Source of the DNA: Candidatus Poribacteria bacterium
GTDB lineage: Bacteria > Poribacteria > WGA-4E > WGA-3G
Reading direction: 5' to 3'
Length of the DNA stretch: 64,000 bases
Assembly (NCBI GenBank): GCA_965214095.1
Contig: OZ243938.1
Location: forward strand, 1 to 64,000
This document shows, one piece after another, positions 1 to 64,000 of the stretch. The position numbers and the translations under genes are program-made. The first letter of the stretch is position 1, and each line of letters starts with the position of its first letter. The notes below the pieces were generated by a model. The model was not told the origin of the DNA. It made no database searches and saw only the letters and a program-made list of their open reading frames with translations.

Positions 1-473
1 AGGTGTCTTACGATTCAACATACCAACTGCGTGAAATTTTAATAGAACCGTGGAGTCCCAGCACTTATGTAGTGGAGTCATTTTTCTCATTGGATGCCTC
101 CCAACAAGAATTACAATTGGATAATGCGTGGCAAATTTCTGGTGAAAAAGCGAATTATTTGGGGACAATTACGTTTGGAAAAAATAACGAATGGCCATCG
201 GAATCACAAAGCAGAACAATAGAAAAATTACCACTCTATGAAGGTCTCAGTGAGATACGGGTGGCATACACCAAAATCTTACAACAGGAAGGTTTACTTC
301 AATACTTGCTGAAAGATGTTGAAGTTCAAAACCGCAAAGTCCTAATTGGATGGACATCTCAATTACAAGGAGTGTCATCAGCGAATTCAATAATGTCAGC
401 AGACGAAAATGTCAACACAAATGATGAAATATTCGTTATAATGTATATGGATGGAAAAGACACAGAGAGGTAA
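1..473 (+). CDS. Hypothetical protein, 3' part (truncated by window start)
   Basis: Open frame from the window edge to a stop at 473; no recognisable motif. Confidence 0.6.
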   Translation, partial: VSYDSTYQLREILIEPWSPSTYVVESFFSLDASQQELQLDNAWQISGEKANYLGTITFGKNNEWPSESQSRTIEKLPLYEGLSEIRVAYTKILQQEGLLQYLLKDVEVQNRKVLIGWTSQLQGVSSANSIMSADENVNTNDEIFVIMYMDGKDTER

Positions 474-495
474 TCTTAAGATATAACGGTAGGAT

Positions 496-1449
496 ATGGG
501 AGAGAGTAAACAGATGGATGTGCTATCGCTCGGAATTTTTGTCTCCGATGTACTCGGTAGACCGATAGATAACTTTCCAGAAAAAGGGAAATTAGTCCTA
601 TTTGACGAACTTGAAATACATGCTGGTGGTTGTGCCAACAATACTGCGATTGCCCTCTCACGGCTCGGTGTTTCTGTCGGTGCAATGGGTAAAATCGGTA
701 ATGATCAATTTGGAGAATTAATACTACAAACACTTTTGGAAAACAAAGTTAACACCACAGGAATGCAACGGGAGGCGAACACGAACACGTCCTTTACATT
801 CGTTTCAATCGCCTCTGATGGTGAAAGAAGTTTTTGCCACTTTATCGGTGCAAACGGTGAATTGAACGAAGGTGATCTCAATTGGGATATAATAAAAACT
901 ACTAAAATACTACACATTGCAGGTGCATTTGTCATGCCAAAATTCGATGGCAAACCGATGGCAAATGTCCTTCAAAAAGCAAAAGGATTAGGTATAACAA
1001 CTTCACTTGATACCACATGGGACGCTACAGGCAAGTGGTTGGAAACGTTGGAACCGTGTTTGCCTTATGTTGACATATTTCTTCCGAGTTTAACCGAAGC
1101 AGAGCATCTAACAGGTTTATCTGAACCAAGGGATATTTCACATTTTTTACGGAACTACGGTATTCATACTATTGGTATCAAGATGGGAGAACAGGGTAGT
1201 TACGTTTCAACACCTGAAGAGGAACTTTTCGTCCCCGCGTATTCTGTAAATATCGTTGATGCGACTGGTGCTGGCGATGCTTACGTGGCTGGATTCCTTG
1301 CGGGAACGGTAAAAGGATGGGACCTAAAAACGACTGCGGAATTGGCATCAGCGACTGGTGCCGCATGTGTTACTCAGATCGGCACCACGGCAGGTATCAA
1401 GAACCTTGAAGAAACTTTGAAAATCTGTCAGAAAAATAAAATGTCATAA
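496..1449 (+). CDS. PfkB/ribokinase-family carbohydrate kinase
   Basis: N-terminal GGCANNTAIALSRLG and C-terminal DATGAGDAYVAG PfkB signatures. Confidence 0.92.
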   Translation: MGESKQMDVLSLGIFVSDVLGRPIDNFPEKGKLVLFDELEIHAGGCANNTAIALSRLGVSVGAMGKIGNDQFGELILQTLLENKVNTTGMQREANTNTSFTFVSIASDGERSFCHFIGANGELNEGDLNWDIIKTTKILHIAGAFVMPKFDGKPMANVLQKAKGLGITTSLDTTWDATGKWLETLEPCLPYVDIFLPSLTEAEHLTGLSEPRDISHFLRNYGIHTIGIKMGEQGSYVSTPEEELFVPAYSVNIVDATGAGDAYVAGFLAGTVKGWDLKTTAELASATGAACVTQIGTTAGIKNLEETLKICQKNKMS

Positions 1450-1471
1450 CGGCATTGTAGGACACAAAATA

Positions 1472-2401
1472 ATGGATGCTAATGCAATCGTACAAACAGA
1501 GAACCTATCAAAATGGTATGGTGAAGTCATGGGAGTGAATGATGTCACCTTGTCTATTCACCCTGGTATAACAGGTTTGCTCGGTCCCAACGGTGCGGGT
1601 AAAACCAGTCTGCTCAAATTAATGACGGGACAACTCAAACCGAATATGGGAGAAATATCTGTCCTAAATCAACCTGTTTGGAATAATTATCTTCTCACAA
1701 AACGGGTCGGTTACTGTCCCGATATTGAATTGGCATATCAATTCATGACAGGATTTGAGTTTATCTCTTTCTTTGCGACGTTGAGTGGATGTGAGAAGAC
1801 AGATGTGGAGCCACGAAGTTTAGAGGCACTTGAAACGGTGGATATGATTTCCGCAAAAGATAAACCGATTGGATCATACAGCAAGGGGATGCGGCAGCGC
1901 ATAAAACTCGCACAAGCACTCGTGCATGAACCTGAACTCCTGTTCCTTGACGAACCACTCACCGGACTTGACCCCATCGGTCGAAGACATGTGATGAATC
2001 TACTTAAAAAACTTGCTGAACAAGGTATCAGCATGGTTGTCTCAAGCCATATCCTCTATGAAATTGAAACCTTAACTGAAACTATTTTGCTTATTCATCA
2101 AGGAAGAATTCTTGCAGAAGGCACTATCTCCGACATTCGTGAACTGATTGATGAACACCCACATAAGGTATATTTGAGTGCTGATGAACCCCGTCGATTA
2201 GCACAAGTCTGTCTCCCGTATGATGATATTCTCAGTGTCACCTTCGGTGATGAAGCAGGTGATGTTATCATTGAAACGGAAAAACCGGATGCCTTTTATG
2301 CGCGCCTCCCTCAAATCCTCATAGAAAACGAACTAAACGTTTCACAACTCTACTCACCTGACGACAATTTATCCGCTGTCTTTAAGTATTTAGTTGGTTA
2401 G
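1472..2401 (+). CDS. ABC transporter ATP-binding protein (ABC-2 exporter type)
   Basis: Walker A GPNGAGKT, signature YSKGMRQR, Walker B LFLDEP, H-loop SSH. Confidence 0.92.
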   Translation: MDANAIVQTENLSKWYGEVMGVNDVTLSIHPGITGLLGPNGAGKTSLLKLMTGQLKPNMGEISVLNQPVWNNYLLTKRVGYCPDIELAYQFMTGFEFISFFATLSGCEKTDVEPRSLEALETVDMISAKDKPIGSYSKGMRQRIKLAQALVHEPELLFLDEPLTGLDPIGRRHVMNLLKKLAEQGISMVVSSHILYEIETLTETILLIHQGRILAEGTISDIRELIDEHPHKVYLSADEPRRLAQVCLPYDDILSVTFGDEAGDVIIETEKPDAFYARLPQILIENELNVSQLYSPDDNLSAVFKYLVG

Positions 2402-2441
2402 ATTACCGATCTTTTCAGAGTAACCACAACTTTAATAATTA

Positions 2442-2469
2442 TGTAACCGTTCCACATTAAACCCGCGTC
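2442..2469 (+). promoter_or_regulatory. Candidate ECF-sigma (autoregulatory) promoter
   Basis: TGTAAC (2442-2447) and CGTC (2466-2469) about 50 bp before the ECF gene; AAC/CGT is the classic ECF pattern, but the 18-bp spacer is slightly long. Confidence 0.4.
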
Positions 2470-2520
2470 ATTATATATTGAAGCAACTGGAACAAATCTA
2501 TCACTTTCTTGAGGTGCATA

Positions 2521-5328
2521 ATGAAGCATGAAGACGTTGAACTAATAAACCGAATCCTTGTGGGTGATGAGAACGCTTTTGTGAGTTTAGTGAACAAATA
2601 CCAAAAGCAGGTGCATGCACTCGCTTGGCGGAAAGTAGGTGATTTCCACATCGCGGAAGAGATCACACAAGACACCTTCCTCAAAGTCTATCAGAAACTG
2701 GCAACTTTGAAAGATCCGAATCAGTTTTCTGGATGGCTTTATGTGATTGCAACCAATCAGTGCCGCGCGTGGCTTCGTAAGAAACGCATTGAAACTGAAC
2801 CTTTAGATGAGACAGATGTTGAGAAGATAGAAGAAGCATATTCACGATATGTTGCAGAAGAACAAGCAAAAGCAACAATTGAGACACAACGCGAAGTGGT
2901 GAAAAAACTACTTGCGAAACTCAAAGAGAGTGAACGCACGGTAATGACACTCCACTATCTTGGTGAAATGACGGTTGAAGAGATCAGTCGTTTTTTAGGA
3001 GTATCTGCAAGTGCGATTAAGCTCCGATTACACCGGGCCCGGCAACGTTTGAAAAAGGAGGAACCGATGATACGAGAGGCACTTAGCAACTTCAAACTAT
3101 CCCCAAACCTTACTGACAATATAATGCAAAGGATTGAAGATATAAAACCAACCGTACCATCAGGCAGTAAACCTATTATTCCGTGGGTAATAGGCGCGTC
3201 AAGTATCGCTTTGATTGTGCTAATGCTTGGATTAGGAAGTCAATACTTAGCACATTTCCAACAACCTTATAGTTTGGATGCACAGTCTGAAACTACGGTA
3301 GAACTGATTGATGTACCTATCGTGTTTAATTTGGAAGCGAAACCGGATGTCCGAAATCAGTTAGGACAAAATACTGATAATGGTAAAGGTGATGGTCCTG
3401 GACAGGAATCTAATCAGGTTTCATCTGATGAAGGGGATTATACGCAATGGACTTTGCCTAAAGGGGCGAAAGCCAGACTTGGAAAGGGTAGTGTACGAGA
3501 AGTGGCGTACTCTCCTGATGGAAATAGACTTGCTGTTGCCAGCGGAACTGGGATTTGGCTATATGATGCACATACTGGCAAAGAATTAAGCCTTCTAACT
3601 GGACATACAGGAAGTGTCCTTACCGCCGCATTCAGTCCCGATGGAACTACAATTGCCAGTGGTAGCATAGACGATACTGTAATGTTATGGGACGCTGGGA
3701 CCGGACTACATAAACACACTCTTATAGGTCATAAGGGTGCAGTTACAGGTGTAGTGTTCAGTTCTGATGGCAAAATACTTGCAAGTTCAAGTATGGATAC
3801 TACAATACGGGTGTGGGATGCGGTAACTGGTGAACTTAAAACAGTTTCCGATGGTATGCCTTCCAGTATCTTGGGAATAGTTTTCTCTCCGGGTGATGAT
3901 ATAATAGCCGGGTGGGGTGGTATGAAAAAAATATATCTGTTAGATGTAGCAACTGGGAAACAAAAAGATATAATAAAAACTGAGAAACATGTTAGTTCTG
4001 TGGTGTTTAGTCCTGACGGTGGCAAAATAGTTTTAGGTGGTGTTACGAGTATTCAAATTTTGGATATGGCAACTGGAGTATATACTGGGAAACTCACCGG
4101 ACATCGATCAAATGTCACTCATATCTCACTCAGTCCTGATGGAAGTATTCTTGCAAGTGCAAGCCTGGATAAAACTATAAAATTGTGGGATTTCAATGAA
4201 GAGTATCGTTGGCACAGTAGCAGGTATAACGCACAAACCACACTCCTCAAGGGTCAGACTGAGTGGTATCATGTTGCATTTAGTCCGGATAGTAACACGT
4301 TAGTTGGCGTGGGAGGGGATGGAACAGTGTTATGTTTCGACAAAACAACGGGAGAACAAAAAACAGCAATCTCAGGTCATACAGGCATCGTGGAGAGTAT
4401 TGCATTCAGTCTTGATGGTAACATTATCGCAAGTGGAAATGATAATCAAGTGTTGTTATGGGATATAAATACTAACCAGCAAAGATCGGTCTTCAACACG
4501 GATGGACTGAATGTGAAGAGTATTGTATTCAATCCGGATGGAAATACATTTGTCACAGGAAATGATCATAACACTGTACTTGTGTGGGATATTTTGACAG
4601 GACAGCAGAAAACAAAAATAGAAATTCCTCGGCTGGATTCATCTTCCACTACAAGTATCTCAGCAGTCGCATATAGTCCTGACGGTAATCTGATTGCTAC
4701 CAGCGGAGGCGTTGATGACGACTCCGTATATTTGTGGGATGCGGAAACTGGAGAACTGAAAACAACATTGGAAGGACATAAACCTGAAGAAGGTTACTCA
4801 ACAGTTAAGAGTATTGCTTTTAGTCCCGATGGAAAAACACTCGCAAGCGGAGTTTCAAGGCATGACGGTATGGTCCAGTTATGGGATGTATCAACAAGAC
4901 AACTAAAAACTACACTCAAGGGACATCCAGCAAACGTTTTTTGTGTAGTGTTCAGTCCTGATGGAAACACACTCGCAAGTAGCGGTGGTCCTAATAACAA
5001 CCGCGGATGGAGCAGCGAATGGCGTGACGTTGCAAACGTTCATCTGTGGGATCTATCGACAAAACAAAAAGGTATACTTAAGGGGCATGTAGGTTCTGTC
5101 TTAACTATTGCCTTTAGCGGTGATGGAAAAACAATTGCTACTGGAAGTATTGACAATACAGTGAGAATATGGGATAGCGTTACAAAAGAACAGATTGCGT
5201 TATTTGAAGGGCATAAGTCAAGTGTTGCATGCGTAGCATACAGTCCTGATGGGAAAACACTCGCAAGTGGAAGTGGCAATGGAACAATACTTCTTTGGGA
5301 TGTGACATCACTTTCAAGTACTAACTAA
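2521..5328 (+). CDS. ECF sigma-70 factor fused via a TM helix to WD40 beta-propeller repeats
   Basis: Sigma2 (AEEITQDTFLKVY, FSGWLYVIATN), sigma4 HTH (TVEEISRFLGVSASAIKLRLHRAR), hydrophobic IIPWVIGASSIALIVLMLGLG, then many GH...FSPDG...LWD repeats. Start 2521 follows GAGGTG. Confidence 0.9.
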   Translation: MKHEDVELINRILVGDENAFVSLVNKYQKQVHALAWRKVGDFHIAEEITQDTFLKVYQKLATLKDPNQFSGWLYVIATNQCRAWLRKKRIETEPLDETDVEKIEEAYSRYVAEEQAKATIETQREVVKKLLAKLKESERTVMTLHYLGEMTVEEISRFLGVSASAIKLRLHRARQRLKKEEPMIREALSNFKLSPNLTDNIMQRIEDIKPTVPSGSKPIIPWVIGASSIALIVLMLGLGSQYLAHFQQPYSLDAQSETTVELIDVPIVFNLEAKPDVRNQLGQNTDNGKGDGPGQESNQVSSDEGDYTQWTLPKGAKARLGKGSVREVAYSPDGNRLAVASGTGIWLYDAHTGKELSLLTGHTGSVLTAAFSPDGTTIASGSIDDTVMLWDAGTGLHKHTLIGHKGAVTGVVFSSDGKILASSSMDTTIRVWDAVTGELKTVSDGMPSSILGIVFSPGDDIIAGWGGMKKIYLLDVATGKQKDIIKTEKHVSSVVFSPDGGKIVLGGVTSIQILDMATGVYTGKLTGHRSNVTHISLSPDGSILASASLDKTIKLWDFNEEYRWHSSRYNAQTTLLKGQTEWYHVAFSPDSNTLVGVGGDGTVLCFDKTTGEQKTAISGHTGIVESIAFSLDGNIIASGNDNQVLLWDINTNQQRSVFNTDGLNVKSIVFNPDGNTFVTGNDHNTVLVWDILTGQQKTKIEIPRLDSSSTTSISAVAYSPDGNLIATSGGVDDDSVYLWDAETGELKTTLEGHKPEEGYSTVKSIAFSPDGKTLASGVSRHDGMVQLWDVSTRQLKTTLKGHPANVFCVVFSPDGNTLASSGGPNNNRGWSSEWRDVANVHLWDLSTKQKGILKGHVGSVLTIAFSGDGKTIATGSIDNTVRIWDSVTKEQIALFEGHKSSVACVAYSPDGKTLASGSGNGTILLWDVTSLSSTN

Positions 5329-5335
5329 CTCAGTA

Positions 5336-6719
<1,384 letters not shown>

Positions 6720-6788
6720 TCAGAGGCATTCAAATGATTGACTCTACCCAATCTTCCAGGGTTATTAAATAACCTTGATTCTCCTAAC

Positions 6789-6817
6789 TTGACATTTGCA
6801 CATCCTAATGTTATTTT
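6789..6817 (+). promoter_or_regulatory. Sigma70-type promoter for the SpoIIM-like gene
   Basis: TTGACA-17bp-TATTTT with an extended -10 TG. Confidence 0.5.
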
Positions 6818-6887
6818 ATAAGAGGCTATTCAATAGGTGGTGTGTTTTGTATTTATGACAAATATCTTGATAAACAGGAAAATATAA

Positions 6888-7829
6888 ATGTCTGCAGAAT
6901 TTGTTGAGAAAAGACAACAGAGTTGGAATGAGTTAGAGGAATTATTGAATAAGTCTCGTCATGCAAATGCCCAAGAACTCAATCGTCTTGGATATTTGTA
7001 TCGTCGTGTAACGTCAGATTTAGCAGTGGCACGCCGTGATTTTCCACAGGATCGTTGTGTAATTTACCTGAACGAGTTAGTATCAAGAGCACATTCCACT
7101 GTATACCAGACTTCACCCTTAAAACGTGGTTCACTTCTTGAATTTCTCCGTTTTGGTTTCCCTACCGTCTTCCGCGAAAATCTCTATTTTATCGGTGCTG
7201 CTTTCCTGATGTTCGCCCTTGCATATATGGGAGCTTATGTGAGTGCGTTGAGATCCCCTGAATTCGCTGAAAGCCTTGTCCCTGAAGGTTACGTGACTCA
7301 TATCAAAGAATTAGGACAAAACAAATGGAATTCTACATCTGCCGAAGCAAGAAATTTACTCTCCTCCTATGTCATGACGAACAACATTCGCGTGGCTTTC
7401 ATGGCTTTCGCTGGGGGAATCATGTTTATGGTTGGTAGTGCATATATCCTTGTGTTTAACGGGTTATTTTTGGGTGCCATTGCTGGATTGTGCCATGTTA
7501 ACGGGGTCGCGTTAGCATTGTGGTCCTTTGTATCACCGCACGGCTACATAGAACTGACGACGATATTTATTGCTGGTGGTGCTGGTATGAGGTTAGGATA
7601 CTCCCTTATTGCACCAACAACTTTGACAAGAAAACAGACTTTAGTTAATGGCGCGAAAACGGCAATTAAGTTACTCGGCGGATGTGTGTTCTTGCTTGTT
7701 ATTGCGGGAATCATTGAGGGTTTTGTGTCTCCTTCTGACCTTCCAAATGCTGTAAAAATAGGCTTTGGTGCATTGACTGGAATTTTGTTGTTCACCTACC
7801 TTTTTGGTATGAAATCTCCTAATTCATGA
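6888..7829 (+). CDS. SpoIIM/DUF95-family membrane protein
   Basis: YRRVTSDLAVAR, TNNIRVAF, PHGYIELTTIFIAGGAG, AGIIEGFVSP motifs; multiple TM helices. Confidence 0.88.
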   Translation: MSAEFVEKRQQSWNELEELLNKSRHANAQELNRLGYLYRRVTSDLAVARRDFPQDRCVIYLNELVSRAHSTVYQTSPLKRGSLLEFLRFGFPTVFRENLYFIGAAFLMFALAYMGAYVSALRSPEFAESLVPEGYVTHIKELGQNKWNSTSAEARNLLSSYVMTNNIRVAFMAFAGGIMFMVGSAYILVFNGLFLGAIAGLCHVNGVALALWSFVSPHGYIELTTIFIAGGAGMRLGYSLIAPTTLTRKQTLVNGAKTAIKLLGGCVFLLVIAGIIEGFVSPSDLPNAVKIGFGALTGILLFTYLFGMKSPNS

Positions 7830-7849
7830 AATAGAATCTCATATAAGAG

Positions 7850-7871
7850 GCGCAATGAATTGCGCGACTAC
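7850..7871 (-). repeat. Single GTAG-family REP hairpin (second type) between convergent genes
   Basis: Reverse strand reads GTAGTC-GCGCAAT-TC-ATTGCGC: GTAG tail plus palindrome. Confidence 0.6.
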
Positions 7872-7885
7872 GAACCGAAATAGTG

Positions 7886-9256
7886 TTATAGCCTTGATTT
7901 TGCCTTCAGTTCTAAATACTTATTCACCACAGCCATAGTTAGTTGATGTGCGGGGACATCTATTGTTATAACACCGCGTCTGCGCAAGATTTCTAATGTC
8001 GCTTGTTTTTCTTGCAGCATTCGTTCTGCTATTGCTTTCTGATAAACCGACTTAGAATTTGACGGTTTTTGTGCTGCTAATTCCACAATCCCTGAATCTG
8101 TCAACGTTACACAGACAACAAGATGATGTTTGGAAAATTGCGAGACATAAGTTGCTATGCCTTCTGCTGAATCGTTGTCAAGGATATCTGTGAAGAGTAT
8201 AATAAGTGCCCGTTTGCGTTGTTTTGAGGCGAGATAAGAGAATGCTGCTTCAAAGTCAGGTTCAACCGGATGTGCCGGCAACGCATAAATCGTCTCTAAC
8301 ATTGTAAGGAACTGCTTTTTACCCTGTTTTGGAGCTAAGTATTGGTGAACTGTATCTGCAAATGCAACCATACCTATTTTGTCTCCTTTCAATATTGAGA
8401 CATAAGCAGCCATTAGGGTTGTGTTGATAGCGTAATCTAATTTCAGCATCGCTTTTTGATAAACCGTTTCTGTATCCGTTGTATCTAATGAATCCAATAG
8501 AATTGGAGATGCCATGAGTCGTCCGGTATCCAACATAATTACTATATCTTGACTCCGTTCAGTTTCAAACTCAGTAACAATAGGTTTTCTGTGTCTAGCG
8601 GTAGCATTCCAATCAATACGTCTAAAATCGTCATCAGGTAGGTATTCACGCAACCTTTCCAACTCCGTTCCTTCTCCAAATTGTCGTGAGTTTTTTAATC
8701 CCATACGGTGAAGCATTCCACGTTTGACCAATAACTCGTACTGTCTAATAGCATTGAGATTAGGATATACTTTTACTTCTGTTTGTGCTGATACTTTGTG
8801 CTGTCGAACGACAAGACCTATAACACCCAAACACCGAATATGTATATCTCCAAACAGATATATTCCTCTCCGCATCGGTGTGAGATTGTAAGATATGCTT
8901 TCCTCTTGCATTGAATTAACTTCCAAGTCATGGATTACTGCGTCATACAAGAATTCAGTAGGAAAATCGTCCTTAAGCCTTATCTTCAAGCTATGTCGTG
9001 ATCGGTTGAAAATGTGTAATGTAACTACATTTTCCATGCCTAATGAGAACTTTGTATTCATCAATCTGTTAACTTGAACACTTGTATAGAGAGGGTTTGT
9101 AACATAATCTATGATTGCAACGGTGAACAACAACAGCAGATATGCTCCACTAACATACAATAGACTGGATGAGAATAGACTGGATGAGACAGCATACAGC
9201 AGAATGGGGATAGCTGCGGGAAATAAATAGAATAGGAATCGTTTGCTAATATGCAT
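7886..9256 (-). CDS. DUF58 / vWA-like protein (MoxR partner)
   Basis: LREYLPDDDFRRIDWNATAR DUF58 motif, IMLDTGRLM, ILFTD; two N-terminal TM helices. Confidence 0.92.
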   Translation of the reverse strand: MHISKRFLFYLFPAAIPILLYAVSSSLFSSSLLYVSGAYLLLLFTVAIIDYVTNPLYTSVQVNRLMNTKFSLGMENVVTLHIFNRSRHSLKIRLKDDFPTEFLYDAVIHDLEVNSMQEESISYNLTPMRRGIYLFGDIHIRCLGVIGLVVRQHKVSAQTEVKVYPNLNAIRQYELLVKRGMLHRMGLKNSRQFGEGTELERLREYLPDDDFRRIDWNATARHRKPIVTEFETERSQDIVIMLDTGRLMASPILLDSLDTTDTETVYQKAMLKLDYAINTTLMAAYVSILKGDKIGMVAFADTVHQYLAPKQGKKQFLTMLETIYALPAHPVEPDFEAAFSYLASKQRKRALIILFTDILDNDSAEGIATYVSQFSKHHLVVCVTLTDSGIVELAAQKPSNSKSVYQKAIAERMLQEKQATLEILRRRGVITIDVPAHQLTMAVVNKYLELKAKSRL

Positions 9257-9261
9257 ATTAT

Positions 9262-10215
9262 CTATCGTGGGATTTCTACTTCGGCAAGAAGTCTATCAAT
9301 GACATCATCGGCGGTCAAACCTTCAATTTCTGCCTCTGGTTTCAACAGGATGCGATGACGGTAAACAGGTGCCGCTAAATATTTTACATCATCAGGTATA
9401 ATATAGTCTCGTCCTTGTATTGCTGCATAAGTTTTACTTGCTAATAAGAGTGCTATTGAGGCGCGGGGACTTCCACCTAATATTAGCTCATTAGATCTGC
9501 GTGATGCTTCTGCCAGACCAACGATATAGTTAAATATAGTATCCTCTACGGTGACTGCTTGAATTGACTTTTGACATTCCGTAAGTGCCTCACTGTCAAT
9601 CACACTTTCTATGCCGACCTCATCCAAACGAGTAGCATTAAATCCTTGATGGTAATTCCTCAAGATTTGTGTTTCTAATTCAGTGCCAGGATAATCTACT
9701 TTGAGTTTAAACATAAATCTATCCAACTGTGCTTCTGGTAGTGGATATGTTCCCTCATATTCAATAGGATTTTGTGTTGCTAACACTATGAATGGTGTTG
9801 ATAGTTCGTGTCGCACGCCATCAATACTGACTTGTCGTTCTTCCATACATTCCAAGAGTGCAGATTGTGTTTTTGCTGGAGAACGGTTGATTTCATCTGC
9901 AAGTAGGACATTCGTGAAAACGGGCCCGTGCTTAAGATTAAACTGATTTGTAGTCAAATCGTAAACACTTGTTCCAATAATGTCTGATGGCATCAGGTCT
10001 GGTGTGAACTGGACACGACTAAATTGTCCAGAGACAATCATTGCAAGAGTCTTTGCGATTAACGTTTTTGCCGTGCCCGGTACGCCCTCTAATAGGACAT
10101 GTCCTCCTGAAAAAAGACTGACAACCACGAGTTTAAAGATTTCGTGTTGACCGACGATAATTTTCTGTGCTTCCTGTTTTATTCTTTCAAAAACTGTTTG
10201 TACTGTGTTCTCCAT
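9262..10215 (-). CDS. moxR: MoxR-family AAA+ ATPase
   Basis: [56 protein letters not shown]. Confidence 0.96.
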
Positions 10216-10243
10216 AATTTAATGATCACCTATTTATTGTTCT

Positions 10244-11350
10244 TCAAATATTAGTGTTTGTACAGTATGTATAAACTCTTTTTGCTAAATCCACGAGTTG
10301 TGATTCCGATATATTTCCTGAGACTTCTAAATCACTGATTAGATTGGTAAGTTCTCCTTGTTCATCATCAATACCACGTTGAATCAATTCTTCTAAGAAC
10401 TCTGATGTTCTTAGGTTTGGATTCACTCGCCACCGATTTCCTAAGTCTGCTCTGAATTTATCTTTAATATGTTTTAGTATATCCATACGTGTGTTGCCTT
10501 TTTGATATAAGGCAGTCATCGCGTAGACATATTCGGTGCTTAACCTTCTATTGTCCTCTCTTATATTTAAGGGTTGTCCGAATCTTCTTCCTCTCAATGT
10601 CATGAAGACGAACAGAATCAAACAGATATATACTGATGCTAATCCCCATGGTGTTTTGAATACAAAGTTTACGAACGCACTTGAAGGGTCAATGCTTTGT
10701 ACGTAGTAATTGCCTTCTGCCAGACCGATGTGTGCTTTACGAGGGAATGTTGACATAAGGTTGTAAAACAGTGCAGCATTTCCACTATGTTTCAATCCAT
10801 TTTCATTAAATAGATATGCCGAAGTAGTGAAATACGCACGTCCTTCTCCATCTTGTATTGTTGCTACAACTGCTTGATATTCGGATCCGTATAGTACCAG
10901 CATGTCTCGTTTATCAGATTCAATAGCAAAATATGTCCGGGGTCGTATTCTGTTAACTTCGTTTAAATGAAAAAAAGGTTCTTCTTGATATCTATTTGCG
11001 TACTCCATTCTATTCGGTAGATTCTGTAGTTTCAACCCAAAAGCAGCGACAAGTCCTGCCATTGTTTTATGATTTCCTCCACTTACTATCAGTGTGCCAC
11101 CACCTTTGACAAAATCTTGCATATTCTGAATTTCTGATTCCGATGGAATTTTGAGAAGATCCTGTAAGAATAAGACATCGTAGTTCTTAAGACGGGAAGG
11201 ATATTGTGCAGTAATTTCTGTGACTCTAAACTTTAATTTTCGTAATAGTTTTGGGAGAACACTTGTTGGAACTAACGAATCACAAGAGAGGTGGGAACAT
11301 GAGAGTATAATTAAAAGAAAGAGATAAATTGGAACGCGGTGAATTTTCAC
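10244..11350 (-). CDS. DUF4350-like membrane/lipoprotein
   Basis: FVKGGGTLIV, TM followed by GRRFGQP and STEYVYAMTALY; position directly upstream of moxR. Confidence 0.7.
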   Translation of the reverse strand: MKIHRVPIYLFLLIILSCSHLSCDSLVPTSVLPKLLRKLKFRVTEITAQYPSRLKNYDVLFLQDLLKIPSESEIQNMQDFVKGGGTLIVSGGNHKTMAGLVAAFGLKLQNLPNRMEYANRYQEEPFFHLNEVNRIRPRTYFAIESDKRDMLVLYGSEYQAVVATIQDGEGRAYFTTSAYLFNENGLKHSGNAALFYNLMSTFPRKAHIGLAEGNYYVQSIDPSSAFVNFVFKTPWGLASVYICLILFVFMTLRGRRFGQPLNIREDNRRLSTEYVYAMTALYQKGNTRMDILKHIKDKFRADLGNRWRVNPNLRTSEFLEELIQRGIDDEQGELTNLISDLEVSGNISESQLVDLAKRVYTYCTNTNI

Positions 11351-11356
11351 TGATTG

Positions 11357-11989
11357 TCACCCTTTAACATACACCTTTTGCAATAGATCACGATAGTTTG
11401 CAACGGTTTCGGCATCACAAGGTTTATGTCCATACCATACCTCATCAAAGACAGTAACTGCTGGACCAAGTGTCTCCTGAAGGTTGATGTCAACTTGTGA
11501 TTGGTATAGATACTCGCGATTCGTCATGCTCTTATCATACGGTAAAATACCGCGTTCTTGTAGGTGTAAAACTGCGGAAAGATAGAGATAACGGAGTGCA
11601 CCGCGGAAGTCGTCTGATGCTTCTGCGGTATCTGCGTGTGCAAGCGCAGCTTTTTCAGTCCTCACATCATCTTCAACAATCAACGTTTCATTTTCGCTAA
11701 CTTCGCTTATCAAGTTAACCCGAATCTGTCGGATAAAAATGATCAAAACTATTCCAATTGCTAATATACCCAATGGGAATAGTACATACTTTAGTTCAAA
11801 TTTCTGAATTGGTTTGGGAGTAAGCAGTTTATCTAACTCGGTTTGATATTTCTCATAAGATATTGCCGCTTCCGTATTTTTCTCTAACTCATCACGAAAC
11901 AGCTGCTCCTCTGATGCCGTAACTAACAAAACGGTCAGACAAGTCAGACAAAAGATTATAATGAGACTACTATTAATTTTTAGTGTCAT
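11357..11989 (-). CDS. DUF4129 domain protein
   Basis: FRGALRYLYL...TNREYL...FDEVWYG motif after a TM helix. Confidence 0.85.
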   Translation of the reverse strand: MTLKINSSLIIIFCLTCLTVLLVTASEEQLFRDELEKNTEAAISYEKYQTELDKLLTPKPIQKFELKYVLFPLGILAIGIVLIIFIRQIRVNLISEVSENETLIVEDDVRTEKAALAHADTAEASDDFRGALRYLYLSAVLHLQERGILPYDKSMTNREYLYQSQVDINLQETLGPAVTVFDEVWYGHKPCDAETVANYRDLLQKVYVKG

Positions 11990-12903
11990 GATTCTTCGTT
12001 ATGTTCAGTTGGAATTTGTTCAAGATTATCCGTAACCTGCATTTCCAGGTCCAAGGCTTCTTTCCGTATCCGCATGTCATAATATAGGAGCGTAGAACCA
12101 ATTGATGCAATCGGTAGCAGCAGTGCAGCGATACCTATTGAAAAAAAGGTGCGGATAAAATATGTTAACCAACCAATATCTTCAGGCGTTGGCGCAAGAA
12201 CAAATAAAATAGTTTCAAGAGCGGTCGCATCATAAGGCATTTCGCCGGTACCAGGAATAAGCATGAATATAATGGAAAATGTAGTAGAAAGAATTATTGA
12301 TAGCATATAGAAGATGAGAATAATAGCTAACATGATTCCGAAGACCCGCCACCATTTTCCTTTTACTAATTCCGAACTACGACGAAATGATGCACCTACT
12401 GGTTTCTCCTCTATCATAATGGGAAGACCATATAATCCCCACCTTACAAACAAATAGATTGCAAATGGTATTCCAATGCAGGTTATAAATAAGAGTGTAA
12501 TAACCAACATATATAGGAGAGAACCACCAAGGAACGAAGTATAACGACGCAATGAGTGCTGTAAGGCAGCCTCAACAGTTATGTTCTTTCCTAAATACAC
12601 TTGCGAAGTTGCGTATATTATTGCTCCTATGACAAACAGAGACAGAAATAGTGAAGTGATTATAGCAAAAAACATCCCTACCAGAACGTCGTCAAGCGTA
12701 TTTCTTAAAACAAGATATACACCGATTTTATCAATCACATAGCCGATTACAAAATATACAAGGCAGATCTTAAAAAAGAGTTGAAAGTTGTTGCGATAGA
12801 GTGAAAACATCCCGTCAAGGATGTCGGTGAGATTCAACGGTTGCAGAGATGGCAAGGATTCATTGCTTTCACTTTCTGGTACTAGGGTATTGTGTTCTTG
12901 CAT
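11986..12903 (-). CDS. Integral membrane protein (GDPD membrane-domain-like) of the MoxR cluster
   Basis: LQPLNLTDILDGMFSLYRNNF, RRSSELVKGKWWRVFG, LLYYDMRIRKE; start MQEH after GAGGAG. Confidence 0.75.
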   Translation of the reverse strand: MQEHNTLVPESESNESLPSLQPLNLTDILDGMFSLYRNNFQLFFKICLVYFVIGYVIDKIGVYLVLRNTLDDVLVGMFFAIITSLFLSLFVIGAIIYATSQVYLGKNITVEAALQHSLRRYTSFLGGSLLYMLVITLLFITCIGIPFAIYLFVRWGLYGLPIMIEEKPVGASFRRSSELVKGKWWRVFGIMLAIILIFYMLSIILSTTFSIIFMLIPGTGEMPYDATALETILFVLAPTPEDIGWLTYFIRTFFSIGIAALLLPIASIGSTLLYYDMRIRKEALDLEMQVTDNLEQIPTEHNEES

Positions 12904-13007
12904 ATTCTCCTCAAGTATGATGTTCTTTAGATGCATGATTAGTTTATCTCATTTTGTTTTTTATTTCAAGACAATGTGATGTACTTGAATCCTTGAATCA
13001 ACTTGAT

Positions 13008-13036
13008 TTGACAAATACAATAGAATGGTGTATAAT
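13008..13036 (+). promoter_or_regulatory. Consensus sigma70 promoter for iscU-like/iscA
   Basis: Perfect TTGACA-17bp-TATAAT. Confidence 0.8.
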
Positions 13037-13090
13037 ATGAAATTATAGAGTTTCTTGGTGTTATGTTGAACTACTGAATAGGAAAAAGTT

Positions 13091-13450
13091 ATGTATTCAC
13101 AACAGGTAACAGAACACTTTGAAAACCCACGCAATGTTGGCACAATTGCTGATGCGGATGGTTCAGCCACTATTGGTTCCGCTGCAAGTGGGGAAATGTT
13201 GAAACTTACCATAAAGATATTGAATGATTCAGTTGTGGATGCCAAGTTCCGTGCGTTTGGTTGTCCGACTGCAATTGCATGTGGGTCTGTTCTTACAGAA
13301 TTAGTATCGGATAACCGTCTTATTGATGTATCTGAGATAACAGCGGCAGATATATCGGATGCGTTAGGTGGATTGCCAGTAGACAAACAACGTTATGCTG
13401 AATATGCAGAGGAAGTTCTAAAAGAAGCTTTAGTGAACTTAAATAGATAA
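13091..13450 (+). CDS. IscU/NifU-N-like Fe-S scaffold homolog with degenerate ligands
   Basis: MYSQQVTEHFENPRNVG and AKFRAFGC are IscU-like; only one of three canonical Cys is retained. Confidence 0.85.
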   Translation: MYSQQVTEHFENPRNVGTIADADGSATIGSAASGEMLKLTIKILNDSVVDAKFRAFGCPTAIACGSVLTELVSDNRLIDVSEITAADISDALGGLPVDKQRYAEYAEEVLKEALVNLNR

Positions 13451-13464
13451 CAGGAGATAGAGCA

Positions 13465-13794
13465 ATGATTAATGTAACGGAATCAGCGGCACAAAAAGCA
13501 ATTATACTGATTAATGGCAATGACAATGACACCGATAGTGAACTGGGTTTACGAATGCAGGTGATCGGTGGTGGCTGCTCAGGTTTTCAGTATAGCCTTG
13601 AATTCGGAGAAGCGAAAGGAACTGATAGGGTGTATGAATTTCATGGGTTGAAGGTCTATATTGATCCCCGTAGTTCTCTCTATCTTGCCGGTTCGGTGCT
13701 GGATTACAATGACGGTCTTATGGATTCAGGATTTAAGATCTCTAATCCAAATGCTAAAAACACATGTGGCTGTGGTGAATCCTTCAGTGTGTAA
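13465..13794 (+). CDS. iscA: IscA/ErpA/HesB A-type Fe-S carrier
   Basis: GGGCSGFQY and NPNAKNTCGCGESF. Confidence 0.93.
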   Translation: MINVTESAAQKAIILINGNDNDTDSELGLRMQVIGGGCSGFQYSLEFGEAKGTDRVYEFHGLKVYIDPRSSLYLAGSVLDYNDGLMDSGFKISNPNAKNTCGCGESFSV

Positions 13795-13800
13795 TGAATA

Positions 13801-13834
13801 TCCGGTAGAAATGTTAGTTTTCATATCTACCGGA
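13801..13834. terminator. Hairpin between convergent genes
   Basis: TCCGGTAGA(A)ATG...CAT(A)TCTACCGGA inverted repeat. Confidence 0.55.
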
Positions 13835-13867
13835 ATTGAGTCTTAAGACACCATTTTGTTTTGAGAC

Positions 13868-14626
13868 TTATAGTGTCTTGTATAGTTCCGCATGTCGTTT
13901 CAACACAGCATCTGAATCCTTGGGATTAATCACCTCAATAGAGATAAAACCTGTGTAATTATCTTCTGCGAGAAGTGTTAGAGAGTCTTTTTCAGTGTCA
14001 GGCATGGGACCTTCGTCCCCAAAACTGACGTGTGCATGACGGACTTTATTACGAAGGTGTACATACGCTACATCCACTGGTTGTCCGTGTCGAACGTGGT
14101 GTCCTGCGTGCCAATTCACATAGGTATTCTTCGCTTCTGCCCGATATAACACTTCTGCCAAGTAACTTGCCAATAGATTTCCGTGAGTTTCCAAACAGAG
14201 TGCTACTCCTGCCTCACCTGCTATCCCATCACATTGCCTAATTCCATCAGCTTCCCAATCAAGTGTTTGATCGACTTCATTTGGTGTTTTCGGTACAGGA
14301 TCGCCGAAGATACGGATATTTTGTGCTCCCATCTTTTCTGAGAGATCAATATATCGTTTTAGCAAGTCGACTTGTTGCTGCCGTTTTTGAGCATCCGGAT
14401 CAATAAATCGCACACCCGTTGCAATACAAGATAAAGCAATCCCACTATCTTCAAATTGTGATTTTGCATCGCTGAGTTGTTGTGGTGAAGAATCCAATTC
14501 TACACCGTGTCCGTGATCCCATTCTACACGGAGTTCTAAATGTTCATAGTTATAATGTTTTGCCTTGTCAATCAATTCTGGCACCGACAATGGTGGACAG
14601 ACAGACGACATGAAACCAAATATCAT
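13868..14626 (-). CDS. Sugar-phosphate isomerase/epimerase (xylose isomerase-like TIM barrel)
   Basis: LELR, IRIFG, LCLETHG, HAHV, GFISIE metal-ligand pattern. Confidence 0.8.
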   Translation of the reverse strand: MIFGFMSSVCPPLSVPELIDKAKHYNYEHLELRVEWDHGHGVELDSSPQQLSDAKSQFEDSGIALSCIATGVRFIDPDAQKRQQQVDLLKRYIDLSEKMGAQNIRIFGDPVPKTPNEVDQTLDWEADGIRQCDGIAGEAGVALCLETHGNLLASYLAEVLYRAEAKNTYVNWHAGHHVRHGQPVDVAYVHLRNKVRHAHVSFGDEGPMPDTEKDSLTLLAEDNYTGFISIEVINPKDSDAVLKRHAELYKTL

Positions 14627-14691
14627 GTGATTCCTCCATATATTCACTAAGTTTCTCTATCTGCTGTGTCAACAACCTGATAGATATTGTT

Positions 14692-17600
14692 TTATCCTTT
14701 GATATCAATAGTTGAACTACCATCACCTTTTTTCTTTACGTTGATTCTGACTGGTAGTCGTCTTGTTAATTCTTGAATGTGGCTAATAATGTAGATGTTT
14801 CGTCCTTGCACACGAAGTCCTTCTAAAGCTGCGATTGCTATATCAAGTGTTTCAGCATCCAATGTGCCAAATCCTTCATCAAGGAAGAGCGAATTGATTT
14901 GTGCGCGACCTTGACTGAGTTCTGAAAGTGCCAGTGCCAACGCCAGGCTTGTCAGGAATGACTCACCACCAGAGAGGGTTTCAACAGGTCGTTCTTCATT
15001 TGCATTCCATCGGTCTATGACAGTCAGATCGCCAATACTTTCAACTTTAAGCTGATAACGCTCTGAAGTGAGATTTTTCAATTGTTGGTTGGCTAAAAGT
15101 CCCATCTGTTTGAATATAATCTCTAAAGCAAAGTCGCGTAGAGTGTGTGCGCTGATTGTATCCTTTAATCTTTGCCAACGTTCTAATTCTGTCTTAGCAG
15201 CGTGTTCTTCACTAGCAAGGTCCTCTCGTTTTCGAAGATTATCTTTCAATTCTCTTATTTTCTCCTCTTGTACAGCGATTTTTCCCAGAATTTCTTGATT
15301 CTGTGCTGCGATTTCTTCTGCTAAAGTTGTGATCTGTTTTAGGACCTCCGTATCATACGGCGTTTCTACAAACTGCATCCGCAACGCTATAATTTTAGAA
15401 TCAAGCTGCTGTTGTTCGTTTTTATGAGCATCGATTTTTTCGGTTAGTGCTTGTATCTGTGTGTTGTCTCGGAATGCTGAGTTGTGCACATCAGGCGATT
15501 CAAATCCTGCTTCGTCCAATTTATTCAAGTAAGTGTCCCTTGATTTTTCAAAATGTTCACTTTTCTTCATCAATTGTTCTTTACCAATTTTCTGACTTGT
15601 CTCTTTCTGAATTAATAGTGTGCGTTTTTTTTCTAATTGTTGTTCGGTTTCATCGCGTTCATCTTTTTTCACTTGTAAATCCGTTTCTAATTTAGTAATA
15701 GCATCGTTGATCTCATTTTCTGTTTCTAAGCCATCAGTTTTCTCCTGTACATCTTCCAAAATCTTTTCTGCTTCGTTTTGATAGCGTTTGATTTCATTTT
15801 GCAGTTCAGTCAGATTTTCTTGCAATCCTGACAGTTCACGTTGATTGCTCTGAATTTCGGTGTTAAGCATATTAAGTCGGTGGTTTTTGCTGGTAAGTTC
15901 CTGTTCACGCGTTGCTGCTTTTTCGATCTTATCATCAAACCGTTTGGCAGCTTCATCTGGAGTAAAATCGTGAAATACTTCGGGCATTGAAGTCCAAAAA
16001 TCTTTCTCAATAGAAGAAATATCCAATTTCAAGCCTTCAATCTCATCTGTTACTGTCTCCAATTCCTGTTTTCTATCGTTCAACAGTTTGCTTTCTCGTT
16101 TATGTTCACGTTCACTAGTTGCGAGTTCTTGAGAGACTTGATTTAACTCATTGGATATTTGAATGTAAGCGTCACGAAAAGTGTTAAGGTTTTTAATGAC
16201 AGAGTCTGCTTCATTAAACCTTTCATCAACCCATTTGGATGAGATGTCTGAAGATTCATAGAGTTCTTGCCATTTCGCGTAGAGGTCTGCGGTTTCAGTA
16301 TTTAGGTTTTCTATTTCTTCAATGCACTCGTCAACTTGTTTGGCGGTGTTAGATTTATCTTGTTGGAGACGCACCTGATTCTGTTCTAATTCTTGCTTCT
16401 GTTTCTGTACATTTATCGCCTCTGTTTTGGCATCGTCTAATGTTTTCTCAATACTATCAAGTAACGCCTCGCTTTCATGCTGAACTTTATCAGCATAAGG
16501 ATGATCTGTAGCACCACATACACGACACGGTTGTCCTGGTTCAAGCTGATGTCGGAGTTGATTTACAGGGTCCGCTAAGAGTGCAATGTCCCTCTCTGCT
16601 TCTAATTTTTCAACTTCTGCATCTGCTCGTTTACAGATCTGCGACTGAATTTCAAGTTTTTTCGCATGTTCATCAAGAGATTTATCAAGTTTAATTATAT
16701 GTCCCTGAAATTCCGCTAAACTCTCTTTTTTCTCACAGAGTTGTCTATAGGCATTTTCATACTCCTGCGCTATTGGTCGCGCCTTTCTTGCTCTATCTCT
16801 TCTGTCCTGCCAATCTTCAAGAGTGCCAGTACTTTGAAGTGCCTTAGATTCGGTTTCAACTTGTTTTAGATCATTTGCCACATTTGCTTCTTTTGAACGG
16901 AGTTCTCCTTGGTTATCAGAGAGTTCTTTTAACTTTTCTTCAAACTCACTTATTCGTGACTCATACTCTGACTGGGCATCTTCTTTTTCTTTTTGCTGTT
17001 TGCGTTTTGAGTTGAGTTCTGACAGCAGAACATTTGTTCGGTTAAGACGTGACTGACGATCCGATGGAAGAGGGTTTTGAATTAAAAAGGCTTCTGCTGC
17101 CGCAATCTGTTCCTGCAATTCGACTTGTTCAGTTTGTTTACCACTGAACTGGCTTGATGATCTGTTTATCTGCTGATTCAAACTTTCTAATGCAGGGTTA
17201 CGCTTCTCAACCTCTGCAAGTCGGTCTGCTGCGCGTTCCACATCTGATTTTGCATCAGCGTATATCCCTATCTTTTGATCTCGTTCGGTAGAGGCAGTAG
17301 TGTATATTTCCTTTTTTATGTTAAAATCGGTCTGATTGGTCTTTACTTGCTTTTGGGCTTCCACAAACTCAGTTTCAATCTTCTGTAACTCCTCCGATGC
17401 GGTTTCTTTTTCCGACTTTGCGGTATCATACGCTTGTTTCTCTGCGCGAAGTTTATTTGCCTGTTCAGCGTATTCAAGCTCCGATTTGAGTTCATCGATC
17501 ATCGGTTGCTGATCGGTGAGTTCTCCGAGTCTATCTTCAGAAGATTGGAGTGTTTCAAAGTTATCTTTGCGATCTTTTTCGTGATCTTTTTGCTCCTGAA

Positions 17601-18291
17601 TGCGTTGATTTCTTATACCTAATGTCTTTTCTTCTGTTTTGAAACTGTCAAGTTCTCTCTCTGCCTTCTCTATTAGTTCAGGAGAGGCTTCCGGAATCTG
17701 ATCTAATCTCCTCTCTATCTCGTCATAAACAGCCGCAGCTTCACTGACTTTGTCAAGTAATATCTGCCTAAGTATGTCGTAGATATGGATACCGGCAGTT
17801 GCTTCCAGAATTGTGCGTCTGTGGTCTTTCCCTGCTTTCAAGAATGCTGCAAACTGACCTTGCGCTAACATCACAGACTGATTGAACGCAGCAAAGTTCA
17901 GTCCTAAAATAGATTCAATTTCTTGGCTAACATTGGTCGTGATTAACTCACCGGAACTATCAAATAGTTGTGTTCTTGGAGAATAGTTGCGTCTAATTAT
18001 CCAAGTAGCATGGTATCGTTTTCTGTTTACCTCAAAATAGACTTCAGCAAATGCCTCGTTTTCACCATGACTGATGAGATGTTTAGGATTTCGCGTGTCG
18101 CGTCCTGTTAAACGAGGCGTTTTACCATAAAGTGCAACACAAATTGCATCTAACAACGTTGTTTTCCCCGCACCTGTAGACCCCGTAATCGCCACAAGCG
18201 GGGTATCATTCAACGGAGGTTTTTCAAAATCAAGTTCTACCTCATCACGAAAACTATTTAGATTTTTTATTTTTACTTTACATAATTTCAT
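14692..18291 (-). CDS. sbcC: SbcC (Rad50-like) exonuclease ATPase subunit
   Basis: GSTGAGKT, LAQGQF, long coiled coils, Zn hook CRVCG, LSGGE, FLDEGFGTLD. Confidence 0.95.
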   Translation of the reverse strand: MKLCKVKIKNLNSFRDEVELDFEKPPLNDTPLVAITGSTGAGKTTLLDAICVALYGKTPRLTGRDTRNPKHLISHGENEAFAEVYFEVNRKRYHATWIIRRNYSPRTQLFDSSGELITTNVSQEIESILGLNFAAFNQSVMLAQGQFAAFLKAGKDHRRTILEATAGIHIYDILRQILLDKVSEAAAVYDEIERRLDQIPEASPELIEKAERELDSFKTEEKTLGIRNQRIQEQKDHEKDRKDNFETLQSSEDRLGELTDQQPMIDELKSELEYAEQANKLRAEKQAYDTAKSEKETASEELQKIETEFVEAQKQVKTNQTDFNIKKEIYTTASTERDQKIGIYADAKSDVERAADRLAEVEKRNPALESLNQQINRSSSQFSGKQTEQVELQEQIAAAEAFLIQNPLPSDRQSRLNRTNVLLSELNSKRKQQKEKEDAQSEYESRISEFEEKLKELSDNQGELRSKEANVANDLKQVETESKALQSTGTLEDWQDRRDRARKARPIAQEYENAYRQLCEKKESLAEFQGHIIKLDKSLDEHAKKLEIQSQICKRADAEVEKLEAERDIALLADPVNQLRHQLEPGQPCRVCGATDHPYADKVQHESEALLDSIEKTLDDAKTEAINVQKQKQELEQNQVRLQQDKSNTAKQVDECIEEIENLNTETADLYAKWQELYESSDISSKWVDERFNEADSVIKNLNTFRDAYIQISNELNQVSQELATSEREHKRESKLLNDRKQELETVTDEIEGLKLDISSIEKDFWTSMPEVFHDFTPDEAAKRFDDKIEKAATREQELTSKNHRLNMLNTEIQSNQRELSGLQENLTELQNEIKRYQNEAEKILEDVQEKTDGLETENEINDAITKLETDLQVKKDERDETEQQLEKKRTLLIQKETSQKIGKEQLMKKSEHFEKSRDTYLNKLDEAGFESPDVHNSAFRDNTQIQALTEKIDAHKNEQQQLDSKIIALRMQFVETPYDTEVLKQITTLAEEIAAQNQEILGKIAVQEEKIRELKDNLRKREDLASEEHAAKTELERWQRLKDTISAHTLRDFALEIIFKQMGLLANQQLKNLTSERYQLKVESIGDLTVIDRWNANEERPVETLSGGESFLTSLALALALSELSQGRAQINSLFLDEGFGTLDAETLDIAIAALEGLRVQGRNIYIISHIQELTRRLPVRINVKKKGDGSSTIDIKG

Positions 18292-19460
18292 TAGGATTCC
18301 TCAACCATCTGGAGTAATTCGTTAAACGTTTGTCTTAAGGTATCATCAGGTGGCTTACCGCCATGTTTTTCCTTGTAGAATTGTTCAAAGATTTCCTCAG
18401 GCTTCTTCATATCTTCAGCAGAAATGTCGCTACCTTTCTCCATTTCGGGCATCTCAATCTCAACGCTCAGTACTTCACCCCCACTTTCGTAGAAAGCTTG
18501 TCGAATTTCATCACTGATTCCAGTTCGCACAGAGTCCAGTTTCAATTTTACCTGAATATACTTGCCCTCCCACTTTTTTATCATCACCTCCGAAAGGACA
18601 GAGGTTTCATCCCCTTCAACAGTACATAACTTTCTGAAAATTGGTATTTCAATCTCTTCATCGTTTAGTATCTCTGCATCGTTAGAAAACTCAAAAAGAA
18701 ATACTTTTTTGGTATATTTCGCTTCATTAAACCTTAGAGGAATAGGTGAACCAGAATAACGGATTGGGATGTCAACGCCCTGGATAGTTTGTGGTCTATG
18801 GAGATGACCGAGTGCGATATAATCAACGTCATCAGGAAAATCGGATGCCTTTATTGCTGATGCACCCCCAATTTGGATATTCCTTTCAGAATTCGTCTCT
18901 TGCCCGTTGTGCACAAACAGGTGCCCCATCAATATTTTAGGAAGTTCTGTTGGCATGTAGGATACACACTTTGCATAAAGATCTTTAAGTCTCTCACGAT
19001 AACGTTCAGTCTTTTCTATCTCGGATTCAAAAGAGACATGCGGGAGTTCATTTTCTGATAGATATGGCACAGCTGCAACAGCAACTTGGGGATCATCAGG
19101 GGGAATCTGGACAACGCATTCTTCTGGTGTAGTTGCTTGTCCTACAACATGAATACGACCCATTTTAAGAAATTCTTTGGGTGCTTCTAAGTGGCGTGCA
19201 GAATCGTGGTTACCTGCAATAATTACCGTATATGTCTGAGTATTCTTGTATAGATTATAGAGAAATTGGTAATAAAGGTTGGTTGCTTCTGCGGAAGGAA
19301 GTGATGTGTCGAAAATATCACCTGAAACAAGGAGTAGGTCTATGTTATTTTCTTTGATAATCTGAAGTAACCATGTTAGAAACTGTTCATGTTCATTAAG
19401 ACGTTGACGTTCATGAAGTCGTTGTCCGATATGCCAATCGGCAGTGTGCAAAATACGCAT
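18291..19460 (-). CDS. sbcD: SbcD (Mre11-like) nuclease subunit
   Basis: HTADWHIG, SGDIFD, AGNHDS, ALGHLH, RYSGSP; stop overlaps the sbcC start. Confidence 0.96.
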   Translation of the reverse strand: MRILHTADWHIGQRLHERQRLNEHEQFLTWLLQIIKENNIDLLLVSGDIFDTSLPSAEATNLYYQFLYNLYKNTQTYTVIIAGNHDSARHLEAPKEFLKMGRIHVVGQATTPEECVVQIPPDDPQVAVAAVPYLSENELPHVSFESEIEKTERYRERLKDLYAKCVSYMPTELPKILMGHLFVHNGQETNSERNIQIGGASAIKASDFPDDVDYIALGHLHRPQTIQGVDIPIRYSGSPIPLRFNEAKYTKKVFLFEFSNDAEILNDEEIEIPIFRKLCTVEGDETSVLSEVMIKKWEGKYIQVKLKLDSVRTGISDEIRQAFYESGGEVLSVEIEMPEMEKGSDISAEDMKKPEEIFEQFYKEKHGGKPPDDTLRQTFNELLQMVEES

Positions 19461-19558
19461 GTAATCCTCTTTTTACAATGTCCTATAATACATTATATGA
19501 TATAATAGATTTACATTTATATCAAGTCCAAAATTAAATTTGCTTATAGGAGAAAGAT

Positions 19559-20299
19559 ATGCGTTTTTCGCTATTGTTTTTACTAATTGCTTTGTTCACA
19601 TTGACGATGTTAGTTTCAATGAATACATCAGCAGATTTGCTTTTTCATGACGATTTTGAGAGCGATTCAATAGACCAGGAACCGAAAAACTGGGATATTG
19701 GGTTTGCTGGTAATACGAAGGCAATAGTTGTTGCCGATCCCAAAGATGCTGGAAATAAAGTGTTGAAAACATCCGATAAAGCATCCAATGCCTCACGTCA
19801 TGATGGTCCTGGTGGATCTATCTATGTTTGTGGTGAAGATGATTGGGACGATTATGTTGCTGAATGGGATATGATGTTTCCAGATGATTTTTATATGGGT
19901 GTTGTTTTTCGTTTTAAAGATGGTGAGCAGTTCTACTTGAGTGACCGTCGTCAAGGGGGTAATATTTACCAATTCTATAAACGTAAGAACGGGTGGCCCC
20001 TAATCGGAAATGGTATGGTAGAAAACCAACCACAGGTTTGGTATCGTGCGCAACTCACATTGGACGGGGATTCCTTCACCTTCAAACTGAAGGAACGTGA
20101 TGACGCTACACCCTTTAATAACGTAGATCCGGCTACAGAAGCTAAAGATGCCGAATACAAGACCGGTAAGTTTGGCAATTATGGTCTGGTTTACATAGAC
20201 AATCTCTTTATTGGTGATTCCGTAGACGACTTGGTATTGCCAGTAGAACCGCAGAATAAGTTAAGCACAACCTGGGGACAAATTAAATCCTCATATTAG
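19559..20299 (+). CDS. Secreted concanavalin-A/DUF1080-like beta-sandwich protein with C-terminal TTWG motif
   Basis: Signal peptide, FHDDFE start, WDDYVAEWDM, GVVFRFKD, C-terminus LPVEPQNKLSTTWGQIK. Confidence 0.7.
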   Translation: MRFSLLFLLIALFTLTMLVSMNTSADLLFHDDFESDSIDQEPKNWDIGFAGNTKAIVVADPKDAGNKVLKTSDKASNASRHDGPGGSIYVCGEDDWDDYVAEWDMMFPDDFYMGVVFRFKDGEQFYLSDRRQGGNIYQFYKRKNGWPLIGNGMVENQPQVWYRAQLTLDGDSFTFKLKERDDATPFNNVDPATEAKDAEYKTGKFGNYGLVYIDNLFIGDSVDDLVLPVEPQNKLSTTWGQIKSSY

Positions 20300-20309
20300 T
20301 TTCAATAAA

Positions 20310-20337
20310 GAGGGTGGTTATCTTCACTTCCACCCTC
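20310..20337. terminator. Hairpin downstream of the secreted-protein gene
   Basis: GAGGGTGG...CCACCCTC 8-bp stem; no strong U tract. Confidence 0.4.
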
Positions 20338-20430
20338 ATAACTTTCAGATAGACATAAGAGATATACATAATGTCAATATACATTGCACACGGTGCACAA
20401 GATTCAATTATTTCAACGTTGAATGCGCGT

Positions 20431-20545
20431 ATGGCATTCAGCGGGTTCAAACTTCATCTGTGTGTCAACATATCTGGTGAACTTTTAGGTGTTGAGTTCA
20501 CACCTGCCACAACAGATGACCGGAAAGTTGTTCCGAAGATTGCTT
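20431..20545 (+). pseudogene. IS982-family transposase fragment
   Basis: FSGFKLHLCVNISGELLGVEFTPATTDDRKVV resembles the IS982 motif FYGFKLHLxxxxxGExxxxxxTxxxxDDR; no TIRs or remaining ORF seen. Confidence 0.75.
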
Positions 20546-21584
20546 ATACAGATCTATTGAATTTTGCTATTTTCTTTTCAAATAACGGATTATCCAATGC
20601 ATCTCTATTTACAATATAGTTTGGTAATCTACCCGATGCGACAGCAATAATACTCTCACACGCGCTTTTCCCATTACCTTCAAAACATTCATCTGTCCAA
20701 CAGATACTATGCGGCGTAAGGATTACATTGTCTAAACTTAGGAGTGGATCGCTTTCGTCAATGGGTTCATTTTCAAACACATCAAGTCCTGCACCTTGAA
20801 TACGACCATTCTGTAGAGCATCTGTGAGTGCATTTTGGTCTACAATCGGTCCACGTGCTGTGTTGATTAAGTAAGCAGTAGGTTTCATCATGCCAATATA
20901 TTTTGCATCAACAAGTCCCTGAGTGTGTTCGTTTAATGGACAACAGACACAGACGAAATCTGCTGTTTTCATCAAAGTCTCCAAATCAACGATTTCAGTG
21001 TCAACTTCTGCTGCGTCTGCTGCTGAGATGAATGGATCGTATGTAATATGGTGCATGCCGAATGGTTTTGCAAGTTTAAATGTCTCTTTCCCAATATTTC
21101 CCATACCAATAAGCCCCAGGGTTTTACCGACTAAACCCATTCCCATATAGTCTTTAGTATCTTCCCATCTTCCTGAACGGATGAGTTGATCCTTTATCCG
21201 TAGTTGATGGCTCAACGAGAGAACAAAGGTCAATATGGAGGTTGCAACGGGTCTACGGACACCATCCGGGGCGATTGTAAGTATAACACCGTTATCAGTG
21301 CAGGCTTGTACATCTACCTTATCATATCCAACGCCAAATCTTGCGATGATAGTTAATCTGTCATTACCGCTAAAGGTGTTTTTTGTAATACGTGATCCCA
21401 ACACCAATAAGGCATCATAATCTATTACATGTTCAACGTTTAAATCGGCAGAGTTATGGTCTATATATTCCCATTCCAAATCTGCTTTAGCAAACAGTGG
21501 TCCCGCAATGTGATCTAAATCTGAACTTCCATCAGGTTTTAAGAAGTCACGTGTTACACCCACACGAAATTTGTCTTCAAACAT
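20544..21584 (-). CDS. D-isomer-specific 2-hydroxyacid dehydrogenase (SerA-like)
   Basis: ARFGVGYD, GLIGMGNIG, LINTARG, GAGLDVFENEP, LTPH. Confidence 0.9.
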   Translation of the reverse strand: MFEDKFRVGVTRDFLKPDGSSDLDHIAGPLFAKADLEWEYIDHNSADLNVEHVIDYDALLVLGSRITKNTFSGNDRLTIIARFGVGYDKVDVQACTDNGVILTIAPDGVRRPVATSILTFVLSLSHQLRIKDQLIRSGRWEDTKDYMGMGLVGKTLGLIGMGNIGKETFKLAKPFGMHHITYDPFISAADAAEVDTEIVDLETLMKTADFVCVCCPLNEHTQGLVDAKYIGMMKPTAYLINTARGPIVDQNALTDALQNGRIQGAGLDVFENEPIDESDPLLSLDNVILTPHSICWTDECFEGNGKSACESIIAVASGRLPNYIVNRDALDNPLFEKKIAKFNRSV

Positions 21585-21622
21585 TGATATTCCTCAACTT
21601 ATCAAATTGAAATGTCAATCTA

Positions 21623-23335
21623 TTATTCCATGCTGAGCATAGCACTCCGAAGATACTTCCATCCTGAAGGAGCAAGTTTAAGATTCTGTACCTTTTTGTT
21701 GATCGCCAAAAGTCTTTGTGCATGTGCTAATGGCACCCAAGGAACATCTCTATGGAAAATGGCTTGTGCTTCTTTATAGAGTTCGATCCGTTCATTACGG
21801 TCAGTACTTGTGCGTGCTCTGTCTAAGACATCTTGCATCTCATCACTACGGTAGAAAGCAATATTTAGTGCTGGTTTCACAGCAGTATTCTTACTCAAAA
21901 GATAATAGAGAAAGTTGTCTGGATCCGCTGAAGCACTCCAACCAAGCATTGCCATATCGTGTTCACCCTGTTCGGTTTTTTCAAGGTATGTTCGCCAATC
22001 ATGCGTAACAATAGTTGCTTCTATACCGATGTCACTCAGTTGTGTCTGAAGTATCTCAGCAAGTGCTTGACCGTTTGGAATATAAGGTCTCGGTATTGGA
22101 AGAGCCCACAATGTTGTCTCAAAACCGTCTGGATATCCAGCTTCAGCAAGGAGTTGTTTGGCATATTCCGGGTCATAAGGATATGCTTCTATGCTATCAT
22201 CATAACTCCAAAGCGTCGGTGGAATAGGATTTTTCGCAGGTATTCCAGTGCCTTGATACAATTCCTCAATAATCTCTGCTTTGTTGAACGCGTGATTAAT
22301 TGCAAGACGTACTTTGAGATTGTCAAATGGGGGTTTTTCCATGTTCATCGCCAAATAACCAACATTTAGACTGGGTTGCATCAAGAGATCAAGCATAGGA
22401 TCGCTCCGAATCTCGGATAATACATCTGGATTAGGGAATTCCATGACATGGAGATTACCCGCTTGAAGTTCCATATATCGTTCTAAATTATCGGGAATAG
22501 ATCGGAACACAAACCTATCAATTGCTGGTTTCCCTGCCCAATGTGTTTCTGAAGCTTGAAGCACAATTTGATCGTTTCTATCCCATTGAACAAACTTAAA
22601 AGGACCAGTACCTACTGGGTTATTCTCAAAATCGCTACCATAATGCATGACAGCAGCCTGACTTACGATAGAATTTTCGGTTGAAGCAATTGAGGCAAGA
22701 AATGGTGCATAAGGAGCAAATAGTTGAATTTCTAATGTGAATTCATCTATTGCTATGATATGACTTATTATTTCAGTGAAAACACTATCCGATTGTACAT
22801 TAGGACGGTTCAGAGAATAGGCTGCAACATTGGCATTAAACGGTGATCCATCGTGAAATGTAACGCCTTGTCTTAGGTAGAATGTCCATGTTAAACCGTC
22901 AGCAGAATTATCCCACATTTCTGCTAAAGCAGGTTCAATGTCAGTTGTATCCTCTTTGTATTGAACAAGTGTGTCAAAAATCATATCACACACTTTCGCG
23001 GATTCTCCATCAAGTACAAGTGATGGATCAAGTGTAATAGAATCCCCACCACGTCCAAATATCAATGTCTTGTCTGGAGCTGAATCACTAAACAGACTTG
23101 CAACTTTAACAAGGTCTAAGATGTTAACCATGCCATCACTATTGACATCGGGATTAGGGTCCTGAGTTGCATCAATTGTCTTGCCAAAATTTGATGCAAC
23201 AATCTGTAAATCAAGTATATTTACAACACCGTCGTTGTTGAGATCAACAGATGCTGCACTGTCTTGTGCATAACTTCCAAATACAGTAATGAATGAAACA
23301 ATCAATGTAACGATAATTATTTGTGCTGTTTTCAT
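21623..23335 (-). CDS. Dockerin-like domain fused to a family-5 (DppA-like) ABC substrate-binding protein
   Basis: Signal peptide, DLNNDGVVNILDL and DVNSDGMVNILDL repeats, then SBP family 5 core (PVGTGPF, VRLAINHA, GWSA). Confidence 0.88.
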   Translation of the reverse strand: MKTAQIIIVTLIVSFITVFGSYAQDSAASVDLNNDGVVNILDLQIVASNFGKTIDATQDPNPDVNSDGMVNILDLVKVASLFSDSAPDKTLIFGRGGDSITLDPSLVLDGESAKVCDMIFDTLVQYKEDTTDIEPALAEMWDNSADGLTWTFYLRQGVTFHDGSPFNANVAAYSLNRPNVQSDSVFTEIISHIIAIDEFTLEIQLFAPYAPFLASIASTENSIVSQAAVMHYGSDFENNPVGTGPFKFVQWDRNDQIVLQASETHWAGKPAIDRFVFRSIPDNLERYMELQAGNLHVMEFPNPDVLSEIRSDPMLDLLMQPSLNVGYLAMNMEKPPFDNLKVRLAINHAFNKAEIIEELYQGTGIPAKNPIPPTLWSYDDSIEAYPYDPEYAKQLLAEAGYPDGFETTLWALPIPRPYIPNGQALAEILQTQLSDIGIEATIVTHDWRTYLEKTEQGEHDMAMLGWSASADPDNFLYYLLSKNTAVKPALNIAFYRSDEMQDVLDRARTSTDRNERIELYKEAQAIFHRDVPWVPLAHAQRLLAINKKVQNLKLAPSGWKYLRSAMLSME

Positions 23336-23336
23336 A

Positions 23337-25013
23337 CTACCTCTCAATCGTTATGTTCCGTAAGTATTTCCAGTTAAGCGGGTGAAGTTTGAGATTCTTC
23401 ACCTTTTTGTTAACTACTAAAACCTGTTTAGCATGTGCTAATGGCACCCATGGCACATCTTTGTGAAAAAGATGTTGTGCTTCTTGATAGAGTGCTACGC
23501 GTTCATCTCTATCAGTGATAGATCTTGCCTTTTCTAAAATCTCTTGCATTTCATCACTTTTGTAGAAAGCGATATTACCTGCAGGTTTCTCTGCTGATGC
23601 TTTACTTAATAAAAAGTAGAAGAAGTTATCCGGATCCCCAAGGTCAGCACTCCATCCTAACATTGCCATATCGTGTTCACCATTCTTCGTCTTTTCAAGA
23701 TAAGTACCCCAATCGTAAGTAACTATTTTTGCTTTGATTCCAATATTATCAAGTTCAGATTGGATAACTTCAGCAAGTGCGCGTCCATCGGGAATATATG
23801 GACGTGGAACTGGTAGTGCCCACAGTGTTGTCTCAAATCCGTTTTCATAACCTGCTTCAGCAAGTAGTTGTTTTGACAATTCAGGATTATATTCGAAGTC
23901 ATCAATTGAATCATCGTAACTCCAAAGCGTTGGTGGTATCGGATTCTTCGCAGGTATACCGAGACCCTGATATAAATGCTTAATAATTGCTTTCTTGTTA
24001 ATTGCATGGTTTATAGCAAGCCGCACCTTATTGTTATCTAACGGTGGTTTTTCCATATTTAAAGCCAAATAACCGATATTCGTTCCTGCTTGTGACAACA
24101 ATTCAATGGAATCATCATTCTGAATCTGTTGTAAATCGTCAGGATTTGGGAATTCCATGATATGCAAGTTTCCTTGCTGAAGCTCAATCAGACGAACAGC
24201 ATTATCAGGAATAGAACGAAAGATAACTCGATCTATATTAGGTCGTCCGCCCCAATAGTCTTCATTTGCCTTTAGTACGACCTTATCTTTTCGATCCCAA
24301 CGTTCAAACATAAATGGACCTGTACCAACAGGATTGTTTGAAAACTTATCACCAAATTTTTTCACTGCAGTTGGACTTACAATAGCAAAGGGGGTGATTG
24401 CAATAGTATAAATGAATGGTGCATAAGCCTCTTTTAGTTTAATTTGTACAGTATAGGCATCAACTGCCGTTATCTTATCTACGATGCTAGCCAAGCCTGT
24501 ATCTTCCCAATAGACATAAGACCCACCAACATCATGAAAGGGATGAGTCTTGTCATGTTGTCTATTCAATGAAAACAGCACAGCATCTGCATTAAATGGT
24601 GTGCCGTCGTGAAAAGTAACACCTTTACGTAAATTAAATGTCCATGTCAAACCATCATCTGAACTTTTCCAACTTTCAGCAAGTGCCGGTTCAAGTTCTG
24701 TCCTTTCCTCAAGTTCCGTGCTTTCTAACTTGTATTGTACGAGCGTATCGTAGATGTTATCACAAACTTTAAAGGATTCACCATCAACCTCAAAAGCAGG
24801 GTCTAACCCAACAGAATCACCTCCGCGGCCAAATATCAGCGTACCGCCTTTTGAATGTGAATCTGCATCAACATGCAAAGGTAGAAATACAAAAGGTAAT
24901 GTTCCTATAGAAAAGAGCAACACTACCAAAATAAAACGTGAAATTGGAGGATATTTATTCAAGGAATATCCTTTTACCTTGCCAACGAAAAACACTTTCA
25001 ATTTGTCAACCAT
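23337..25013 (-). CDS. Dipeptide/oligopeptide ABC substrate-binding protein (DppA-like)
   Basis: GGTLIFGR, LAESW, GVTFHDGTPFNADAV, PVGTGPF, RPYIPDG, GWSADLGDPDNF; start uncertain. Confidence 0.9.
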   Translation of the reverse strand: MVDKLKVFFVGKVKGYSLNKYPPISRFILVVLLFSIGTLPFVFLPLHVDADSHSKGGTLIFGRGGDSVGLDPAFEVDGESFKVCDNIYDTLVQYKLESTELEERTELEPALAESWKSSDDGLTWTFNLRKGVTFHDGTPFNADAVLFSLNRQHDKTHPFHDVGGSYVYWEDTGLASIVDKITAVDAYTVQIKLKEAYAPFIYTIAITPFAIVSPTAVKKFGDKFSNNPVGTGPFMFERWDRKDKVVLKANEDYWGGRPNIDRVIFRSIPDNAVRLIELQQGNLHIMEFPNPDDLQQIQNDDSIELLSQAGTNIGYLALNMEKPPLDNNKVRLAINHAINKKAIIKHLYQGLGIPAKNPIPPTLWSYDDSIDDFEYNPELSKQLLAEAGYENGFETTLWALPVPRPYIPDGRALAEVIQSELDNIGIKAKIVTYDWGTYLEKTKNGEHDMAMLGWSADLGDPDNFFYFLLSKASAEKPAGNIAFYKSDEMQEILEKARSITDRDERVALYQEAQHLFHKDVPWVPLAHAKQVLVVNKKVKNLKLHPLNWKYLRNITIER

Positions 25014-25044
25014 TTATATCTCCAGACATTAATTGATATACATC

Positions 25045-25073
25045 ATGATATAAAAAATTAAGCAAAATGTCAA
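25045..25073 (-). promoter_or_regulatory. Sigma70 promoter for the dppA pair
   Basis: TTGACA-17bp-TATCAT on the minus strand. Confidence 0.65.
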
Positions 25074-25315
25074 GTCAAATTAAAATGGCGGTGTGTAACG
25101 TTTTTGGCACTAACTGCCTACCAACAATTGTCAGGCGAACTCTCAATGACCACATGCCAAAATTCCAAATGCCTAATAGACATTGAAAGCCTATTTCTAA
25201 TTCCATCAACAACACTCTCGTGTCAATATTCGATACATCGTTTATGATGTATCTTTTACAATCAGAATACGTTTAATTATTGGTAAGGTATACACATAAA
25301 AGTAGAAATCAGGCA

Positions 25316-25453
25316 TTATAGTGAAATGTAAAAATACGTGCACACTCCGCGGTAGATGCAGTTTGCTAACCGCATCTATGAGACTGAACAAACACCGGTT
25401 CGGTTAGGAAGCCGAACCTACCGTAGTGTAAATAATTACGGTTTTTACTATAA
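25316..25453. mobile_element. MITE-like element (TATAGT...ACTATA ends) enclosing an inverted REP doublet
   Basis: Ends TTATAGTGAAA...ACACT and AGTGT...TTTTACTATAA; inner GTAGATGCAGTTTGCTAACCGCATCT (25352-25377) and reverse-strand GTAGGTTCGGCTTCCTAACCGAACC (25397-25421). Confidence 0.72.
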
Positions 25454-25558
25454 AATCACAGATTTTTGATAAATGTCCGGACATTCTCTCATTCAACATT
25501 GCTCTTTAACCAGAATTATCCTTCATAAAATAAAGGGTAACGGTAATTTTATCTAATT

Positions 25559-27451
25559 ATGACTTCATTTGATAGACTTTCTCAAAATATAAATGATAAA
25601 TCTCAACCCGTGGCAACTCGACGTGCTGCAGTCATTGAGATTGCAAAGATAGGTGGTAAAGAAGCACTATCCTACATTCTTCAGGCATTAACTGATGATG
25701 CCCCTGGAGTGCGTCGCGAGGCAGCAATCGTTCTAGAGAAATACAGTCCATCAGATGTTACGACAGCACTTCTGGAAGCGATTAAATCAGAAGATAACGA
25801 CCTTACGCTCTGGACACAAATAGAGGTGCTTGGTAATATAGGTAGCCTGGCTGCCCTCCCTGCTCTCCAAGACCTAATTGGCACTACATTGTCTCCACTG
25901 ACACGGCGGGTGATTGAAAAGAGTATTGATGAAATAACTTCAAGATTACCAAGCAATGCACATGATGAACAGCAACCATCACAGGAAATAGATGTAGAAA
26001 AACCGAAAGTCATCGATCCATCATATCCTACAGATGAAGAAAGTGATCAACAAACGGAAGAACAACAGGAACAGAATGAGAATAGTGTAGAAGTTGTAGA
26101 TGAACAACAACATTTAACTCAGAAATCTGATGAGATCATAACATATAAAATCGAAAGCAATCCGGATGAAGATGAACAAGAATTTGAAAATGCAGATGTC
26201 CCAGTTAGTGATCTAAACGTTGAACAAGATCAAAGAACAGAAATGATGCTACAAGAAGAATCAGAACAAGAAGAAATACCTGAACAGGAGGAAATTGGGG
26301 AAAGTTCAGATAGTGATAAGGCGACAGATGAGGAGACATTAGAGGATTTGACATCAAGTACGAGAGGTATGCTAATGTCAGGAACATCACCAGCATTACC
26401 CGTCCTTGTCCCTAATACTTCTGTTGTGGTTTATGAACAAGAAGAGCAACAATTCCAACCTGGTGTATTCGATTTGGTCCTTAGACCAACGGCATACCTA
26501 TCCAAGAGATGGGTTTCACGTGCGCGCCTCTATGTAGTGTTGTTAAGCCTTCTCGCTGCTGCAACATTTGCCCTTGTATATTCACAAGTACAACGTCAGC
26601 CGCGTTCACCTTATCGTCCGAATCCAGCAATAGCCTATATGGAAAATCCTGAAAAATATTTCAATGCAGGTATTTTCTTTATTCAACAAGAGGATTACAA
26701 CAGTGCCATAGAAACACTTGAATTCTTGCGAGGTGTTGACTCAATTGATGTTGAGTTATATAGCTACTTAGGATATGCATATTTTCAAGAACATCGATAT
26801 GCTTCGGCAACTGAATCTTTTGAATACTATTTTAGTTCACGAAAAAGCAATACATATCAACCTTTTGTTGCCGAAGCTGCATATCAAGATAAAAGCGATG
26901 AAAAAAGAATATCCGAAGATTATATGATATATAATTTACTTGGAACTGCCTACAAACGACTTGGGAACTTTCATAAAGCTCATCAGGTATTTGAAGAAGC
27001 GATTAAATTGGCACCGTTTGAAGCAGAAGCTTATAGTAACCTTGCACAGTTGTACACAGATGGTTTCCAACAAAAGGACAGACGGTCTGAAGCACTTGCT
27101 TATATTGCCGTTAATATAAATCCAGATATGTCATCTTATCACGATACATTGGGATGGATTTATGCTAAGAATGGAAGGTTGCATAAAGGAACGAATATTT
27201 TAAAACAGGCAATCCGCCTACAGAGCGATTATATTCCAGCACACTATCACCTATCAAGAGTCGCACAAAAGTCAAAGGATTCTGATTCGACAATTAATGT
27301 AGTCAAAAAAGACCTAATTGACAAATTACGACCTACGAGCAATTCACGGTCTAATATGATTAAAGTGTTAACATATATTTATGAAACTAAATCACAAAAT
27401 ATGCCTAAGTATAATCCAACATTCCTTCATGACCGCATTCTGCGAAAGTGA
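25559..27451 (+). CDS. HEAT-repeat / acidic linker / TM / TPR protein
   Basis: RRAAVIEIAKIG, VRREAAIVL HEAT-like repeats; E/D/Q-rich linker; TM YVVLLSLLAAATFALVY; TPRs (YNLLGTAYKRLG, HDTLGWIY). Confidence 0.75.
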   Translation: MTSFDRLSQNINDKSQPVATRRAAVIEIAKIGGKEALSYILQALTDDAPGVRREAAIVLEKYSPSDVTTALLEAIKSEDNDLTLWTQIEVLGNIGSLAALPALQDLIGTTLSPLTRRVIEKSIDEITSRLPSNAHDEQQPSQEIDVEKPKVIDPSYPTDEESDQQTEEQQEQNENSVEVVDEQQHLTQKSDEIITYKIESNPDEDEQEFENADVPVSDLNVEQDQRTEMMLQEESEQEEIPEQEEIGESSDSDKATDEETLEDLTSSTRGMLMSGTSPALPVLVPNTSVVVYEQEEQQFQPGVFDLVLRPTAYLSKRWVSRARLYVVLLSLLAAATFALVYSQVQRQPRSPYRPNPAIAYMENPEKYFNAGIFFIQQEDYNSAIETLEFLRGVDSIDVELYSYLGYAYFQEHRYASATESFEYYFSSRKSNTYQPFVAEAAYQDKSDEKRISEDYMIYNLLGTAYKRLGNFHKAHQVFEEAIKLAPFEAEAYSNLAQLYTDGFQQKDRRSEALAYIAVNINPDMSSYHDTLGWIYAKNGRLHKGTNILKQAIRLQSDYIPAHYHLSRVAQKSKDSDSTINVVKKDLIDKLRPTSNSRSNMIKVLTYIYETKSQNMPKYNPTFLHDRILRK

Positions 27452-27488
27452 CTAATTCTGAGGAAGTAACTTCTTGCATTACAATTTC

Positions 27489-30400
27489 TTAACGTAATAC
27501 AGTGACTTTACCAATTCTACGTTCAGATTCAGATTCAACAACAAATATATAGACTCCACTACTAACACCCTCCAATTTCCATATCTGTTTGCATCTATTC
27601 CCAGAATGTAATGTTTCTGATGAATCGAGTGATTTAATTAATTTACCACCGACATCATATATGGAAATCTGACTATCTGCAGCCAAGTTGTCAAATGTAA
27701 TGCTATCTCCCCTTGCTGGATTTGGATAAACAATCATTCCAGAGAGCGTCTCTCCTTGAAAGTCTACCAATATCGTGTTTTCATCCTCTGATATTTTTGC
27801 ACCGTGTATATCAGAAAGTCCAATTGTTTCTAATTGATATCGGAATTCTTCGACAAAGACATCATCTTCAAAAGTTAACACAACCCTTTTTTGAGTTCTA
27901 TCAAGTATAGCTGATTGCGGCACATAAAATTGCTTGTTATGACTATCTAATACATCAATCTGTGTTGCGTTGTCGGTAGATTCAAATTTATAAAGGATAT
28001 ATAGAGATGCGTTGGCAGCTGATATATCCATCTGTTTGTCAAACGAAATTATCAGTTGTTTCGGAGGGGAATGTATTGCTGAAACCACTCGGGGAGTATA
28101 TGTTGGTACTACTGGATTGGAATCCGATTCAGTTATTACATTGCCGTTGGAATTAGTATCATCAAATACAGAGAAACCGGACTGTGTATTAAACATCAGT
28201 TCATTGTTGTCATCATTATCTATATCAGTAACAATTGGTTTGAAGGTATTCGTTGCAGGATGATGCCAAATAGTTCTGTAAGATGATCCATCATGTTGCA
28301 TTAGATAAAAGTTAGGTGAAACAGAAATACACAATTCGTTCAAGCCGTCACTGTTTGCATCAGCAATTGACATTCCATTGGTTCCATCTCTTAATTCACG
28401 AATTCGTTGATTCCATTCTAAGTGATATGAATTATCTCCATCTGTCGTAAAGATAGATATATTCCAATGCTGACGCGGTAGATCGAACTCAGTTGTCCAC
28501 ACTTTTCCACCAACGACAAATTCAGGTATAGTATCGCCATTTAAGTCGCCAGATGTAAATAGCGATGGTGTTTCGTTATATAAGGAACCAGTCCAAGTAT
28601 GTTCGTATAGATTATCACCTATATTCTCATATATGAACAGTTCAGAGTCAATATCTGCAGACAATATTTCTATTCTTCCATCAGCATCAAAGTCATTTAC
28701 AGCAAATCTGGTGAACAGAGTGTTTTTTCCTTCTGTAGGATTGTCAAGAATTGCAACATTTGGATAACTATTGTCTCCATCTGATTCATAGATCCGTATA
28801 GAATTTGATGCATCATGTCTTGATATGATTTCATGTTTTCCATCTAAATCTGTATCGGCAACTGTGCCACCCCATAACCCATCAGCTAACAAAGTTTTAT
28901 CTGTTGGATATTTTCCAATTTCAGGTTGTTCAAGCAAGAACGTCTCTTCAGATTCGTTTGCTAAGATTTCAAGAAGTCCATCTCCATCAACATCTGCTAC
29001 TGCCCATAGCAATGAAATGGATTTATCAATTGTCTCTATTCTATTCAAGGATCCGGTATCGCTAAATTCATAGATGTGTGGAGTATCTGTGTTTTTTTCA
29101 CGTGCGATGAGTTCTAACTTACCATTACCATTCATATCAATAGGTGAAACTAGTACTTGTAACTCTTGACTTGCGGAAATAACTTTACTTAGATGTGTTG
29201 AGACAATTTGTTCATCACTGATTCTAATCTTGAAGAATTGACCTTCATTATCATCTGTCCGTAATAAGCCTGAACGATTACGCGATTTCAATTGGTAAAG
29301 ATATTCACCTTCTGGTAATTTCAAATCAGTTATGTTAATCAGATGCTGCAAATTCACGGAATCTGAAAATGCTATCCGTAACGGTGTCTGTTTCACACTC
29401 ATGTCATATACTTCCAATGCTCCGGTTGTTAAGACATCTGTTCGCCAGATAACTGTAGATTCATATCGATTTCCTGATAACCATTCAGAGCCTTCATGAT
29501 TTATTATTCTTGGCAATTGATGAAGTACTTCAATAACCGCTTTATCTCTCACAGTCCCCCCATTTTCTGATTTGACAGATAGCCGTAGCGTGTATATACC
29601 GCCATCTAATTGAGAAATACCCCACTGATGTAGAACTGTATTGTATTTCGGATCTGTTTGTGGTAATAAGATAGGAAACCAAAGATCCGGTGTTTCAGAA
29701 ATACCGTAATCTATCCAATATTGTAAGAATCCTGTTCCACCTGCACTCCCAGATATTTCGATCATGCTATCTTGATGAATCTGCTTAAGTTCAATGTTTG
29801 CTATGAGTTCATCGATTGCAGTCAATGCTCCATAAGCATCAATCAGGCCTGCGCCAACCAGTTGGGGTATCCTCAGCTGTTGACTTGTATGTGTTAACCA
29901 TTGCTGAACTTGTAAGTTGCTACACGAAGGATTTGCTGAAAACAATAAAGCTGCGACACCAGACACATGTGCTGCTGCCATGGATGTTCCAGATTTGTAA
30001 CCGTATCCAGCATCTCCTGACATTCCGTCCACAAATAAATCAGTTGTCAGGACATCCTCTCCAGGGGCAGCTATGTCAATTGATGATCCAAAGTTTGAAC
30101 CACCCAACTGCAAATCTCTATCTAAAGCTGCCACAGAAATCACAATCGGTAGTGCAGCTGGATATAATGAAAACGGATCAGAGGAATTGCCTGCAGCAGC
30201 TATCAGAAGACATCCTCGGTTGTATGCATATTCAACAGCATCCCGTATCAAAAAAGCATTGACTGTATCACCAAGACTTAAATTTATAACGTCAGCTCCG
30301 TTGTCAGCTGCGTAGACAATGGCAGCGGCTACATCGTCGTTTTGTAGAAAAGATCCTCCACCAATACGAAATCCTGCGCGTAGAGTCATGATACGACAAT

Positions 30401-31187
30401 TCGGGGCAATTCCTGCAATGCCTATACCGTTATCTGTTTCTGCAGCAATTATCCCAGATACTTGAGTTCCATGACCAATCTCATCATTCGGTTGGTTGTC
30501 ACGTGTTGTCCAGTCCCCATGTCCATTTAGTGTCGGGGCATCACTGAAATCCCAACCGATCAGATCATCTACATATCCATTGTGATCATCATCAATACCG
30601 TTTGATGGTACCTCTCCGGAATTGTGCCACAACTGGTTCTCTATATCAGGATGGTCTATCTGAATTCCGCTGTCAACAACTGCTACCACAATTGACGGTT
30701 CTCCCCTTTCAAGTCCCCATGCAGTTGCCATATTCATTGATGTCAGATTCCACTGTTCACTAAAACGCGCATCGTTAGGGGTTATCTCTGAACAGAAACG
30801 ATTTAGTCGATTCATTTCAACTTCTTCTACGAATGGCTGCGCTAAGAACTTACGTTGTAGTTGTTTTGATGAAAAGCTAATCGGAAATGCAATGTGATAA
30901 ATGCGACTTAGTGCTAAGTGTTTACCAGCAGGTGTGTCAGGTGAGAATATGGGTTTGACAGACTCTGCCCCTAAGGCTTTACAGAATTTACTAAGCTGAG
31001 TATCCGTAGAATTTGGATTTAACCTGACTATGAGTTCACGAGGAGAATTAGGTAAGAGTGTTTGATTAAGTTGATGTGAATTGGATTGTGAAGCACTGTA
31101 ATTTATATCTGGATAGCAGAAATGTATACATTGGGGAGAACATAACAGTAAGATAAAAGTATGTATAAAAAAGAAAAATTTCCTCAT
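27489..31187 (-). CDS. Secreted S8 (subtilisin-like) protease with FG-GAP repeats and a T9SS-type/FlgD-like C-terminal domain
   Basis: Catalytic motifs VAVVDSG, GHGTQVSG, SGTSMAA; DVDGDGLLEI-type repeats; C-terminal VYPNP...IYDVGG...SSGVYI. Confidence 0.88.
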   Translation of the reverse strand: MRKFFFFIHTFILLLCSPQCIHFCYPDINYSASQSNSHQLNQTLLPNSPRELIVRLNPNSTDTQLSKFCKALGAESVKPIFSPDTPAGKHLALSRIYHIAFPISFSSKQLQRKFLAQPFVEEVEMNRLNRFCSEITPNDARFSEQWNLTSMNMATAWGLERGEPSIVVAVVDSGIQIDHPDIENQLWHNSGEVPSNGIDDDHNGYVDDLIGWDFSDAPTLNGHGDWTTRDNQPNDEIGHGTQVSGIIAAETDNGIGIAGIAPNCRIMTLRAGFRIGGGSFLQNDDVAAAIVYAADNGADVINLSLGDTVNAFLIRDAVEYAYNRGCLLIAAAGNSSDPFSLYPAALPIVISVAALDRDLQLGGSNFGSSIDIAAPGEDVLTTDLFVDGMSGDAGYGYKSGTSMAAAHVSGVAALLFSANPSCSNLQVQQWLTHTSQQLRIPQLVGAGLIDAYGALTAIDELIANIELKQIHQDSMIEISGSAGGTGFLQYWIDYGISETPDLWFPILLPQTDPKYNTVLHQWGISQLDGGIYTLRLSVKSENGGTVRDKAVIEVLHQLPRIINHEGSEWLSGNRYESTVIWRTDVLTTGALEVYDMSVKQTPLRIAFSDSVNLQHLINITDLKLPEGEYLYQLKSRNRSGLLRTDDNEGQFFKIRISDEQIVSTHLSKVISASQELQVLVSPIDMNGNGKLELIAREKNTDTPHIYEFSDTGSLNRIETIDKSISLLWAVADVDGDGLLEILANESEETFLLEQPEIGKYPTDKTLLADGLWGGTVADTDLDGKHEIISRHDASNSIRIYESDGDNSYPNVAILDNPTEGKNTLFTRFAVNDFDADGRIEILSADIDSELFIYENIGDNLYEHTWTGSLYNETPSLFTSGDLNGDTIPEFVVGGKVWTTEFDLPRQHWNISIFTTDGDNSYHLEWNQRIRELRDGTNGMSIADANSDGLNELCISVSPNFYLMQHDGSSYRTIWHHPATNTFKPIVTDIDNDDNNELMFNTQSGFSVFDDTNSNGNVITESDSNPVVPTYTPRVVSAIHSPPKQLIISFDKQMDISAANASLYILYKFESTDNATQIDVLDSHNKQFYVPQSAILDRTQKRVVLTFEDDVFVEEFRYQLETIGLSDIHGAKISEDENTILVDFQGETLSGMIVYPNPARGDSITFDNLAADSQISIYDVGGKLIKSLDSSETLHSGNRCKQIWKLEGVSSGVYIFVVESESERRIGKVTVLR

Positions 31188-31284
31188 ACTATGCTAACCT
31201 TTTGGATTTTTAGTCCTTTGTTGATTGTAAAATATATTTTCTTCCGTTAAAGTAAACTTTGTAAACACAATATGGTTTTAATGA

Positions 31285-31387
31285 TATAGTAGATTTTGAA
31301 ATTATTTGAACACTCTGCATCGGCGAGGTTAGGAAACCTCGCCTACCGTGGGACGAAAGTGTCAACTTATATTTATAATTCACTATA
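31285..31387. mobile_element. 103-bp MITE-like element with a single REP (copy 1)
   Basis: TATAGT...ACACT / AGTGT...ACTATA imperfect inverted ends; inner reverse-strand GTAGGCGAGGTTTCCTAACCTCGCC; 99/103 identical to 35568-35670. Confidence 0.82.
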
Positions 31388-31399
31388 AAAGTATTAAAA

Positions 31400-31428
31400 T
31401 TGCATTATCAGATATAATCTGTTATAGT
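31400..31428 (+). promoter_or_regulatory. Sigma70-type promoter for the ThDP enzyme-mtnA pair
   Basis: TTGCAT-17bp-TATAGT with an extended -10 TG. Confidence 0.5.
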
Positions 31429-31486
31429 AATTGTATTGAATTCCCATGTCAAAAACAACATATATGTTGTTCTTAGGAGAAGTATT

Positions 31487-33124
31487 ATGAAAGCATCAGA
31501 ATTGACCGTCAAATGTTTGGAAAATGAAGACGTTGAATATATATTTGGATTACCGGGTGAGGAAAATATGGACATGCTTGATGCTCTATTGGACTCCGAT
31601 ATCCAATTTATACAAACCCGTGATGAACGTGGTGCAGCGTTTATGGCAGATGTTTACGGACGTTTGACAGGTAGGGCAGGGGTGTGTCTTGCCACACTTG
31701 GACCTGGTGCAATGAACCTTGTCACTGGAGTTGCTGATGCAAATATGGACAGGGCACCATTGGTCGCAATTACGGGGCAAGCAAGTTTGGATAGGATGCA
31801 CAAGGAATCCCATCAATACATGGATGTGGTTTCTGTCTTCAAACCTATGACAAAGTGGAATACATTGATACATCTCCCAGAAATTATTCCTGAATCAATT
31901 AGTAAAGCATTCAAATTAGCAACGAGTGAAAAGCCAGGTGCTACACACATTGATTTGCCCGAAGATGTTGCCAAGATGCAAATAGATGCAGAACCGATGA
32001 GACACGATTTTCATAGTGATACAGAACCCATTGACTCCTGTCTTCAAAAGGCAGCGCAGTTGATCAATGATTCAAAGCAACCGATCATTCTTGCAGGGAA
32101 CGGAGTGGTCAGACAAAATGCATCTCGTATTCTGACTCAATTTGCTGAGATGACGAATATACCCGTGGCACACACATTCATGGGAAAGGGGAGTATTCCT
32201 TGGACACACCACTTATCACTGCTTAGTGTAGGACTTCAGGCACATGATTTTGTTTCATGCGGATTTGACCGGGCAGACCTTGTTATTGCAATTGGATATG
32301 ATATTGTTGAATACCATCCGAGCCTTTGGAATCCAAACCGCGATAAAAAACTTATCCATATAGACACACAACAGAGCGAAAGCGATGCCTCTTATGTCAC
32401 AGATGTTGAGATGGTAGGTAATATCAGGCAGGGACTCAGACATTTAATGACACAAGAGATATATCCAAAAGATTCAGAATATGCATCCAACACATTGAGA
32501 AAAATAATTCTTGATCAACTCTCAAAACATCGTGATGACAAAGAGTTTCCAATGAAGCCGCAAAAGATTTTAAGTGATGTTCGGTCTGTACTTGGTGAGG
32601 ACGATATTCTCATCTCAGATGTTGGCGCACATAAAATGTGGATTGCACGTATGTATCCCTGCTATCAACCAAACACATGCATCATATCAAACGGGTTTGC
32701 TTCTATGGGAATAGCAGTACCAGGTGCTTTTGTCGCGAAACTTATACATCCTGAACGCAAATGTCTCGCTGTCTGTGGAGATGGTGGATTCTTAATGAAC
32801 TCACAGGAACTTGAAACAGCAACAAGAACAAAGGTCCCATTCGTAACACTCATATTCAATGACGAGGCTTATGGATTAATTGAATGGAAACAGATGAACG
32901 GTTTTGGCAGACCTTCACATATAGATTTCACGAATCCTGATTTTGTCAAATATGCCGAAGCCTTTGGCGCAAAGGGATATAGAGTTGAAGGTAGTGATGA
33001 ATTGGTACCAATACTAAAAGACGCTTTTAGTCAAAGTGTTCCTTCTGTCATAGATTGTCCTGTCAACTATGCGGAGAACCTACGATTAACTGAAGAACTC
33101 GGACACTTAACTTGTCCGATATGA
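31487..33124 (+). CDS. ThDP-dependent enzyme, acetolactate synthase large-subunit-like (possibly 2-oxoglutarate decarboxylase type)
   Basis: IFGLPGEEN, ATLGPGA, GDGGFLMN...FND ThDP motif; start MKASEL after AGGAG. Confidence 0.88.
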   Translation: MKASELTVKCLENEDVEYIFGLPGEENMDMLDALLDSDIQFIQTRDERGAAFMADVYGRLTGRAGVCLATLGPGAMNLVTGVADANMDRAPLVAITGQASLDRMHKESHQYMDVVSVFKPMTKWNTLIHLPEIIPESISKAFKLATSEKPGATHIDLPEDVAKMQIDAEPMRHDFHSDTEPIDSCLQKAAQLINDSKQPIILAGNGVVRQNASRILTQFAEMTNIPVAHTFMGKGSIPWTHHLSLLSVGLQAHDFVSCGFDRADLVIAIGYDIVEYHPSLWNPNRDKKLIHIDTQQSESDASYVTDVEMVGNIRQGLRHLMTQEIYPKDSEYASNTLRKIILDQLSKHRDDKEFPMKPQKILSDVRSVLGEDDILISDVGAHKMWIARMYPCYQPNTCIISNGFASMGIAVPGAFVAKLIHPERKCLAVCGDGGFLMNSQELETATRTKVPFVTLIFNDEAYGLIEWKQMNGFGRPSHIDFTNPDFVKYAEAFGAKGYRVEGSDELVPILKDAFSQSVPSVIDCPVNYAENLRLTEELGHLTCPI

Positions 33125-33160
33125 TTTTTAACTACACATAGGAGGAGAACATATCCTAAA

Positions 33161-34201
33161 ATGGCAATTTCAACAATTGAATGGGAAGATGGCAGAATAA
33201 AACTAATAGATCAAACGCTGTTACCAAACGAATTCAAGCAGATATATTGTGATGATTTACCAACAATATGGGAAGCGATAAAATCATTACGCGTTCGAGG
33301 TGCACCCGCTATAGGCATCGCTGGTGCGTTAGGTGCAGTTCTCGGAATATGGAATTCACAAGCTGAATCTTACGATGAGTTTGCAACTGAACTGAAATCG
33401 GCGACAGATTATCTTGCAACATCACGACCAACAGCTGTCAATCTGTTTTGGGCACTTGACAGAATCTCAAAGATAGCAGAGGAAAACAAAGATCTATCAA
33501 TATCCACGCTTAAAGATGTTTTACTTTCAGAAGCACTGCTGATTATAGAAGAGGACAAGCAGATGTGCCGTGCAATTGGTCAGCATGGAATGGCATTACT
33601 CAATGAGAACGATACGATATTAACACATTGCAACGCGGGTGGTTTAGCAACATCCGACTATGGTACCGCATTAGCAGTTATGTTCAGTGCTCACGATGCA
33701 GGTAAAAAGATTAGTGTTTTTGCTGATGAGACACGTCCTTTATTGCAAGGAGCACGTCTCACTACATGGGAATTGATGCAGGCAGGGATTGATGTTACGC
33801 TTATTTGTGATAATATGGCTGCACAAGTCATGAAAGAAGAAAAAATCCAGTGCGTAATCGTTGGCGCTGACAGAATTGCTGCTAATGGCGACACAGCTAA
33901 CAAGATTGGTACATACAACGTTGCCATTCTTGCTGAAGCACATGGCATACCTTTTTACGTTGCTGCCCCGACATCTACTTTAGATTATGCGCTTGCGACA
34001 GGTGAAGAAATCCCAATTGAGCAACGTTCAGCCGAAGAAGTAACAGAAGGATTCGGTAAACTGACAGCACCAAAAGGAGTAAAAGTTTATAGTCCTGCCT
34101 TTGATGTCACTCCTGCATCCTTAGTTACTGCGATTATCACTGAAAAAGGAGTTGCACGTCCACCATACACCGAAAGTCTAAAGGCATTGCAAGATTCATA
34201 A
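33161..34201 (+). CDS. mtnA: S-methyl-5-thioribose-1-phosphate isomerase
   Basis: LIDQTLLP, VRGAPAIG, SRPTAVNLFWAL, LTHCNAGGLAT, DETRPLLQGARLT, GDTANKIGTY. Confidence 0.97.
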   Translation: MAISTIEWEDGRIKLIDQTLLPNEFKQIYCDDLPTIWEAIKSLRVRGAPAIGIAGALGAVLGIWNSQAESYDEFATELKSATDYLATSRPTAVNLFWALDRISKIAEENKDLSISTLKDVLLSEALLIIEEDKQMCRAIGQHGMALLNENDTILTHCNAGGLATSDYGTALAVMFSAHDAGKKISVFADETRPLLQGARLTTWELMQAGIDVTLICDNMAAQVMKEEKIQCVIVGADRIAANGDTANKIGTYNVAILAEAHGIPFYVAAPTSTLDYALATGEEIPIEQRSAEEVTEGFGKLTAPKGVKVYSPAFDVTPASLVTAIITEKGVARPPYTESLKALQDS

Positions 34202-34241
34202 TACCATGTGATTCTTTATATTAGAATGGATAATCTGTATA

Positions 34242-35531
34242 TCAAGCAACCCGTGCTATATTTGATCGTGTTCCTTGAACGTCAAAACATTCATATTGAT
34301 TTGTATACATAATCTGTGTGGCAAATGCCATCGCCTGTTTCTCGGTGAGGTATCCATCTGCGATTTCTGCTTCAAGTGCGCGTTGAATTTCATTCCGTGC
34401 TTGGATAGAATATGCATAAGCACTTGTAGGCCATCCCGTGTCCCCGCCAAAGGCAAATAACTTGTTGGAAGGTACGGCATGAATACATCTCCGCAGAAAA
34501 TCACGTGAACTATATGGATCAATACTCCATGCCCAACAGAAGTCTATCCAAATATTGCGATAGTGTTTTGCAAGGGCGACTAATTCATCATTATAAGGAT
34601 ATGCAATGTGCATCAGCACAAACTTAGCATCCAGATATCGAGAAAACAGCGCACACATATTACCCGCAGGAATACGACTGACAGGCATCCTATTATTTCC
34701 TGCATAATAACCAGTGTGGATTTTGAATGGAAGATTGTGTTCAATAGTAAGTTCTACACCACGTGCCCAACACCAATCTCCCAGACATAAACGTGTGGAT
34801 TCATCAATCTGATCGGAGGGTTTAGTCAACACAGCATTGAGTGCAACAGAGGCATCCTTATCACTACGTTCAATCCATTTAAGTGTACGATTGTAAGCGT
34901 GTTGGGATTTAACAGCAATAGCACAGGGGGCATGTTTAGCGAAAATCGCATCTATGCCTTTTTTCAAAGTTGCCAGGTCTTTCACTTCAACACCGGTTTC
35001 AGAGTGGATAGCTTCAGGATTCACCTGTCCATTACAGAAATTTGCCCAAGAAAGATCATATAAGAAAAAATCTTGTCCAGAGGTGTCTGGTGGACACGGC
35101 CAACTGAAGTCATCTGTTTGAATATGGTCAAGTTTCGCAATATCATGCAGGATATGAAGACGTTTCCCAGATTGACGAATAGTTTTTACTTTGTCTTGTG
35201 CTTTTTCAAGGGAATCACCTGTCAGTTCATCAAGTGCGTAGATATGTTTTGCAATGAGACTAACCGCTTCACCATAACCGGTGAATTGTGTGGCATGCCA
35301 AGCATCACGTATTCCCGCAAAACGTGTCCTGATATCTTTTGATGAATCCATTAAGTGTTGCATCGCCTCTGCTGAAGCACCCGCTGTATGTAGGTCAGCG
35401 GGGACATAATTACCAAATAAATCCTGGAGTATATCAGGTCCATTCTTCACCCAATCATCTTCTCGGCGCATGTGTTCATGCGTATCAACCATACGCGTTG
35501 AGTGGATATGATCTGCTAATTCTGTTGTCAT
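34242..35531 (-). CDS. Amidohydrolase-superfamily protein
   Basis: VDTHEH, KIHTG, VLMH, FGGD metal ligands; start MTTEL after GAAAGGA (the longer ORF-track start lies inside the MITE). Confidence 0.8.
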   Translation of the reverse strand: MTTELADHIHSTRMVDTHEHMRREDDWVKNGPDILQDLFGNYVPADLHTAGASAEAMQHLMDSSKDIRTRFAGIRDAWHATQFTGYGEAVSLIAKHIYALDELTGDSLEKAQDKVKTIRQSGKRLHILHDIAKLDHIQTDDFSWPCPPDTSGQDFFLYDLSWANFCNGQVNPEAIHSETGVEVKDLATLKKGIDAIFAKHAPCAIAVKSQHAYNRTLKWIERSDKDASVALNAVLTKPSDQIDESTRLCLGDWCWARGVELTIEHNLPFKIHTGYYAGNNRMPVSRIPAGNMCALFSRYLDAKFVLMHIAYPYNDELVALAKHYRNIWIDFCWAWSIDPYSSRDFLRRCIHAVPSNKLFAFGGDTGWPTSAYAYSIQARNEIQRALEAEIADGYLTEKQAMAFATQIMYTNQYECFDVQGTRSNIARVA

Positions 35532-35567
35532 GAATGTATTCCTTTCCATTATCTGGACATTTTTCTT

Positions 35568-35670
35568 TATAGTACATTTTGAAATTACTTGAACACTCTG
35601 CATCGGCGAGGTTAGGAGACCTCGCCTACCGTGGGTCGAAAGTGTCAACTTATATTTATAATTCACTATA
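35568..35670. mobile_element. 103-bp MITE-like element with a single REP (copy 2)
   Basis: Direct copy of 31285-31387 with 4 substitutions. Confidence 0.82.
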
Positions 35671-36046
35671 ATATAAATTCATACTTGACAAACACATTAT
35701 AATATGATTAACTATAATGTAACTATAATAGACACACTATTTTCATTTAGATATGTCTATTGAAAGTCATTGTGAATATGATATTGTAAAGTCTGCTGAA
35801 GATTATAGACAAATTGTTATGTTATGTCAAAAGAAACATCCAATTCGTATGCAATACTATTCTTTCTTCTAAATATATAATTGTAATCATACATTGTGGA
35901 AATTGTGAATAGGAGATTTTCTTAAAAGTAGTTTTTGTTAGTTATAAGTTTATGCATGCCTTCTGCTTTTTTATTTACGACATTCACGAAATACGTGAAT
36001 CAGTATAGAAACTTGCGTCAGCGGAAGACAATCACAGGAGCATATA

Positions 36047-36979
36047 ATGCCTACAGGACGGATAAAATATTATAATTTAGATAAAGGATTCGGTTTTATA
36101 GCACAAGATAACAGTGAAGAGGATGTTTTCTTACACAGTTCCGCTATTAAATATGCCGACTATGAGGAACTACGTGTTGGTCAGCGCGTTAAATATAATG
36201 TCGTTGAAGGAGATAAAGGATTAGTAGCGAAGAATGTGGAAGTCTTGCTAACCCCTACTGAAAGAAGATGGTTACGACAAGGCAAAACAATAATTCCAAG
36301 AGGATATTCTGGATTCCAAGCTCAGAATCAAGATCAAGCCAGTAATGCTACGCAAGCATTTTCTGACAATTCAGTGAATAAGAATGAAGATGAGCATCCA
36401 AAACATACCCCCACAGATTGGAAAAGTAGTTCTCAGAAGCAAACATCGGGATTACGTTCCAATAGAGAACATACTGAAAAAGAACAAACTTCCAGGCAGT
36501 TAAGTTTCGGAGACCTCTATATCCTCAAACAGATAAATCAGGAAACTCCGATGTATTTTGCTATGTACAATCATGTGAATTTTCCTGCCACTGTTTTAGA
36601 AATGACACTGTCAGGATTTACTCTTAATTGTAATGATAGTGAAGAAGTTGTAAAGAAGTCTGACATCAAGTATTGCTATAAGGATATTGATGCCCAAAAT
36701 GTCACTGCACTACTTGAATATAAAGATGAAGTAAAAGACAAGCAACTGCAGCCGGTTGAAACAGATGATGAGCAATATTCCATTGATACTGAGGCAGTCA
36801 ATCATGCCCGACAGGATGGAAATGCTATCCAGGTTACACTACGCGAAGGTGAGTTTTTTCAAGGGATTATTGATTGGATTAGTCCGTATGAAATAAAGTT
36901 AGTATTGAAAAATGGTGCCAAGATTGTTGTATTTCAACATGCTATCTGTGATTTGGCAGTTGTCAAAATGGAGGAATAA
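36047..36979 (+). CDS. Cold-shock domain protein fused to two Hfq/Sm-like domains
   Basis: CSD aa 1-66 (KGFGFI RNP1, VFLH RNP2); aa ~154-212 ending KKSDIKYCYK; aa ~246-305 IQVTLREGEFFQGIIDWISPYEIKL...IVVFQHAI, aligned by eye to Hfq. CSD call is firm, Hfq calls less so. Confidence 0.75.
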   Translation: MPTGRIKYYNLDKGFGFIAQDNSEEDVFLHSSAIKYADYEELRVGQRVKYNVVEGDKGLVAKNVEVLLTPTERRWLRQGKTIIPRGYSGFQAQNQDQASNATQAFSDNSVNKNEDEHPKHTPTDWKSSSQKQTSGLRSNREHTEKEQTSRQLSFGDLYILKQINQETPMYFAMYNHVNFPATVLEMTLSGFTLNCNDSEEVVKKSDIKYCYKDIDAQNVTALLEYKDEVKDKQLQPVETDDEQYSIDTEAVNHARQDGNAIQVTLREGEFFQGIIDWISPYEIKLVLKNGAKIVVFQHAICDLAVVKMEE

Positions 36980-36980
36980 A

Positions 36981-37574
36981 TTGGAAACCTTACCTGAAGA
37001 AGTCATGGCAACTTATCACGAACTTGTGGAGGAGATTTCACAAGACATAGCAAGATTACAGAAGGAACATGGACGTGGTCCTTGTCCATCAAACTGTTTC
37101 CAATGTTGTCTAAACACATCAACGATTCCCATCAGCGAAGTAGAAGCGCGTGATTTAAAAACAGGTCTTGACGCACTTCCCGAACCTATACGACAACATA
37201 TTCGTGAAAAAGCACAGAGAACAATTGAGGTGTTAGAGAAGAAAGGTTTTTCTCCAGATAAAATGGTTCAGGATGCAGGAATGAAAGCAATTGATGTTAT
37301 TAAAGGTAAATCCTATGGTGAATGTCCTATGCTCGTAGGAGGCGTTTGTACTGTTTACGAACACCGGCCAGTAATCTGCCGTGTATGGGGATATCCTATT
37401 AATAACGGAGCAGAGTTGGCTTGTTGTAAAAAAACGTTTATTGGTGTGCGTCGCAATTTCGAACCTATAGACTATGCAGACTACTGGCGGAGATGTAAAG
37501 AATTGAGTCTGACGCTTGGTGCAAAAGAAAAAACACCAAATTGCTATTTAGTACTAAAGTTGTTGGATGATTAG
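36981..37574 (+). CDS. YkgJ-family cysteine-cluster (CxxCxxCC-type) protein
   Basis: CPSNCFQCC, CPML, CTVYEHRPVICR; TTG start after GGAGGA, 1 nt after the upstream stop. Confidence 0.85.
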   Translation: METLPEEVMATYHELVEEISQDIARLQKEHGRGPCPSNCFQCCLNTSTIPISEVEARDLKTGLDALPEPIRQHIREKAQRTIEVLEKKGFSPDKMVQDAGMKAIDVIKGKSYGECPMLVGGVCTVYEHRPVICRVWGYPINNGAELACCKKTFIGVRRNFEPIDYADYWRRCKELSLTLGAKEKTPNCYLVLKLLDD

Positions 37575-37609
37575 TTGATATAATTTGATGGTCTTTATAC
37601 ACTATACTC

Positions 37610-37939
37610 CTAATCGTCCATTGAATCGATGAGTTCACGTAAGAATTTGAAAGTATAAATTCCTGTTTTATGTCCGTCACTCCACTGTAGTTGAATAGCG
37701 TACCTTCCAACAGGTTGAATCCCAACCAAATGCAGTTTTTCCCAATAATCATCAGTAGGTAACATCCGAAAAGGGTCGTCCTGCTGCTTTTCAGCATCAC
37801 ATCGTGCACATGGACATTTCTCTCTGAGTAACCTATAAGAAAGTTCACTCAGATGTCCATCTTTCCACTGTATTGACAAACTATGAGGTAGTCGTTTGAT
37901 TTCTGTCGGTTTGGATTGTCTAAGATCGTCTTTCATCAT
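37610..37939 (-). CDS. DUF971 / GBBH N-terminal-like Zn-binding protein
   Basis: WKDGH, LREKCPCARC, VGRYAIQLQWSDGHKTGIY. Confidence 0.9.
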   Translation of the reverse strand: MMKDDLRQSKPTEIKRLPHSLSIQWKDGHLSELSYRLLREKCPCARCDAEKQQDDPFRMLPTDDYWEKLHLVGIQPVGRYAIQLQWSDGHKTGIYTFKFLRELIDSMDD

Positions 37940-37946
37940 TCAGTTC

Positions 37947-39206
37947 CTAACTCCACAACCTATCATGTGATCTTTCATTATCCCATTCTGTTGTAGGCAC
38001 AAAATATCCAGTTTCATTTGTATGCAGATGTTCCTTGATAACTTCCTCATTCAGTTCAATACCCAATCCGGGTGTTTCAGGAACAGCAATATAACCGTCT
38101 TGAATAATTGGATTCGGTAATCCAGTTACCATTTCATCCCACCAAGGATTATCTACAGAGTGATTTTCCAATACCATAAAGTTTGATGTTGCCGCTGCAC
38201 AATGAACACTTGCCATAGCACAAACAGGGGTCCCTGCCATGTGGAGAGCCATTGCAATGCCATGTGCTTCCGCGAGGTCACCAATCTTTTTAGTTTCCAG
38301 TATCCCGCCAGATGTTGCAATGTCAGGATGACAGATCGCAATAGCACGGTTTTCAAACAACGGCATAAAATCCTCTTTACAATAGATATCCTCACCAGTG
38401 CAAATTGGCGTCGCACAGGAATTTGATAAACGAACATATTGGTCTGTATATTGCCAAGGAACCATGTCCTCTAACCAAGCAAGGTTATATTTCTCCAATG
38501 CTTTTGCAAGTCTGATACAATCTTCTATTCCAATATGTCCGAAATGGTCTACAGCAAGTGGAATCTCATATCCGATTATGTCACGTACAGATTCCACATA
38601 ATCACATAGTATTCCAATTCCCTTTTCGGTGAGCCGGATGCCTGTGAAGGGATGCATCAGGCTATTTGTCTCCAAATTACCATCGGGAGCAGAGACCGTC
38701 CCAGGAATGCCTCGCAGCAATCCAACACCCAAATCCATTTTCAGAAATGTAAATCCCCTGTCTATCCGTTCTTGTAGTTTCTTACCCATTTCTTCCGGGT
38801 TTTTCAGTGATGGTGTATCACTATAACATCGGATTTTATCTCGGAATTTACCACCAGCAAGTTGATAACACGGTACACCATAAGCCTTACCAGCCAGATC
38901 CATCAGTGCCATTTCAATTCCACAGACACCGCCACCTTGACGCGCATGATGACCAAATTGCTTGATTTGACGAAAGATCTTGTCAACATTACACGGGTTT
39001 TCTCCTAAGATACGACTTTTGAGCATCAGTGCATAAGTTGGACTTGCCCCATCACGAACTTCACCCAGTCCATGTATACCTTGATTAGTACCCAATTTCA
39101 AGATCGGTCCGCCAACTTGAGTCCGGACGAGTCGCATATCAGTAATTTTTAGTTCTGATGGACGTGAGTTAGTATTTACATTAGATAACATGGACTGTGT
39201 TTCCAT
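37947..39206 (-). CDS. Mandelate racemase/muconate-lactonizing enzyme family (acid-sugar dehydratase-like)
   Basis: GIEMALMDLAGK, FLKMD, AVDH, WLED, CTGED, PGLGIELNE. Confidence 0.9.
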   Translation of the reverse strand: METQSMLSNVNTNSRPSELKITDMRLVRTQVGGPILKLGTNQGIHGLGEVRDGASPTYALMLKSRILGENPCNVDKIFRQIKQFGHHARQGGGVCGIEMALMDLAGKAYGVPCYQLAGGKFRDKIRCYSDTPSLKNPEEMGKKLQERIDRGFTFLKMDLGVGLLRGIPGTVSAPDGNLETNSLMHPFTGIRLTEKGIGILCDYVESVRDIIGYEIPLAVDHFGHIGIEDCIRLAKALEKYNLAWLEDMVPWQYTDQYVRLSNSCATPICTGEDIYCKEDFMPLFENRAIAICHPDIATSGGILETKKIGDLAEAHGIAMALHMAGTPVCAMASVHCAAATSNFMVLENHSVDNPWWDEMVTGLPNPIIQDGYIAVPETPGLGIELNEEVIKEHLHTNETGYFVPTTEWDNERSHDRLWS

Positions 39207-39929
39207 CTATGTTTCCTTTATGTAATGGTCTAATGCAGTATCTAAGATACCAAGATGAAGCGCAACACGTTGAGCCATTTCCCAAACAGTCGGTGTCTCA
39301 GGAATGATGACATGTTCGCTATGATAATGTAATAGATAAGGTGCCAATCCTTTTGCACCCCATTTTGATGCCACTCTATATACGCCTTGAGAAACCGCCG
39401 TTGTATCTTCACCAGAATCTTCAGTGTCTATCGGACCTATTAGTTTGACAACATTGGCAATTTGGGGACCAAGATACTGCTGATTTTGTATCCCCTCATA
39501 TAGGTAAAAACCTTTTGCCTCATAGTCTTCATGAAAGTCTATCGTCATAGTAAAGTGCATATTACTTATAGCTTCTTTGACGATTGTAACCTCCAACACA
39601 TCATCTGTTTCAAAGGAACGATTAATATCAACATTATCCTTGTTTTCTCGAATATCATGAATATAACCGTAAGGATTGATACACGGAATTACAACAAAGG
39701 AAAAATGATTTAGAAAATTAGTGTTGTCGCGTGTCAGGAACGATATCGCTGCTTCTACACTTGCTGGTTCATCTCCATGCACGCCACCAGTAATCAGTAT
39801 CTGTTTGGGATGGCATGACTGAGATTGAAGTTGGAAGAGATAAATAGGACTATCGTCAACAGCACCTATGATCTTGTGTGGAAGGTCTAATTGTTGTAAT
39901 CGTCTGATTAGATTGGAATAATCTCGCAA
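39207..39929 (-). CDS. M14 metallocarboxypeptidase (MpaA / succinylglutamate desuccinylase-like)
   Basis: GGVHGDE, PCINPYG, DINRSF, IDFHED, ETP. Confidence 0.85.
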   Translation of the reverse strand: MRDYSNLIRRLQQLDLPHKIIGAVDDSPIYLFQLQSQSCHPKQILITGGVHGDEPASVEAAISFLTRDNTNFLNHFSFVVIPCINPYGYIHDIRENKDNVDINRSFETDDVLEVTIVKEAISNMHFTMTIDFHEDYEAKGFYLYEGIQNQQYLGPQIANVVKLIGPIDTEDSGEDTTAVSQGVYRVASKWGAKGLAPYLLHYHSEHVIIPETPTVWEMAQRVALHLGILDTALDHYIKET

Positions 39930-39968
39930 TATGAATTTTACCCTTTATCTGGATTGTACAAATAGAAT

Positions 39969-40775
39969 CTAATCTTGATTAGCACGCCACTGCGCGAAAT
40001 CTTTCTCAATCTCTTCAGACCATTTCCTGTCTATTTCACCTGGTGTATAAATTCCTTCTCTTAGTCGTTGATGTCCAAACCGATCTCTGAGTTGTACCTC
40101 TTCTCCTTGTTCAACAACTTGTTGTGTAAAGTGTGGTGGAATAAAAATGATTCCCCCACGTCTACCCAAAACAACATCTCCAGGCAGGACAGTCGCTTCA
40201 GCAATTCGGATAGGGATGTTGATACCAGTGAGTGTTACGTTCGCTATACCTGTAGGATCAACGCCGCGTACAAACGTCGCAAAATCAGGTAGTTCATAGA
40301 TACCATCTAAATCTCGTATACCACCGTCAATAACCATCCCAGTTCCAGTTTTAGCATAGATGGAATTACCAAGATTATCACCAGCGAAAGTGCCATCCTT
40401 TACTTTACCAAACAGGTCCACGACAATCACATCATCCTTAACAAGTGTGTCAATAACCCATGAGTTTTGTCCCCCAACGCGTCCATCCTTTTCACCTTGT
40501 GCCGAAACAGCATCATTAAAATCTGGACGTATGGGAACAAAAGCACATGTCACTGCTCGACCAACAAGAATACGATCAGGATGAAGATTCATCCATTCAC
40601 CAGCAAATTGGAATTTATATCCATTACCATTTAGAACACCCCATGCTTGTTCAATGCTGATTGCCTTCATCCTCTGAAGGATATCGTCTGGCACGCGGGG
40701 ACGACCATCGTCAAACCGATCACCTTCCCATAGATGTGTAATGGCAATAATGCTTTCTTTGTTGAGTAATTGCAC
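39969..40775 (-). CDS. RraA/HMG aldolase-family protein
   Basis: LVGRAVT, FAGDNL, VIDGGIRD, VLPGDVVLG; probable GTG start at 40775. Confidence 0.85.
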   Translation of the reverse strand: MQLLNKESIIAITHLWEGDRFDDGRPRVPDDILQRMKAISIEQAWGVLNGNGYKFQFAGEWMNLHPDRILVGRAVTCAFVPIRPDFNDAVSAQGEKDGRVGGQNSWVIDTLVKDDVIVVDLFGKVKDGTFAGDNLGNSIYAKTGTGMVIDGGIRDLDGIYELPDFATFVRGVDPTGIANVTLTGINIPIRIAEATVLPGDVVLGRRGGIIFIPPHFTQQVVEQGEEVQLRDRFGHQRLREGIYTPGEIDRKWSEEIEKDFAQWRANQD

Positions 40776-40801
40776 AATTTTACCTTTTGAAGATTGTTGG
40801 C

Positions 40802-41656
40802 TTATAGTCCAGCGTTTTGCCACACCTGATTGAGAGAGTCCGCAGTTGTTTTCGCAGCTTCTGCCGGTTCCATCTCACCAACCTTTTTACTGAATGGTTC
40901 GGGAGTTACAGGACCATCGTATCCAATGTCATTTAGAATTTGCATCAATTCTGTCAGTGGAATTACTCCTGTTTCTGCTGGGAGACATCTAATATTGTCA
41001 ATCTGTTCATCTGGATCAATCCCTGCAGGGGCATCGTTGATATGGACATACACAACATCAGAGGCAGACAGTTTACGCACATCGTCAACTGTAGAACGAC
41101 ATGTATACCAGTGCCACGTATCAAACAGTAAACCAACGTTTCCTGTTCCGATAGCAGCAGCGAGACCTAACATCGCATCCATTGTATATGCAAAGAGATG
41201 TTTTGCCCCTTTGCGGCTTGTTGCAGGTCCGATAAATTCCAAACCGATTGAATGTCCATAATCATTTAGGATTTCTGCTACACCGCGAAGTCTCTTGACA
41301 GAGAAATCCCAATTCTTTTGAAATGTCATATCGTTAGATGCTGGACCAACTACTGTCGTTGTGCGGAAGCAACCGAGTTCTGCAGCGAGTTCAGCTCGCG
41401 CAGGTAATTGCGCCAAACCGGAATAATAATCAGCATCTGAGCCGCGCCAATTTACACCAAACCCCCAACCACCCATAGCAATACCAGCAGAATTCCACAT
41501 ATCCTTTACATAGTCAACTGAGTGTTCCTCTGCAAGTTGATGTGCTTCACCAATATTCAGATCAAGTCCTTCAAATCCTGCTTCTTTTGCTAATGCTAAC
41601 CCTTCAGTCATATTCGCTCGGATGCCGATAGCACCCGTACTTAGATTTCGGAACAT
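40802..41656 (-). CDS. Sugar-phosphate isomerase/epimerase (TIM barrel)
   Basis: GLEF, GLLFDTWHW, VHIND, GYDGPVTPE. Confidence 0.85.
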   Translation of the reverse strand: MFRNLSTGAIGIRANMTEGLALAKEAGFEGLDLNIGEAHQLAEEHSVDYVKDMWNSAGIAMGGWGFGVNWRGSDADYYSGLAQLPARAELAAELGCFRTTTVVGPASNDMTFQKNWDFSVKRLRGVAEILNDYGHSIGLEFIGPATSRKGAKHLFAYTMDAMLGLAAAIGTGNVGLLFDTWHWYTCRSTVDDVRKLSASDVVYVHINDAPAGIDPDEQIDNIRCLPAETGVIPLTELMQILNDIGYDGPVTPEPFSKKVGEMEPAEAAKTTADSLNQVWQNAGL

Positions 41657-41705
41657 ATTTTCTCCTATTTCTATCAGATGTGTAAGACTATCAGATTATA
41701 TAAGA

Positions 41706-42413
41706 TCACTTTTCTCCACGAACAACCTTTGCGGCAACTGCCCACGGATAGTCATTGTCCTCTGCCTTCGCATCACGATAAGTTGGAATCCATACCCACC
41801 TTTCTGCCCCTGAACGGTTCGGGTGACTCGAATGGAGCGTTAGGTCATGAAAAAAGACAGCTCCTCCTGCTTCCAATTCTGCAGTGATAGCTTTGGTTTC
41901 ATCAACAGCATCAGGTTTTAATCGGTTACCAAACCCGTGACCATCACTCGCATCACCATCGTGAACAATTGCAGATTTGTGGGAACCAGGAAACAACTTC
42001 AGACACCCATTTCCAACATTCGCATCATCAAGAGCAACCCAAAGGGAGTATTTGTGTGCACCGTGCCAATAGTGCCAATCTTGGTGCCACGGACTAGCAA
42101 AGGTCATCGATTCACTCTTGAAAACAACTTTATCACTCAAAAATTCAATATCTGGTGAAAGTATTTCAGCTAAAATATCAAGTATCCTTTTATCTGCAAT
42201 AGCTTCTTGAAAGACTGAACTTTGTGTTGCCAAACCGACGTGAACACCGTGTCCAGCAACCGATCCGGTTTCTTTCCTAACTTTCTCCAAAATATCAATA
42301 CATTCTAATTTCAGTCCTTGCACCTCGTCTCTGTTAAAAAGATTCGGAACAATTGCAAAACCTGTTTGATTGAAATCATCGCGTAATGTTGTCAAATCAA
42401 GCTTCATATTCAA
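41706..42413 (-). CDS. Phytanoyl-CoA dioxygenase (PhyH) family Fe/2OG enzyme
   Basis: PWHQD, WVALDDA, NGCL, PGSH, LHSSHPNRS...R. Confidence 0.9.
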   Translation of the reverse strand: MNMKLDLTTLRDDFNQTGFAIVPNLFNRDEVQGLKLECIDILEKVRKETGSVAGHGVHVGLATQSSVFQEAIADKRILDILAEILSPDIEFLSDKVVFKSESMTFASPWHQDWHYWHGAHKYSLWVALDDANVGNGCLKLFPGSHKSAIVHDGDASDGHGFGNRLKPDAVDETKAITAELEAGGAVFFHDLTLHSSHPNRSGAERWVWIPTYRDAKAEDNDYPWAVAAKVVRGEK

Positions 42414-43474
42414 TCCACCTCAAGATGTACCTCACGTCCAGTTTCACCACTTTTGAGTAAGCCTTCCATCATTCTTTGAACAATGAGACCGTGTCGTAAA
42501 GGTGCTTTACATTCGGCACCATCCAGTATACATGCAATAAAATGGTCAGCAATTGCATCCCATGCTTCATTATATTTACTTTTTAGTAATTTTATATCAA
42601 TATCTTCAAAATCACCCTTCACATTTGTTCTGTATGCTTTTAATGGACTCAGAGTTGCTCCTGCTTCGGTTCCGAATATTTCTATCTGAAACTCGCCAGG
42701 TTGGTGTGATGCCCAGAAACTTTCAACTTGTAGACCAACACTATTTTCAAATGTAATGAATCCGCCAGCATAATCATCAGAATCATATTTCTCATAAGTT
42801 TCTTTTGGTGCTTTTGCGTTGTTCCAATAACCGAGCCCGCGCGGTCCAAACTTTGCACCTGCAGCACCGAGAACAGAGATAGGTTTGGGCATACCCATTA
42901 TCCACCAGACAGAATCAAGCACGTGAACACCCATATCTCTAAATGCACCGCCGCCTTTCTGAATGAATCCAAGATTCCACGCGGGGATGCCGCTTCTTCG
43001 GACACTTCGTGCACGTGCATAGTATATCTCTCCGAAATAGTCATCGCGTGAGAGTTTTCCGAGATGTTGGCAGCTATGACCGAACCGCGTGGAAAGAGAC
43101 ATCATGTTGACGACTCCAGCAGATTCTGCTTCCTTAACCAATTTTTCTGCAGCTTCTTCAGAATCAGCAAGCGGCTTAGTAACCATAACGTGCTTACCGT
43201 TTCGAACCGCTTCTAATGCTATCGGAACGTGCCATTGATTCGGTGTTCCGACAAAAACTGCATCAATATCTGATGCTTTACACATCTCTTTATAATCAGT
43301 ATATAGTTTGACTTTACCGGGCAAATCCTTTGCAAAACCTTCCATTCGATTCTTGTCAAGGTCACATAATGCAACGACTTTGCCTCTTGTATTTCGTGAC
43401 AATGCTGCTCCGTTTGGTCTACCTATTCCCATCCCGACAACAGCAACTTTAACTTGTTTATTAGATGATGCCAT
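42410..43474 (-). CDS. Gfo/Idh/MocA-family oxidoreductase
   Basis: VAVVGMGIG, GTPNQWH, GKHVMVTKP, GGGAFRDMGVH. Confidence 0.9.
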   Translation of the reverse strand: MASSNKQVKVAVVGMGIGRPNGAALSRNTRGKVVALCDLDKNRMEGFAKDLPGKVKLYTDYKEMCKASDIDAVFVGTPNQWHVPIALEAVRNGKHVMVTKPLADSEEAAEKLVKEAESAGVVNMMSLSTRFGHSCQHLGKLSRDDYFGEIYYARARSVRRSGIPAWNLGFIQKGGGAFRDMGVHVLDSVWWIMGMPKPISVLGAAGAKFGPRGLGYWNNAKAPKETYEKYDSDDYAGGFITFENSVGLQVESFWASHQPGEFQIEIFGTEAGATLSPLKAYRTNVKGDFEDIDIKLLKSKYNEAWDAIADHFIACILDGAECKAPLRHGLIVQRMMEGLLKSGETGREVHLEVD

Positions 43475-43505
43475 AGTTTATATGCTCCAATTGTATATTT
43501 GTTAG

Positions 43506-44072
43506 TTAATATGGTCTGCCAAATCTGTTTAATACTGGACTCACATCGTTTTTGACAGTTTTGATTGTTTTGAGATATGCCCAAATGGCTTTAAGATCCG
43601 TATCGGTCATCTGTGCATAATGCTTAGAAGGCATTGGTGGAAATATCTTACGATTGTCTTTATTCCCTTGATGATGTCCTGTCCGCATAGCATCTATGAA
43701 CATCTTCTCTGTCCACTCTCCCAATCCAGTTTCTTTATCAGGTGTTAAATTCGTGGCGAAACTTGTACCAAACGGTCCTGAGAACGCACTTAATTGTGGC
43801 GATACTAAAAGGAAAATCCCTTGTTGCATCATACTGAAATCATACTTAGGAAAAGAGTCGTTTTCTGGATGTCCAGCAAGGTATTTGGTCATATCGTAGT
43901 CTGCACCTGCACGTGGTGTATGGCAATGTCCACATGCAGCAACCGCATCAACAAGGTATTTACCACGTTCTACCATGTCATCTTGACTTTCAACTGAACG
44001 GGAATAGATAATGATGATTAATGATATAATTACTACCATTAACCCGCTAATAGTTAGTTTTCGATACATCAT
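43506..44072 (-). CDS. Monoheme c-type cytochrome
   Basis: N-terminal signal/TM, ERGKYL, CGHCH, NLTPD.ETGLG.W, PPMP distal Met. Confidence 0.88.
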   Translation of the reverse strand: MMYRKLTISGLMVVIISLIIIIYSRSVESQDDMVERGKYLVDAVAACGHCHTPRAGADYDMTKYLAGHPENDSFPKYDFSMMQQGIFLLVSPQLSAFSGPFGTSFATNLTPDKETGLGEWTEKMFIDAMRTGHHQGNKDNRKIFPPMPSKHYAQMTDTDLKAIWAYLKTIKTVKNDVSPVLNRFGRPY

Positions 44073-44140
44073 TTTCTCCTATTATTCAAAACTTGTTTCA
44101 TATTGATAGTAATTTAGCATTTTGAGTATAATGATTCAAT

Positions 44141-44167
44141 AAAAAAAGCGCGGTAAAATACCGCGCT
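44141..44167 (-). terminator. Rho-independent terminator of the TonB receptor gene
   Basis: AGCGCGGTA/TACCGCGCT stem followed by a T run on the minus strand. Confidence 0.85.
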
Positions 44168-44195
44168 AATGATTTCAAATGACTAATTCAATTAA

Positions 44196-46967
44196 TTAGA
44201 AACTATAATTCAACTTGGCGTAGTAAAGACCACCGTTGAAACCGAAAGGTGCGGATCTTCTGGAATATGTGAATACACCGGGAGAATCAACAATGACTGT
44301 TCCCGCTCCATCAATCAACTCACCACCACGTGATTGACCAATTTTATTTTCATCAGGAACTTGATCAAAGAGATTATTTGCACCTATGGTCAGAGACAAG
44401 CCTTCATTTAACTTATAGTTGGTTTGGAGATCAGTTAGCCATTTTCCACCGTAAGTTTGCCTTGCAGGATCATCTCCACTTCCTTCTTGAACTGTGTATT
44501 CACCAAAGTAACGGAGTGCTCCGCCAATCGTTAGGTCACCAATGATATAATCAGCACTGAAATTGATCCGTGTATTCGGTTGCCATTCTTCTATCATCGA
44601 CCGTTCTTGTGATGGGAAAAGAGTGTCTTTAAGATTTACCAGAATCTCAGGAGCTTCCACATCACCGATTACTTCTGTATCAGCGAATGTGAATGCAAGT
44701 TTCAAATTCAGAAGCGTTTCATTTTCAAATGCATGTAGATATCCAGCTGCAACATCTACACCTTGCGTCCGTGTTTGTGCGACATTTGTGAAGACCTGTG
44801 CACTATTCGCACCAGCTTCCTCCAAACCTTCAACATCATCGGCACTAAATGTACCACTAAGTACAATACGGTCATCTATCTGAATAAGGAATCCATCAAC
44901 GGTAAACCATAACTTCTCAACAGGTTTTAAGACAACACCACCAGAAACATTAAATGCTGTTTCCTCTTTTAATTCAGGAATACCTAGAGCGCGGGCAGCA
45001 TCGCTATCATTTCTGAATGTTCCTACTTCAAGCGGTATAAGTTCACCAGATGCTTCATCAAGCTTGAATTGTGTGCTGATGTTATTGAAGTAGAGTTGCT
45101 GTAGTGAGGGTGCTCGGAAACCAGTACTTCCTGCAGCACGCACAGCAATTTGAGTATTTATATCATAGCGTGCAGTTGCTTTACCTGTAAGGGTTGTGCC
45201 AAAATCACTGTACTGTTCACCACGCACAGCAGCACCAACAAGTACCCCACTACCGGGTTGTCCACTTAGATACGACTCAAAGTCAAGGTATCCAGCGATA
45301 TTCGTTCTGTTTTCATCCACTTCGTTTTCTGGTTTGAATCCAGGAAAAACCTGAATGCCTGCGGCTGCACCATCAATACCGAGTCCGGCATCAATATATG
45401 AAACCATTTCACCTGCATGAATTCCGTAGCCTTCACGGCGAAATTCTACACCACCTGCAAGGTTGATGAGAGATGATTGATACTCAAGCGGATAAGAAAC
45501 ATCAAGGTTAAATGCCGTATGCGAAAGTTCAAATCCTCCTGCTTCAGCAGAGATTGGACTTGCTGCTCCATAAGATGCATTCATAGAGTTAGAAATGAAA
45601 AAGTCAAATGTATTCAAACCGTGATTGACACTGACATCAACATTCAGATCTGTTGCATCGTGTGTCCAATCCGCACCTAATGCAAGTGAAACATCTTCAA
45701 TGTCTGTGTTAATTTCTGGTAGAAAACCGTCAGGATAGATATCTGTGACAGTGCGTTCTGCTTGGTTTGCTCTTCGATAGAAACCCGCACTGTTGTTTTG
45801 ACGCGTGGAATATCCTCCGAAGGAATACAATTCCATATTTCCTATGATCGGTAATCCAAAGTTGTAAAATCCAACTTTTTGCGATGAATCTGCATCACCG
45901 ATACGGAAGTTTTGACGGTCAAATGTATACTCACGGGAGTCAAACCATACTGGTTTTTCTTCAATTACGTTTCCTTCATCATCTGTTATTTCAATTGTGT
46001 TGTCTGCAGCTCTACCAGGATCTTCTTCTACCCAATCGTATTGACGTGTTCCCGTAAGACCTGCTCGGTTTGTGCGGTATCTATCGCGCCATTCTGCAGT
46101 CAGATTGAGAAATCCATCTGTGCCTACTCTCATACCGTAGTTAGCATTTCCATTCCACGTATCACCATCGCCTTCGTAAGTTTGCCCCCAATACAAGTTT
46201 GCATCACCTGTGTCAACATCATCCTTTAGAATAATGTTAATGACACCTGCAATGGCATCAGAACCGTATTGTGCAGCAGCTCCATCACGTAGCACCTCAA
46301 TTCGTTTGATTGCAGATGACGGGATGGCATTGTAATCTGTTCCTGCTGTTCCACGACCTACAGATGTGTTGACATGTAGCAACGCGCTTTTATGCCGGCG
46401 TTTACCGTTAATTAATACTAATGTCTGGTCCGGACCTAAGCCTCTCAGCGTTGCAGGTCGTAAGGCATCTGTTCCATCACTAATAGATGAACTTGAAAAA
46501 TTGAATGATGGGACTAACATCTGTATAATTCGGCCTGTCTCGGATTGACCAGTAAGACTCAGTTGTTCTCTTTCAACTACATCAATCGGTACAGGTGCTT
46601 GTAATGCACGACGACCAATACTCCGTGTACCTACTACAACGACTGACTCTACAGTTTGAATAGGTGCAAGCATTATTGTCAGTTCTGTCTGTCCAGCACT
46701 AATATTCACACGTCTTGCGGCATAACCGATGGCAGATATTTCAACGGACTGTGCGCCTGTTACATCGCTGAATGTAGCTGCACCGTTATCATCTGTTGTT
46801 TGCTCTTCTCCTCCAATTATTACCTTTGCTGACGATATCGCATTCTCATTCTGATCTTTAACGACCACTTTCAATGAGTCAGCACTTGCTGTCAAAGGTA
46901 TTACTGATATACAGCCAACTATCATTAAGACTGCATACCATAAATACCTATAATTAGAAATCTTCAT
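44196..46967 (-). CDS. TonB-dependent outer-membrane receptor
   Basis: Signal peptide, N-terminal extension, VVVVGTR, plug (LRGLGPDQTLVLINGKR, IEVLRDGAAAQYGSDAIAGVINI), GANNLFD, terminal YAKLNYSF. Confidence 0.93.
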   Translation of the reverse strand: MKISNYRYLWYAVLMIVGCISVIPLTASADSLKVVVKDQNENAISSAKVIIGGEEQTTDDNGAATFSDVTGAQSVEISAIGYAARRVNISAGQTELTIMLAPIQTVESVVVVGTRSIGRRALQAPVPIDVVEREQLSLTGQSETGRIIQMLVPSFNFSSSSISDGTDALRPATLRGLGPDQTLVLINGKRRHKSALLHVNTSVGRGTAGTDYNAIPSSAIKRIEVLRDGAAAQYGSDAIAGVINIILKDDVDTGDANLYWGQTYEGDGDTWNGNANYGMRVGTDGFLNLTAEWRDRYRTNRAGLTGTRQYDWVEEDPGRAADNTIEITDDEGNVIEEKPVWFDSREYTFDRQNFRIGDADSSQKVGFYNFGLPIIGNMELYSFGGYSTRQNNSAGFYRRANQAERTVTDIYPDGFLPEINTDIEDVSLALGADWTHDATDLNVDVSVNHGLNTFDFFISNSMNASYGAASPISAEAGGFELSHTAFNLDVSYPLEYQSSLINLAGGVEFRREGYGIHAGEMVSYIDAGLGIDGAAAGIQVFPGFKPENEVDENRTNIAGYLDFESYLSGQPGSGVLVGAAVRGEQYSDFGTTLTGKATARYDINTQIAVRAAGSTGFRAPSLQQLYFNNISTQFKLDEASGELIPLEVGTFRNDSDAARALGIPELKEETAFNVSGGVVLKPVEKLWFTVDGFLIQIDDRIVLSGTFSADDVEGLEEAGANSAQVFTNVAQTRTQGVDVAAGYLHAFENETLLNLKLAFTFADTEVIGDVEAPEILVNLKDTLFPSQERSMIEEWQPNTRINFSADYIIGDLTIGGALRYFGEYTVQEGSGDDPARQTYGGKWLTDLQTNYKLNEGLSLTIGANNLFDQVPDENKIGQSRGGELIDGAGTVIVDSPGVFTYSRRSAPFGFNGGLYYAKLNYSF

Positions 46968-47181
46968 ACATTTGCTCCTTAGGAAATGTTATTTAAATAT
47001 GAGTTTATTTTTATAAATAGATATTTTGTGATGAATCCCTGAAATTCAACATATATCTATATTTCTTGTAAATATTATGAACGAAATAAAATACAAATGC
47101 AAATCTAAATGAATTTTATACTAAAGTCTGATTTGATATTATTCACATACGTTAGGCAGGTTGTGGGTTTGTATTCCTTTT

Positions 47182-47363
47182 TGTCTGAACCAGGATTTGC
47201 AGGATTAGTAGATTTCCAGGATTAGAGTTTGAGCAGTCAAAGTGTTGTTGTCATAATAAGTTTTTCTGTTGCTACTATCAGACTCATTTTTTATATTGAG
47301 AATGCAACATAGATGAGGTGTAATCCTGTGAACCCTATAATCCTGTCCAGCCTGGTTCAGACA
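47182..47363. repeat. Long imperfect inverted repeat built from CAGGATT units (MITE-like)
   Basis: TGTCTGAACCAGG (47182-47194) vs CCTGGTTCAGACA (47351-47363) perfect 13 bp; arms of about 43 bp with periodic CAGGATT/AATCCTG. Confidence 0.75.
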
Positions 47364-47487
47364 GGTGACAAAAACTTTACATCCTATATTACCAGGCATA
47401 TTACCTACGATGTTGAATACCGCATTGATGTGTGATATAATTCGTCAAATCTAAATGGATATATCTTGACCGATTTTGGAGGACTAT

Positions 47488-49035
47488 GTGACATTTGACA
47501 CGATTATTACAAATGGAACTATAGTTGACGGTACAGGAAAACAGGAACCTTATGTAGCAGACATCGGAATACAAAATGATACAATTATAGATATTGGTGA
47601 CCTCAGTCATGTTGATTCATCTCAAAGTATTTCTGCTGATGGACAAATTGTTTGTCCAGGGTTTGTAGATGTTCATGTGCATTCTGAAATCTCTTTGCTT
47701 GGTGGACGTGATCAGTATGCACCGCTCATGCAAGGTGTCACAACACATCTCGCTGCTCCGGATGGATTTGGTTGGGCACCGTTGTCGCCACAACTTGCAC
47801 AGGAATTCTGGCACTATACACAATTTGCTTATGGAGACGCGCAGGTAGCACTCAATTGGCAAACACCTGACGAATACCTCAGTATATTTGACGGGAATAT
47901 ACCTGCAAACCTATACCCGCAAGTGCCACATTGTGCAGTAAGACTTCGTGCAATGGGATGGGATGCACGACCTGCAACTTCGGATGAGTTAAAACTAATG
48001 GAAAAAACCACTCGTGAATGGCTTGATGCAGGAGCATGTTGTCTCTGTTTAGGTCTCGACTATCAACCCTCTGCAAATGCTGATTTGAACGAGTTGGTTT
48101 ATCTCTCTAAGGTTGCCGCAAGTTACGATGCCATATACGCTGCACATATCCGATACCAACTCATCGGACGTAAAGCTGCGTGGGAGGAAACTATAGAGAT
48201 CGCTCAGCAAGCAGAGATCCCCGTACATATTTCACATGAGAGAGTCAACTCTGAATCCGCAGAGGTGCTTGAACGGGTTGATCGCGAAGATATAGATTTG
48301 ACCTTTGAATCTTATCTATATCCTGCAGGAATGACACACCTTGCGATGTTATTACCGATGGAATTTCAAACTGGCACACCCGATGATATGTTAGCTAATT
48401 TGGAAAACAGTGATGTTAAAAATAAATCACTACCATATCTCCAACAAAAGTTAGGACAAGGGAATCAAATTGTTGGTTATAACAAGTCTGGCAGATACAT
48501 CGGCAAGTTACTATCAGAAGCAGCGGAAAGTGAAGATAAATCTTATGAAGAATTCGCGTATGATTTTATCAAAGATGAATTGGCAATTGAGACCTTTATG
48601 ATGCCGTGGACAACGCCTCCTGAGGAAAATGAAAAGGTATTAGACCGAACTGCTTCCCACCCTCGTATGATGATTGCTAGTGATGGTGTCTATAACATTC
48701 CACATCCACATCCCCGTAGCTACGGGTGTTTCGTACAATATCTCGGTAAATTCGTCCGTGAACGAAAGTTGGTTTCTATGAAAGAGGCAATATACAAGAT
48801 GAGTGGATTCCCCGCAGAAAGATTCCGCCTATCTGATCGTGGTAAGATAGCAAAAGGTCTTGCTGCCGACATAGTCGTATTCGATCCAGATACCGTCGCA
48901 GATCGGTCCACATGGTTTGATCCCGTGCAAACTCCTATTGGTGTCAACTGGGTATTTGTCAATGGCGTTGCAGTTATTGAAAATGGCAACGTAACGGGTG
49001 AACTTCCCGGCAAAGTTCTACGAAAAGGACGATAG
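47488..49035 (+). CDS. N-acyl-D-amino-acid deacylase (D-aminoacylase) family
   Basis: PGFVDVHVHS, HIR, HISH, IASDG, HPRSYG, ADIVVFDP; GTG start after GGAGG. Confidence 0.9.
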   Translation: MTFDTIITNGTIVDGTGKQEPYVADIGIQNDTIIDIGDLSHVDSSQSISADGQIVCPGFVDVHVHSEISLLGGRDQYAPLMQGVTTHLAAPDGFGWAPLSPQLAQEFWHYTQFAYGDAQVALNWQTPDEYLSIFDGNIPANLYPQVPHCAVRLRAMGWDARPATSDELKLMEKTTREWLDAGACCLCLGLDYQPSANADLNELVYLSKVAASYDAIYAAHIRYQLIGRKAAWEETIEIAQQAEIPVHISHERVNSESAEVLERVDREDIDLTFESYLYPAGMTHLAMLLPMEFQTGTPDDMLANLENSDVKNKSLPYLQQKLGQGNQIVGYNKSGRYIGKLLSEAAESEDKSYEEFAYDFIKDELAIETFMMPWTTPPEENEKVLDRTASHPRMMIASDGVYNIPHPHPRSYGCFVQYLGKFVRERKLVSMKEAIYKMSGFPAERFRLSDRGKIAKGLAADIVVFDPDTVADRSTWFDPVQTPIGVNWVFVNGVAVIENGNVTGELPGKVLRKGR

Positions 49036-49059
49036 AATCCTAACTGAGAGGATATTTCT

Positions 49060-50505
49060 GTGGAAAACTATGATTTGACTATTATCGGTGGCGGGAGTGC
49101 GGGACTTGTGCTGGCAGTTGCTGGCGCAAAGCTTGGAAAAAAGACCGCACTCATTGAGAAACACCGAATCGGAGGGGATTGTCTTTGGACAGGATGTGTG
49201 CCTTCTAAAGCATTACTTAAAGCAGCGAAGGTAGCAAACTACATACAGAATGCAGATAAATATGGAATAAGTACCTATGAAACGAAATCAAATTGGCAAA
49301 GAGTTATGGACTATGTCCGAAGTACACAACACGTCATTGAAGATGAACATGATAACCCTGAACGATTCAGAGAAATGGGGGTTGACGTCATCTTTGGCGA
49401 TGGACAATTTGAATCACGCGATACCTTTGTTGTAGAAGATAAAGAAAATGGACAGACAAGACAGTTAAAAAGCAAGAGATATGTAATTTCCACCGGTTCT
49501 CGTCCACTGGCACCACCGATACCCGGTTTGGATGAATGTGGTTATCTTGACAGTGAAAATGTATGGGAATTAGAAGAACTGCCAGAAAGATTGCTTGTGA
49601 TTGGCGCAGGCCCCATCGGGATAGAATTGGGACAAGCTTTCCATCGACTCGGTTCCAAGGTTACTATAGCACAACGAAGTGACCGTATCCTAACAAAAGA
49701 GGATGCAGATGTATCAGAAAAGATGCAACAATACCTGACATCTGGCGGAATTTGCATACGATTATATACTGAAATAACTATGGTAGAGAAACATGAAAAC
49801 GGTGTCAAAGTATCGTTCTTACATAGTTCACTACCAGATTCCAACGAAGATAACATAGAGGTGTTTGACAAAATACTGGTTGCTGCAGGTCGTGCACCAA
49901 ATATAGAAGGTTTAGGATTAGAAAATATCGGGGTTAAGATTGGTAAAAACGGTATTGTTGTAAATGACCAACTACAGACACATGTGAAAAACATATTTGC
50001 TGCAGGAGATGTGATTGGACATTATCTATTTACACATGTTGCAGCATTTCAGGCACAACTTCTCGTACGAAATTTCCTGTTACCTTTTCCTAAAAAGATA
50101 GATTATTCAGTTGTACCTTGGACTACGTTTTGTGATCCAGAGATTGCAAGATGTGGATTGACAGAGTTACAGGCACGCGCACAATATGGTGATGTTGATG
50201 TGTTTAGGTTAGAACAAAAGGACGTTGACAGAGCCGTTGCGGAGGGTGAAACACTGGGATTTTCAAAGGTAATCGCAACGAAATGGCGTGGGAAGATTGT
50301 AGGTGTACACCTTGTTGGGACAAGTGCTGGCGAGGTAATACATGAGTATGTTCTGGCAATGCAAGAAGGAATTCCATTACGGAAGTTGGGTGGTATGATG
50401 CATGTCTATCCTACATATTCTACAAGTGTATGGAGGGTCACTGCAAAATGGTTGTCAGAAGGGTCGTTAGTCAAATCTCTACGGAAGATTGTTGGAGCTG
50501 GATAA
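49060..50505 (+). CDS. Class I pyridine nucleotide-disulfide oxidoreductase (Lpd/MerA-like)
   Basis: GGGSAG, GGDCLWTGCVPSK redox disulfide, GAGPIG, AAGD, HVYPT; no MerA C-terminal Cys pair. Confidence 0.88.
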   Translation: MENYDLTIIGGGSAGLVLAVAGAKLGKKTALIEKHRIGGDCLWTGCVPSKALLKAAKVANYIQNADKYGISTYETKSNWQRVMDYVRSTQHVIEDEHDNPERFREMGVDVIFGDGQFESRDTFVVEDKENGQTRQLKSKRYVISTGSRPLAPPIPGLDECGYLDSENVWELEELPERLLVIGAGPIGIELGQAFHRLGSKVTIAQRSDRILTKEDADVSEKMQQYLTSGGICIRLYTEITMVEKHENGVKVSFLHSSLPDSNEDNIEVFDKILVAAGRAPNIEGLGLENIGVKIGKNGIVVNDQLQTHVKNIFAAGDVIGHYLFTHVAAFQAQLLVRNFLLPFPKKIDYSVVPWTTFCDPEIARCGLTELQARAQYGDVDVFRLEQKDVDRAVAEGETLGFSKVIATKWRGKIVGVHLVGTSAGEVIHEYVLAMQEGIPLRKLGGMMHVYPTYSTSVWRVTAKWLSEGSLVKSLRKIVGAG

Positions 50506-50533
50506 GGATTAAATGTATATAAGGTTTAGCTGT

Positions 50534-50655
50534 AAAAGAAATTGAGTCGGAAAAATGCAGCCGGTTTAGAATTCTCAGGGTTTCTAACCTAACACAATGA
50601 CAACTAACAGTTGTGCATAAATATGACTGCTATTCCGACTCACCTAAGGAGGCAT
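50534..50655 (-). ncRNA. Candidate structured small RNA with 5' anti-Shine-Dalgarno sequence
   Basis: 10-bp perfect outer stem (50543-50552 / 50633-50642), second helix with a G-U pair only on the minus strand, two inner hairpins, 5' CCUCCUUA, 3' U-rich tail. Confidence 0.55.
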
Positions 50656-50666
50656 ATTTCCTTATT

Positions 50667-50683
50667 AGCAATTTCTATGCTAA
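50667..50683 (-). promoter_or_regulatory. Near-consensus sigma54 -24/-12 promoter (or palindromic operator)
   Basis: Minus strand TTAGCATAGAAATTGCT has exact TGGCA-N6-TTGC spacing with AG in place of GG; also a TTAGCA-N7-TGCTAA palindrome. Confidence 0.4.
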
Positions 50684-50767
50684 CAAAAAGGATATGATTT
50701 TAGTAAGTGTAGATATTATATGTCTAATTTTTGCACACCTATGATGGAAATTTAGACATTGTATCCT

Positions 50768-51670
50768 TTATAGATCTGGCAGTTCTTCTCCGACAATAAG
50801 TCGATATGCCTCACGATATTTCTCACTTGTTTTGGTTATTACATTTTCAGGTAGATTTGGTGCTGGTGGCTGTTTGTTCCAACCAATTTCTGACAAGTAA
50901 TCTCGCACGAATTGCTTATCAAAACTTTGCTGTGGTTTGCCGGGTTCATACAAATCTGCAGGCCAAAAACGTGATGAATCGGGTGTGAATACCTCGTCAA
51001 TTAGAATCAACTCACCATCGCATTGTCCGAATTCAAACTTAGTATCACATAGGATAATCCCTGAGTCTTCGGCATACTTGCTTGCAGCTCTGAACAGTGC
51101 GAAACTGATGTCAATTAATGTATCCGTGAGTTCCGTTCCAACTTGATCCTTCATTTCATCAATTGTTATCGGTTCATCATGTTCACCTTGTTCTGCCTTA
51201 GTCGTTGGTGTGAAAAGCAGTTCAGGTAACTTATCCGACTCGCGCAATCCCGCGGGAAGTTTCTGCCCACAAATTTCTCCTGATTTCTGATAGGATGCCC
51301 ATCCAGAACCTGCGAGATAACCTCTCACAACGCATTCAACATCAACCCTATCGGCTTTACGGACAAGCATTGAACGTCCGTTCAGAAGCTTCGCATCAGG
51401 TTGCACTGATTCAGGATAATCTTCCACATCAGTTGAAATCACGTGGTTGTCAACAACGGATTTGGTGTAGTCAAACCAAAATGCTGACAATCCAGTCAGA
51501 ACCCGTCCTTTATCTGGGATACCGTTCGGTAAAACCACATCAAATGCTGACAATCTGTCAGTCGATATAATTAGAAATTCATCACCAAGATCATACAGAT
51601 CCCTAACTTTACCGCTATGGTGGGGTGTTAAGTTAGTTAATTCTGTTGATGTAATAACGTTTTGAGACAT
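50768..51670 (-). CDS. purC: Phosphoribosylaminoimidazole-succinocarboxamide (SAICAR) synthase
   Basis: GKVRDLY, DRLSAFD, ECVVRGYLAGSG, DTKFEFG, DEVFTPDSSRFW, SFDKQFVRD. Confidence 0.97.
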   Translation of the reverse strand: MSQNVITSTELTNLTPHHSGKVRDLYDLGDEFLIISTDRLSAFDVVLPNGIPDKGRVLTGLSAFWFDYTKSVVDNHVISTDVEDYPESVQPDAKLLNGRSMLVRKADRVDVECVVRGYLAGSGWASYQKSGEICGQKLPAGLRESDKLPELLFTPTTKAEQGEHDEPITIDEMKDQVGTELTDTLIDISFALFRAASKYAEDSGIILCDTKFEFGQCDGELILIDEVFTPDSSRFWPADLYEPGKPQQSFDKQFVRDYLSEIGWNKQPPAPNLPENVITKTSEKYREAYRLIVGEELPDL

Positions 51671-51699
51671 ATTTTCCTCCTATGGTTTACTATGTAATA

Positions 51700-52302
51700 T
51701 TATTCCTGTAATAGATTTTGAAGTGCGATAACTGATTTGTTTTCAGTATCAATTTGTCGGGCATTTTCAAGTGCTTCTTTTGCGAATTCTGTTTCACCGA
51801 GATAGAAATAACATGCAGCTTTTAAGGCATAGATTTCTACAATGGATTGATAGTCGTGCCGATAAAGATATTGTGCATCGGCATCCAATGCGTTATCTAT
51901 AGCACGTATAGCAGATGTAAAATCAGAATTGTCCTTGTTTCGCAGATATAATACATTTGCCAATCCAATCCAAGCATCTGCGTTAGATGAATCGTATCTA
52001 ACAGCATTTTGAAATGACTCTTGTGCTAAGGAAAACGTGAGTGCCAGACTTAGTTGACTCCAACCTACACCATTATATGCCTCAGCATATTCAGGATCGC
52101 TATTCAATGCCCTTTCAAAATTGAGAAGTGCTTGCGTGTAATTCCCTGAATTGTATGATATCCATCCCTGTTCAGTATGACGAATTGCAGAAGATGTATC
52201 GGTCTCAATGTCACCTGAACATCCAATCAGTGTTAGCAGAAGTAAAACAGCATTAATTACTGCAGCATGTATATAATAACGTCTCATTTTTTTATTGGAC
52301 AC
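51700..52302 (-). CDS. TPR-repeat lipoprotein
   Basis: Lipobox-like LIGC; TPR helices (AYNGVGW, AWIGLA). Confidence 0.75.
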   Translation of the reverse strand: MSNKKMRRYYIHAAVINAVLLLLTLIGCSGDIETDTSSAIRHTEQGWISYNSGNYTQALLNFERALNSDPEYAEAYNGVGWSQLSLALTFSLAQESFQNAVRYDSSNADAWIGLANVLYLRNKDNSDFTSAIRAIDNALDADAQYLYRHDYQSIVEIYALKAACYFYLGETEFAKEALENARQIDTENKSVIALQNLLQE

Positions 52303-52327
52303 AGAATTAATGATGATTAATCCTATC

Positions 52328-55300
52328 CTACTCCGATTTCAAGGTTGATAATAATGGACTTCTAAGTGCCACTGAAACGGCAATACAATTTGAAATTATA
52401 CCAAATACGAATATCAATAACAAGGTAATCGTTAATGAAATCCACGGAAATGAAGGTAGATGTCCCTGTGAACTGATGATTGCGACAATACCTGCTGCAA
52501 TACCGATTAACATACCTACCGCCAAAATGAAGCAACTTTCAAGTAGTAACATTTTAAATAGAAGTTGCATACGGAAACCGAATGCACGCAATGTCGCCAA
52601 ATGCCTTCTCCGTTCAATGATGTTTCTAAACAATACCAGACCGATACCTATAGTTCCAATTAACACACCTAAACCACCAAGACTCTGAAAAGTTGAGATA
52701 TACGTATTTTCAACTGCTCGGAAGTTTGCAAGTCGTTCTGAAGCAGAAGTCACATCGAAACCGTATTCCTCTAATGTAGTCTCCAGTACTTGCTGTGTTT
52801 GTTCTCGCAATTCAACTGGTGTTTTGATGAGAAAAAACTGATACCCACTTTGACTTGGAAAGTTCTTTATGAAATCGGATTCGGAGATAATCAATTGACT
52901 CTGAAAAAGGCTGTTCTTAATTGTGTTGAGTTGCAAGAATAACGAATCACCGTTCTCATCTTGTATAATGAAATCATCTTTCGGATTGTGATGTAAAATC
53001 CATCTTAATGAATTTTCATCACCGATTGCATACACTCTTTGCTGATCTGGATTTCCTGAGAATAGGGGTCGCCATGGTTCTTCGTTTCTCATACTAAATG
53101 GTGCACCTAAAATCTGCGGCTTATTAGGTTTGTAAAGATTGAGACAACTCACATCTTCACCCGGTAATACGCGAAATGGAAATATATCTGACTTTGCAAT
53201 TAATGCCGAATCTTCTTCATTGAAACCGAGATCAAGTCTACCCTCAGGTGAATTTAGATTCTGGTATAATGGTAGTGAAGACTCTGCTACAAAAGCATAT
53301 TCAGTTTCTGGTAGTGCATCATGTCTATTCACACCTACAGCAACTATAATACAACAAGCCAAACTCATAACAATTACAGAACTGTTACTATGCATCGGTT
53401 GCCACGCTGCATTTTTAAGTCCAAATCTCAGCCGGTTCAAACGTTTAGGAACTCTTTGTGCCCCTAACCATCTATCAAACAAAAAAGTCCCGACTCCGAG
53501 AATAGCAATTGCAGAAACCAACAATCTGACAATGGGATGATTGAATATCACTGCTACAAATTCATAAACCTGTGAACCTTTGAGAGAAAAAACTAATATC
53601 GCAGCAACAAAACCGACTATTGTTCCAATGACAATACCTATTAGTCCTGTCCAACCTTTTATTTTATATCTGAATTGTATGTTACTTTGATGATGCATTG
53701 TAGGACTTAGGTTATTCATTATGTATGAAACAAACTTACTGCTAAGAATAAGATATAGTATAGAAATGAAAAATAGGCTAAAAATGAATCCACCCCATCC
53801 CTCAGTACCTAAGAAATAACCTGAAATAATACCGAAGGATATACCAAGATATAGTGATGTTTTCTTGTCTATTTCGGTCTGTAAACTCTGAGATTTGGTT
53901 TTTCGTGATACCTCAGTAAAATCAGTTTCTCCCGATAGTAATGCTATAGTTGGTGCTTTTCCAAGCCTTTTGACAACGTGCCGTATGAAATAGATCACAA
54001 TAACAAGCGTTGCAAAAATACCGATCAATAAACTCCATTTACCAATATAGAGATCAATAAATGGTGTGCCTATAGCAGGTAACCACCATGTTTTTAATCC
54101 AAATATCATCAATTGTGCATAACCAACCGCAAATAGACAACCTATTACACTACCGATACATGCGATAAAGATTCCTTCAAAAAGGAAACGTCTACGAATT
54201 TTGGCAAGTTTGTACCCAACTGCTTGTAGTATTCCGATTTCACTGGAACGTTGTTCCACACCGATACCGAAGGTTGTACTAACAAGAGTCGCTGCAGCCA
54301 GAATAATAAGAATGCTCAGACTACTAAATAACATACCAAAATCTGTTGACCCCTTAGAAGACTGCAATCCCTCTTCTCGAAGTGACAATAATTGGTATCC
54401 GATTTCTTCAGGTTTTATCAATTTTAGGAATTCTGATTCGAATAATGTCTTCGTTTCATCTATATCCTTACCCGGTGCAGCCGCCATCCGAATTGATGTA
54501 AGGTCACCAAACCGATTTTTCCAAAGGTTTTGTCCAGTACTCAATGGTATAAATGCCTTTGGCGTTGCCTTGTATTCATCCCAATAGACTTCGTCCTTAT
54601 CACGCACTCGGTTGTAATCAAAAGGAAATGGTGGATCCCAATCTGAAAGACCTGCTGTATCATGAATTCCAGGAAATGTCGGTATTATGTTTGTATCAGC
54701 GGCAACGCCTTCAATTGGAACGATGCCTTTCAACGTAAATGAAGCACTTCTTGTAATGTACTCTTCTTCAGCATTAACACTGAAATATGTGATACTGATT
54801 TTTTCACCTGTCTTAACCCCGAGATCGTCTGCAGTCCATTCATTGAGAAAAATATCATTCTCTTCTATCTGTTCAGGATTATATTGGTCAAATGGTCTAT
54901 CAATTTTCTTATTTCTAATCGGTAATGCTAATATTGTTGAATATGGGACAATATTGGAGGCATTACCATTATCTAAAGAGGTTATTGTATTTGCCAAGTA
55001 GGTAAACGTTGGGATTGTAGGAATGCTATATGTTGATGCAACAGTCAATGCTGCTTCAGATAGTTTGGGTTCAAGCAGGTACTGATTGCTCTGCAAATCA
55101 AAATGGTTCTCGCCTGATTTGATCTTCAAACCAAGTGTATTAAATGTGAGATGAAGTGTAGCAGAGGAAATCGGTTCTGTATCTGCAGTAAACATAGCGT
55201 TTACTTTGCCAGTTTGTCCAAGGATTTTTTGCAGAATAGAGCGTGAAATATAAGCATTAAGTGGAAGACTTTGATTAGGATGGATACTAAATCTGCCAGC

Positions 55301-55858
55301 ATTTTCGGTTGAGATAATATCACTTACAATCACACGTAGACTTTGAATAATATCGTCAGCATCACGAGTTCCCAACAGAAATTCTGGATGTATTTCCGCA
55401 GCTTTTGGAAAATTGACGAGAATTGCGTCACCTACCTGAACATTGAGTTCTTTCTGAAGTGCTTCATTAATTACAATATTGGCAAATGGCGGATTTACTT
55501 GTTTGTTCAAATTTGGTATAGAAGTTTGATCCCAAAAATCAAGAAAGGTTTCCTCAACACCATAAATATTAACCTTTGATGCACGTGCGTCAGTATCGGC
55601 AGCGACAACCGTCCCATTCAAAAGAATGGCAGCTTCCATATTTTGTCGTTTGATAATTTCTGGTAAAAAAAAATGATCCGCGATTACGGCATGTTGGATT
55701 TTACCTAACCGTTCTAATGTGATATTTCGTAAACTACCCTGCATGGAGTCCCCAACTATCAATGCCCCAGCAAGTACCCCTGTTGCAACTGCAGTACATA
55801 ACGCAACAATAAGATGAACTTTCCAATAGTATTTTGCTGTTTTCAAGATGTTACGCAT
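52328..55858 (-). CDS. Large FtsX/MacB-like ABC permease
   Basis: GALIVGDS, EQRSSEIGILQAVG, ERRRHLATLRAFG (two FtsX domains) with large periplasmic loops. Confidence 0.88.
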   Translation of the reverse strand: MRNILKTAKYYWKVHLIVALCTAVATGVLAGALIVGDSMQGSLRNITLERLGKIQHAVIADHFFLPEIIKRQNMEAAILLNGTVVAADTDARASKVNIYGVEETFLDFWDQTSIPNLNKQVNPPFANIVINEALQKELNVQVGDAILVNFPKAAEIHPEFLLGTRDADDIIQSLRVIVSDIISTENAGRFSIHPNQSLPLNAYISRSILQKILGQTGKVNAMFTADTEPISSATLHLTFNTLGLKIKSGENHFDLQSNQYLLEPKLSEAALTVASTYSIPTIPTFTYLANTITSLDNGNASNIVPYSTILALPIRNKKIDRPFDQYNPEQIEENDIFLNEWTADDLGVKTGEKISITYFSVNAEEEYITRSASFTLKGIVPIEGVAADTNIIPTFPGIHDTAGLSDWDPPFPFDYNRVRDKDEVYWDEYKATPKAFIPLSTGQNLWKNRFGDLTSIRMAAAPGKDIDETKTLFESEFLKLIKPEEIGYQLLSLREEGLQSSKGSTDFGMLFSSLSILIILAAATLVSTTFGIGVEQRSSEIGILQAVGYKLAKIRRRFLFEGIFIACIGSVIGCLFAVGYAQLMIFGLKTWWLPAIGTPFIDLYIGKWSLLIGIFATLVIVIYFIRHVVKRLGKAPTIALLSGETDFTEVSRKTKSQSLQTEIDKKTSLYLGISFGIISGYFLGTEGWGGFIFSLFFISILYLILSSKFVSYIMNNLSPTMHHQSNIQFRYKIKGWTGLIGIVIGTIVGFVAAILVFSLKGSQVYEFVAVIFNHPIVRLLVSAIAILGVGTFLFDRWLGAQRVPKRLNRLRFGLKNAAWQPMHSNSSVIVMSLACCIIVAVGVNRHDALPETEYAFVAESSLPLYQNLNSPEGRLDLGFNEEDSALIAKSDIFPFRVLPGEDVSCLNLYKPNKPQILGAPFSMRNEEPWRPLFSGNPDQQRVYAIGDENSLRWILHHNPKDDFIIQDENGDSLFLQLNTIKNSLFQSQLIISESDFIKNFPSQSGYQFFLIKTPVELREQTQQVLETTLEEYGFDVTSASERLANFRAVENTYISTFQSLGGLGVLIGTIGIGLVLFRNIIERRRHLATLRAFGFRMQLLFKMLLLESCFILAVGMLIGIAAGIVAIISSQGHLPSFPWISLTITLLLIFVFGIISNCIAVSVALRSPLLSTLKSE

Positions 55859-55889
55859 AGAATATATCCTATCTGAACGGTTGTAATTA

Positions 55890-56591
55890 TCAATTGTTGT
55901 TCGTTTCTACGGAATCTACTGTACACATACCATCAACAAGTCGAAGGTTAGTCTGAAAACGAGAAGCAAGTTCAAGATTGTGCGTGACGACAATCAATAT
56001 ATTACTTTCTGATTTATGCATCTCAAAGAGTAGATCTGCGATATTCTTTGAAGTAACGTTGTCTAAATTACCTGTCGGTTCATCGCAGAGTAATATGCTG
56101 GGGCGGTTGATGAGAGCACGTGCAATTGCAACGCGTTGCCGTTCACCTCCAGAGAGTTCACCAGGACGATGTGATATCCTATCAATTAAGCCAACCCGTC
56201 TAATGAGTTCTTGTGCTTGCTTTGTAGCATCGGGATCGGGTTTAAACGCAAGTGTGGGAATGAGAACATTTTCAAGAACGGAGTATTGTGGTAGTAAATG
56301 ATGATCCTGAAATACAAAACCAATTACACTGTTGCGATAGCGGGCCAATTCAGGTTCTGAAAGATTAAAGGGATCCTTCCCATTTATTTCAACTTGTCCT
56401 TTTGTGGGTTTCTCTAATGTGCCAATGATGTGTAATAGTGTGCTTTTGCCAGAACCAGACGGACCGGTGATTGCAATGGATTCACCAGAACGAAAACCAA
56501 ATGATACATTACGTAAAACTTCCACTTCTCCAAAATCTTTAGATAGATTTGAAACTGTCAAATGATGTGTCTTCTTATCATCTTCATGCAT
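55890..56591 (-). CDS. LolD/MacB-like ABC ATP-binding protein
   Basis: GPSGSGKST, GFVFQDHHLL, LSGGERQRVAIARAL, CDEPTGNLD. Confidence 0.92.
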   Translation of the reverse strand: MHEDDKKTHHLTVSNLSKDFGEVEVLRNVSFGFRSGESIAITGPSGSGKSTLLHIIGTLEKPTKGQVEINGKDPFNLSEPELARYRNSVIGFVFQDHHLLPQYSVLENVLIPTLAFKPDPDATKQAQELIRRVGLIDRISHRPGELSGGERQRVAIARALINRPSILLCDEPTGNLDNVTSKNIADLLFEMHKSESNILIVVTHNLELASRFQTNLRLVDGMCTVDSVETNNN

Positions 56592-56639
56592 AATTGTATA
56601 GTAACCATTCCTAAAAATATGTTGAAATAATCCATAAGA

Positions 56640-56668
56640 AGTTTATCCTATTAAAACCGTAATGTCAA
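56640..56668 (-). promoter_or_regulatory. Sigma70 promoter for the ABC exporter genes
   Basis: TTGACA-17bp-TAAACT on the minus strand. Confidence 0.55.
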
Positions 56669-56733
56669 GTTCTTCAAAATAATACGCGGGGAAATTTAGT
56701 TTTAAGGATTTTCAGAAGAGAGATTACTGAAAG

Positions 56734-56988
56734 TTAATCCCAAGCCGGTAGGTGCGGCTTGGGACATTTAGCATTTGTGAAAAAAGGACAAGAAAAACCG
56801 AAAACCAAATACCCCTGAAGATAATCTGCTTGATGTTGTTCATTTTGTGGCACAGAACTTGCTACTTTTACACATTGCCGCAACCAATCCTCAGGGTTAT
56901 CTTGAATTAATTTTTTTGAAACAGCGTCATATTGTCCACGCTGTGACGAGTGGTCAATGTTTGGACGCTTTTCTGTATTTTGTGTCAT
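56734..56988 (-). pseudogene. Probable internally deleted Rpn-like (PD-(D/E)XK) remnant
   Basis: YDAVSKKLIQDNPEDW resembles Rpn-like N-termini and is joined directly to a helical segment; 84 aa; ends in a hairpin containing a REP fragment. Confidence 0.4.
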
Positions 56989-57029
56989 AGTAATTTATAT
57001 ATACATAGACTCATAGTCTTGAATAGATT

Positions 57030-58040
57030 TTATCTCCTTTCACTGGTTATTATTCCAACACCCGGACGCTCTGGTAACACTAACTTGCCTCTACCTATTA
57101 CAACACCTGAATAAGGATCATTAGAAATTAACAAATTTCCATCTAAATCTGCATAATCTACAAGTGGGGTCAGATGCGCAGCAGCAGTAATACCGAGTGA
57201 ACTCTCTATCATACATCCAATCATCACAAGCATTCCATAGGCACGCGCTACATGAATCATACGTAAGGCTTCTAAAATGCCACCACATTTTACTAATTTT
57301 ATATTTATCCCATCTACAGTTTCCACCAATTTAGGAATGTCACTTGAACGTTTTACACTTTCATCCGCGATGATTGGTAAGGTCGTGTGCTCACGGATAT
57401 ATCTTAGACCTTCTATATCATCTACCTTCGTTGGTTGTTCAATTAATACTACTCTTAATTGTGCCAACTCATTTATTATGTCAACTGCTTCATTCGGTGA
57501 CCATGCTGTGTTTGCATCAATATAAATCGGTTTGTCCGTAACTTTCCGGATTTCTTGAATAATCTCTATATCGTTAGGCGTACCAAGTTTGACTTTTAGA
57601 ATTGAATACGCATCTGCCTGTAATACTTTTTCAGCCATCACTGAAGGTTCATCAAGTCCGATAGTAAACGATGTGCATGGTGTTTTCTCTGGATTCAATC
57701 CCCATAGTTTGTAAAGCGGTACCCCTAATTTCTTACCTAATCTGTCGTGCAGTGCCATATCAATAGCAGATTTTGCAGCGTAATTACCATCAAGAACCGA
57801 TTCAATCTCATCCATTACATCATGGATATGATCAAGATTTCTATCAAGTAATGGTGTTAGCTTTTCTATCGCTGCTACAACCGTCTGCACAGTTTCTCCA
57901 TAAAACTTCGCTGGGGCCGCTTCACCAACACCACCATCAATCTCAACAGATACGACCTCACGATATGAATCAGTTTCACGACGCGAAATCTTGAAAGGAT
58001 TTTTCAAGTGTAATTTGGTGATTTTCGTGGCAATGTGCAC
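57030..58040 (-). CDS. L-Ala-D/L-Glu dipeptide epimerase
   Basis: SFTIG, LKVKLG, IDAN, IEQP, IADES, NIKLVKCGG, GCMIES, DLDG. Confidence 0.92.
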   Translation of the reverse strand: MHIATKITKLHLKNPFKISRRETDSYREVVSVEIDGGVGEAAPAKFYGETVQTVVAAIEKLTPLLDRNLDHIHDVMDEIESVLDGNYAAKSAIDMALHDRLGKKLGVPLYKLWGLNPEKTPCTSFTIGLDEPSVMAEKVLQADAYSILKVKLGTPNDIEIIQEIRKVTDKPIYIDANTAWSPNEAVDIINELAQLRVVLIEQPTKVDDIEGLRYIREHTTLPIIADESVKRSSDIPKLVETVDGINIKLVKCGGILEALRMIHVARAYGMLVMIGCMIESSLGITAAAHLTPLVDYADLDGNLLISNDPYSGVVIGRGKLVLPERPGVGIITSERR

Positions 58041-58042
58041 CT

Positions 58043-60175
58043 TTATTTACCTCGCGTCTTGTTAAAATGTTCCATGAAACGTTCAAACTTTTCTGAATCA
58101 ATCTGTGTCTCTTCCTTTAAATAAAGCCATATACCAATGAAGATGGCAGAGGCTTCCTGCATTACCGTAGAGTTTGGATGATTTAATGAATGTATGTCAA
58201 GTGTCATCGCCATTTTGTTTGTCTGTTGTATAATTGGTGTTTCTCTGTCCTGCACCGTAACAATTGGTGTTCCATAAAGATTTTCATTGAACTGTTCCAG
58301 AATCCGTTTTTGAAATGTCTCTGTGTCCTGATTGCCTCGGTTATGTTTTGCAACTACCATGTCTTTACCTACAATCATTGGAGAGTGATTTATCTGTAGA
58401 TAAAAACCCTCGTCCTTGATATTATTCACTTTCTCAATCCGTTCTTTAGTCGTAAGTTCTGACCCAGGTGTTTGGACAAGGTAAGTCTTTGCCCCAGCAA
58501 GTTCAAGCATCTCTTTCAATATTGTAATGAGTTGGTGGGTTTTATCTGTGTTTATCCGTGTATCAAGGACTATCACGGTATCTGTAAATGCCCCATCTGC
58601 AACAGCATGAAGTTTGTGATTGAATACCGATGACATGTTCTGTTCGATTTGTATATTTTGTGTTTTGGGATAAAATCCGACTTTTGAAAGATGAATTGTA
58701 ATATCAAACGGACTTTGTAATGACATCCCAGATTCTATGAAATAATGTCCCTCTCTATCTGTAACTGCTGTTAATTCAGGTCCAATAGTTACTGTAACAT
58801 CAGAAATCGGCATCTCCGAACTGCCATCGGTAACTTGTCCTTGCACAATTCCATGGGGAATGTCAGCAAAGTTGATTTCAACAAACTTGCTGGTTTGTCC
58901 ATAAGATACATCAACTATGGCATTACCCGATTTATCTGGTGCGTAAAGATAGAATAATACTATTCCACCATGTGTGAGTTTTTCAGTTTCAACCAATCTC
59001 CCATTGGTTGTCTTTGCTCTGATAAGTTCCCCTTCTGCAATTGGCTTTCCATCTATGTCGTAAGCAGTTACTGTAATACCAACATAACTCTTCCCATCAG
59101 ATGGAAGGATATCTGTCCATGCAACCATCTGTATATCAGCAGCAGGTGGTGCGACTTTGAACTGTTCTGGTTTCGGTAGACTATGATTTCCATAGTAATT
59201 TACTAACTCTGTCTGAACATATTGGATACCGTTCGTCAACGGTTCTTTGACTTTCACTGTGATAATATCCGTTTCACGATCATAGTTGAATGGAAACAGA
59301 ACATCATTTATCTTCACTTGAATAGTATTTGAATATACCTGTTGCCGTCTGAGCATCCAGGCACCCCGCTCATGTATGCCATCTTGGACTTGTAGCTTGA
59401 TTGTCGGTGTCTTTGTCTGTATGACAGATCCCTGTAACGGTGTTATCAGAACCCCTCTTGGGAAACCGCCTTCAACATAGCGTGCAATGCCGAGAAAATA
59501 TCCATAAGCCTCATTTTTCAAGTAATCATCATCTCTAAGTCGAGTTTCCTCTTCAGGGTTGGTGTAAAATGATGCTTCACATACAACAGCAGGACAATTT
59601 GTTAACCGTAGCACACCAAAACCTGATGCAACCACGAGTTTATCAGAATAAAGTCCTGTAGGTGGTGATTTCGGCAAACGAAGCGCATCTGATACACCTT
59701 GTTGTATATACCGTGCGAGGTCTAAACTCGGTCGTGATTCATCTGCATCACCGTGAAACCATGTTGAAGTATAGTTAACCTCTGGATTATCATCAAGTCC
59801 ATTATGATGTATGGATATGAAGAAATCTGCACCATTTTCGTTCGATATCTCACTTCGTTTTGCTAAACTGACGTACGAGTCATCTTCACGAGTCAAAATA
59901 ACAGTTGCTTCAGCTTTCTCAAGTAATTCACGAAGATAGAAGGCAACCTTAAGATTGATCTCTGCCTCACGTAATCCTGTCGGTCCACGTTTGTAATCAG
60001 GAATATGTCCTTGACCACCGTGTCCAGGATCCAAACAAATTTTGAACCCTTTGAGAAAACGTGCGTAAGGAGGTATTTCAAACACATCAGAATCATGATC
60101 CGATTGTTCATTTGCACTGATAGACAAAGTAAACGGTAGTGAAAGAATAACGATTAATATTATATACAGTCGCAT
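58043..60175 (-). CDS. Secreted N-acetylmuramoyl-L-alanine amidase with Ig-like domains and a degenerate second amidase-like domain
   Basis: ICLDPGHGG, EAEINL, SIHHN, VCEASF; middle beta-rich domains; C-terminal IVLDT...LKEMLELAGA...ERIEKVN...LQINH. Confidence 0.85.
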   Translation of the reverse strand: MRLYIILIVILSLPFTLSISANEQSDHDSDVFEIPPYARFLKGFKICLDPGHGGQGHIPDYKRGPTGLREAEINLKVAFYLRELLEKAEATVILTREDDSYVSLAKRSEISNENGADFFISIHHNGLDDNPEVNYTSTWFHGDADESRPSLDLARYIQQGVSDALRLPKSPPTGLYSDKLVVASGFGVLRLTNCPAVVCEASFYTNPEEETRLRDDDYLKNEAYGYFLGIARYVEGGFPRGVLITPLQGSVIQTKTPTIKLQVQDGIHERGAWMLRRQQVYSNTIQVKINDVLFPFNYDRETDIITVKVKEPLTNGIQYVQTELVNYYGNHSLPKPEQFKVAPPAADIQMVAWTDILPSDGKSYVGITVTAYDIDGKPIAEGELIRAKTTNGRLVETEKLTHGGIVLFYLYAPDKSGNAIVDVSYGQTSKFVEINFADIPHGIVQGQVTDGSSEMPISDVTVTIGPELTAVTDREGHYFIESGMSLQSPFDITIHLSKVGFYPKTQNIQIEQNMSSVFNHKLHAVADGAFTDTVIVLDTRINTDKTHQLITILKEMLELAGAKTYLVQTPGSELTTKERIEKVNNIKDEGFYLQINHSPMIVGKDMVVAKHNRGNQDTETFQKRILEQFNENLYGTPIVTVQDRETPIIQQTNKMAMTLDIHSLNHPNSTVMQEASAIFIGIWLYLKEETQIDSEKFERFMEHFNKTRGK

Positions 60176-60215
60176 TGATACAATCTCTATTTTTCTATTA
60201 CAGTTATTTATAAGT

Positions 60216-60260
60216 AAAAATGTCCGTAGCCATATAATTTACTATTGACTACGGACAAAA
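60216..60260 (-). terminator. Terminator after the nfeD-floA operon
   Basis: TGTCCGTAG...CTACGGACA stem with A runs on both sides (T tract on the minus strand). Confidence 0.6.
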
Positions 60261-60274
60261 GTTGATATGAATTT

Positions 60275-60781
60275 CTATTTCCTATTTCGTATCCCTTTAG
60301 GTTTTCCAAGAATTTCAGACAGAATAATACCTTGCCGAAAAGTTTCTGGAGAAAGATCAATCAGAGATGTTACGGGTAACGATTTCGTAGGTAAATTTGT
60401 TGGAGAATCTACAGGCACAGGAGGTACAGTTTGCCTACCTTGTGGTTCCGGTTCTTGAACTGTTTCAAGTTCAACTTGTTCCGTCACCATTGGAAATTCC
60501 TCTACCTCGTTTTCTATAGTTTCCTGTAAAACACCTTCGTCAACATCTAAACCTTCAAAATTCTGCATAAACGGTGGCAGCACCAATTCACTATCAGAAG
60601 GAACGTTAACTTCTGCGTTCATCTCTGAAGGAACGTTGCCTTCTGTGTTTGTTGCAGGAGGAACATTTACATCTTGGTTCGTGTCAGGAGCGCGTCTTTG
60701 GGGTTTACGACGACGCGCACCACTAAAGACCAAAAATAGAATCGCAAGAGCAATATACATTAACGTCTGAAAATCCATCAT
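60275..60781 (-). CDS. Single-TM acidic protein (YqfB-like) ending the floA operon
   Basis: N-terminal TM, disordered P/E-rich region, C-terminal RQGIILSEILGKPK. Confidence 0.65.
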   Translation of the reverse strand: MMDFQTLMYIALAILFLVFSGARRRKPQRRAPDTNQDVNVPPATNTEGNVPSEMNAEVNVPSDSELVLPPFMQNFEGLDVDEGVLQETIENEVEEFPMVTEQVELETVQEPEPQGRQTVPPVPVDSPTNLPTKSLPVTSLIDLSPETFRQGIILSEILGKPKGIRNRK

Positions 60782-60799
60782 TTTCTCCTTATAGTGATA

Positions 60800-61831
60800 T
60801 TATGACAGACCTAATGAGTGAGAAGACCGTGTTGTATCAGTATCTTTCTGTCCTCCAGGGGAAGCAATAGATTGCCGCATCTCAGTATCTGCAAGGATAT
60901 TGCGAAGCGTATAGTAATCCATCACACTCATGTTTTCAGAGTTGAAAGAATCTGAAATAGACAATGGAATTTCGGCTTCTGCTTCAATTAGTTTCACTGT
61001 CATTTCTTCCACATAAGCTTTATTCTCTTCCTCTTCCGCTTCAGCTTTAGCACGTCGTTCTTCAGCTTTAGCACGCGCAATCTTGAGTTCTGCCTGTGCC
61101 TGATCTGTCTGCAATTTTGCGCCGACGTTCTCCCCAACGTTGATATCTGCAATATCAATAGACAAAATGGTAAAAGCCGTTCCCGCTTCAAGTCCTTTTT
61201 CAAGCACTGTTTCGGAAATACGCACAGGATTTTCTAACACCTGTTTATGGTTTGTAGATGACCCAATCGTTGTGATAATCCCTTCACCAACTCTGGCACG
61301 TATCGTATCTTCTGTAGCACCACCAACAAGACGATCTATATTTGCTCTTACGGTTACTCTTGCTTTGACAATCAACTGGATGCCATCACGCGCAACTGCT
61401 GTGATGCCAGTGTTCGGATCCTCTTGGCTTGGAATATCAATAATCTCAGGTGTAACACTAACCTGCACTGCCTGTAGAACATCCCTTCCTGCTAAGTCAA
61501 TTGCTGCTGCCTGGGCAAACTCAAGCTCAATATTTGCTTTGTCTGCTGCAATAAGTGCAGCAACAACACTCGCAACGCGTCCACCTGCAAGGTAATGTGC
61601 TTCAAGATCATCAAGGGACAAGGTTAACCCTGCTTTCGTAGCGTTAATTTGCGGTCCTACTATATCTGACGGTGGGACACGACGTAAACGCATTGCAACA
61701 AGGTCAAATATACCGACTTTCACTCCAGCGGCAATAGCGGTTATCCATAAACCAAGCGGAACTAACCATGCAATAACAATCAAAAACAGTACTATACATA
61801 CAGCGATAATCGCTATTATTACAGTTTCCAT
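60800..61831 (-). CDS. floA: Flotillin-like FloA (YqfA) paralog 2
   Basis: [48 protein letters not shown]. Confidence 0.92.
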
Positions 61832-61833
61832 TA

Positions 61834-62751
61834 TTATTCTCCTTCTCTCTGTGGTGTAATATCTAAATTACCACTACGAAATGCAGATGCGAGTGCACGT
61901 GGCACTGTCGCTTCTGCTTCAACGACTTTAGCACGTTGTTCTTGTACATTGGCTGTCATTTCTTGTTTTGTTGCGACAGCAAGAGCACGACGTTCTTCTG
62001 CTTTTGCCTGTGCAACTACAAGGTCAGCCTCCGCCTGCTCAGCTTGAAGTTCTGCTCCGATATTTTTGCCAACATTTACATCAGCTATATCTATTGATAA
62101 AATCTCAAATGCCGTTCCAGCATCAAGTCCACGATCCAGCACTGTTTTGGAAATTATATCCGGGTTTTCAAGTACATCCTCATAAGTTTCTGAAGCACCT
62201 ATGGCACTAATAATACCCTCACCGACACGAGCGATGATAGTTTCTTCACCAGCACCACCAACAAGTCGGTTGATATTTGTTCGGACTGTGATTTTCACGG
62301 TAGCAATAAGTTCAACACCGTCAAGTGCAAGTGCACTAATCTTAGATGTCGTGATCACCCGCGGATTCACACTCACTTGAACTGCCTCAAATACATCTCT
62401 ACCAGCAAGATCAATAGCGGATGACCTTTGAAATGTGAGATCAATCTTCGCTTTGTCCGCAGCGATGAGTGCACTCACCACATTGAGTACATCCCCACCA
62501 GCCAGATAATGCGCCTCCAATTCTGTCGTGACAACAGGTAAACCTGCTTTGTAACCACTAATTAACGCTTTAACAATAATATTGGGATTGACCCGTCTCA
62601 AACGCATTCCAACTAGTTCGGAAATACGAAGTGGAGCACCCGCAGCAATAGCTGCAATCCATAACCCCACTGGGACGAACCAAAAGAACATAAAGATAAC
62701 AATGAGAACAAGGACAGCAACTATTGGAACTGCAGCTGTAAAATCTTCCAT
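61834..62751 (-). CDS. floA: Flotillin-like FloA (YqfA) paralog 1, shorter C-terminus
   Basis: Same FloA motifs; ends at AFRSGNL without the MDYY...DTxMR tail. Confidence 0.92.
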
Positions 62752-62811
62752 ATCATTTCTCCTTTAAAAATAGGAAACGTTCTATAATTCAAACACAACA
62801 CAATCATAAAC

Positions 62812-63291
62812 TTACAAACTACGCACGACTACACGACTCCCCTCAACTAAAATCACTTCTACCTCAGTTTCTGGCGCGACAAATTCACCTTGTGTAACAA
62901 TATCAACACGTTGACCGTTTATCAAACCAACACCTGCTGGTCGCAAAGGGGAAACTGCTTTACCAGATTTACCAACAAGGGCAGTTAACTCTTTGGGTGC
63001 TGCTTGAAAACCATCCTCAGACTTCTCTGAAGCACTCAGGATAAAACCTTTGCCTATAGAGGAATCACGAAAAAGCGATAAACCGATAACTGAGATCGGT
63101 ATGACAAAAACAAGAGCAACACTGGCATATATAATTGCTTTCGTAAATCCTGAATTTACCCAAATCATTCCAATCCCAACACAGAAAATCACTAATCCTG
63201 GTATTCCTGCTGCTCCAAAACCAGGGAGAATTAAGATTTCAACAAAGACTAATAGAATTCCAAGCGCGATAAGTATAGTTGCTACCCACAT
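62812..63291 (-). CDS. Short NfeD-family membrane protein
   Basis: EILILPGFG, TM helices, LRPAG...DIVTQGEF...VEGSRVVV OB-fold. Confidence 0.88.
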   Translation of the reverse strand: MWVATILIALGILLVFVEILILPGFGAAGIPGLVIFCVGIGMIWVNSGFTKAIIYASVALVFVIPISVIGLSLFRDSSIGKGFILSASEKSEDGFQAAPKELTALVGKSGKAVSPLRPAGVGLINGQRVDIVTQGEFVAPETEVEVILVEGSRVVVRSL

Positions 63292-63326
63292 ATTTTGTTT
63301 CCTCCACTTATTTACAAATGATGTCT

Positions 63327-64000
63327 TTATTCCTCAACTGCTTCAACAGATATCTTTGATCCTTCTACCTCAGATACCTTGACAGATGTGTTTTGTGCAA
63401 TGAAATCACCAACTGTTACAACATCTAATCTCTTATTATCAATTCTTACAGTCCCTGCTGGTCGTAATGGAGTTAAGGCAACACCCGTTTTTCCAAGAAA
63501 ACTCTGAAAATCCTCATCTCCCGCGGAATGATATCCTTCCTCAGTACTCATCACTGTCCCAAGCGCAAAACGTTGAAACGGAGACGTTTTCGGTAGAAAG
63601 ATCGTAGCAACAACTGCCAAGACAGAAGTAAGGATGACTGAAATGGAAAGCCACAACAACGCAATATTAAAATCCGCTGTACTCATAAAGAACACATAAA
63701 ATACACTTCCAAACATTGATATTAAACCAAGAATTCCTGCTATGCCGAAACCCGGGATAACGAAAACTTCTAACACAATTAACGCTAAACCAACAACAAA
63801 GAGCAATGGAACCCAAGTATGAGGTATCTGATTCAACATATGTCCACCGAAGAATAATCCGATAAATAACAGACCGAGTGCCCCAGGAATACCAAAGCCA
63901 GGTGTACGAATTTCAACAAAAAGTCCAAGTCCGCCTAATGATAACAACAATGCACTGATATATGGACTGGTAATAAAGAAGACTAAACGATCTCCAAGGG
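63327..64000 (-). CDS. NfeD (long form), C-terminal part; 5' end beyond window
   Basis: EIRTPGFG, LEVFVIPGFG, LRPAG...DVVTVGDF; frame open to the window edge. Confidence 0.88.
   Translation of the reverse strand, partial: LGDRLVFFITSPYISALLLSLGGLGLFVEIRTPGFGIPGALGLLFIGLFFGGHMLNQIPHTWVPLLFVVGLALIVLEVFVIPGFGIAGILGLISMFGSVFYVFFMSTADFNIALLWLSISVILTSVLAVVATIFLPKTSPFQRFALGTVMSTEEGYHSAGDEDFQSFLGKTGVALTPLRPAGTVRIDNKRLDVVTVGDFIAQNTSVKVSEVEGSKISVEAVEE

Follow-up and report, generated by a model that had tools for sequence, protein, structure and literature searches.

What kind of protein is made by a gene of Candidatus Poribacteria that appears to join a cold-shock domain (CSD) to two Hfq-like domains? 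The known mainstays of post-transcriptional control in bacteria are Hfq, Csp, ProQ, and CsrA, two of which (Csp and Hfq) this gene would join in a fusion that is strongly conserved in a candidate phylum of uncultured sponge symbionts. To our knowledge, recognized Hfq is absent from many phyla, and how RNA-RNA pairing is accomplished in them is an open question. The gene lies in a stretch of 64,000 nucleotides (hereafter, the window) from a member of the Poribacteria, a sponge symbiont, and we lean toward reading its product as a composite RNA chaperone.

The fusion gene and its distribution

An open reading frame with an N-terminal CSD and two C-terminal domains of ~60 aa each had been predicted from the sequence of the window, and the ORF list and its translation place it at exactly 36047..36979 on the + strand (310 aa; the interval includes the stop). 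Sequence profiles, the comparison of profiles with one another, and predicted structures all back the reading of the protein as three modules, a CSD plus two Sm/Hfq-like domains.

It is important to establish that such an unusual gene is not an artifact, for instance, a chance ORF, a misassembled csp/hfq chimera, or a pseudogene. We found nothing in favor of this explanation, and its probability is negligible. Full-length orthologs free of stops (43%–100% identity) occur on independent assemblies, including single-contig genomes, and nearly all orthologs lack stops. Conservation tracks the domains (0.74–0.94 across 120 orthologs, vs. 0.32 for the linker), the ribosome-binding site is invariant (see below), and the architecture of a CSD followed by the tandem module recurs in more distant fusions. 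The artifact, chimera, and pseudogene are refuted by the orthologs, the distant fusions, and the domain-wise conservation.

Matches to the fusion protein were found in 170 of 176 genomes of the phylum, and in all 133 of those that are of high quality. The search of related genomes for the CSD-Sm-Sm architecture, which the original prediction had proposed, recovered the full-length fusion in three families of the phylum (again at 43%–100% identity) and partial matches in most others. In its own genome (94.5% complete), no CSD and no Hfq match was found other than the fusion itself; there is no match to ProQ, and none to CsrA or LSM over the cut-off. These absences fall short of proof because the genome is 94.5% complete. 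More broadly, among the family's 61 genomes with a completeness of 90% or more, the fusion is the sole CSD match in 39. With one exception, the additional CSD matches in these 61 genomes lie in open frames of 184–945 aa rather than of ~70 aa.

Given that it supplies the only CSD and the only Hfq-like domains of its genome, the fusion may be the main RNA chaperone there. As to whether such genomes lack a standalone hfq, none was found in the source genome, and the six top “Hfq” matches inspected in other members of the phylum all proved to be paralogs of the tandem module, which speaks for the composite chaperone. That other genomes of the phylum carry extra tandem paralogs, and that the source genome is incomplete, count against it.

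Automatic annotation had been expected to report only a cold-shock protein. The names in the source are indeed “cold shock domain-containing protein,” “CspA family cold shock protein,” or “hypothetical protein,” but Pfam Hfq_1 (PF21979) is already precomputed on many of the orthologs. A literature search in which subscription journals were thinly covered turned up no paper that describes either a CSD-Hfq fusion or the tandem module.

Domains, linker, and conserved motif

The CSD (aa 1–66; 36047..36244, + strand) scores 71.2 bits against PF00313 (E 6.7e-20, aa 3–65), far over the cut-off of 27. Like the CspA/CspE-type proteins of this family, it has both RNP motifs, and its 66 residues align end to end with Escherichia coli CspA (1mjc, E 4.3e-14). 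RNP1 (KGFGFI, aa 13–18) is identical to that of CspA, and RNP2 (aa 27–31) reads VFLHS where CspA has VFVHF; in place of the final aromatic, 113 of the 120 orthologs have S and seven have N. Residues K13, F15, F17, F28, and H30 are invariant in 120 of 120, and the nucleic-acid-binding surface of the domain is intact. Canonical Csps are single-domain proteins of ~70 aa, whereas this CSD bears a 245-residue extension and has an RNP2 that ends in S rather than F. The eukaryotic proteins Lin28, Unr, and YB-1, which are among the structural matches of the CSD, also combine it with a second RNA-binding module on a flexible tether, but their second modules are zinc knuckles or further CSDs, and their homology to the fusion is confined to the CSD.

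What follows the CSD had been described as a polar linker of ~85 aa. This fits residues 96–148 (36332..36490, + strand), which are polar, variable (majority fraction 0.32, with length variation), and predicted to be disordered (pLDDT 27–30). It does not fit residues 67–95 (LLTPTERRWLRQGKTIIPRGYSGF...; 36245..36331, + strand), a near-invariant motif of 29 residues that, with a mean majority fraction of 0.94 in 120 orthologs, is the most conserved block of the whole protein. A TPxExxxLxQGKxxIPR-like motif is present in eight of 14 fusions of a CSD with the tandem module, down to 33% identity, and a short helix is predicted at 70–77 in a low-confidence model. The original prediction was silent on this motif, as it was on the tandem module being a widespread family (see below).

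The C-terminal Hfq-like domain (aa 246–306; 36782..36964, + strand) is not recognized from its own sequence by the standard models: it scores 17.3–21.4 bits against PF17209 and 19.5–22.8 bits against PF21979 (cut-off 27 in both cases), and 19–20.5 bits against TIGR02383 (cut-off 61.7). That the Hfq scores are under the Pfam and NCBIfam cut-offs is a point against the composite chaperone. However, we regard the Hfq assignment as secure, on three grounds. A profile of the family matches 37 distinct Hfq sequences with solved structures (E 1.5e-7 to 4e-3), all of them on this domain; the PF17209 cut-off of 27 bits is exceeded by 10 of the 65 relatives that were scanned; and the predicted structure, a helix (248–257) and five strands in the Sm fold with pLDDT above 90, superposes on Synechocystis Hfq 3hfo (Z 8.2, rmsd 1.0 Å over 60 residues; Z 8.0 for 6qlb).

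The residues that had been noticed by eye, the Sm1 glycines (G268 and G273) and a [YF]KHAI-type Sm2 motif, are in place, the latter as VFQHAI (F296-Q297-H298-A299-I300), and the pocket aromatic is present as Y281. Each of G268, G273, W277, Y281, F296, and H298 occurs in 119 of 120 orthologs, and at position 297 the orthologs carry R (96), Q (20), or L (three). In the alignment to Caulobacter Hfq 6gwk, Y281 corresponds to F42, F296 to Y55, R/Q297 to K56, H298 to H57, and R255 to the rim residue R16. On this alignment, the C-terminal domain keeps the signature of the uridine-binding (proximal) site of Hfq. The distal face differs, with Y25, I30, and K31 of E. coli Hfq replaced by T264, E269, and F270 (for the E. 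coli residues we assume the functional roles commonly assigned to them), and there is an invariant, acidic REGE loop; both features argue against the composite chaperone.

An invariant acidic loop is unusual for an RNA-binding face, and it would better suit a protein in which only the CSD touches RNA and the Sm module serves chiefly as a scaffold for other proteins (such as a ribonuclease, the ribosome, or a partner encoded by the CxxCxxCC gene described below). The C-terminal domains of RimP on the 30S subunit are among the structural matches of the module (Z 5.6–6.2), a point in favor of this role. We consider the scaffold improbable; it would leave the proximal-site signature unexplained: Y281, F296, and H298 would each be kept in 119 of 120 orthologs, and position 297 kept mostly as R or Q, to no evident end. 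Sm folds do act as scaffolds in many multidomain proteins, according to a review of Sm proteins (PMC3710371). The same review describes augmented Sm proteins, namely the zinc-finger-Hfq fusions of archaeal plasmids and Pyrobaculum SmAP3, which are precedents for an Hfq/Sm domain at the C-terminal end of a nucleic-acid-binding fusion, but with a C2H2 zinc finger instead of a CSD and with a single Sm domain. “Cold shock” has zero occurrences in that review.

The middle domain (aa 149–216; 36491..36694, + strand; conservation 0.85) is the hidden one. Searched with aa 151–218, Pfam yields no family at E ≤ 10, so that sequence search does not place it in the Sm clan. The suspicion that it has the helix-plus-strands layout of divergent Hfq proteins is borne out by its predicted fold, a helix (154–164) followed by five strands (168–212). 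In the full-length model, it superposes on Hfq 6gwk with Z 9.4 (rmsd 1.6 Å, 63 of 63 residues) and on 1kq1 with Z 9.2 (rmsd 1.2 Å, 60 of 60). In a model of the two domains alone (pLDDT 96), the Hfq superpositions have Z 7.6 (rmsd 1.2 Å, 63 of 63) and Z 7.3. Profiles of the middle and C-terminal domains built from a deep alignment match each other in hhalign (95.9%, E 5.6e-9, 44 columns). The deep alignment was needed for this, as profiles from only 23 close orthologs (Neff 1.5) gave a probability of 0.2%. According to the models and the profile match, then, the middle domain has the Sm fold and is homologous to the Hfq-like domain. Its invariant residues are K204, K208, Y209, Y211, and K212, of which only K204 belongs to the Hfq pocket motif; the aromatic (S189 here) and the histidine are lost. 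This loss speaks against the composite chaperone, given that every pocket of a ring in which the two domains alternate would be half degenerate.

The connector between the two domains (aa 217–245; 36695..36781, + strand) has a conservation of 0.55 and is modeled by AF2 with pLDDT 94–98, including two short predicted helices at 213–222 and 227–230.

The tandem module: ring or closed pair

The AF2 model of the tandem module has a pLDDT of 96.2 and a pTM of 0.90. Its top seven structural matches are all Hfq, with both domains covered, and all the Foldseek matches listed are Hfq at probability 1.00. Both C-terminal domains are thus predicted to have the Sm/Hfq fold on which the original prediction had staked its claim. 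Taken with the profile match, the model indicates that two homologous domains of Sm/Hfq fold, which originated by internal duplication, make up a compact module.

How does this module compare with what is known? Hfq itself (PF17209; E. coli, Staphylococcus aureus 1kq1, Caulobacter 6gwk) shares the helix and five-strand Sm fold with both domains, and the Sm1 glycines and [YF]-[KRQ]-H-A-I Sm2 motif with the C-terminal one. The fusion differs from it in having two Sm domains per chain, the first strongly diverged, in the added N-terminal CSD, in its changed distal-face residues, and in scoring under the family cut-offs. Structurally, the C-terminal domain best matches the cyanobacterial Hfq-related proteins (PF21979; NF047718; Synechocystis Ssr3341, 3hfo), but these are single-domain proteins of ~70 aa, and 3hfo is marginal to the family profile (E 0.24). 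An Hfq composed of two Hfq-like halves is already covered by an annotation model, NF010691/PRK14091 (176 positions), which we take to be the tandem Hfq of some alphaproteobacteria. It is matched weakly by 13 of 38 family members; the fusion protein reaches only 15.4–16.9 bits where the cut-off is 270, and the alignment takes in just its C-terminal domain (model positions 18–78). Membership in this group was rejected.

The module is found well beyond the fusion. The tandem family comprises 146 clusters at 50% identity, and its first domain is missed by Pfam. In other phyla, the module occurs alone or with HTH domains. Stand-alone copies are present in Thermodesulfobacteriota (including the cultured Desulfosarcina and Desulfocicer), Calditrichia, Tectimicrobiota/Entotheonella, and others. 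Eight loci of stand-alone genes from other phyla showed no common neighbor and no flagellar genes. At two of these eight loci, a response-regulator receiver is encoded upstream.

We propose that the fusion works as a composite RNA chaperone as follows. The CSD would capture and melt single-stranded RNA. The tandem Sm module would oligomerize, most simply as three chains that form a six-domain ring in which middle and C-terminal domains alternate. The ring would bind U-rich RNA and hold RNAs for annealing or for handover to the decay or translation machinery. The disordered stretch of ~55 residues would serve as a tether between the CSD part and the Sm module, and the invariant post-CSD motif could be a docking or regulatory element that contacts the ring or a partner. 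With melting by the CSD and annealing by the ring combined in one chain, a single protein would do the work that is done elsewhere by separate Csp and Hfq.

A three-copy complex prediction for aa 149–310, made without controls, scored 0.00 and favors neither the ring of three chains put forward in the original prediction nor its absence. The monomer model, given its pTM of 0.90, implies a fixed intramolecular arrangement, and the two domains may be packed as a closed pseudo-dimer instead of lying side by side in a ring. Were there no ring, the module could be a sequence-specific RNA-binding or translational-repressor unit (with FljA-like logic) or a WYL-like sensor of single-stranded nucleic acid, with the CSD adding general affinity, and the protein would regulate few transcripts. 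We hold this to be possible but rather unlikely. XRE-type HTH domains are fused to the tandem module in five of 65 scanned relatives, which is the architecture of ligand-sensing regulators, and the WYL-domain regulators DriD, PafBC, BrxR, and CapW are among the structural matches (Z 5.0–6.0). However, the WYL scores are well under those of Hfq, and the ~72 aligned residues are scattered over both domains.

The link to FljA, the phase-1 flagellin repressor (PF03614), which acts on fliC mRNA, comes from an ESM-Atlas feature search in which FljA-family clusters ranked first (0.93, 211 of 256 features shared). The 170-position model of FljA is about as long as the tandem module, and it weakly matches three of 38 family members (best E 0.017). 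Against this, the ESM-Atlas recognition value is 2082, under the 2300 threshold, and one family is common to only four of the 10 best hits. PF03614 has no match to the fusion protein, none in its own genome at E ≤ 10, and none in the 176 genomes of the phylum at E ≤ 0.01 (control genomes were also silent in the same run). FljA membership was therefore rejected, leaving a weak lead only. Finally, a protein this universal and this highly conserved is better explained by a housekeeping role than by that of a niche regulator.

On balance, we judge it somewhat probable that the fusion is an uncharacterized composite RNA chaperone, a variant on known kinds of protein. We are doubtful of a bolder version, in which one fusion replaced separate Csp and Hfq in the Poribacteria, its pseudo-hexameric ring (three chains with three tethered CSDs) constitutes a new class of global RNA chaperone that couples melting to annealing, and the tandem core with its “hidden” first domain is a broad, unrecognized family. 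If the fusion is active, it would be a natural experiment on the coupling of RNA melting and annealing, would offer a pseudosymmetric bacterial Sm ring analogous to the heteromeric Sm/LSm rings of eukaryotes, and would give a handle on RNA regulation in organisms beyond culture. The tandem family is experimentally accessible through Desulfosarcina variabilis and Desulfocicer vacuolatum, both of which are cultured.

Neighboring gene and upstream signals

Directly downstream, on the same strand, is a CxxCxxCC-type (YkgJ-like) gene of 189 aa (37005..37574, + strand; PF03692 22.8 bits, cut-off 23). Given the gap of 26 nt, it is probably cotranscribed with the fusion gene. The same arrangement is seen in all 11 loci from the genus, all four from other genera of the family, and two of six from two other families. 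The gene directly follows the fusion gene at 17 of the 21 loci inspected, which makes the CxxCxxCC protein a candidate partner for the scaffold discussed above, and the absence of the pair from four of the six loci in the two other families weighs against that role.

A terminator scan returned no sites. Rfam gave no matches in 35500–37700 at E ≤ 1; the gene is thus without a known cspA-type leader. A search for sequencing runs yielded four contig sets of one study that contain the sequence and one unrelated run, with no RNA data set containing it. Upstream of the gene, there is a single promoter-like site on the + strand (score 9 of 12) and a ribosome-binding site, AGGAG (36036..36040, + strand), 7 nt before the ATG; the sequence AGGAGCAnA is invariant before the ATG in 16 of 16 aligned upstream regions. 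In the same 16 regions, RNAalifold predicts a small hairpin (TTCACG-loop-CGTGAA; 35983..35999, + strand) ~50 nt before the ATG, in what is presumably the 5′ leader. It is weak (−3.8 kcal/mol), and four of its five pairs show changes on both sides in at least one sequence.

A cold-shock domain joined to a tandem Sm/Hfq-like module

The fusion gene was recovered from the ORF list and by translation at 36047..36979 (+), encoding 310 aa (protein P0001), exactly where the original prediction had put it. Its start is secure, given that none of the 16 aligned upstream regions departs from the sequence AGGAGCAnA in front of the start codon; the AGGAG itself is located 7 nt ahead of the ATG. The cold-shock domain (CSD) claimed at the N-terminus is clear (aa 3-65; Pfam 71.2 bits against a cut-off of 27, E 6.7e-20) and aligns end to end with Escherichia coli CspA (1mjc; E 4.3e-14). 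RNP1 (KGFGFI) is the same in both proteins, whereas RNP2 reads VFLHS here and VFVHF in CspA. This is an ordinary member of the CSD family.

Conservation, calculated as the mean majority-residue fraction over 120 orthologues, is 0.91 for the CSD, 0.94 for aa 67-95, 0.32 for aa 96-148, 0.85 for the middle domain, 0.55 for the inter-domain connector, and 0.74 for the C-terminal domain. Thus, aa 67-95 (LLTPTERRWLRQGKTIIPRGYSGF...) is the best-conserved region of the protein rather than linker, and a TPxExxxLxQGKxxIPR-like motif occurs in 8 of 14 fusions of a CSD to the tandem module (i.e., the middle plus C-terminal domains), at identities as low as 33%. The predicted ~85-aa polar linker therefore shrinks to aa 96-148, the only stretch with the variability and disorder (pLDDT 27-30) of a tether.

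Taken by itself, the C-terminal domain (aa ~246-306) scores under the curated cut-offs: 19.5-22.8 bits (sub-threshold) for Hfq_1 PF21979, 17.3-21.4 bits for Hfq PF17209 (cut-off 27), and 19-20.5 bits for TIGR02383 (cut-off 61.7), with an E of 0.014 to the Methanocaldococcus jannaschii Hfq-like protein in a search of solved structures. Once relatives are included, its sequence-based placement in the Hfq superfamily is firm. A profile of 38 tandem-module family members (A2) matches 37 distinct solved Hfq sequences (E 1.5e-7 to 4e-3), all on this domain; 10 of 65 scanned relatives pass the PF17209 cut-off, and precomputed PF21979 labels are already attached to many orthologues. In the model, the domain fits 3hfo (Synechocystis Hfq) with Z 8.2 and an rmsd of 1.0 A across 60 residues, and 6qlb (E. 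coli Hfq) with Z 8.0.

For the middle domain (aa 151-218), Pfam returned zero families, even at E<=10. Modeling aa 149-310 with AlphaFold2 from A2 gave a structure (mean pLDDT 96.2, pTM 0.90) in which a layout of a helix and then five strands occurs twice, and the top seven rows of a structural search with it against representatives are all Hfq. The middle domain itself pairs with two Hfq chains, 6gwk from Caulobacter (Z 7.6, rmsd 1.2 A, 63/63) and 1kq1 from Staphylococcus aureus (Z 7.3, rmsd 1.0 A, 60/60), with Z rising to 9.4 and 9.2, respectively, in the full-length model; because chance folds can reach Z 7-8, the weight lies on whole-chain coverage at 1.0-1.6 A and on top rows from one family. 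Every match listed by Foldseek is Hfq, with probability 1.00. Independently, hhalign aligned the middle-domain profile (221 sequences, Neff 7.2) with the C-terminal-domain profile (251 sequences) over 44 columns (95.9%, E 5.6e-9); there was no match using just 23 close orthologues (Neff 1.5). By these two tests, structure and profile comparison, the middle domain is a predicted Sm/Hfq-type domain outside any Pfam model, and it and the C-terminal domain are diverged copies of a single ancestor. The proposal of two Sm/Hfq-like domains is thus borne out. Two further assignments were rejected: membership in NF010691, a model for two-domain Hfq (15-17 bits vs 270), and in PF03614 (negative in profile searches).

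Binding-site residues and possible modes of action

Residue equivalences come from alignment to Caulobacter Hfq, with counts over 120 orthologues. In E. coli Hfq we take F42, Y55, K56, and H57 to be the uridine pocket, R16 the rim, and Y25, I30, and K31 the distal face. In the C-terminal domain, Y281 (F42 position), F296 (Y55), and H298 (H57) are each present in 119 of 120, position 297 (K56) is R in 96, Q in 20, and L in 3, and R255 occupies the rim R16 position in 116. The uridine-pocket (proximal-site) signature is therefore kept. Q8 is replaced by D247, and the distal-face residues by T264, E269, and F270, within an L-R-E-G-E loop that does not vary. In the middle domain, where the register is inferred from the predicted strand 4-strand 5 turn, an invariant K204 falls at the K56 position, followed by T or S rather than H, and the pocket aromatic position is S189 (S in 103 of 120; Y in most stand-alone relatives).

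Computation shows three conserved nucleic-acid-binding-type modules in one chain with a rigid tandem Sm core, one of whose Sm domains retains the Hfq proximal-site signature, and strong purifying selection on the gene. The proposed role of the CSD is binding and melting of single strands; the Sm core would oligomerize, bind U-rich RNA, and present RNAs for pairing, a three-chain ring being the simplest route by which a two-Sm protein could rebuild a six-membered Sm ring. The three-module chaperone originally suggested stands as to its domain identities (Pfam, A2 profile, hhalign, models); ring assembly and any coupling of RNA melting to annealing are a proposal. An equally concrete alternative is that the core is a closed pseudo-dimer that binds RNA or a ligand specifically, and fusions of the module to helix-turn-helix (HTH) domains and structural matches to WYL domains (Z 5.0-6.0) point in this direction. 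A weak lead to FljA points the same way, in that an ESM-Atlas feature search with 36491-36976 puts FljA-family (PF03614) clusters first; however, the PF03614 profile was negative in the genome itself (E<=10) and in all 176 genomes of the phylum (E<=0.01; no control genome matched either). Labels for PF03614 and for Hfq both occur, on a minority of members, in one FljA-family cluster of ESM-Atlas, and FljA itself may be a hidden tandem-Sm protein.

Distribution within and beyond Poribacteria

Named relatives come from Candidatus Poribacteria, or from a sponge in whose assembly they occur; their labels are cold-shock protein or hypothetical, much as had been expected of automatic annotation. A search with P0001 hit 170 of 176 Poribacteria genomes, including 133 of 133 that are >=90% complete and <=5% contaminated, and the match is full length at 59-100% identity in the family of the source genome and 43-51% in two further families. 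In the source genome (5.25 Mb, 4 contigs, 94.5% complete), the fusion ORF is the sole CSD match, the sole PF17209 match, and the best PF21979 match; no ProQ match was found there, nor a CsrA or LSM match above cut-off. All 61 genomes of the family that are >=90% complete have a CSD, in 39 solely in the fusion gene; the extra matches fall within open reading frames 184-945 aa long, plus one 80-aa frame at a contig end.

PF17209 exceeds its cut-off in 53 of the 176 genomes, nearly always in frames of ~155-330 aa or >800 aa, and at each of the six best loci the match to the tandem-module HMM (E 2.8e-15 to 4e-30) extends over the greater part of both domains, so Hfq-like domains come as tandem modules in Poribacteria. 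Frames of 80-104 aa with PF17209 matches occur in four genomes (G001, G003, G099, G101). The architecture was found full length in three families, and single-domain Csp and Hfq are rare or absent in the lineage, a claim limited by incomplete genomes. In several Poribacteria genomes, Hfq-type matches above the Pfam cut-off also lie inside very long frames of 758-1426 aa (e.g., G170:C1:1359699-1363805, G164:C1:1111168-1111323, G112:C6:18581-18730, G101:C1:4028939-4029082), and CSD matches likewise in frames of 813-945 aa in related Poribacteria, which suggests giant multi-domain RNA-binding proteins.

Searched against 1.84 billion representatives, aa 151-310 matched 146 clusters at E<=1e-3, of which 43 reach E<=1e-10; the match typically runs across both domains, and 117 distant domain matches to the tandem-module HMM cover the full module. 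Among 65 scanned relatives, 12 have an N-terminal CSD, 5 an XRE-type HTH whether or not a CSD is present (P0124, P0125, P0131, P0134, P0187), and 1 HEAT repeats; several consist of the module and nothing else (~170 aa), and for 13 Pfam gave nothing at E<=0.01. The HTH fusions hint that the module can act as a sensor/effector domain of DNA-binding regulators. A metagenomic protein of 577 aa (P0264) combines two complete tandem modules, hence four Hfq-like domains, with LSM- and S1-like stretches, and a member of its cluster (P0320) reaches 1298 aa. A narrower alignment of ~184-aa stand-alone members confirmed 83 loci (80 kept). Thermodesulfobacteriota account for most of them, with the cultured Desulfosarcina variabilis, Desulfocicer vacuolatum, and strain NaphS2 represented; further loci come from Calditrichia, Entotheonella/Tectimicrobiota, Latescibacterota, Myxococcota, and one gammaproteobacterial MAG. 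No conserved neighbors were found at eight stand-alone loci from other phyla. In two of the eight, the gene immediately upstream encodes a stand-alone response-regulator receiver (L057:2426-2923, L086:2415-2912).

Augmented Sm proteins such as zinc-finger-Hfq fusions and SmAP3 are known (PMC3710371), and cold shock is not mentioned in that review. The literature searched, with most subscription journals outside its coverage, held no description of a CSD-tandem-Hfq architecture. We regard the fusion as a novel phylum-wide domain architecture on an unrecognized tandem-Sm family, with a function that we wholly infer.

Neighboring genes and upstream DNA

A CxxCxxCC-type (YkgJ-like) gene of 189 aa (37005-37574, +; PF03692 22.8 bits, just below the cut-off of 23) starts 26 nt after the fusion gene on the same strand. 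It is directly downstream in 11 of 11 same-genus loci, 4 of 4 from other genera of the family, and 2 of 6 in two other families, a tight linkage in 17 of the 21 loci examined. The GBBH-like_N (DUF971) gene (37610-37939, -) is syntenic in most of these loci.

The leader matched no Rfam family. A small hairpin in the presumed leader at 35983-35999, ~50 nt upstream of the gene (TTCACG/CGTGAA, with CGCG/CGCG or TGCA/TGCA taking its place in relatives), is weak: 4 of its 5 pairs show compensatory changes, but its energy is only -3.8 kcal/mol. Farther upstream, a perfect sigma-70 consensus (35802-35830, -; TTGACA, 17 nt, TATAAT; 12/12) faces a divergent amidohydrolase-like gene (34242..35666, -), and at this site the block TGTCAAAAGAAAC and the preceding ATTATAGA are (nearly) invariant in 12 same-genus upstream regions. 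A second conserved block (35677-35720, +; CATACTTGACAAA...TATGAT.A.CTATA), present in 9 of 12 same-genus loci and not called by the consensus scan, sits ~330-370 nt upstream of the CSD gene and is possibly a promoter giving a long cspA-like leader.

Follow-up and report, generated by a model that had tools for sequence, protein, structure and literature searches.

Locus and predicted RNA

The 262-bp gap between positions 50506 and 50767 of the window (the whole 64,000-nucleotide stretch that was analysed, from contig OZ243938.1 of the Candidatus Poribacteria assembly GCA_965214095.1) separates an FAD-dependent oxidoreductase gene from purC, and the two genes converge. On the minus strand of this gap lie an inverted repeat, a sigma-54 promoter element and the gene of a structured RNA of about 120 nt (Table 1). 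A sequence-only reading of this DNA had listed a promoter-like site, helices, hairpins, a tail and a plus-strand Shine–Dalgarno sequence, all of which were found in place. Its central proposal, an unannotated small RNA gene on the minus strand, was borne out by the promoter, the covariation, the U run, the single genomic copy and the varying neighbours, and we consider it very probable that the locus encodes an independently promoted small RNA.

Table 1. Features of the small RNA locus and associated genes in the window (arrows give the minus-strand 5′ to 3′ direction)
Feature	Position	Strand	Basis or remark
FAD-dependent pyridine-nucleotide-disulphide oxidoreductase gene	49060-50505	+	One flank of the gap
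purC	50768-51670	-	Other flank; upstream same-strand neighbour of the small RNA
Upstream palindrome TGTCTAAATTT ... AAAATTAGACA	50720-50759	-	Imperfect inverted repeat I3
Sigma-54 -24/-12 promoter element TTAGCATAGAAATTGCT	50683->50667	-	Relatives' consensus
Predicted small RNA, ~120 nt	50535-50656	-	Covariance model, fold, covariation
Predicted RNA 5′ start (A)UAUGCCUCCUUAGGUG	50657->50641	-	Sequence
5′ single-stranded or weak-hairpin seed UAUGCCUCCUUAGGU	50642-50656	-	Core CCUCCUU at 50646-50652
Structured body	50543-50642	-	P1, P2, hairpins P3 and P4
Closing helix P1, UGAGUCGGAA with UUCCGACUCA	50642->50633 with 50552->50543	-	Fold, covariation
Helix P2, GCAGUC with GGCUGC	50630->50625 with 50562->50557	-	Fold, covariation
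Hairpin P3	50600-50616	-	Fold, covariation
Hairpin P4, loop with CCCUGA	50563-50589	-	Fold, covariation
U-rich tail AAUUUCUUUU	50542->50534	-	Directly 3′ of P1; presumed termination site
Perfect Shine–Dalgarno sequence TAAGGAGG	50645-50652	+	No ATG, GTG or TTG before 50677
310-aa cold-shock-domain protein	36047-36979	+	N-terminal CSD; only the CSD scores

We infer the 5′ end of the RNA from promoter geometry (±2 nt) and its 3′ end from the U run. The covariance model described below matches positions 50534-50662 of the minus strand with 108.7 bits (E 2.6e-22 in the window's own genome), and the minimum-free-energy fold contains both inner hairpins, ACAAC/GUUGU and GGUUAGAA/UUCUAAACC. Folding of both strands, as the sequence-only reading had advised, gave -36.6 kcal/mol and a z-score of -3.8 for the minus strand, with none of 200 shuffles as good, and a z-score of -4.1 for the plus strand; the two are about equal, so folding energy alone cannot pick the strand. 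A run of at least four U within 12 nt after P1 is present in 75 of 80 distinct family members. A simple scan of 50350-50900 for canonical intrinsic terminators (a short GC-rich hairpin with a loop of 3-8 nt and a T run) returned none, because 80 nt are enclosed by the helix that precedes the U run.

The element occurs once in the 5.25-Mb genome by both blastn and the covariance model, and the next blastn matches are only 15-23 nt long (E 0.6 or higher), which rules out the repeat or mobile element that many genomic copies would have indicated. It matches no Rfam family: the Rfam 15 covariance models (including Qrr, GlmY/GlmZ, YrlA, Y_RNA and 6S) gave only chance-level matches in the window region (E at least 1.5), with scores far under the gathering scores, and no match at E <= 1 on the copies of seven relatives. 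Two small reading frames were rejected as explanations of the element. A minus-strand mini-frame, AUG-CCU-CCU-UAG, exists only where an AUG precedes the seed and is absent in genus g9, and a 43-aa frame on the plus strand has no family match.

The genes around the RNA vary. Its upstream same-strand neighbour is purC in about ten close relatives; in most loci of g9 and in several other species of genus g1 it is rtcB, an RNA ligase gene; the remaining neighbours are restriction-modification, transposase or small unknown-protein genes. Downstream, the gene is mostly the convergent oxidoreductase with its amidohydrolase partner, and sometimes an unrelated same-strand gene. The ancestral order was likely rtcB -> RNA <- oxidoreductase <- amidohydrolase, with frequent insertions, and in the window's own genome rtcB now lies 3.7 Mb from the element. 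Because the flanking genes differ in this way (purC here, rtcB in most relatives), the small RNA can be regarded as its own transcription unit.

Among the g9 loci, inserted genes recur in the interval between rtcB, the convergent oxidoreductase and the small RNA, namely Type ISP restriction-modification genes, transposases or integrases, ECF sigma factors and an RRXRR protein, and the locus looks like an insertion hot spot.

Distribution, covariation and strand

The small RNA is confined to a single family of Candidatus Poribacteria. Blastn located the gap in 35 of 36 congeneric genomes and in none of 24 genomes from other families. The covariance model found the RNA in all 37 g1 genomes, 51 of 60 from g9, one of two from g10, two of three from g12 and not in the single g11 genome, and it had no match among 47 genomes from three other families of the order. 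A phylum-wide draw gave matches in 89 of 99 genomes of the family and in 0 of 51 from eight other families. Every genome with a covariance model match had exactly one.

Searches with sequence patterns gave the same picture on a wider scale. The exact promoter-plus-seed pattern occurred at 72 loci in 185,579 species (one genome each), of which 69 carry Candidatus or uncultured Poribacteria in their titles and three 'uncultured bacterium'. A looser pattern (promoter, 8-30 nt, CCTCCTTRGG) was present in 93 of 111 family genomes and in 2 of 64 from other families, and its reversed control had no matches. The two matches outside the family, together with two second matches in g9, were discarded as homologues, being leaders of protein genes with their own Shine–Dalgarno sequence and ORF.

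Four loci with other sigma-54 promoters, L402 (G129:C1:1352050-1352650), L403 (G112:C51), L390 (G163) and L391 (G078), have transcripts with a CCUCC(C)UCCUUGGG-type stretch at their start, followed by a leader with its own Shine–Dalgarno sequence and an ORF; these are possibly cis-acting anti-Shine–Dalgarno leaders.

Reduced forms of the RNA exist within the family. In g10, g12 and genome G075 the promoter, the palindrome, the seed, one stem and the tail are retained and the inner hairpins are lost. The G075 copy (L294/L395, G075:C1:3725623-3725760) keeps promoter, palindrome and seed ahead of a body that is one long hairpin, and it scores only E 0.096 with the covariance model. As this copy is barely detected, genomes negative by the model are not proof of absence, and some of the apparent absences are cases of divergence.

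The consensus structure was derived from the base-pair probabilities of 30 aligned minus-strand copies (alignment A1), from which the covariance model (R1) was built. Covariation, one of the checks suggested by the sequence-only reading, was then clear in the helix and the hairpins across relatives. In a model-guided alignment of 100 rows (81 distinct sequences), which is fitted to the model and so favours the structure, 87.6% of cells paired and 26 of 38 pairs had changes on both sides. Doubly changed cells numbered 196, against 86.5 ± 12.2 in column shuffles, none of 500 of which reached 196, and the covariation score of 0.254 fell to 0.095 or less when the 3′ partners were slid. A MAFFT alignment had already given 11 pairs changed on both sides. 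Individual pairs illustrate the exchange: at alignment pair 25-214, 45 sequences have CG and 33 have UA; at pair 36-204, 32 have UA, 29 CG and 13 UG; and the closing helix changes from GAGUCGG/CCGACUC in g1 to AAGCCGG/CCGGCU(C/U) in g9.

Three observations indicate that the minus strand is the functional one: G-U cells outnumber A-C cells by 132 to 48 (in a structure itself derived on the minus strand), the promoter points in this direction, and the U run follows the closing helix. A functional plus strand, giving an RNA with a perfect Shine–Dalgarno sequence (a decoy, or a leader whose small ORF is lost or non-canonical) or simply the 3′ end of the oxidoreductase mRNA, would account for the equally good plus-strand fold, for the perfect match of TAAGGAGG and for an RNA-run contig, X19, that links the element with the 3′ end of the oxidoreductase. 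We nevertheless judge it highly improbable. As the sequence-only reading had observed, no start codon lies at a usable distance from the Shine–Dalgarno sequence (no ATG, GTG or TTG before 50677); the promoter, the palindrome and the U run all have minus-strand orientation; the excess of G-U over A-C cells points the same way; and indels in the relatives are not multiples of three.

Sigma-54 promoter, upstream palindrome and transcription

The sequence-only reading had recognized a sigma-54-like promoter with one mismatch in the -24 GG, and the relatives confirm it: TGGCA(C/T)-N5-TTGC precedes the RNA in 49 of 49 examined (29 from g1 and 20 from g9, g10 and g12, the latter 20 taken from covariance model matches that do not include the promoter). 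The promoter of g9 is usually TGGCACGGAAATTGC, which we take to be a full match to the sigma-54 consensus. The distance from the -12 C to CCUCCUU is 14-18 nt in 47 of the 49 relatives and 15 nt in the window, and so transcription is predicted to start 2-5 nt before the motif. In the window the -12 GC at 50669/50668 places +1 near 50656, within a nucleotide of the 50655 proposed earlier.

Alone among the 50 copies, that of the window has TAGCAT, in which the -24 GG is changed to AG at base 50681. In three RNA runs, contigs from close relatives read C at this position, which restores the GG, and four DNA-type runs contain all 77 sampled words of the stretch, which suggests that the AG allele is real. 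With its -24 GG mutated, the window copy may be weakly expressed from the sigma-54 promoter, or may have moved to another promoter. A sigma-70-like match, TAGACA-18-TAAAAT, lies just upstream (50726-50697, minus strand); we rejected it as a promoter, one such match being found where 1.8 are expected by chance.

The genome has the machinery that a sigma-54 promoter needs. A check for rpoN found the gene once (PF04552, 194 bits), together with eight strong sigma-54 activators (PF00158, each at least 136 bits), six of them with receiver domains. An RtcR-type activator is not evident, the two receiver-less activators beginning directly with the ATPase domain. Around 18 loci of the RNA, no sigma-54 activator or kinase gene was found within 4 kb on either side. 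Comparison of presence and absence leaves six shared candidates: six of the eight activators occur in RNA-bearing and RNA-free genomes alike, and the other two are absent from some RNA-bearing genomes.

The palindrome upstream of the promoter has 12-nt arms that are 92% complementary, and is centred some 83 bp ahead of the predicted start. Both half-sites are kept in the two large genera, g1 and g9, whereas the spacer and the sequence after it vary, and g9 has one additional related inverted repeat. No copy of the palindrome was found beside any other sigma-54-like promoter of the window's own genome. From its position and conservation, the palindrome is a putative enhancer (UAS) for a sigma-54 activator.

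Beyond this locus, the window's own genome has 67 further matches to TGGCA(C/T)-N5-TTGC(A/T). Several of them lie inside repeated protein-coding sequence (CC.GATGGCAC...TTGC contexts), and hence not all 67 are promoters.

Public RNA sequencing runs were used as assembled (Logan) contigs, which give no strand, ends or local depth. Two metatranscriptomes of one study, X17 and X18, each contain a contig from a relative of about 90% identity that runs from the oxidoreductase end through the whole gap to the 3′ end of purC, and in X19, from another study, a contig from a relative of about 90% identity spans 50472-50688, including the promoter. These contigs cover the element and so place the region in RNA libraries; a small RNA would explain them no better than read-through, antisense transcription or carried-over DNA would.

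Coverage continuous with purC, which the sequence-only reading had taken as the mark of a 3′ UTR, is thus what the contigs of a close relative show in two RNA runs, and since contigs carry neither strand nor ends it settles nothing. In such a reading the element would be no independent gene but the 3′ UTR, with terminator, of whichever gene lies upstream (purC in the window, rtcB in other genomes), perhaps processed into a fragment. The X17 and X18 contigs fit this, as does the position of the element, which in every locus inspected has a same-strand gene on its 5′ side. The contigs do not represent single transcripts, however, the upstream gene differs between genomes, and the sigma-54 promoter at a fixed distance and the palindrome are kept in 49 of 49 relatives; we therefore think it very unlikely that the element is only a 3′ UTR. 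Read-through from purC alongside promoter-driven transcription is possible.

The 5′ motif, candidate targets and known regulatory RNAs

The most conserved part of the RNA is its 5′ motif, GCCUCCUU(A/G)GG; across 81 distinct sequences, conservation of GCCUCCUU.GGU is 95% or higher. Within the seed, the bases of CCUU have a mean unpaired probability of 0.8-0.95, the flanks can form a weak 4-bp hairpin, and half of the seed can fall within it. The motif had been described as an 8-nt copy of the E. coli 16S rRNA 3′ end. The E. coli-type CCUCCUUA is not the end of this bacterium's own 16S rRNA, which is GGAUCACCUCCUUUCU, and the identity with the RNA is therefore the 7 nt CCUCCUU.

Our data are consistent with a model in which an enhancer-binding protein on the palindrome about 80 bp upstream would activate sigma-54 RNA polymerase at the -24/-12 promoter. 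Transcription would begin 2-5 nt before GCCUCCUU(A/G)GG, pass through the long helix and the two inner hairpins, and stop in the U run beyond the closing helix. The exposed 5′ motif, mimicking the anti-Shine–Dalgarno end of 16S rRNA, would pair with the Shine–Dalgarno regions of selected mRNAs and block ribosome loading. We put the chance that the RNA acts by pairing with ribosome-binding sites at even or slightly better, and regard the combined reading, a family-specific, sigma-54-dependent regulatory RNA of about 120 nt from the minus strand whose 5′ motif pairs with ribosome-binding sites, as probable. Of the earlier interpretation, then, the small RNA gene and its sigma-54 promoter stand, and the blocking of ribosome-binding sites is retained as a proposal.

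The third element of that interpretation, that the RNA could be a client of a CSD-Hfq-Hfq protein encoded 14 kb away, found no support in the form proposed. Pfam Hfq had no match at E <= 0.001 in a six-frame translation of the genome. In the 310-aa cold-shock-domain protein, the last ~55 residues give one Hfq-like match, below threshold (Hfq_1 20.6 bits and Hfq 19 bits, against a cut-off of 27), and a likewise sub-threshold match to archaeal Hfq-like structures (E 0.014); one Sm-like domain, rather than the proposed pair, is plausible from these scores, and nothing links the protein to the RNA.

Candidate targets were sought by ranking the ribosome-binding sites of the window's own genome by contiguous complementarity to the RNA and tracing the best six through 30 genomes of the family. 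Pairing was scored within each genome, between the RNA and the orthologue found there, and scores of at least 10.5, a threshold set after the data had been seen, were counted among RNA-bearing genomes. The site of a GFO/IDH/MocA oxidoreductase reached this score in 12 of 13 g1 and 7 of 10 g9 genomes and was the sole candidate of the six to keep it in both genera. The STAS protein (5 of 13 and 6 of 10) was rejected, its complementarity being kept only through many G-U pairs. Superoxide dismutase (4 of 13 in g1, 0 of 9 in g9), an unknown 255-aa protein (6 of 12 and 0 of 10), Ldh_2 and GroEL (each 4 of 13 and 0 of 10) were rejected because complementarity is found only in part of g1. A search for long complementarity (18-mer, at most four mismatches) gave 40 sites, none of them near-perfect except the gene itself.

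The best candidate target is thus the ribosome-binding site of the conserved GFO/IDH/MocA oxidoreductase (C1:2085157 in the window's own genome), which we treat as a lead and not as a finding. At least 11 bp of complementarity are kept in the two genera, and the 3′ flank of the site shifts with the RNA: GGAGG-UAUA/CAU stands opposite AUAUGCC in g1, and GGAGG-CUUA opposite UAAGCC in g9. This match amounts to one evolutionary event and is absent in g10 and g12; within g1 the flank covariation fails in G009, G004 and G002/G070; and any strong Shine–Dalgarno sequence pairs over 7-9 bp with the small RNA. The protein falls under all NCBIfam cut-offs, with inositol 2-dehydrogenase as its best match; the favoured target would be a sugar/inositol-type enzyme of its family. 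Sugar/inositol-type metabolism is prominent in poribacterial symbionts, and the candidate target falls in it.

Another possibility is that the RNA, rather than regulating particular genes, is a signal-controlled anti-Shine–Dalgarno mimic which would compete with 16S rRNA for strong Shine–Dalgarno sites and reprogramme translation broadly. We hold this to be improbable. In other bacteria rtcB is under sigma-54 control, and its product has been linked to repair of the 16S 3′ end; were the broad mimic real, the ancestral adjacency of rtcB would connect the RNA to a ribosome- or RNA-damage response.

A sigma-54-dependent RNA whose folded body does the work, for instance as a partner that binds or titrates a protein, with the CCUCCUU tip incidental or serving another contact, is unlikely in our assessment, though it draws on several features. 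The conserved unpaired motifs (UAGGUU and the CCCUGA loop) and the long covarying helix suit such a role, five of the six predicted ribosome-binding-site targets are not conserved, no canonical Hfq was found that might assist pairing, and the ancestral neighbour is an RNA ligase gene. On the other side stand the reduced copies of g10, g12 and G075, which lose the inner hairpins and keep the 5′ motif, the promoter and the tail; their retention of the seed argues that it is the functional core, and it is this motif, rather than the body, that is most conserved. We therefore continue to favour a 5′ motif that pairs with ribosome-binding sites.

A full-text literature search found no papers on small RNAs or sigma-54 regulation in Poribacteria, which are uncultivated sponge symbionts. 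The element constitutes a complete, testable regulatory module, with a candidate enhancer site, a sigma-54 promoter, an RNA with a defined seed and a presumed terminator. It is conserved in about 90% of one family's genomes and offers a first handle on how these bacteria regulate their genes. The covariance model can be used for annotating the small RNA, and the level of the RNA in sponge metatranscriptomes would report on an environmental or host signal.

The RNA forms a new family of a known kind; Qrr and GlmY/GlmZ are its closest counterparts by design, and it is homologous to neither. Qrr RNAs are trans-acting base-pairing RNAs of about 100 nt, encoded in several copies and transcribed from a -24/-12 promoter under an upstream-bound NtrC-type activator. 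The Vibrio system (LuxO and sigma-54) resembles ours in size class and promoter, and presumably also in base pairing and upstream activation. Unlike Qrr, with which it has no sequence or Rfam similarity, the poribacterial RNA has one copy per genome, no adjoining activator gene in the loci inspected, no canonical Hfq detected in its host, and a seed at the very 5′ end that mimics the anti-Shine–Dalgarno sequence. GlmY, which titrates a protein, and GlmZ, which activates glmS, likewise come from sigma-54 small RNA genes (with GlrR), and the window also has a nearby sigma-70-like match, not above chance; no homology connects them to the poribacterial RNA. In passages of the sources, LuxO is described as an NtrC homologue controlling Vibrio small RNAs (PMC4878744, PMC11407668), and the GlmY/GlmZ promoters of Enterobacteriaceae as sigma-54 promoters that depend on a dedicated activator and that sigma-70 promoters can overlap (PMC3844500).

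The alphaproteobacterial 'cuckoo'/CcsR- and NfeR1-type RNAs with CCUCCUCCC motifs, and 6C, share with this RNA a conserved C/U-rich anti-Shine–Dalgarno motif and, by inference for the poribacterial RNA, the targeting of ribosome-binding sites. In the CCUCCUCCC-type RNAs the motifs lie in hairpin loops and are often repeated, and the promoters are not of the sigma-54 type, whereas the poribacterial RNA has a single motif at its 5′ end, another fold and another phylum as its home. The term CCUCCUCCC is associated with PMC4615179, and a passage of PMC6486639 has 6C binding its mRNA targets through C-rich loops.

Finally, the RNA might be Y-RNA-like or linked to RtcB/Ro, part of an RNA repair module and not a regulator of mRNAs. 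It resembles YrlA RNAs in size, in a long helix that closes a branched body and in the genomic link of these RNAs to rtcB in some bacteria; in most g9 and several g1 loci rtcB is the immediate upstream neighbour and shares the strand of the RNA, the genome encodes a TROVE/Ro-type protein, and Salmonella rtcBA is sigma-54-dependent through RtcR according to a passage of PMC3844500. Against this, neither the element nor its copies in seven relatives match the YrlA or Y_RNA covariance models, rtcB is far from the element in the window's own genome, and the YrlA-like candidates of that genome, two sub-threshold matches, adjoin an rsr-like gene 3.2 Mb away. The 5′ end of Y RNAs is not unpaired; that of the small RNA is. 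We consider membership in such a module most unlikely, and keep to a regulator that would pair through its 5′ end.

The TROVE/Ro60-type gene of the window's own genome lies in G000:C1:3219149-3223069 (853-2559 of L202, minus strand). The two YrlA-like matches (30 bits, E 0.002) lie directly upstream of it on the same strand, at 2593-2672 and 2822-2935 of L202, and are probably Y RNAs of a poribacterium.
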